Positions 1-20,000 of a stretch of 20,000 nt of DNA are shown here, in pieces; positions within the stretch are counted from its first letter, which is position 1, and every line of letters starts with the position of its first letter. Below the pieces are notes generated by a model, which was not told where the DNA came from, searched no databases, and saw only the letters and a program-made list of their open reading frames with translations. The translations under genes and the position numbers were made by a program. Source of the DNA: an uncultured virus (IMG/VR IMGVR_UViG_3300022516_000001). Lineage: Duplodnaviria; Heunggongvirae; Uroviricota; Caudoviricetes. The stretch is from the IMG/VR virus record IMGVR_UViG_3300022516_000001, one strand, 5' to 3'.

Positions 1-666
1 ACCGCTTGTTATCTTTGTAAAAATATACAAGGTGCTAAATTTGCATTTGTACAGTCAGATGAAATTAGTATATTATTGACTGATTTTGATGATATTGCTA
101 CAGATGCTTGGTTTGATGGTAATATACAGAAAATGACAAGTGTTGCTGCAAGTATGGCAACAAATGCATTTAACATGGCAAGATTAAAAAGATACGTTAC
201 TGAAAATGCTTGCCCTGATACTTCATACTTTCCTACTTCACTGCAAAACGGTGCGGTATTTAGTGAAATACTAATTAAAGGAATTAAGTTTGCTGAATTT
301 GATGCTCGTGTATTTACAATTCCTTCAAAAACTGAAGTTGCTAACATGATAGTTTGGCGACAAAAAGATTGTGTAAGAAATAGTATTTCAAGTGTTGCCC
401 AAAGTCTTTACAGTCACAAAGAACTGGAAAATAAAAGTTCAAACGAACAACAAGAAATGATATTTCAAAAGGGTATTAATTGGAATGACTATGCACCTAA
501 GTTAAAAAGAGGTAGACTTATTATTAAACAGGAATTTGAAATTGAACCTGATAGAGATAAATTGAATAGTGCAGTAGCAATTCGTAGTCGTTGGGTAAGT
601 ACTGAATGTCCAATTTTTACTCAAGATATGGAATTTTTATATAATTTAATTCCAGATATGGAATAA
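1..666 (+). CDS. thg1: tRNA(His) guanylyltransferase Thg1-like protein, 5'-truncated by window edge
   Basis: Frame 1 is open from base 1 (TACYLCKNIQGAKFAFVQSDEISILL). Thg1 motifs QSDEIS, WFDGNIQKM, FDARVF, WRQKDCVRNSIS and GINWND are present. Confidence 0.92.
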   Translation, partial: TACYLCKNIQGAKFAFVQSDEISILLTDFDDIATDAWFDGNIQKMTSVAASMATNAFNMARLKRYVTENACPDTSYFPTSLQNGAVFSEILIKGIKFAEFDARVFTIPSKTEVANMIVWRQKDCVRNSISSVAQSLYSHKELENKSSNEQQEMIFQKGINWNDYAPKLKRGRLIIKQEFEIEPDRDKLNSAVAIRSRWVSTECPIFTQDMEFLYNLIPDME

Positions 667-691
667 CTATTAATAATTAAAACATAAAATC

Positions 692-2062
692 ATGTCAGTA
701 CTTTATTTAGCATTATTAGTTCCGATAATCGTAACTGCGATATTTTATTATTTTAAAAAACGTGAATTTACTTGGTGGGAATTTTTTATTCCAATTGGTT
801 CTGTCCTTGTTGCAATAATTATATCCAAATTAATTATTTCTTATTCAAGTGTTCATTTCACAGAATATTGGGGTTCAACAATTACTGCAATTTATGAAAA
901 TGAACCATATAATTATTGGAAAACAGAAACTTGTTCCAGACAAGTTCCTTGTGGAAGTGATAGTAAAGGTAATACAACATATTGCACAGAATATTATGAT
1001 TGTTCACATCAAGAAGATGTTGCACCTCATTGGTATGCTGTTACAGATATAGATGAAAGTTTTACTATTACTGAGAAACTACATGATGAACTTGTAAAAC
1101 AATTTGGAACTACTAAAACAATTGTTGGTTCTCATAAAAATTATGCACCAAATGATGAAGGTACTGGTTGTAGTGGAACTAAATTTGAAGGTAAACGTGT
1201 AGGTAATGTTTCATACAATTATCAAACAGTTTGGAGTGGTAATGACAATACCAGAAAAGCATATACAAGTATACATACTTATGTGAATAAAATTAAAGCC
1301 AGTGATTTATCTGTATTTAATATATCAGTTGTAAGTGAAAAGAAAGCAGATAGTCTTAAATTATTTAAATATCCTGAATATAATGGTGGTGGACTATTTT
1401 CTATGTCACAAGGTATGGATTATCCAACAATTTTAGGTACTAATATTAATAAAGAAACACAAGAAAAATTTAAAAGACTTAACGGTAAATTTGGTGTTAG
1501 CAATAAAATGCGACTTTGGGTGCTTATTTTTGAAAATAAGCCAGAAAAAATTGCTGAATATCAAGAAAATTATTGGGTGAAAGGTAATAAAAATGAACTT
1601 GTACTCTGTATAGGTAAAAAGGGAAATGAAATTCAATGGGCGCATTCATTTTCATGGGCAAATTCAAATGTATTAACTACAGCAGTAGCACATCAAGTAT
1701 TAAATCTTTATACTTATAAAGATAGCGTAATTAAAATGCAATTACCACCAGTTAATAATAAAATGTTTAGAAATAAATTAGGAAAATTAAAACAATTACC
1801 ACCAATATTTAAAGATACTACAATAAAAATTCAATCACCAAAATATCCAGTATTAACTGAAAAAACTTGGGATGACCTTTATCAATATCTTAATCAAAAT
1901 CTTAGTCAATTTAAGAAAAGAACATTTAAAGAATTTGATTATTTAACTGTTGAACCTTCAAGTACTGCAATTATTATTATATATATAATTGCATTTCTTA
2001 TTAGTATTGCTGTAAATTATTGGATAATAACGAATGATATATATGATATGAACGATGATTAA
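692..2062 (+). CDS. Phage membrane protein: 2 N-terminal TM, Cys-rich ectodomain, possible TPM-like region, C-terminal TM
   Basis: 456 aa ORF; hydrophobic stretches at both termini; TCSRQVPCG..CTEYYDC cluster; YWVKGNKNELVLCIG segment. Confidence 0.7.
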   Translation: MSVLYLALLVPIIVTAIFYYFKKREFTWWEFFIPIGSVLVAIIISKLIISYSSVHFTEYWGSTITAIYENEPYNYWKTETCSRQVPCGSDSKGNTTYCTEYYDCSHQEDVAPHWYAVTDIDESFTITEKLHDELVKQFGTTKTIVGSHKNYAPNDEGTGCSGTKFEGKRVGNVSYNYQTVWSGNDNTRKAYTSIHTYVNKIKASDLSVFNISVVSEKKADSLKLFKYPEYNGGGLFSMSQGMDYPTILGTNINKETQEKFKRLNGKFGVSNKMRLWVLIFENKPEKIAEYQENYWVKGNKNELVLCIGKKGNEIQWAHSFSWANSNVLTTAVAHQVLNLYTYKDSVIKMQLPPVNNKMFRNKLGKLKQLPPIFKDTTIKIQSPKYPVLTEKTWDDLYQYLNQNLSQFKKRTFKEFDYLTVEPSSTAIIIIYIIAFLISIAVNYWIITNDIYDMNDD

Positions 2063-2080
2063 AATAATAATATTTTTTAA

Positions 2081-2111
2081 TTGTTTATTATTTTTATAAT
2101 GTTTATATTTG
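2081..2111 (+). promoter_or_regulatory. Bacteroidota-type housekeeping promoter (TTG...TAnnTTTG)
   Basis: TATATTTG at 2104-2111, TTGT at 2081; favours ATG 2133 over TTG 2109 as the start. Confidence 0.55.
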
Positions 2112-2132
2112 ACAATTAAAAATATTATATAT

Positions 2133-4058
2133 ATGAATAAAGATTTTTTTAATCAAATCAAAGAGAAAAGAGAAAAACTCGAAGAAATTAAAATAAAATT
2201 AAAAGAAAAATTTATTGGAATCGATAATGTTATTGACAAAATAATCGATTATATTTCCCTCTGGTATTTAATGCCAAATATTCAATTCAGACCACTTATA
2301 ATTTCATTATGGGGTATAACTGGTGTTGGTAAAACTGATTTAGTTAGAACTCTTGTGAGCTTATTAAAATTTACTGATAAGTTCATTGAAATTCAAATGG
2401 ATATGAAAAACGATTACATGAAAAACATTGAAAGTTTTTTAGAAAGTGGTGGTATTGATACAAAAGAACCTGCAGTATTATTACTCGATGAAATTCAACG
2501 TTATCGTACTTTAGATGAAAACGGAAAAATGCTTGAAAACAAGTATTTTAATGATGTTTGGACATTACTTTCAGATGGTAGGTTTCAAAATAATTCTGAA
2601 CGTAAAGTTCAAATTATGGAAATGCTTTTTGATGAAATGTATTGGCTTGATGCAAGAGATAATGAGGAAGAACCAAAAGATATTGAATCAAAAAAAGATG
2701 AACAATCTAATAAAATTAAAGTTTTAAAAAAACGTAGATTTAAAACCTCACATTGGACAGCAAGTAGAATAAAGAAAACTCTTAATTTAAATAATACTAT
2801 TGAAGAAATAATGGAAATGGATGCAGAAGAAAGAATATTTCTGGTTCAAAATAGTTTAAAAGCTGATAATATTAATGAAGGTAAATCATATGAAAAACTT
2901 TTAATTTTTATTTCTGGAAACTTAGATAGTGCATTCAAAATGTCGGATGAAGTTGATGATAGCGATACTGATGCTGATGTATATCATGAATTATCAAAAA
3001 GAGTTAATATTATTAATATTAAACAAGCATTATCACATCAATTTAAACCAGAACAAATTGCTCGTTTTGGAAATAATCATGTAATATATCCATGTTTAGA
3101 TAAAAAATCATATTATACAATCATTAAAATGAATTGTCAAAAAATTCTTGATAAAGTAAAAAATGAGCATAATATAGATATTAAATTATCTAATGATATA
3201 TATGATATAATATATAGAAATGGTGTTTTTCCAACACAAGGTGTAAGACCAGCAATTTCAACAGTATTTAATATACTTGGAAGTAATTTACCGTATTTTA
3301 TATATAATGCTTTTTGTGAAAACGTTAATGAGTTATATATTGAATATGAAAATAATAATTTATTTGTAAATATTAATAAAAAAATATATGAAAAAGAAAT
3401 TGTTTTAGAAATTGACAATATTCATAAAAATAAATCTGTTGATGAAAGAATATTATATATTATACATGAAATTGGACATGCTATACTTTATTGTTTACTA
3501 TTTGATACACCGCCAAAACAAATAAATATCAATGCTGCTGGTTTTAGTAAAGGTTTTATTATCGAACATGAATCAATTGATAATAGAACATTTTTAAGAA
3601 ATCAAATAGCAATATTATTAGCTGGTTTTATTGCCGAAGAAATGGTTTTTGGTGAGGAATTTAAATCTACTGGTGCATTTGCTGATATTATAAATGCAAC
3701 AGATATTGCAGCAAGATATGTTAGACATTATGCTATGGATGGAACTATTTCTAATATATTAAAAAAAGAAGTAGATACATATTACGAATCAAATTATGAT
3801 GTTGAAAAAACTAATGATATTATTGAAAATATATTAGGTGAAGAAAAGAAAAGAGCAAGAGATTTATTAAATAAACACATTACTTTATATAAAATAATTG
3901 TAAAACATTGTATTGATAATAATGATATTTCAATTGTCAATTTTTTACAATTATGTAATGAAAATGGATTAAATTTAATACAAAAAGAAATTAATGATAA
4001 ATTAATTTATTCATATGATGAAAAAGTTCAACATTTTTTAAATTTAAAAAAATTGTAA
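2133..4058 (+). CDS. Soluble AAA+ ATPase fused to FtsH-type M41 zinc metalloprotease domain
   Basis: Walker A GITGVGKT, Walker B LLLDEIQR, FKPEQIARFG, QGVRP; protease motifs HEIGHA, LLAGFIAEEMVFG, STGAFADI; no TM segment. Confidence 0.85.
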   Translation: MNKDFFNQIKEKREKLEEIKIKLKEKFIGIDNVIDKIIDYISLWYLMPNIQFRPLIISLWGITGVGKTDLVRTLVSLLKFTDKFIEIQMDMKNDYMKNIESFLESGGIDTKEPAVLLLDEIQRYRTLDENGKMLENKYFNDVWTLLSDGRFQNNSERKVQIMEMLFDEMYWLDARDNEEEPKDIESKKDEQSNKIKVLKKRRFKTSHWTASRIKKTLNLNNTIEEIMEMDAEERIFLVQNSLKADNINEGKSYEKLLIFISGNLDSAFKMSDEVDDSDTDADVYHELSKRVNIINIKQALSHQFKPEQIARFGNNHVIYPCLDKKSYYTIIKMNCQKILDKVKNEHNIDIKLSNDIYDIIYRNGVFPTQGVRPAISTVFNILGSNLPYFIYNAFCENVNELYIEYENNNLFVNINKKIYEKEIVLEIDNIHKNKSVDERILYIIHEIGHAILYCLLFDTPPKQININAAGFSKGFIIEHESIDNRTFLRNQIAILLAGFIAEEMVFGEEFKSTGAFADIINATDIAARYVRHYAMDGTISNILKKEVDTYYESNYDVEKTNDIIENILGEEKKRARDLLNKHITLYKIIVKHCIDNNDISIVNFLQLCNENGLNLIQKEINDKLIYSYDEKVQHFLNLKKL

Positions 4059-4060
4059 AA

Positions 4061-4087
4061 TATTTTCCTTAATTTTAAAGGAAAATA
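4061..4087. terminator. Hairpin after protease gene, possible terminator
   Basis: TATTTTCCTT (4061-4070) / AAGGAAAATA (4078-4087), perfect 10-bp inverted repeat; no clear U-tract on +. Confidence 0.35.
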
Positions 4088-4140
4088 ACATCATAAATTT
4101 TATATTAATATAAATTTAACACTTCTTTCTTTTTAAAAAA

Positions 4141-4149
4141 GTATTTATA
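4141..4149 (+). promoter_or_regulatory. GTATTTATA putative phage promoter motif
   Basis: 14 nt upstream of ATG 4164; the same core lies upstream of starts at 7863(-), 12448(-), 16664(-) and 18429(+). Confidence 0.5.
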
Positions 4150-4163
4150 ATAAAGTCTTTATT

Positions 4164-4445
4164 ATGAATGCCGTATCATCAATTATTGCAAATGTTAGTT
4201 TAAAGAAAATAGTGGAACTAATGGCTGTTTATATTCATGAACAAGCGTTAGAAATTCGAAAAGAAAATAACATTGAAGACGGACATATAAAAATATATTC
4301 CGATTATGTAATTTATCCAACAAATAATAACGAATATTATGCATTTCATTATGTGGTTTATATTGATAATCAAAGTGAAAGGTTTTTTATAGTATCTTGG
4401 ACTCCTTCTACAGAGGATGAATTCTTAGATTCAATAAAATATTAA
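4164..4445 (+). CDS. Hypothetical protein
   Basis: 93 aa ORF with upstream motif; no recognised domain. Confidence 0.7.
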   Translation: MNAVSSIIANVSLKKIVELMAVYIHEQALEIRKENNIEDGHIKIYSDYVIYPTNNNEYYAFHYVVYIDNQSERFFIVSWTPSTEDEFLDSIKY

Positions 4446-4470
4446 TTAAATTTAATTTTTTTTCGTAATA

Positions 4471-4504
4471 TTGCATTGTTATTTACAATTTTTGTATATC
4501 TTTG
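4471..4504 (+). promoter_or_regulatory. Bacteroidota-type promoter
   Basis: TTGC at 4471, TATCTTTG at 4497-4504. Confidence 0.6.
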
Positions 4505-4540
4505 TATCATTAATTATAAAAAATAAGTTGAAATAATAAT

Positions 4541-4759
4541 ATGAGTTTTAAAGGTAAAATATATAAGCAATGTCCTGAATGTGAAGGTTATGGCAAAAAA
4601 ATAAATTACTTTGATTTACCAAACCCAATAGATATTGGAATAATCTCATTACATATAATGGAGATAAAAACTGAAAGAAAAACAAAAGCGGGAAGAAATT
4701 ATTTAGAAAAAGAATTATGTGAAATGTGTGATGGTGTTGGAATGTGTTGGCAATTTTAA
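4541..4759 (+). CDS. Small zinc-finger protein with DnaJ-type CxxCxGxG pair
   Basis: CPECEGYG and CEMCDGVG in 72 aa. Confidence 0.75.
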   Translation: MSFKGKIYKQCPECEGYGKKINYFDLPNPIDIGIISLHIMEIKTERKTKAGRNYLEKELCEMCDGVGMCWQF

Positions 4760-4784
4760 TAATAAGCTATAATTAAAAAATAAT

Positions 4785-5354
4785 ATGGAAGAAGAAAAAT
4801 TACTTGAATATAAAATGTATTTCTTCACAATTTACCAACTTACTGGTATTCAGGCTGGTATACAATGTGGTCATGCAGCACTTGAATATGCTAATAAATA
4901 TGGGAGTGATGAAGAATTTATCATTTTTGTAAGAAATTGGAAAACTTGGATTATCTTAAATGGTGGTACTACAAATGAACGTAGAGATATTGAAGGTATT
5001 GTTATGGGTAGTTTAAATCAAATTGCTGATGATTTACAACAAAACGATATACAATTTTCTTATTTTCAAGAACCAGACCTTAATGATGCACTTACTGCAT
5101 TGTGTTTTATCGTAGATGAACGAGTATTTAACAGAAAAGATTATCCAGATTTTGTGGATTATATTCTTGATATTAAAATGTATCCCGAAGCAAAAGAAGC
5201 AGCACCTGCAGAAAATATAATTATGCTTAAAACACAAAGCATGGAAAAACTACAAGAAATGTTTCCAGAATATTATAAAGAATGGGTACGCTTCATTGGT
5301 GGGATTAAGAACGTATTCTTACGTGAATTAATTAGAGATAAAAAACTAGCATGA
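4785..5354 (+). CDS. Peptidyl-tRNA hydrolase PTH2-like phage protein
   Basis: QAGIQCGHAALEY, WKTWIILNGG and FQEPDLNDALTALCF motifs. Confidence 0.75.
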   Translation: MEEEKLLEYKMYFFTIYQLTGIQAGIQCGHAALEYANKYGSDEEFIIFVRNWKTWIILNGGTTNERRDIEGIVMGSLNQIADDLQQNDIQFSYFQEPDLNDALTALCFIVDERVFNRKDYPDFVDYILDIKMYPEAKEAAPAENIIMLKTQSMEKLQEMFPEYYKEWVRFIGGIKNVFLRELIRDKKLA

Positions 5355-5355
5355 T

Positions 5356-5943
5356 ATGATACGTAAAATTTTAAATTTACCTAATAAAACACAAAAAGCA
5401 TTTCTTCAGAATAATAAAGAAATTGTTTTGAAGAAATGTGATGTTATTGCACGTAAAGAAATTGAAGAACAGCAAGATAATAAACTTTTTCATGATGGTC
5501 AGTGTCCAATATGTAAAAGTAGAAAAAATATTATAAATCGAATTGTTTGTGTTCAAAATACTGGCAATATTAATATTAAAATAAGTTTTATTAATATCAA
5601 AGGTATTATGATAATAAATACACGTGAAATAAACCATTGTAATTCATGTAGTAATGAATGGGAAAAATATAAAACCAAACCAATATCTCAAACTAATATA
5701 TTATATATTGCTTTTAAATATTTAAAAGATATTTTAAATAATCCGGAAAATAAACGTGATTGGAAAATGGAAACCATACAGGTTTTTGAAAATTCATATG
5801 CAGAAACCCTATATGAACTTAATAAATGGATAAGAACTGATATAAAATTATCTGTTTTAAGACAACATTATAAATCGATTTATGATAAATCAAGATTTCC
5901 ACAAGTTTCTCAATCATTTATTGATAAATATATTAAAGAATAA
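5356..5943 (+). CDS. Hypothetical protein with zinc ribbon
   Basis: CPIC ... CNSCSNEW pair; starts immediately after the previous stop. Confidence 0.7.
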   Translation: MIRKILNLPNKTQKAFLQNNKEIVLKKCDVIARKEIEEQQDNKLFHDGQCPICKSRKNIINRIVCVQNTGNINIKISFINIKGIMIINTREINHCNSCSNEWEKYKTKPISQTNILYIAFKYLKDILNNPENKRDWKMETIQVFENSYAETLYELNKWIRTDIKLSVLRQHYKSIYDKSRFPQVSQSFIDKYIKE

Positions 5944-5962
5944 AAAAAGATTTTAAAAAATT

Positions 5963-6337
5963 ATGAAATATCCATTTGAATTTAGTGAATTATTATTAAC
6001 TGATATACTTCTTAAAGAATTTGGATTTATAAATTGGTCTGATGATTGTGGAGATTCTAATCATTCTTCAATAACACTTGCAAGAGTAAAAATTGAAATT
6101 CATAAAACAGATGAATTAAGTGATGGCGGTGTAGGAAGTTATGCAAAACCAGAATATTCTTCTGCTCATTTTACTAATAAAGATTTTCATCCAATGTATT
6201 TTCTTCATGATTTATATGAATATATTATATCATTTAATAATGAAGAAGTTATTTTAGAATTTTTAGAATTATGTAAAAAAAATAATACATATGTTTATAT
6301 TGAATCATATATTAATTATATGACAACAAAAAAATAA
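5963..6337 (+). CDS. Hypothetical protein
   Basis: 124 aa ORF, AAAAAATTATG leader. Confidence 0.7.
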   Translation: MKYPFEFSELLLTDILLKEFGFINWSDDCGDSNHSSITLARVKIEIHKTDELSDGGVGSYAKPEYSSAHFTNKDFHPMYFLHDLYEYIISFNNEEVILEFLELCKKNNTYVYIESYINYMTTKK

Positions 6338-6362
6338 CCTTTAAAGCAGATTCAAATGAAAA

Positions 6363-6860
6363 GTGAAGAAAAAATTAACAAAATTTAATAATTTATCTCA
6401 TAGAGATTTATGTGTTAAAGCTGCTAAATATCTTAGATATACTGGAATTCATTCATTTCATAAATGTCAATATGTTGTATGTGAATTAGACCGTGTTGGT
6501 GAATGTCCAGATGCATTTGGAATTTCAAGTCGTTCAACACAATTAATTGAAGTTAAAATGTCTCGTTCTGATTTTCTTGTAGATAAGAAAAAATATTGGC
6601 GAAAATATCCTGAACTAGGACTAGGCGAATTTAGAAGTTATATGTGTCCAATTGGAATTATAAAAGAAAATGATTTACCTGAAAAATGGGGACTTCTTTA
6701 TGTCTCAAATGAAGGTAAAATAACTATAATTAAAAATCCTGAAATACAATCTAATAACTATAAAGAAGAACGTTGTATTTTATTATCTCTTTTAAGAAGA
6801 GAGGGTATTATGCCTAGAGTTTTTAGTTATAGGAAATATAAAATAGATATTGTTTCTTAA
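6363..6860 (+). CDS. MmcB-like PD-(D/E)XK nuclease
   Basis: ECPDAFG ... LIEVKMSRSDFLVDKKK ... DLPEKWGLL; GTG start uncertain. Confidence 0.7.
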   Translation: MKKKLTKFNNLSHRDLCVKAAKYLRYTGIHSFHKCQYVVCELDRVGECPDAFGISSRSTQLIEVKMSRSDFLVDKKKYWRKYPELGLGEFRSYMCPIGIIKENDLPEKWGLLYVSNEGKITIIKNPEIQSNNYKEERCILLSLLRREGIMPRVFSYRKYKIDIVS

Positions 6861-6872
6861 AAGAATTATTAA

Positions 6873-7718
6873 TTATAATTTAATTATATACCAATCCTTA
6901 TACTTTCCTTTATTAATTTTTATATTATATTTGTACGTATTACAAAAAGATTCTCTAGGTAATTTTAACTTTTTTAATTCTTTTTTAATATTACTTTTGA
7001 ATTTATAAATTAATTCATTATTTTGATTATAAATTTCATAATTATTAGAATGTGCCATACTCATTTTCTGTTTAGCTTCTTCAGAAAATTTTTTTCCTAA
7101 TTGAGCAATACTCATTTTTTTCTTAATTTCATCACTAAATTTCATTCCCAAGTTTCTACCCTTACTTGCGATACACATTTTTAATATTGATTCTTTAGTA
7201 TGTTTTTTTCCTAACTGAGCCATTCTCATTTTTTGTTTGGTTTCATCAGAACGTTTTTGTCCTCTATTTTTATTAGCAACCAATAATATACTTTCTTTTG
7301 TGTGTTTTCTACCCTTACTTGCAATACTTAATTTTTGTTTGGTTTCATCAGAATGATGTTTACCCAACCAATATTTATTATCTTTCATAAATATACGCAT
7401 TCTTTCCCTAAATTTTTCATTAAATTTAAAATGGTCACCACCATCTGTTAAATTCATACCATTTTTAGTGTCAAAACAATTAAATTGTTTAATATAATAT
7501 TTTTCTAATTCATTAAGTTTCGATTCTTCGCATTCACAAATTATTTCAAATTCATGGGCATTCCAACCATATTTTATGATTGAATTATATAATTTAGGTT
7601 GTCTTTTACATTTTGTACTTTTATATGAATTTAATCTACGATTTATATCAACAGACTGACCAATATAAATCTTTCCAGTAGGTGAAGTTATTTTATAAAT
7701 TCCGCATATTTTATTCAT
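6873..7718 (-). CDS. Free-standing GIY-YIG homing endonuclease with NUMOD3 repeats (copy 1)
   Basis: CGIYKITSPTGKIYIGQS, catalytic RR...LEKYYI...GMN; about six GKKHSxETKxKMS-type repeats; C-terminal NUMOD1-like tail. Confidence 0.93.
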   Translation of the reverse strand: MNKICGIYKITSPTGKIYIGQSVDINRRLNSYKSTKCKRQPKLYNSIIKYGWNAHEFEIICECEESKLNELEKYYIKQFNCFDTKNGMNLTDGGDHFKFNEKFRERMRIFMKDNKYWLGKHHSDETKQKLSIASKGRKHTKESILLVANKNRGQKRSDETKQKMRMAQLGKKHTKESILKMCIASKGRNLGMKFSDEIKKKMSIAQLGKKFSEEAKQKMSMAHSNNYEIYNQNNELIYKFKSNIKKELKKLKLPRESFCNTYKYNIKINKGKYKDWYIIKL

Positions 7719-7863
7719 TATTTAAATTATTTTTCATATCTTTGGTTATTAAATCTAAAATTAGTTGTGTAACGGTAGTAAATTCAGTCTTAGCTTTCTT
7801 TCTAAGATATACTAATTGTTTAGAATGAATTCTGAATGTGTAAAAAATTTTATTTTCTTTCAT
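7711..7863 (-). CDS. 50-aa ribbon-helix-helix-like DNA-binding protein (not in ORF track)
   Basis: MKENKIFYTFRIHSKQLVYLRKKAKTEFTTVTQLILDLITKDMKNNLNNE; alternating beta strand YTFRI followed by two helices; stop overlaps endonuclease ATG (ATGAATAA); paralog at 12296-12448. Confidence 0.8.
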   Translation of the reverse strand: MKENKIFYTFRIHSKQLVYLRKKAKTEFTTVTQLILDLITKDMKNNLNNE

Positions 7864-7867
7864 ATTG

Positions 7868-7900
7868 TCTACATATTATGTAGATAAATACTGTATTTAT
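7868..7900 (-). promoter_or_regulatory. Putative operator palindrome plus GTATTTAT promoter motif
   Basis: TCTACATA-T-TATGTAGA (7868-7884) and ATAAATAC-T-GTATTTAT (7884-7900), both perfect inverted repeats. Confidence 0.5.
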
Positions 7901-7930
7901 TTAAAAAATTTCTATATTTGTAAAAAATAA

Positions 7931-7962
7931 TTGCGTTAAAAGAAAAATAATAATTATCTTTG
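7931..7962 (+). promoter_or_regulatory. Bacteroidota-type promoter
   Basis: TTGC at 7931, TATCTTTG at 7955-7962, 20 nt before ATG 7983. Confidence 0.65.
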
Positions 7963-7982
7963 TATTATAAATTATAAAAATT

Positions 7983-8546
7983 ATGAAAGATAAAACAATT
8001 TGGAATTACTTTAATGAAAGTATTGACTATCCATCAGAAGTGGCACATAATCCAATTCCTTATGGAACTATTTGGTGTTATATATCTTCAACATTTTTAA
8101 ATGAATTTATTAATTATGTTAATCCGATTAAGTGTTATTTAATCGATAGATATACACCAGATGATGAAAAAGTCGATGATAATCATACAAAAGGTGAATT
8201 AAAAGATAAAATTTTATTAGGTAAAAACGAAATGTTTCATACTGAATTAAATTGTTTTAGAGATGATATTGTTATTCTTGCTGAAATTGAAGCAGAAAAT
8301 TATGATTCTAATAATAAACCAAATAAATTTATGTTTTTTTATTTCGATGAAGATGTTTCGGATTGTTGTGTTGGTAAATTTAAAACTAATGATTCAAAAG
8401 AAGAAGTTATTCAATCAATAATTAATTGGTTAGAAAGAGAAAAATTAAATAATATAGGTGAAATAGTTAAAGAACATACTGAGAGTGGAATTATTAATTA
8501 TATTGAACTTCCATTATCTTTTATTAATGGTTGGGTTAAATTTTAA
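7983..8546 (+). CDS. Hypothetical protein
   Basis: 187 aa acidic ORF with promoter and A-rich leader. Confidence 0.75.
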   Translation: MKDKTIWNYFNESIDYPSEVAHNPIPYGTIWCYISSTFLNEFINYVNPIKCYLIDRYTPDDEKVDDNHTKGELKDKILLGKNEMFHTELNCFRDDIVILAEIEAENYDSNNKPNKFMFFYFDEDVSDCCVGKFKTNDSKEEVIQSIINWLEREKLNNIGEIVKEHTESGIINYIELPLSFINGWVKF

Positions 8547-8549
8547 TTT

Positions 8550-9143
8550 ATGAATAAGCCTATATTTAATAATGTTCCTAATGAACATCTAATAATTAAA
8601 CATAAATCAAATCAAGGTATTATAAATCTTGATTATTGGATAAGTAGGTCTATTGCAACAGTTGGAGTTGTATTAATTATTCCATTAGTTGGTGGAATGC
8701 ATGTACTTATTACCCAAAGGTCAAATAAAATGCGTGATGAAAAAAATAAATATTGCTTACCGTATGGTTATGTTGACTTTAATGAAAATATTTTTGAATC
8801 AATGATAAGAGAAGTATATGAAGAAACCAGTTTATATCTTCCAGATTATAATGACTTACTAATCACAAATAATAATGAAAAACCTATAGAAATCAGAGAT
8901 AATCCGGGCAATCATCGCCAAAATGTTTCATTTATATATCTTTCAGTATATGATTTTCATGAACATCTTGAAAGACTTCCAATTTATGTTGAAAATTATT
9001 CAAATAATGAAACAAAATTAGCTCAATGGATATCAATTTCAGATTTTTATTGTAAATATGATAAAAAACTTAATTGGGCATTTAATCATAATGAAACAAT
9101 AAAAAAAGCAATCGAATTTTATCAAAGTAATTATATAAAATGA
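8550..9143 (+). CDS. Nudix hydrolase
   Basis: Nudix box GYVDFNENIFESMIREVYEETSL; VLITQRS, QNVS, WAFNH. Confidence 0.9.
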   Translation: MNKPIFNNVPNEHLIIKHKSNQGIINLDYWISRSIATVGVVLIIPLVGGMHVLITQRSNKMRDEKNKYCLPYGYVDFNENIFESMIREVYEETSLYLPDYNDLLITNNNEKPIEIRDNPGNHRQNVSFIYLSVYDFHEHLERLPIYVENYSNNETKLAQWISISDFYCKYDKKLNWAFNHNETIKKAIEFYQSNYIK

Positions 9144-9150
9144 TTGAAAT

Positions 9151-9318
9151 ATGAAAATACATTATGCTACTGCAATAAATGGAAATGAAAGTGATACAGA
9201 AACTTATTATTCGTTAACAGCTTGTGGAATGGAATTTTATGAAGAATGGACATCTATTAAAGAAGCCGTAACATGTAAAAAGTGTTTAAAAAAATTAAAA
9301 ATTACATCTGAAAATTAA
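9151..9318 (+). CDS. 55-aa His/Cys zinc-binding protein (not in ORF track)
   Basis: MKIHYA...TACG...VTCKKCLKK; fills the gap between neighbouring genes. Confidence 0.7.
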   Translation: MKIHYATAINGNESDTETYYSLTACGMEFYEEWTSIKEAVTCKKCLKKLKITSEN

Positions 9319-9328
9319 TAGTTAAAAT

Positions 9329-9739
9329 ATGAAAAGCAATGAAAAATTATTAAATGAAGCATATCAAAGACTTTGGGATGCAATGAATGAATTAAAAATA
9401 ATTTTAATTAAAAAAGAAACAATAAAAGAATTTCCAATAACTGAAAAAACTTTATTATCTTTAGGTTTTGAAAGAGAAGATGTTTCTGCAGAAGAATCTG
9501 GAAACACACCTTATTATTATTTTGTATATAATCTAAAAAATGAAAGAGCAATACTGATTTCATGTGCAAATGATGAATGTAAAGATAATACTGATAGTGA
9601 TGTTTATGACCATATTGATTATGATAGTAGATGTAATAATTATACTGTTGAATTCTTTAATGAAGAAGATGCTGGATATATCGATAATGCAAATGTATTG
9701 GAAAGTTTAATTAGTGCTTTAAAATGTCTTAAAAAATAA
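9329..9739 (+). CDS. Hypothetical protein
   Basis: 136 aa; PITEKTLLSLGF motif. Confidence 0.7.
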   Translation: MKSNEKLLNEAYQRLWDAMNELKIILIKKETIKEFPITEKTLLSLGFEREDVSAEESGNTPYYYFVYNLKNERAILISCANDECKDNTDSDVYDHIDYDSRCNNYTVEFFNEEDAGYIDNANVLESLISALKCLKK

Positions 9740-9742
9740 AGA

Positions 9743-9985
9743 ATGGAATATACAATTAAAATAGAAGAATTAATTAAAAAACCAATCATTAGAAACGATA
9801 AATTTCCAGATTTCTTAAATAAAATGACAGATGAAGAAATCAAACAATTTGAAAAAGAAGTTGCATATAATTTATCAGAAGATAATATTGAACCAAAATT
9901 TCCTGATTGGAATGCAGCATTTATGGCAAAAATAATAGATAGACATATTTTATATAATTTATTTAGTTTAGCTAATACAAAATGA
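9743..9985 (+). CDS. Hypothetical protein
   Basis: 80 aa; ATGA overlap with the helicase start. Confidence 0.7.
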   Translation: MEYTIKIEELIKKPIIRNDKFPDFLNKMTDEEIKQFEKEVAYNLSEDNIEPKFPDWNAAFMAKIIDRHILYNLFSLANTK

Positions 9986-11469
9986 GTAAAGAATTGATAA
10001 CTAATGATGATATTTTTAGTTTTTTAAATGAAGACGAAGAAGAAACAGTAGCTGATAATGAACTAATTCTTCCAAATGGTAAAAAAATTGTATTTAATGA
10101 CCAACAATTTGAAGCTATTCAAAGAATTAAGAAATGGCTAAAAGAAAAGGATAAAACATTTTTTACTCTTGAAGGACCTGCTGGTAGTGGAAAATCAACA
10201 ATTATAAAGAAAATATTAGATGATTATCGATATGGTGTTGTAGTATCAGCACCCACGCATAAGGCGACCAGAATCATTCAAAATATTACCGAAAAAGAAT
10301 CCAAAACCCTTCACTCACTTTTAGGTTTACGTCCGGATTTGGATTTAGAAAATTTTTCACCGAACTTCCCTCAATTTAATCCAATCGCTTTACCACGTAT
10401 TACATTTTATAGCCTTGTAATTTTGGATGAAAGTTCAATGGTAAATCAAGACCTTTTTAATTTAATTAAAGAAAAAACAAAAGATAGTCGAACAAAGGTA
10501 TTATTCGTAGGAGACCCACATCAGCTACCTCCGATAAATGAAAAAGAATCTGCAGTTTTTATTCAAGAAGATATTGAAAAATATATTCTCACTGAAATTA
10601 TGAGACAAGCTGACACAAATCCCATATTATTGATTGCAGATATCATAAGAAATAATTTAACGAGTATTGATGCTGGTAATTTTTCAAGAAAAACTAATAT
10701 TAATATAAATGGTGAGGGCATTATATTTACTATAGATAAAAGAGAATTCAGAAAAATGGTTTTGGAAAAATTCACATCTGAAGAATTTAATAAAGACATA
10801 AATTTTTGTCGAGGAATTGCTTGGAAAAATGAAACTGTAATGCAATCAAATAATGTTGTTAGAACCGCAATTTTTGGAAATAAAGCAGATATTATTGAAG
10901 TGAATGATGTTATTTGCGGATATCGAACAATCACAAATGATAGACAAAATCAAATAATTATTCAAAATTCTGCTGATTATCGAGTTATTGAAAAGTCTGG
11001 TTTAGAAGAAAATTCTTATGGAATTAGTGGGTATCCCGTTAAAATTCGTGAAGACCTTCCCAAAGGTAAATTTAAATTCGAAGACGTTTTTATTATTAAT
11101 ACGAATAACCACAAAAATTTACATTTATATGCACAAATGCACGATTTTTTTAAAGATTGTGCAAAATCAAATAAGAAGATGTGGAATAAATATTATGAAT
11201 TCAGGCGTAATAATTTATTAATGAAAAATATTGATAAATATCAAAATGGTAGACTTAGAAATAGTGGTGAAGTTATTGTCAAGGACCTAGATTATGGCTA
11301 TTTTTTAACTTGTCATAAAGTGCAAGGGTCTACATATCAGCATGTTACAATCATCTTAAGCGATTTTGAAGAAAATTGGGTGTTACGTGAAAAAAATCAA
11401 TTGTTTTATACTGCCCTTACAAGACCCGAATTAACTGCAACCATATTATGTAATAAAATTGATGAATAA
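9982..11469 (+). CDS. dda: Dda/RecD-like SF1B DNA helicase
   Basis: GPAGSGKS, APTHKA, TLHSLLG, DESSMV, GDPHQLPP, IMRQ, TCHKVQGSTY, YTALTR. Confidence 0.92.
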   Translation: MSKELITNDDIFSFLNEDEEETVADNELILPNGKKIVFNDQQFEAIQRIKKWLKEKDKTFFTLEGPAGSGKSTIIKKILDDYRYGVVVSAPTHKATRIIQNITEKESKTLHSLLGLRPDLDLENFSPNFPQFNPIALPRITFYSLVILDESSMVNQDLFNLIKEKTKDSRTKVLFVGDPHQLPPINEKESAVFIQEDIEKYILTEIMRQADTNPILLIADIIRNNLTSIDAGNFSRKTNININGEGIIFTIDKREFRKMVLEKFTSEEFNKDINFCRGIAWKNETVMQSNNVVRTAIFGNKADIIEVNDVICGYRTITNDRQNQIIIQNSADYRVIEKSGLEENSYGISGYPVKIREDLPKGKFKFEDVFIINTNNHKNLHLYAQMHDFFKDCAKSNKKMWNKYYEFRRNNLLMKNIDKYQNGRLRNSGEVIVKDLDYGYFLTCHKVQGSTYQHVTIILSDFEENWVLREKNQLFYTALTRPELTATILCNKIDE

Positions 11470-12303
11470 TTATAGTTTGATAATATACCAATCCTTATAT
11501 TTACCATTTTTTATTTTTTCATTTCTTCTATATGTTTCACAAAAACGTTCACGAGGTAAATTTAATTTCTTTAATTCCAATCTAATGGTATTTCTGAATT
11601 TATGAACCAATTCATTATTTTGGTTATAAATTTCATAATTATTCTTATGAATTTCACTTAATTTTTGTTTGGTTTCTTCAGAATGTTTTTTACCTAGCCA
11701 TATTTTATTTCCTAATTTTGATTTTCTTATTTTTTCTTTTGTTATGTCTGAACGTTTTTTTCCTGTATTAACAATTCTTAGTTTTTCTTTTGTTTCATTA
11801 GATGGTTTTTTATTTAATTTTATTATTCTCATCTTTTCAATACTTTCTTTAGTGTGTTTTTTACCTAAATGAAATTTTCTTAAACTTGATTTATGTTCTT
11901 TAGATATTTTTTTCCATTTATGAATTTTACTAAATTTATCTCTAGTTTCTTGTGAAACAATTCTATTCTTAGAACTATCACTAATTTTTCGTAATGATTC
12001 TTTTGAAAGTTTTATGTGGTCACCACCACTTGTTAAATTCATTCCATGTTTTGTATCAAATGTATCGTAAAACTTTATATAATATTTTTCCAAATAATTT
12101 AATTCTGGTTCTGTGCATTCATGAATTACCTCAAATTTATGCATATTCCAACCATATTTATTAATTGAACGATATATTAATAATTGTTCATAACATCTAT
12201 TATTAATATAATCATTCAATCTTCGTTTTATATTTCTCGATTGCCCGATATAAATTTTACCCGATGGTGACGTTATTTTATAAATTCCACATATTTTATT
12301 CAT
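11470..12303 (-). CDS. Free-standing GIY-YIG homing endonuclease with NUMOD3 repeats (copy 2)
   Basis: CGIYKITSPSGKIYIGQS; NUMOD3 repeats; same GKYKDWYIIKL C-terminus as copy 1; stop directly abuts the dda stop. Confidence 0.93.
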   Translation of the reverse strand: MNKICGIYKITSPSGKIYIGQSRNIKRRLNDYINNRCYEQLLIYRSINKYGWNMHKFEVIHECTEPELNYLEKYYIKFYDTFDTKHGMNLTSGGDHIKLSKESLRKISDSSKNRIVSQETRDKFSKIHKWKKISKEHKSSLRKFHLGKKHTKESIEKMRIIKLNKKPSNETKEKLRIVNTGKKRSDITKEKIRKSKLGNKIWLGKKHSEETKQKLSEIHKNNYEIYNQNNELVHKFRNTIRLELKKLNLPRERFCETYRRNEKIKNGKYKDWYIIKL

Positions 12304-12448
12304 ATTTTATATCACTTTTCATTTTTTGATTTACTAAGTCCAAAATTAATTGTGTAACTGTAGTAAAGTTATTTTTTGCAGTATCACGTAAATACTTCAG
12401 TTGTTCTGACGGTATTCTTAATGAATACATTTCTTTATTTGCTTTCAT
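12296..12448 (-). CDS. 50-aa ribbon-helix-helix-like DNA-binding protein (copy 2)
   Basis: MKANKEMYSLRIPSEQLKYLRDTAKNNFTTVTQLILDLVNQKMKSDIKYE; same length and same 8-nt overlap as 7711-7863. Confidence 0.8.
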   Translation of the reverse strand: MKANKEMYSLRIPSEQLKYLRDTAKNNFTTVTQLILDLVNQKMKSDIKYE

Positions 12449-12450
12449 GG

Positions 12451-12493
12451 TATATATATTGTATAGATAAATACAAATTAGTTTTGGAAAAGT
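12451..12493 (-). promoter_or_regulatory. GTATTTAT promoter motif with imperfect palindrome
   Basis: Minus strand reads ACTTTTCCAAAACTAATTTGTATTTATCTATACAATATATATA before ATG 12448. Confidence 0.5.
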
Positions 12494-12504
12494 ATTGTAA
12501 TTAT

Positions 12505-12531
12505 GCAACAATTTAAATAATTTTTCGTAAT
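12505..12531 (+). promoter_or_regulatory. ECF-sigma-like promoter GCAAC-N16-CGTA
   Basis: GCAAC 12505-12509, CGTAAT from 12526; same spacing as at 18753 and 19545. Confidence 0.45.
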
Positions 12532-12557
12532 ATTGTATAATATTTAATATTTTCGAT

Positions 12558-12848
12558 ATGGAAACTCAATTTAACGGAAATTTTGGTTTATTTAAGATTG
12601 ATAAGATTGTAAAAAGAAACAATTTTTATGAAATTAGATTTCAGAATACCAATAAAAGACTTGCTTGTGTTAATCTACATAGTTTTGTTGATAACAATAG
12701 CATTGCTAAATCTGTGATTGATTTAAAATCCGGTGATGAAATTTGGATTGACATATCGGCATATACCGCAGATAAATCATTATATAATCATAATCCGTTT
12801 GGAAGTGTTGGTACGTATAAAAGAGCAGTAAAATATAACAAAAATTGA
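12558..12848 (+). CDS. Hypothetical protein
   Basis: 96 aa ORF. Confidence 0.7.
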   Translation: METQFNGNFGLFKIDKIVKRNNFYEIRFQNTNKRLACVNLHSFVDNNSIAKSVIDLKSGDEIWIDISAYTADKSLYNHNPFGSVGTYKRAVKYNKN

Positions 12849-13030
12849 TGAATAACATAGCATTATATTTAAATGAAAAACAATATATTTTTCTGGAAAA
12901 AATGGGATTTGATAGAAGGATTATTAATATCTTAATATCTAAATATGATAAAGATAAATTTGATTCTTTTTCAAAAAAAATTAATGAAATTATAATAATG
13001 GAAGAAGATATACGAAAACTATTAAAATAG
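12848..13030 (+). CDS. Hypothetical protein
   Basis: TGATG coupling with the upstream gene; 60 aa. Confidence 0.6.
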   Translation: MNNIALYLNEKQYIFLEKMGFDRRIINILISKYDKDKFDSFSKKINEIIIMEEDIRKLLK

Positions 13031-13036
13031 ATTAAA

Positions 13037-13561
13037 ATGGAACGAATAACGGATAAATACGTATTTTTTTATAAGTCCAGAATATCAAATTGGCATATAT
13101 GTCAATTTAAATATAAAGGAATTACTTTTTTTAACACAGAACAAGCATTCATGTGGGAAAAAGCTGTTTTCTTTGGTGATATGGAAACAGCAAAAAAAAT
13201 AGTTGAAACACCAGAACCAAGAGAAAATAAAGCATTGGGTCGTATGGTTAAAAATTTTAATACTGAAAAATGGATGATTGCTTGTTTTGATATAATGGTA
13301 GCTGTTAATTATGCTAAATTTAGTCAAGATAAACGCTCAAAAGAATTACTATTATCAACTAGTGATAAAATATTGGTTGAAACAAATCCAAATGATTCTG
13401 TATGGGGAATTGGATTGCATTGGAGTAATGATGATGTGCTTGATGAAACTAAATGGCAAGGTATGAATCTTTTAGGCAAAGCGTTAATGGAAGTACGGAA
13501 ACAAGTAAAACAAGAAAAAAATGAAATCGGAAACTCTCAAAATAATATGGAAAATAATTAG
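13037..13561 (+). CDS. NADAR (YbiA-like) family protein
   Basis: SNWH, TEQAFMWEKAVFFGD, KALGRMVKNF, AKFSQ, LVETNPNDSVWGIG, WQGMNLLGKALMEVR. Confidence 0.93.
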   Translation: MERITDKYVFFYKSRISNWHICQFKYKGITFFNTEQAFMWEKAVFFGDMETAKKIVETPEPRENKALGRMVKNFNTEKWMIACFDIMVAVNYAKFSQDKRSKELLLSTSDKILVETNPNDSVWGIGLHWSNDDVLDETKWQGMNLLGKALMEVRKQVKQEKNEIGNSQNNMENN

Positions 13562-13787
13562 AAAAGCAACACCAAAAGTAAGAATAAAAAAAACATATTA
13601 TTCATATATTGCAGAAAATGAAAAACATAAGCATAAATTAAAAGCATTTGAAGGTTCTGTTTTATTTGAAATGTTAGAAAAAACTGTTGTTTCATCTAAA
13701 ACAAGATATGAAAAATTTATTCTTGTTGATGGTATCTATAGTAATAATAATAAATTAATATATGTGACAAATTTTAGAATAATGTAA
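13521..13787 (+). CDS. Hypothetical protein
   Basis: 88 aa basic ORF overlapping the NADAR 3' end by 41 nt. Confidence 0.55.
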   Translation: MKSETLKIIWKIIRKATPKVRIKKTYYSYIAENEKHKHKLKAFEGSVLFEMLEKTVVSSKTRYEKFILVDGIYSNNNKLIYVTNFRIM

Positions 13788-13868
13788 CAAAGATATACTA
13801 TTGAAACTTCATGTGGTCGAAACGAAATACAGCGTCTGGAAATCTGAATTGTTGTTCACTGCATGAAG
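13786..13868 (+). ncRNA. Degenerate type I hammerhead-ribozyme-like element with loop II pseudoknot
   Basis: CTATTGA (consensus CTGANGA), stem II AACT/GGTC, GAAA, stem III ACG/CGT, C; stem I AACAA-AGAT / ATCT-TTGTT; CTTCATG (13807-13813) complementary to CATGAAG (13862-13868). Confidence 0.4.
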
Positions 13869-13938
13869 CAATAATCATAATGTACCAGAAGAAACTATTA
13901 ATAAGATGGTTAATCGTTTCGAAATAAAGTTGAAATAA
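13867..13938 (+). pseudogene. C-terminal remnant of AAA_33/N4BP2-like P-loop kinase
   Basis: SNNHNVPEETINKMVNRFEIKLK*; preceded by in-frame TGA; TAATG-coupled to the HD gene. Confidence 0.6.
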
Positions 13939-14495
13939 TGAACGAATTAATTAAAAATATCGTGAAACCTGAAAACGGCATCGAGATTGCAATAATCTCT
14001 GATGCTGTTTTTATTCAAGGTGCAAATCATGGTCGCCCAAGAAGTGGACATCCAGAAGGTCAGGTTATTTATCATATTAAAGAAGTATTAGAAAACATTG
14101 ATAAATTTTATGCTGATGATGAAGACCGTCAGGATTTACGTTTAATTGCAATAGTTCACGATACTTTTAAACATAAAGTTGACAATACAAAACCAAAAGT
14201 GGGTGATAATCATCATGGTAAAATTGCCGAAATATTTGCTGAAAAATATTGCAATAATACTAAAATACTTCAAGTTATTCAATCACATGATGAAGCATAT
14301 AATGCATGGTCACAAGGTGGAAGACATGGCGATTGGTATAAGGCAAAAAGACGTGCTGAAAAACTTATTGGTGATTTAAATTTACTTGATTGTTTAGACC
14401 TTTATATAAAATTTTATCGTTGTGATAATGCAACAGGTGATAAATCAAATGAAAGTTATGAATGGTTTAAAAAACTAATTGAAGAGAAATGTTAA
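13938..14495 (+). CDS. HD-domain phosphohydrolase
   Basis: HPEGQVIYH, AIVHDTFK, NHHG, IQSHD, CD. Confidence 0.85.
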   Translation: MNELIKNIVKPENGIEIAIISDAVFIQGANHGRPRSGHPEGQVIYHIKEVLENIDKFYADDEDRQDLRLIAIVHDTFKHKVDNTKPKVGDNHHGKIAEIFAEKYCNNTKILQVIQSHDEAYNAWSQGGRHGDWYKAKRRAEKLIGDLNLLDCLDLYIKFYRCDNATGDKSNESYEWFKKLIEEKC

Positions 14496-15052
14496 TAATT
14501 TATTTAATAATAATTGCGTTATTACTAATAAGTGTTTTTATTTTTTTCTATGGTAGAATTAAAAAAATAATCACTTCAATTATTAATAAAAGAATTTATA
14601 AAAAATATTCTATTGGTTCATATGTATTATCGGATTATGAAAAAAAATTAATTATTAAAAACAGAAATATTTTATCAGAAAATCGTGTATCAATTAATAA
14701 AATCAGATTTGTATTTACTCCCATATTTCAATATGATATTGAAACAGATATTATAAATCCACGATATGATGTAATGATACCAATGCTTGGTGGATATGTA
14801 GATAAAAAATCACCAATCATCAGTGTTAATAAACCACATCATTTACTTAGTATTATAACAAAATTTTGGCAAAATAATGATAATTTTGCCAATTTAAAAC
14901 GAATATTAAAACATTGTAAAAAAGGTGTTGTTATTATGATTGCCAATAAAGAATGTTATGAATATAATGTTGATGATGAATATATTCAAATGGCAATTTT
15001 AGATGATGAAATTGAAAAGTATAATCAAAATAATGAAAATTATGGAAACTAA
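14489..15052 (+). CDS. Hypothetical protein with N-terminal TM anchor
   Basis: MLIIYLIIIALLLISVFIFFY hydrophobic start. Confidence 0.7.
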   Translation: MLIIYLIIIALLLISVFIFFYGRIKKIITSIINKRIYKKYSIGSYVLSDYEKKLIIKNRNILSENRVSINKIRFVFTPIFQYDIETDIINPRYDVMIPMLGGYVDKKSPIISVNKPHHLLSIITKFWQNNDNFANLKRILKHCKKGVVIMIANKECYEYNVDDEYIQMAILDDEIEKYNQNNENYGN

Positions 15053-15332
15053 AAATTTATCATTATCCGAGCCAAAAATAGAAATTGATAATGTACCACT
15101 TGCAGAAGTTGAATTTACTAACGATTTCAGACCAAAATGTGGTAAGATTCAATATCCCTCATTTAGGGATGCTCAAGAAGCTATTAATTCTGGTAAAAAA
15201 CATAGAAGATATCTTCATGGTCAAAGAATGAATAGAAGAATGGGAAAAAAAGATATACGACCCGTAAGAAGCTATAAATGTGATGAATGTGGTTTTTGGC
15301 ATTTAACAAGTCATCCTGATTATAATGAATAA
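15042..15332 (+). CDS. Small phage zinc-finger protein
   Basis: CGKIQYPS...RSYKCDECGFWHLTS; start at ATG 15042 preferred because it gives a short overlap. Confidence 0.75.
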   Translation: METKNLSLSEPKIEIDNVPLAEVEFTNDFRPKCGKIQYPSFRDAQEAINSGKKHRRYLHGQRMNRRMGKKDIRPVRSYKCDECGFWHLTSHPDYNE

Positions 15333-15344
15333 TATAAAGATTCA

Positions 15345-15490
15345 TATTCCCTTAATATAATGCATATGGACTACCTAAAATAATTAGGCTTCTTAACTTA
15401 TGCTAAGAATTTTGGACGTTTCATCGATTGTGCCCGTTATAACAGGTCTTATTTGGTCTCCACGTCTGTTATCGTCAGTCCCTGACGATT
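15345..15490 (-). ncRNA. Probable TnpB omegaRNA (reRNA) with flanking guide; boundaries approximate
   Basis: Relatively GC-rich 3' end of tnpB running into the terminal hairpin; by family knowledge the guide is the flank beyond ~15366 (ATGCATTATATTAAGG...). Confidence 0.5.
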
Positions 15491-16694
15491 TGTTATTGTC
15501 AATATTATTTGTTAAATCATTAAGTAATATTTTCTGACCTTCTTTTAATATGTTTTTTGCAGCATTTATATCCCTATCATGAACAATACCACATTTAGGA
15601 CACTTCCATTCTCTAATAGAAAGATTTAAGTCTTGATTTATATAGCCACAAATATGACATGTTTTACTTGAAGGATAAAATCTATTAATTTTAACAATTT
15701 GTTTATCATTCCAATTGGCTTTATAATTAAGCATTTCAACAAAAGTACCCCAACTAGCATTTGATATAGATTTATTAAGTCCTGATTTTGCTGATTGACC
15801 ATTGGATAAATACTTACCATTTTTGTCTTGTTTTGGCTTGCATCTTGTTGACATACCTTTAATATTAAGGTCTTCTAAACAAATTATGTCATATTTTTTA
15901 ATTAGGTCAGTACTTACTTTATGTAGATTATCTACACGAGAATTGGTTATCTTCTTGTATATTTTAACCACTTTCAATCTTTGTTGTTCAAATTTTTTCG
16001 AATTTTTTGTTTTTTTTGATAAATGTTGTTGTGCTTTTTTTAATTTCTTTTCATATTGTTTAGTATATTTATTGTTTTTATATTTAAATCCTTCTGATGT
16101 TATTGCAAAATCTTTTAATCCCAAATCTATTCCAATACTTTTATTAGTTTTAGGTAATTTAACATGTTCGGTTTCAACTAAAATACTAACAAAATATTCA
16201 TTAGTTGGTGTTTTGGTTATTGTGCATTGTTTTATAATTCCCTTAAATTTCCTATCAATAATAACACCAATTCCTCCTTTAAATTTACGTATATATAGTT
16301 TATTATTAATTAATTTTACTGCTTGAGGAACGCAAAAACTATTTTTATTGTGTTTAGATTTAAAATTTGGAAACTTTGTCCTACCTTTAAAAAATCCATT
16401 ATATGCTCCATCAAGATGTTTAAGAGACTGTTGTAAAGATTGTGCACAAATTTCATTAAGCCAAATATATTCATTTGAATGCTTTAATTCGGTTAATGCT
16501 TTTGTATTATCATAATAATTAAGTGTTTGATTATTAGTTTCATATTCTTTTTTACGTTCATTGAGAAAATAATTATAAATAAATCTAATACAGCCAAAAT
16601 GTTTATTTAATAAAATAATTTGGTTATTATCCGGTTTTAGTTTATATTTGTATAATTTTAACATTTATACTATTCTCTTATTTAGTATAAATAC
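15366..16694 (-). mobile_element. Non-autonomous IS200/IS605-family (IS1341-like) tnpB-only element
   Basis: tnpB plus right-end signature GAAGCCTAA-TTATT-TTAGGTAGTCCAT on the - strand; no tnpA; left boundary not defined. Confidence 0.7.
15393..16664 (-). CDS. tnpB: RNA-guided endonuclease TnpB
   Basis: HFGCIRFIYNYFL, FPNFKSK, RuvC D (GIDLGLK), E (CLEDLN), D (HDRDINAA), Zn ribbon CHICG/CPKCG. Confidence 0.96.
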   Translation of the reverse strand: MLKLYKYKLKPDNNQIILLNKHFGCIRFIYNYFLNERKKEYETNNQTLNYYDNTKALTELKHSNEYIWLNEICAQSLQQSLKHLDGAYNGFFKGRTKFPNFKSKHNKNSFCVPQAVKLINNKLYIRKFKGGIGVIIDRKFKGIIKQCTITKTPTNEYFVSILVETEHVKLPKTNKSIGIDLGLKDFAITSEGFKYKNNKYTKQYEKKLKKAQQHLSKKTKNSKKFEQQRLKVVKIYKKITNSRVDNLHKVSTDLIKKYDIICLEDLNIKGMSTRCKPKQDKNGKYLSNGQSAKSGLNKSISNASWGTFVEMLNYKANWNDKQIVKINRFYPSSKTCHICGYINQDLNLSIREWKCPKCGIVHDRDINAAKNILKEGQKILLNDLTNNIDNNKSSGTDDNRRGDQIRPVITGTIDETSKILSIS

Positions 16695-16713
16695 TTAAAT
16701 ATTTTGAAAAGTT
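16663..16713 (-). promoter_or_regulatory. GTATTTATA promoter motif and 10-bp inverted repeat at tnpB start
   Basis: Minus strand ACTTTTCAAAATATTTAAGTATTTATA; ATTTATACTA (16663-16672) / TAGTATAAAT (16683-16692). Confidence 0.5.
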
Positions 16714-16741
16714 ATTTATTTTATAAAAAAAATTTAGTAAT

Positions 16742-17104
16742 ATGAGTAGATTAAGAAATCAATATTTTATGTATGGTATTTTAGTTTCGTATAGCGAATA
16801 CAAAGAACGAAAAGAGAATCGATTAAAATATTCTAAATTTAATATTGCTAATTTTATTGATGAAGATACTATTGTTTTTAGTGATGGTGATATAATAAGT
16901 AATGAAATTCATGGTATTTTTACTGGTCGTGATGGTGAGTTTGTTATTGTAGGTAAAATGTTAAAAAGTATTGATAAGTATAATAAAGAACCACTTATTG
17001 TCCCGGAATTATCTCAAACCGATGAAATTATTGTCAGAACTTCAGTGGAAAATAGTTATGGTTTTAAAGGAGATTTTCATTATTATTTTGTGAACCACCC
17101 ATAA
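16742..17104 (+). CDS. Hypothetical protein
   Basis: 120 aa; last codons overlap an IS right-end remnant. Confidence 0.75.
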   Translation: MSRLRNQYFMYGILVSYSEYKERKENRLKYSKFNIANFIDEDTIVFSDGDIISNEIHGIFTGRDGEFVIVGKMLKSIDKYNKEPLIVPELSQTDEIIVRTSVENSYGFKGDFHYYFVNHP

Positions 17105-17123
17105 TTAGGTTACTTAATTTATG
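17090..17123 (-). mobile_element. Orphan IS200/IS605 tnpB right-end remnant
   Basis: Minus strand CATAAATTAAGTAACCTAATTATGGGTGGTTCAC; 27 of 34 aligned positions identical to 15366-15402; ends in canonical TCAC. Confidence 0.65.
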
Positions 17124-17164
17124 TTTCGAAAAAATTTAACTATTTTAAATAATAATTTTTCATT

Positions 17165-17557
17165 ATGCAAGTAAAACCACGATTCGAATTTTTTAAAATC
17201 ATTGAACAATATTTTATATTAAAAGATGATACTAATAATGATATTTGTTTAACACTTTTAGAAGTCAAATTACATGATAGTAAATTTGAAATAATGGAAT
17301 CTACATATAAATTTTGGACTATTGTTGGAAAAACACAAATATCTTGGGGTAATAAAAATAGTGATAAAACACCTATTTCATATGATGAAACTGCTTATTG
17401 GAAGTCTAAAGAAAGAAATAATTTATTTAAAGGTGAAATTCATGGATTTTTTATTGAAGAAATAAAAAATGGTTTTCATAATATGTTCTTAACAAAATTT
17501 CCTCCAGATGAACAAGAATTTGGACTAAGAACCCAATTTAATTTTAAAAAAATTTAA
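17165..17557 (+). CDS. Hypothetical protein
   Basis: 130 aa ORF. Confidence 0.7.
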   Translation: MQVKPRFEFFKIIEQYFILKDDTNNDICLTLLEVKLHDSKFEIMESTYKFWTIVGKTQISWGNKNSDKTPISYDETAYWKSKERNNLFKGEIHGFFIEEIKNGFHNMFLTKFPPDEQEFGLRTQFNFKKI

Positions 17558-17574
17558 ATAATTTTTTATTATTG

Positions 17575-17605
17575 TTGCATTTCTTTAAAAAATCAAATAT
17601 ATTTG
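17575..17605 (+). promoter_or_regulatory. Bacteroidota-type promoter
   Basis: TTGC at 17575, TATATTTG at 17598-17605. Confidence 0.65.
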
Positions 17606-17622
17606 TATTTAAATTAAAAATT

Positions 17623-17919
17623 ATGAAAAAATTTGAAGTAGAAGCAACTGGTCTAGTTTCTTTATTTATAGATAATGTAGAAGCTGAAAATAAAGAAATT
17701 GCCAATGGAAAAGTATTAGAATTACTTGGATGCGAACCTAATGAATTAGGTGGTTATTCTGTTACTTTTGAAAATATAAGACTTCCAAATGGAATTGTTT
17801 TAGATGAATTAAGTATGTGTTTTAAAACATTTGTAGAACCAAATGATATCGTTAAAGATTTAAATGAATGTTTTAATACTGACGAAATTGAAGAAAATGA
17901 CGAAGTGTCATACAATTAA
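17623..17919 (+). CDS. Hypothetical acidic protein
   Basis: Start moved to ATG 17623 (AAAAATTATG), downstream of the promoter. Confidence 0.7.
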   Translation: MKKFEVEATGLVSLFIDNVEAENKEIANGKVLELLGCEPNELGGYSVTFENIRLPNGIVLDELSMCFKTFVEPNDIVKDLNECFNTDEIEENDEVSYN

Positions 17920-17928
17920 AATAATAAT

Positions 17929-18129
17929 ATGAAAATAAAATTTGGCGATAAATTAAAATGTTTAAAAACAATATATAATATTTTTCAAATGCCATTATTT
18001 ATCGAAAATGACAATTATGAAGTATTAGGCATTGATGAAGATGATATAACATTAAATCATATATTATATGGTAATGAATATTGTAGTTATAATATAAACT
18101 TTATTTTAGAAAATTTTGAAAAACAATGA
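17929..18129 (+). CDS. Hypothetical protein
   Basis: 66 aa; KFGDKLKC start, FILENFEK end. Confidence 0.7.
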   Translation: MKIKFGDKLKCLKTIYNIFQMPLFIENDNYEVLGIDEDDITLNHILYGNEYCSYNINFILENFEKQ

Positions 18130-18181
18130 TTTAAAATAAATTATAAGTATTTAAAGAAAAATTAATTTAATTATTATTAAA

Positions 18182-18388
18182 ATGGAAATCGTAAAAGTTT
18201 ATTCGCCAATAGAAGATAAAAATATTCAAAAGAATCTTCAAAAATCAGAAATATGGACTAATGCCCATCATTTTGATGAGCTTACTGATACACAAATAAA
18301 ATATGGTAATATGTTTGAATACACCATAAAATTTGATGGATTACGACCAATAGTAGTCAATAAAGTAAGAAAATTACAAAACAAATAA
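18182..18388 (+). CDS. Hypothetical protein
   Basis: 68 aa ORF. Confidence 0.65.
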   Translation: MEIVKVYSPIEDKNIQKNLQKSEIWTNAHHFDELTDTQIKYGNMFEYTIKFDGLRPIVVNKVRKLQNK

Positions 18389-18428
18389 GTAATTATACTT
18401 TTAAACATACTATTTATAGTAAAATAAT

Positions 18429-18635
18429 ATGAAGATAATTCCATATAAAATGAAAGTGTTGAGGATTTTGATGTTCGCAATGTATTTCTTAATTTATGGA
18501 TACTCGATGTCAAAAACCACAATTGAACCAAACCGTCCTGTTTGGGGATATATATGCGCATTAGTATTTTTAATGTTATCTATATGGGGTATTGTAATTT
18601 TCATTAAAAATAATAAAGATAATGGAACTATTTAA
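18429..18635 (+). CDS. Small 2-TM membrane protein
   Basis: Two hydrophobic helices; TATTTATA at 18411-18418 upstream. Confidence 0.65.
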   Translation: MKIIPYKMKVLRILMFAMYFLIYGYSMSKTTIEPNRPVWGYICALVFLMLSIWGIVIFIKNNKDNGTI

Positions 18636-18747
18636 TTCTTTATATTTTTGTATTGGTGTTACTTTTGGTGCAGTTCTCATGTACTTATTAATTTTTATTG
18701 ATAAAATTTGGATTAAAATAATGAAGTTTTTTCATAAAAAACGTTAA
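18622..18747 (+). CDS. 41-aa single-TM protein (not in ORF track)
   Basis: MELFNSLYFCIGVTFGAVLMYLLIFIDKIWIKIMKFFHKKR. Confidence 0.55.
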   Translation: MELFNSLYFCIGVTFGAVLMYLLIFIDKIWIKIMKFFHKKR

Positions 18748-18748
18748 T

Positions 18749-18791
18749 TTTTGTAACAAAATGCTAATTAGAACGTATTAATGTAGTATTG
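18749..18791 (+). repeat. Direct repeat copy 1 containing ECF-like promoter GTAAC-N16-CGTA
   Basis: TTTTGTAACAAAATGCTAATTAGAACGTATTAATGTAGTATTG; identical to 19541-19582 except one extra T. Confidence 0.9.
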
Positions 18792-18812
18792 GTTATACAA
18801 AACAAATTTAAA

Positions 18813-19051
18813 ATGGACTTTAAAAACAAGTATCTGAACTGAAAATAGTAACAGCAACAAAGCCGAGAGTGTATTTACAATGGATTAATACTGAAAAAGG
18901 TAGAGATAAACACGATTGTTATGAAAGAATTGAAGATGTTTACACTAGATATGTAAATACATATAATCCATCAATGATAGTAATTCAAGGAAATAAGTTT
19001 TTTAAAGACCTTGAAGAAATGTATCAGAGTGCGTTGGCAAATGAACGCTAA
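18813..19051 (+). pseudogene. Cassette A ORF, probably frameshifted near its start (or GTG start at 18869)
   Basis: ATG 18813 has a typical leader but is out of frame; one extra A in TTTAAAAAC gives MDFKKQVSELKIV...ALANER; the stop TAA lies inside the attC-like TAAC. Confidence 0.5.
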
Positions 19052-19138
19052 CGGTTGTGTGTATGAAACGTTGCCACGCACGACACTTGATATAAGCCAG
19101 AAACCTTAATTGGCTATGTTTTATACACGTTGTTATAC
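19046..19138 (+). repeat. attC-like recombination hairpin 1
   Basis: CTAACG...GTGTATGAAACGTTGCCA / TGGCTATGTTTTATACAC...TGTTATAC. Confidence 0.75.
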
Positions 19139-19222
19139 ACAGTACGGTTTATTAAAGTAAAATGTTGATATGAAAAACGAACAAAAACTTTTTAAGAATA
19201 ATTATAAATAAAATTGAATATT

Positions 19223-19537
19223 ATGAAAAATGAAGTAAAAAATGGTAAATTAATTTTGGGAAGTTTTATTTTCAGAATAAATTTTAATGAAAATCCAACT
19301 CTTGTTATCGAAGAAAAAATAAATGATAATGGAACAAAACAATTTACAGGTAAATCAAAATGGAATCCATTTAAATTTATTGTCGTTGGTGAAAATAACA
19401 TTGAAGGAAAATATGAGTTATTTGATAGTGCTTTTATAATTCCAAATGATAATACTAATATATGGAAATTACATAAATGTCAAATTAATTTAAATTTTAA
19501 TGAAATTAATTTTGAACGTTGTGAACATATTAATTAA
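19223..19537 (+). CDS. Cassette B ORF, hypothetical protein
   Basis: 104 aa from ATG 19223; lies between hairpins 1 and 2. Confidence 0.7.
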   Translation: MKNEVKNGKLILGSFIFRINFNENPTLVIEEKINDNGTKQFTGKSKWNPFKFIVVGENNIEGKYELFDSAFIIPNDNTNIWKLHKCQINLNFNEINFERCEHIN

Positions 19538-19540
19538 AAA

Positions 19541-19582
19541 TTTTGTAACAAAATGCTAATTAGAACGTATAATGTAGTATTG
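19541..19582 (+). repeat. Direct repeat copy 2, fused to the left end of attC-like hairpin 2
   Basis: TTTTGTAACAAAATGCTAATTAGAACGTATAATGTAGTATTG. Confidence 0.9.
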
Positions 19583-19583
19583 T

Positions 19584-19674
19584 GTATAACGGTGGCGGTA
19601 TGAAACGTGCCGATGTAGAACGTTTCAAATTATACACAGGCTTGTCACGGCATGTTTTATACCGTGTGTTATAG
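19584..19674 (+). repeat. attC-like recombination hairpin 2
   Basis: ATAACG...CGGTATGAAACGTGCCG / CGGCATGTTTTATACCG...TGTTATAG. Confidence 0.8.
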
Positions 19675-19692
19675 CCAGTTAATTTTTAAATT

Positions 19693-19875
19693 ATGAAAAA
19701 AGTTTTTAATAGAGATGGTAAATATGTTGTAAGATTTGCTGCCGATGCAAAAGAGCAAATTCAAAAATGGCTTGGTGAAAACTGCCCTTATGATTTTGCT
19801 GTAAAATTTGCAAAAGAAGTCGATTGCCCTGTTTTCGGTAAAGCATTAGAGTTTCCTTGTGTGGTAGTTTTTTAA
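19693..19875 (+). CDS. Cassette C ORF, hypothetical protein
   Basis: 60 aa; fills the space between hairpins 2 and 3. Confidence 0.75.
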   Translation: MKKVFNRDGKYVVRFAADAKEQIQKWLGENCPYDFAVKFAKEVDCPVFGKALEFPCVVVF

Positions 19876-19879
19876 TTGG

Positions 19880-20000
19880 CTATAACGGCTGCGTGTAGCA
19901 TATCGTTGCGGATTTTGAAACACTAAGCTATCAAAACGAGATGAATTTAATTAGTAGCACAAATAATAAATAACCTGCTAACACCGCAATGGATGCTACA
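19880..20000 (+). repeat. attC-like recombination hairpin 3 (runs off window)
   Basis: ATAACG...TGTAGCATATCGTTGCGG / CCGCAATGGATGCTACA at the window end. Confidence 0.75.

Follow-up and report, generated by a model that had tools for sequence, protein, structure and literature searches.

Integrons are defined by the recombinase IntI, on which the tools used for finding them also rely. On the bottom strand of classical integrons a hairpin is followed by a cassette, AAC, the primary site attI and then the recombinase gene in sense. Modules bounded by dif sites occur on Acinetobacter plasmids. In T4-type phages, small ORFs of a plastic region are bounded by stem-loops (PeSL modules) and circles have been proposed for them; the PeSLs themselves are direct repeats of nearly identical sequence, between which recombination is homologous. 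To our knowledge, phage cassette platforms with an enzyme of their own have not been described within the literature searched, in which no account of a system like the present one was found either. According to the text available for PMC7790495, IntI acquired single-strand recombination via the I2 helix. Clusters of attC sites (CALINs) and integron fragments have been reported in phage genomes, with the attC-type sites in virulent phages, one of them a Polaribacter phage (Qi et al., 2023, PMC9892861). As far as the available text of that paper goes, these sites were detected with canonical attC models, number at least two, come without a phage-encoded enzyme and were assayed with the bacterial IntI1; the same text contains no occurrence of 'Xer', 'Cellulophaga' or 'Flavobacter'.

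The window analysed here, i.e. the whole stretch of 20,000 nucleotides, derives from an uncultured virus of the Caudoviricetes (IMGVR_UViG_3300022516_000001). A previous reading made from the letters of the window (the sequence-only reading) proposed a shufflable, integron-like array of gene cassettes at its end, and our analysis supports this core proposal. An integron-like cassette platform with the phage's own Xer/IntI-like recombinase is, in our judgement, probably the best explanation of the locus, and we are confident that the last 950 bases of the window are the distal end of this 4.2-kb platform in a phage genome of roughly 350 kb. The locus shares attC-type sites, and the carriage of cassette recombination sites by phages, with the CALINs described in the available text of PMC9892861, but unlike them it forms a whole platform that includes a non-IntI recombinase.

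Three hairpins start with TAACGG at 19049, 19587 and 19883 (AAC at 19050, 19588 and 19884) and the first two close with TGTTA (GTT at 19132 and 19668), at the coordinates given by the sequence-only reading; a short + strand ORF precedes every one of them (Table 1). Hairpin 3 extends past the window, which stops 3 nt short of the contig end, and had been predicted to close with CG..TGTTA and to be followed by further cassettes. Both predictions came true in a contig (L004) that has the same sequence as the window for 6.7 kb and continues beyond its end. There hairpin 3 ends with ..CACGTTGTTA, its closing ..GCTACACGTTGTTA falling 5 nt past the window end, and six more hairpins follow, giving nine cassettes. 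L004 matches both ends of the window's contig at 100%, and the six additional hairpins lie in the 3,148-nt bridge between them. The nine units are arranged head to tail on the + strand, and in each a hairpin is followed by an arm of 14 nt, one small ORF and the arm complementary to the first. The last of the nine hairpins is an exact copy of hairpin 3 (L004 6572-6697 and 9574-9699), which together with its cassette is duplicated as a 394-nt unit adjoining the recombinase and spanning AAC to AAC. In Logan contigs this 394-nt piece has about twice the flanking depth in 4/4 runs. The window's contig broke within the repeat and carries the recombinase gene at its opposite end.

Table 1. Features of the cassette array and its left flank in the window.
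Feature	Position	Strand	Remarks
Decayed-border candidate	18746..18797	+	Copy of the tail (~50 nt, 3' end) of cassette unit 1
60-aa ORF, left flank of array	18869..19051	+	No family match; no hairpin bounding it upstream
Hairpin site 1	19049..19135	+	TAACGG ... TGTTA, 85 nt AAC to GTT; first, recombinase-distal
Cassette unit 1	19052..19589	+	Hairpin 1 and 104-aa ORF (19223-19537); boundary side putative
Hairpin site 2	19587..19671	+	83 nt AAC to GTT
Cassette unit 2	19590..19885	+	Hairpin 2 and 60-aa ORF (19693-19875); arms 19668-19682 and 19872-19886
Hairpin site 3, 5' part	19883..20000	+	Full length 124 nt; heads 66-aa membrane-protein cassette

The hairpins of the array are one structural family, each running from AAC through 5-6 bases without a partner, a stem that covaries and a loop of variable size to GTT; their lengths and loops fall into three size classes, which place the arms 40-200 nt apart. 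As in integrons, imperfect hairpins separate the units and have only the AAC/GTT core and the structure in common. In this array the shared sequence is limited to TAACG, TGTTA and a few stem bases (5-6 contiguous bases), mean column identity is 57% and few columns are invariant. The features that characterise attC-type sites, namely variable imperfect hairpins with an AAC...GTT core, an unpaired spacer and a conserved structure, were all found. With PeSL modules the array shares small phage ORFs between stem-loops in a plastic region, but its hairpins vary in sequence around a constant triplet and occur in association with a recombinase. None of the window hairpins matches another by blastn-short, at odds with the near-identical bounding repeats of PeSLs, and no other copies of the three were found in the 349-kb genome (self matches only).

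Alignment of eight hairpins with RNAalifold yielded 25 pairs, 15 of them with compensatory changes. A covariance model of the hairpins, which had been suggested by the sequence-only reading, gave 414 matches at E<=0.01 in 82 sources. Among 150 sites from other loci, in an alignment that was fitted to the model, 97.7% of cells were paired compared with 69.6% after shuffling and no more than 55% after sliding of the partner column; compensatory pairs were present at 19/25 positions, and two G:T wobbles were conserved in 146 and 148 of the 150 sites. Hairpin 1 scored 91.6 bits with model R1 on the + strand and 19.0 on the - strand, being among the sites that built the model, and hairpin 2 scored 88.4 and 27.0 bits, respectively. 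When folded by itself as DNA, hairpin 1 does not exceed shuffled sequences in stability (z 0.14), and the best DNA fold of hairpin 2 is an alternative pairing. Other classes of element were considered and rejected: ARAGORN reported 0 tRNA genes in the window, Rfam gave a chance-level snoRNA match only (E 2), and the hairpins are not terminator-like, as they are without a T run and a terminator scan found one small unrelated stem. Promoter-like sites numbered 10, with 9.5 expected.

The ends of the cassettes are complementary and permuted as circles predict, another likeness to integrons. The pairings proposed from the window were reproduced, with 13/14 positions complementary between 19132-19145 and 19577-19590 and 14/15 between the arms of unit 2; the sole mismatch in each arm pair is a G opposite T, a wobble pair on the + strand. 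At 9/9 junctions of L004, the 12 nt following the GTT of one hairpin match the complement of the 12 nt preceding the AAC of the next (10, 11, 9, 7, 10, 10, 11, 11 and 9 of 12 positions), whereas the two flanks of one same hairpin match at 2-6/12 positions only. In the arrays of other phages, 139/287 neighbouring pairs reach at least 7/9 complementary positions, compared with 2/376 same-hairpin flanks and 53/5000 random pairs. The paired region of about 14 bp with its conserved G:T is longer than the canonical 7-bp box of integrons, as the sequence-only reading had remarked. Modelled excised forms fold at a mean of -25.7 kcal/mol against -17.3 kcal/mol for the array forms, and the + strand of the excised form folds better than the - strand (-25.7 vs -20.2 kcal/mol), in both comparisons in 9/9 units.

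The exchange point is probably the AA↓C that, read on the + strand, forms the 5' foot of every hairpin. This boundary follows from the AAC↓attI-like junction that ends the array, from the 394-nt duplicate running from AAC to AAC and from an insertion between two cultured phages (Freya, see below). Exchange at AA↓C on the best-folding strand would also agree with integrons. A crossover on the 5' side of the hairpin means that the hairpin belongs to the ORF after it, so that unit 1 reads C of AAC, hairpin 1, GTT, 14-nt arm, leader, ORF, tail, 14-nt arm and AA. Units previously drawn at 19133-19668 and from 19669 onward are accordingly replaced by those of Table 1. The G↓TT split on which they were based stands for the minus strand, where it is equivalent to AA↓C at the 5' foot, but not for the + strand GTT at the 3' foot. 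The loci that bear on the pairing of hairpins with ORFs use a single hairpin type repeatedly.

The statement that no integrase is present is true of the window only; on the contig as a whole, the gene is present at the opposite end. The sequence-only reading had suggested a search for tyrosine recombinases with or without the IntI insertion, and this one, without it, is located at the end of the array. The 269-aa Xer/IntI-like enzyme contains Phage_integrase (1.6e-35) and Phage_int_SAM_4 domains and is the sole PF00589 match in this phage genome. Its closest solved relatives are XerA structures (4a8e, 5hxy); it aligns end to end with XerA (123 bits), the motifs of the catalytic region line up, and like the Xer recombinases it is small and has no extra domain. 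Alignment with VchIntIA (2a3v) splits, with query residues 180-212 (33 aa) opposite residues 181-260 (80 aa), a break not seen with XerA; the IntI-specific I2 helix region is absent from the recombinase in this alignment. Scores for the IntI models TIGR02249 (152.9 bits, cut-off 265) and NF011946 (98.3, cut-off 435) fall below their thresholds. On account of the missing IntI insertion and of scores under the IntI threshold, the locus is integron-like and not an integron, from which it also differs in that its replicon is a phage. The enzyme is likewise under the cut-offs of the Xer equivalogs XerA (167.9 vs 220), XerD (135.1 vs 329.6) and XerC (129.1 vs 335). Furthermore, Xer/dif systems (XerC/D, archaeal XerA) resolve dimers at one duplex site per replicon, in contrast to at least nine hairpin sites plus a primary site and cassette permutation here.

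As in integrons, the recombinase gene lies by a primary site, followed by an array of single-ORF units. The last junction of the array is a hairpin-free TAAC↓TATAATATATA located 36 nt before the recombinase start codon and of the form TAAC↓TAT(T/A)ATATATA. With a loose pattern applied to the 140 nt upstream of the recombinase gene in 80 loci, this junction (a variable arm, then TAAC↓TAttaTATATaaa) was located in 77/80, in 68 distinct versions and at a median of 45 nt before codon 1. As with attI, the site lies by the integrase gene and cassettes join it at the conserved triplet. Assemblies stop within 400 nt upstream of the recombinase in 11/80 loci and within 400 nt downstream in 3/80; a cassette platform explains the tendency of these phage assemblies to break just upstream of the gene.

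The association is conserved in dozens of phages. At E<=1e-6 the model identified 222 sites in 56 related, non-redundant viral loci, 222/222 of them on the recombinase strand and 213/222 upstream of the recombinase gene according to the match table; a separate scanner found 403 sites per 505 kb upstream and 34 per 668 kb downstream. On the folding strand, the order of hairpin, cassette, AAC, attI and recombinase in sense equals that of the classical bottom strand. The ORFs, however, point towards attI, with the hairpin before rather than after them: in 273/288 cassettes the folding/recombinase strand bears the longest ORF, which so reads towards attI, the reverse of integrons, in which ORFs read away from attI and attC comes after. 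The relatives are phages of Flavobacteriia, with counterparts in Bacteroidota chromosomes, which fits the suggestion of a Bacteroidota-type system. No DNA relatives among cultured phages were obtained by blastn of 17000-20000; a protein search did find relatives.

Variation at the conserved triplet had been expected, and relatives do differ by whole cassettes. Three loci (L045, L046 and L059) contain near-identical cassettes in different orders, and one and the same cassette end, ..TATAAC↓, leads into the attI-like core in two loci and into a hairpin in the other. As these rearrangements are mostly located at one identical repeated hairpin, several of them could result from homologous recombination. 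The cultured Polaribacter phages Freya_1 and Freya_10 have flanks that are 99.9-100% identical and differ by a block of 4,921 nt. The block opens with a hairpin (R1 35.6 bits) directly behind AAC, and its last bases are ..TAAC↓, followed by the integrase-proximal core.

The eight cassette ORFs and the flanking ORF match no Pfam or PHROG family except for the duplicated 66-aa membrane protein (phrog_705 and phrog_2169), the predicted start of one of the array's ORFs lies within the loop of the preceding hairpin, and across the other 79 loci just an N-terminal motif of roughly 30 aa recurs.

We hypothesize that the adjacent recombinase swaps strands at AA↓C, either between a hairpin site and the site by its own gene or between two hairpins. 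Exchange at this position would allow a unit to leave as a circle, in which its two arms and the hairpin could stack into a single long stem, and the circle could re-enter beside the recombinase in integron fashion. Excised circles of this kind presumably exist, and we lean slightly towards the + strand reacting as a folded single strand rather than as a duplex; strand asymmetry of scores and fold energies bears indirectly on both points, alongside contig data in which no joints were seen. An unlikely alternative accepts the platform but has its sites react as duplexes in the manner of Xer/dif, with an arm, a 6-8-bp centre and a second arm. Such a mode would suit an enzyme closest to XerA and devoid of the IntI insertion, conserved parts that resemble two binding arms flanking an unpaired spacer, and an attI-like site without a hairpin. 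It is less easily reconciled with stems that covary as sequences diverge (15/25 and 19/25 pairs), which indicates selection for pairing and not for a fixed binding sequence, with the 40-200 nt that the three loop classes put between the arms, and with the conserved G:T asymmetry, which favours one strand, and the single polarity of 222/222 sites.

It is very improbable that the hairpins are chiefly + strand RNA elements for processing, stabilisation or attenuation, with mosaicism generating the cassettes and the recombinase serving lysogeny. Hairpins, ORFs and recombinase on a single strand would fit this view, conserved G:U-type wobbles suit coding-strand RNA as well as single-stranded DNA, and in the available text of PMC8776804 the integrase of cultured relatives is taken as a sign of a temperate lifestyle. 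An RNA role leaves unexplained why bases after one hairpin pair, across an ORF, with those before the next, why arrays have a fixed hairpin-free end about 45 nt before the recombinase gene, and why the block by which isolates differ has its boundaries precisely at AAC; nor do the hairpins resemble terminators or any Rfam family. Repeat-driven shuffling has been proposed for promoter-stem-loop modules of T4-type phages. A corresponding origin here, in which repeated hairpins recombine homologously or illegitimately without involvement of the neighbouring recombinase, is extremely unlikely, for although most junctions of the three reordered loci bear the same 46-nt-class hairpin and this array contains the 394-nt direct repeat, the phage's hairpins have only 5-6 contiguous bases in common, breakpoints fall exactly at AAC even when the partner is the non-homologous attI-like core, and it would not account for the system's close linkage to the recombinase, in constant polarity, across 56 loci.

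The integron-like platform therefore combines an integron layout with a Xer-like enzyme that is without the part held to enable hairpin recombination. On a wider reading, whose merits we judge evenly balanced, it could belong to a second lineage of integron-type gene capture, in which small Xer-like recombinases without I2 act on folded single-stranded hairpins at AA↓C. This lineage would be common in Bacteroidota phages, from 40-kb siphoviruses to this 350-kb phage, shuffling small ORFan genes towards the enzyme, and would also occur in Bacteroidota chromosomes with genes arranged the opposite way. In that case hairpin sites can recombine without the I2 insertion, and current integron finders miss a large share of cassette biology. 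The system offers a direct route to asking whether the I2 domain is needed for hairpin chemistry, and the Freya isolates, which differ by whole blocks at the site, make it workable at the bench. It could also explain how small ORFan genes turn over so quickly in phage plastic regions; such genes are candidates for host-takeover or anti-defence functions.

Between relatives, cassettes are gained, lost and reordered as in integrons. No such change was observed for this phage itself: contigs from 4 runs (4 studies, 2018-2025), a kind of data that drops rare variants and a set that may include the source sample, contained neither array differences or alternative joints nor any recombination or excision event. 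In run X8, a 2,668-nt middle piece has a depth of 36.2 and its flanks 21-26, possibly reflecting extra copies or another strain.

To the left of the array, the covariance model found no further sites, its best score in that part of the window being 16.4 bits (E 0.13), and 18792-19050 is not supported as a cassette, as this segment has no hairpin on its left side; the stop codon of the flanking ORF overlaps the TAAC of hairpin 1. The segment at 18746..18797 also gave no match to the model and is not a hairpin site. It is a direct repeat of 19538-19588 (repeat families D2 and D13), with which it shares the motif ATGTAGTATTG, exact at 18781 and 19572 only. Its end reads GTATTGGTTATAC, where the tail of cassette unit 1 ends ..TGTATAAC instead, and it may represent a decayed cassette border.

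The window is part of a single virus record of 348,923 bp, where it covers bases 4-20003 on the minus strand. The record is linear (IMG/VR), 100% complete as estimated by CheckV and has a GC content of 26%. The window's + strand therefore ends 3 nt short of the contig end, and the hairpin array is situated directly at this end. The sequence-only reading had described an integron-like array with three hairpins opening with TAACGG, the first two of which end in TGTTA, and this observation was confirmed: all of its coordinates were correct when checked against the sequence, three short + strand ORFs end just ahead of the hairpins, and the long-range complementarities between cassette ends comprise 13/14 and 14/15 positions. 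The sole mismatch of each places a G (arm after GTT) opposite a T (arm before AAC), thus forming a wobble that exists only on the + strand. The predicted closure of hairpin 3 and the presence of more cassettes were borne out by L004, a contig that matches the window's contig at either end with 100% identity and bridges the two ends with 3,148 extra bases. Hairpin 3 closes with ..GCTACACGTTGTTA and six further hairpins follow, the last of which reproduces hairpin 3 exactly and is succeeded by a duplicate of the cassette that comes after hairpin 3. The array terminates in ..CACCTAAC and then directly TATAATATATAAAG, without a hairpin, and the start codon of a tyrosine recombinase lies 36 nt past this terminus. 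The opposite end of the window's contig opens inside a small ORF, with recombinase coding beginning 160 nt on, and the contig break falls inside a 394-nt duplicated unit. Logan contigs from 4 runs of 4 studies gave the same graph, in which the 394-nt piece has about twice the flanking depth. Among 80 viral loci with recombinase relatives, 11 have a contig that breaks off no more than 400 nt upstream of the recombinase start and three have one that breaks off no more than 400 nt downstream, consistent with repeats or a heterogeneous population at the proximal end of the array.

Positions of array features, related sites and neighbouring elements
Feature	Position	Strand	Remark
TAACGG starts	window 19049, 19587, 19883	+	sequence check
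GTT of TGTTA	window 19132, 19668	+	sequence check
~50-nt copy of cassette tail	window 18746-18797		only cassette trace for 18792-19050
(T)GATTTGAAACAC-type motif	window 19146-19200, 19538-19576; L004 hairpin loops 6600-6625, 7763-7790		by eye
MS..IR.MI.K.KNFKQFVNEN motif	L004 7161-7250, 7971-8060; L054 5508-5588; L067 7937-8029; L069 7857-7985
Contigs stopping <=400 nt upstream of recombinase	L007, L010, L011, L013, L015, L019, L023, L034, L036, L052, L072
Solitary hairpin site, same family	G000:C1:268567-268672 (L170 about 1505-1600)	opposite genome orientation	68.3 bits
TnpB-type RNA-guided endonuclease (423 aa), IS200/IS605-like element	window 15393-16664	-	NF040570 328.7 bits, above cut-off
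277-aa ORF, N-terminus GIY-YIG homing endonuclease-like	window 11470-12303	-	motif by eye

None of the hairpins is a tRNA or matches an Rfam family, and they have no repeat copies elsewhere in the genome. When each was folded alone as DNA, hairpin 1 did not outperform its shuffles and hairpin 2 preferred an alternative pairing, so that individual hairpins carry less weight as evidence than the pattern they form. Eight distinct hairpins could be aligned as a single family with invariant TAACG and TGTTA and 25 consensus pairs, 15 of which show compensatory changes. Furthermore, across the nine hairpins, the 12 nt after GTT were complementary to the 12 nt ahead of the following AAC at 7-11 positions (9/9 junctions), compared with only 2-6 matches between the two flanks of one hairpin. 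In arrays other than that of L004, cassette-end complementarity of at least 7/9 was found in 139/287 neighbouring pairs, versus 2/376 same-hairpin flanks and 53/5000 random pairs. The conserved wobble is formed by arm positions -8 (T, 89%) and +8 (G, 66%). By eye, a (T)GATTTGAAACAC-type motif is repeated in the leader and tail of several cassettes and also occurs in the loops of ~124-nt hairpins, which therefore resemble the interior of a cassette lacking an ORF.

The recombinase is a 269-aa protein with Phage_integrase and SAM_4 N-terminal domains and the sole PF00589 match in the whole genome. Its best NCBIfam scores were obtained for XerA (167.9, cut-off 220) and the integron integrase (152.9, cut-off 265), and hence fall below every curated cut-off. 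Searching viral contigs with this protein yielded 217 relatives, the best 80 of which were retained as loci. With a covariance model based on the array's eight distinct hairpins, the window, L003 and the 80 loci together gave 414 sites (E<=0.01). At E<=1e-6, 222 sites were retained in 56 non-redundant loci (L004 left out), all 222 on the recombinase strand and 213, as read from the table, upstream of the recombinase gene. In a model-fitted alignment of 150 of these sites, 97.7% of cells were paired compared with 69.6% in shuffles, 984 versus 304 cells had changed on both sides, and two pairs were G:T in 146/150 and 148/150 sites. A cruder scanner detected 403 sites in 505 kb upstream and 34 sites in 668 kb downstream. 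In addition, a loose pattern search of the 140 nt preceding the recombinase gene identified a conserved junction, consisting of a variable arm and TAAC joined to TAttaTATATaaa, in 77/80 loci (68 distinct versions, median 45 nt before codon 1). In one related phage contig, five hairpin sites form a second cluster on the same strand, 8-10 kb downstream of the recombinase (L074 18265-20385).

The cassette-array reading is supported with corrected borders. Exchange had been placed at the + strand GTT, which is contradicted by four observations indicating AAC on the + strand, between AA and C (minus strand, between G and TT). The last unit of the array joins AAC to the hairpin-free core, and the duplicated unit of the window's phage spans AAC to AAC. 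A cassette end ..TATAAC in phage loci L045 and L046 precedes the attI-like core, the hairpin-free site before the recombinase gene; in L059 this identical end precedes a hairpin. Finally, a 4,921-base block in a cultured Polaribacter phage, Freya_10, opens right after AAC. With this exchange point, each hairpin belongs to the ORF downstream of it; one array ORF would start in the loop of the preceding hairpin, its true start being uncertain. The units drawn as 19133-19668 and 19669 onward accordingly become 19052-19589 and 19590-19885, and 18792-19050, which has no hairpin on its left, is not counted as a cassette.

Variation among relatives at the conserved triplet, which the sequence-only reading had anticipated, was observed in cultured Polaribacter phages; these and Cellulophaga phages hold recombinase relatives with 38-41% identity. 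Genome length and the distance of the integrase from the record start vary among ten Freya isolates. Freya_1 and Freya_10 have flanks with 99.9-100% identity on either side of 4,921 extra bases in Freya_10, a block that opens right after ..ACAAC with a model-recognized hairpin (35.6 bits, E 6.8e-6) and closes with ..GCTAAC before the integrase-proximal core common to Freya_1. Loci L045, L046 and L059, from different samples, contain near-identical cassettes in different orders, for which homologous exchange is a possible source because most junctions carry one repeated hairpin type. The array of the window's phage showed no variation, being identical in four Logan runs; the contigs contained no joints, and this phage provided no direct evidence of activity.

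The folded + strand looks like a tyrosine recombinase core site. Its first stem, of 14 bp, combines the two cassette arms with AAC/GTT; beyond it come an unpaired spacer, asymmetric with 5-6 nt on one side and about 3 on the other, and a second stem of conserved sequence (TATGAAACG against TGTTTTATA), the exchange point lying where the first stem ends. The modelled excised form averaged -25.7 kcal/mol on the + strand and -20.2 on the - strand, the array form averaged -17.3, and the + strand circle form was best in 9/9 units. The covariance model gave the window sites, which had been used to build it, 91.6 and 88.4 bits for the + strand versus 19.0 and 27.0 for the - strand. The bottom strand of integrons reads hairpin, cassette, AAC, attI and then the integrase gene in sense, the same geometry as the + strand order of the array. 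We infer that the + strand reacts in folded form, with the recombinase as the acting enzyme.

The comparative evidence for an integron-like phage system is strong. The phage enzyme, however, falls below the IntI model cut-off; it aligns end-to-end with archaeal XerA and in two pieces with VchIntIA, having 33 residues where IntI has 80. Moreover, 273/288 cassettes carry their ORF on the folding strand, reading towards the recombinase, and the paired end region, already noted as exceeding R boxes, is twice their length. The system is therefore classed as integron-like in its working and outside the integron family.

Cassette ORFs encode 60-169 aa and fall into no Pfam or PHROG family, except for a duplicated 66-aa membrane protein matching phrog_705 and phrog_2169. 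Two neighbouring L004 cassettes encode proteins alike only in a ~30-aa N-terminal motif (MS..IR.MI.K.KNFKQFVNEN), which also opens cassette ORFs in the arrays of three other phages, 109-119 nt after a GTT in two and 318 nt in the third. Our literature search (supplements outside its scope) found no description of a recombinase-linked hairpin cassette system. Integron fragments and attC clusters have been reported in 21 phages using canonical models and IntI1 assays, in a paper that mentions no Xer-type enzyme (Qi et al. 2023, PMC9892861). The IntegronFinder 2.0 paper lists one complete integron in Bacteroidetes. The Freya and Ingeline phage paper takes the integrase as a sign of temperate lifestyle, and the words 'cassette' and 'hairpin' are absent from it (PMC8776804).

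Bacterial recombinase relatives (40-55% identity, mostly Bacteroidota; L088-L167, genome_contigs, e.g. L100, L120, L125, L150 and L159) have hairpin sites of the same family in the opposite arrangement, with 63/64 model matches on the strand opposite the recombinase and 62 downstream of it. Among 15 bacterial loci inspected, many show a TATATA(N4-5)GTTA(G/T)G-type junction ~90-110 nt past the recombinase stop codon, preceded by direct repeats in several. Bacterial cassette ends pair at least 8/9 in 13/28 junctions versus 1/28 controls, and ORFs lie opposite to the site strand in 16/20 cassettes, the same orientation as in classical integrons. The window's phage also contains a solitary site far from the array, just after a tRNA-like sequence and followed by a leader of cassette type (GTTAGGCACAGTACGG..) and then a small ORF. 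The TnpB-type gene (Pfam OrfB_IS605 and Cas12f1-like TNB) is separated from the array by 2.4 kb and, as far as seen, unrelated to it.
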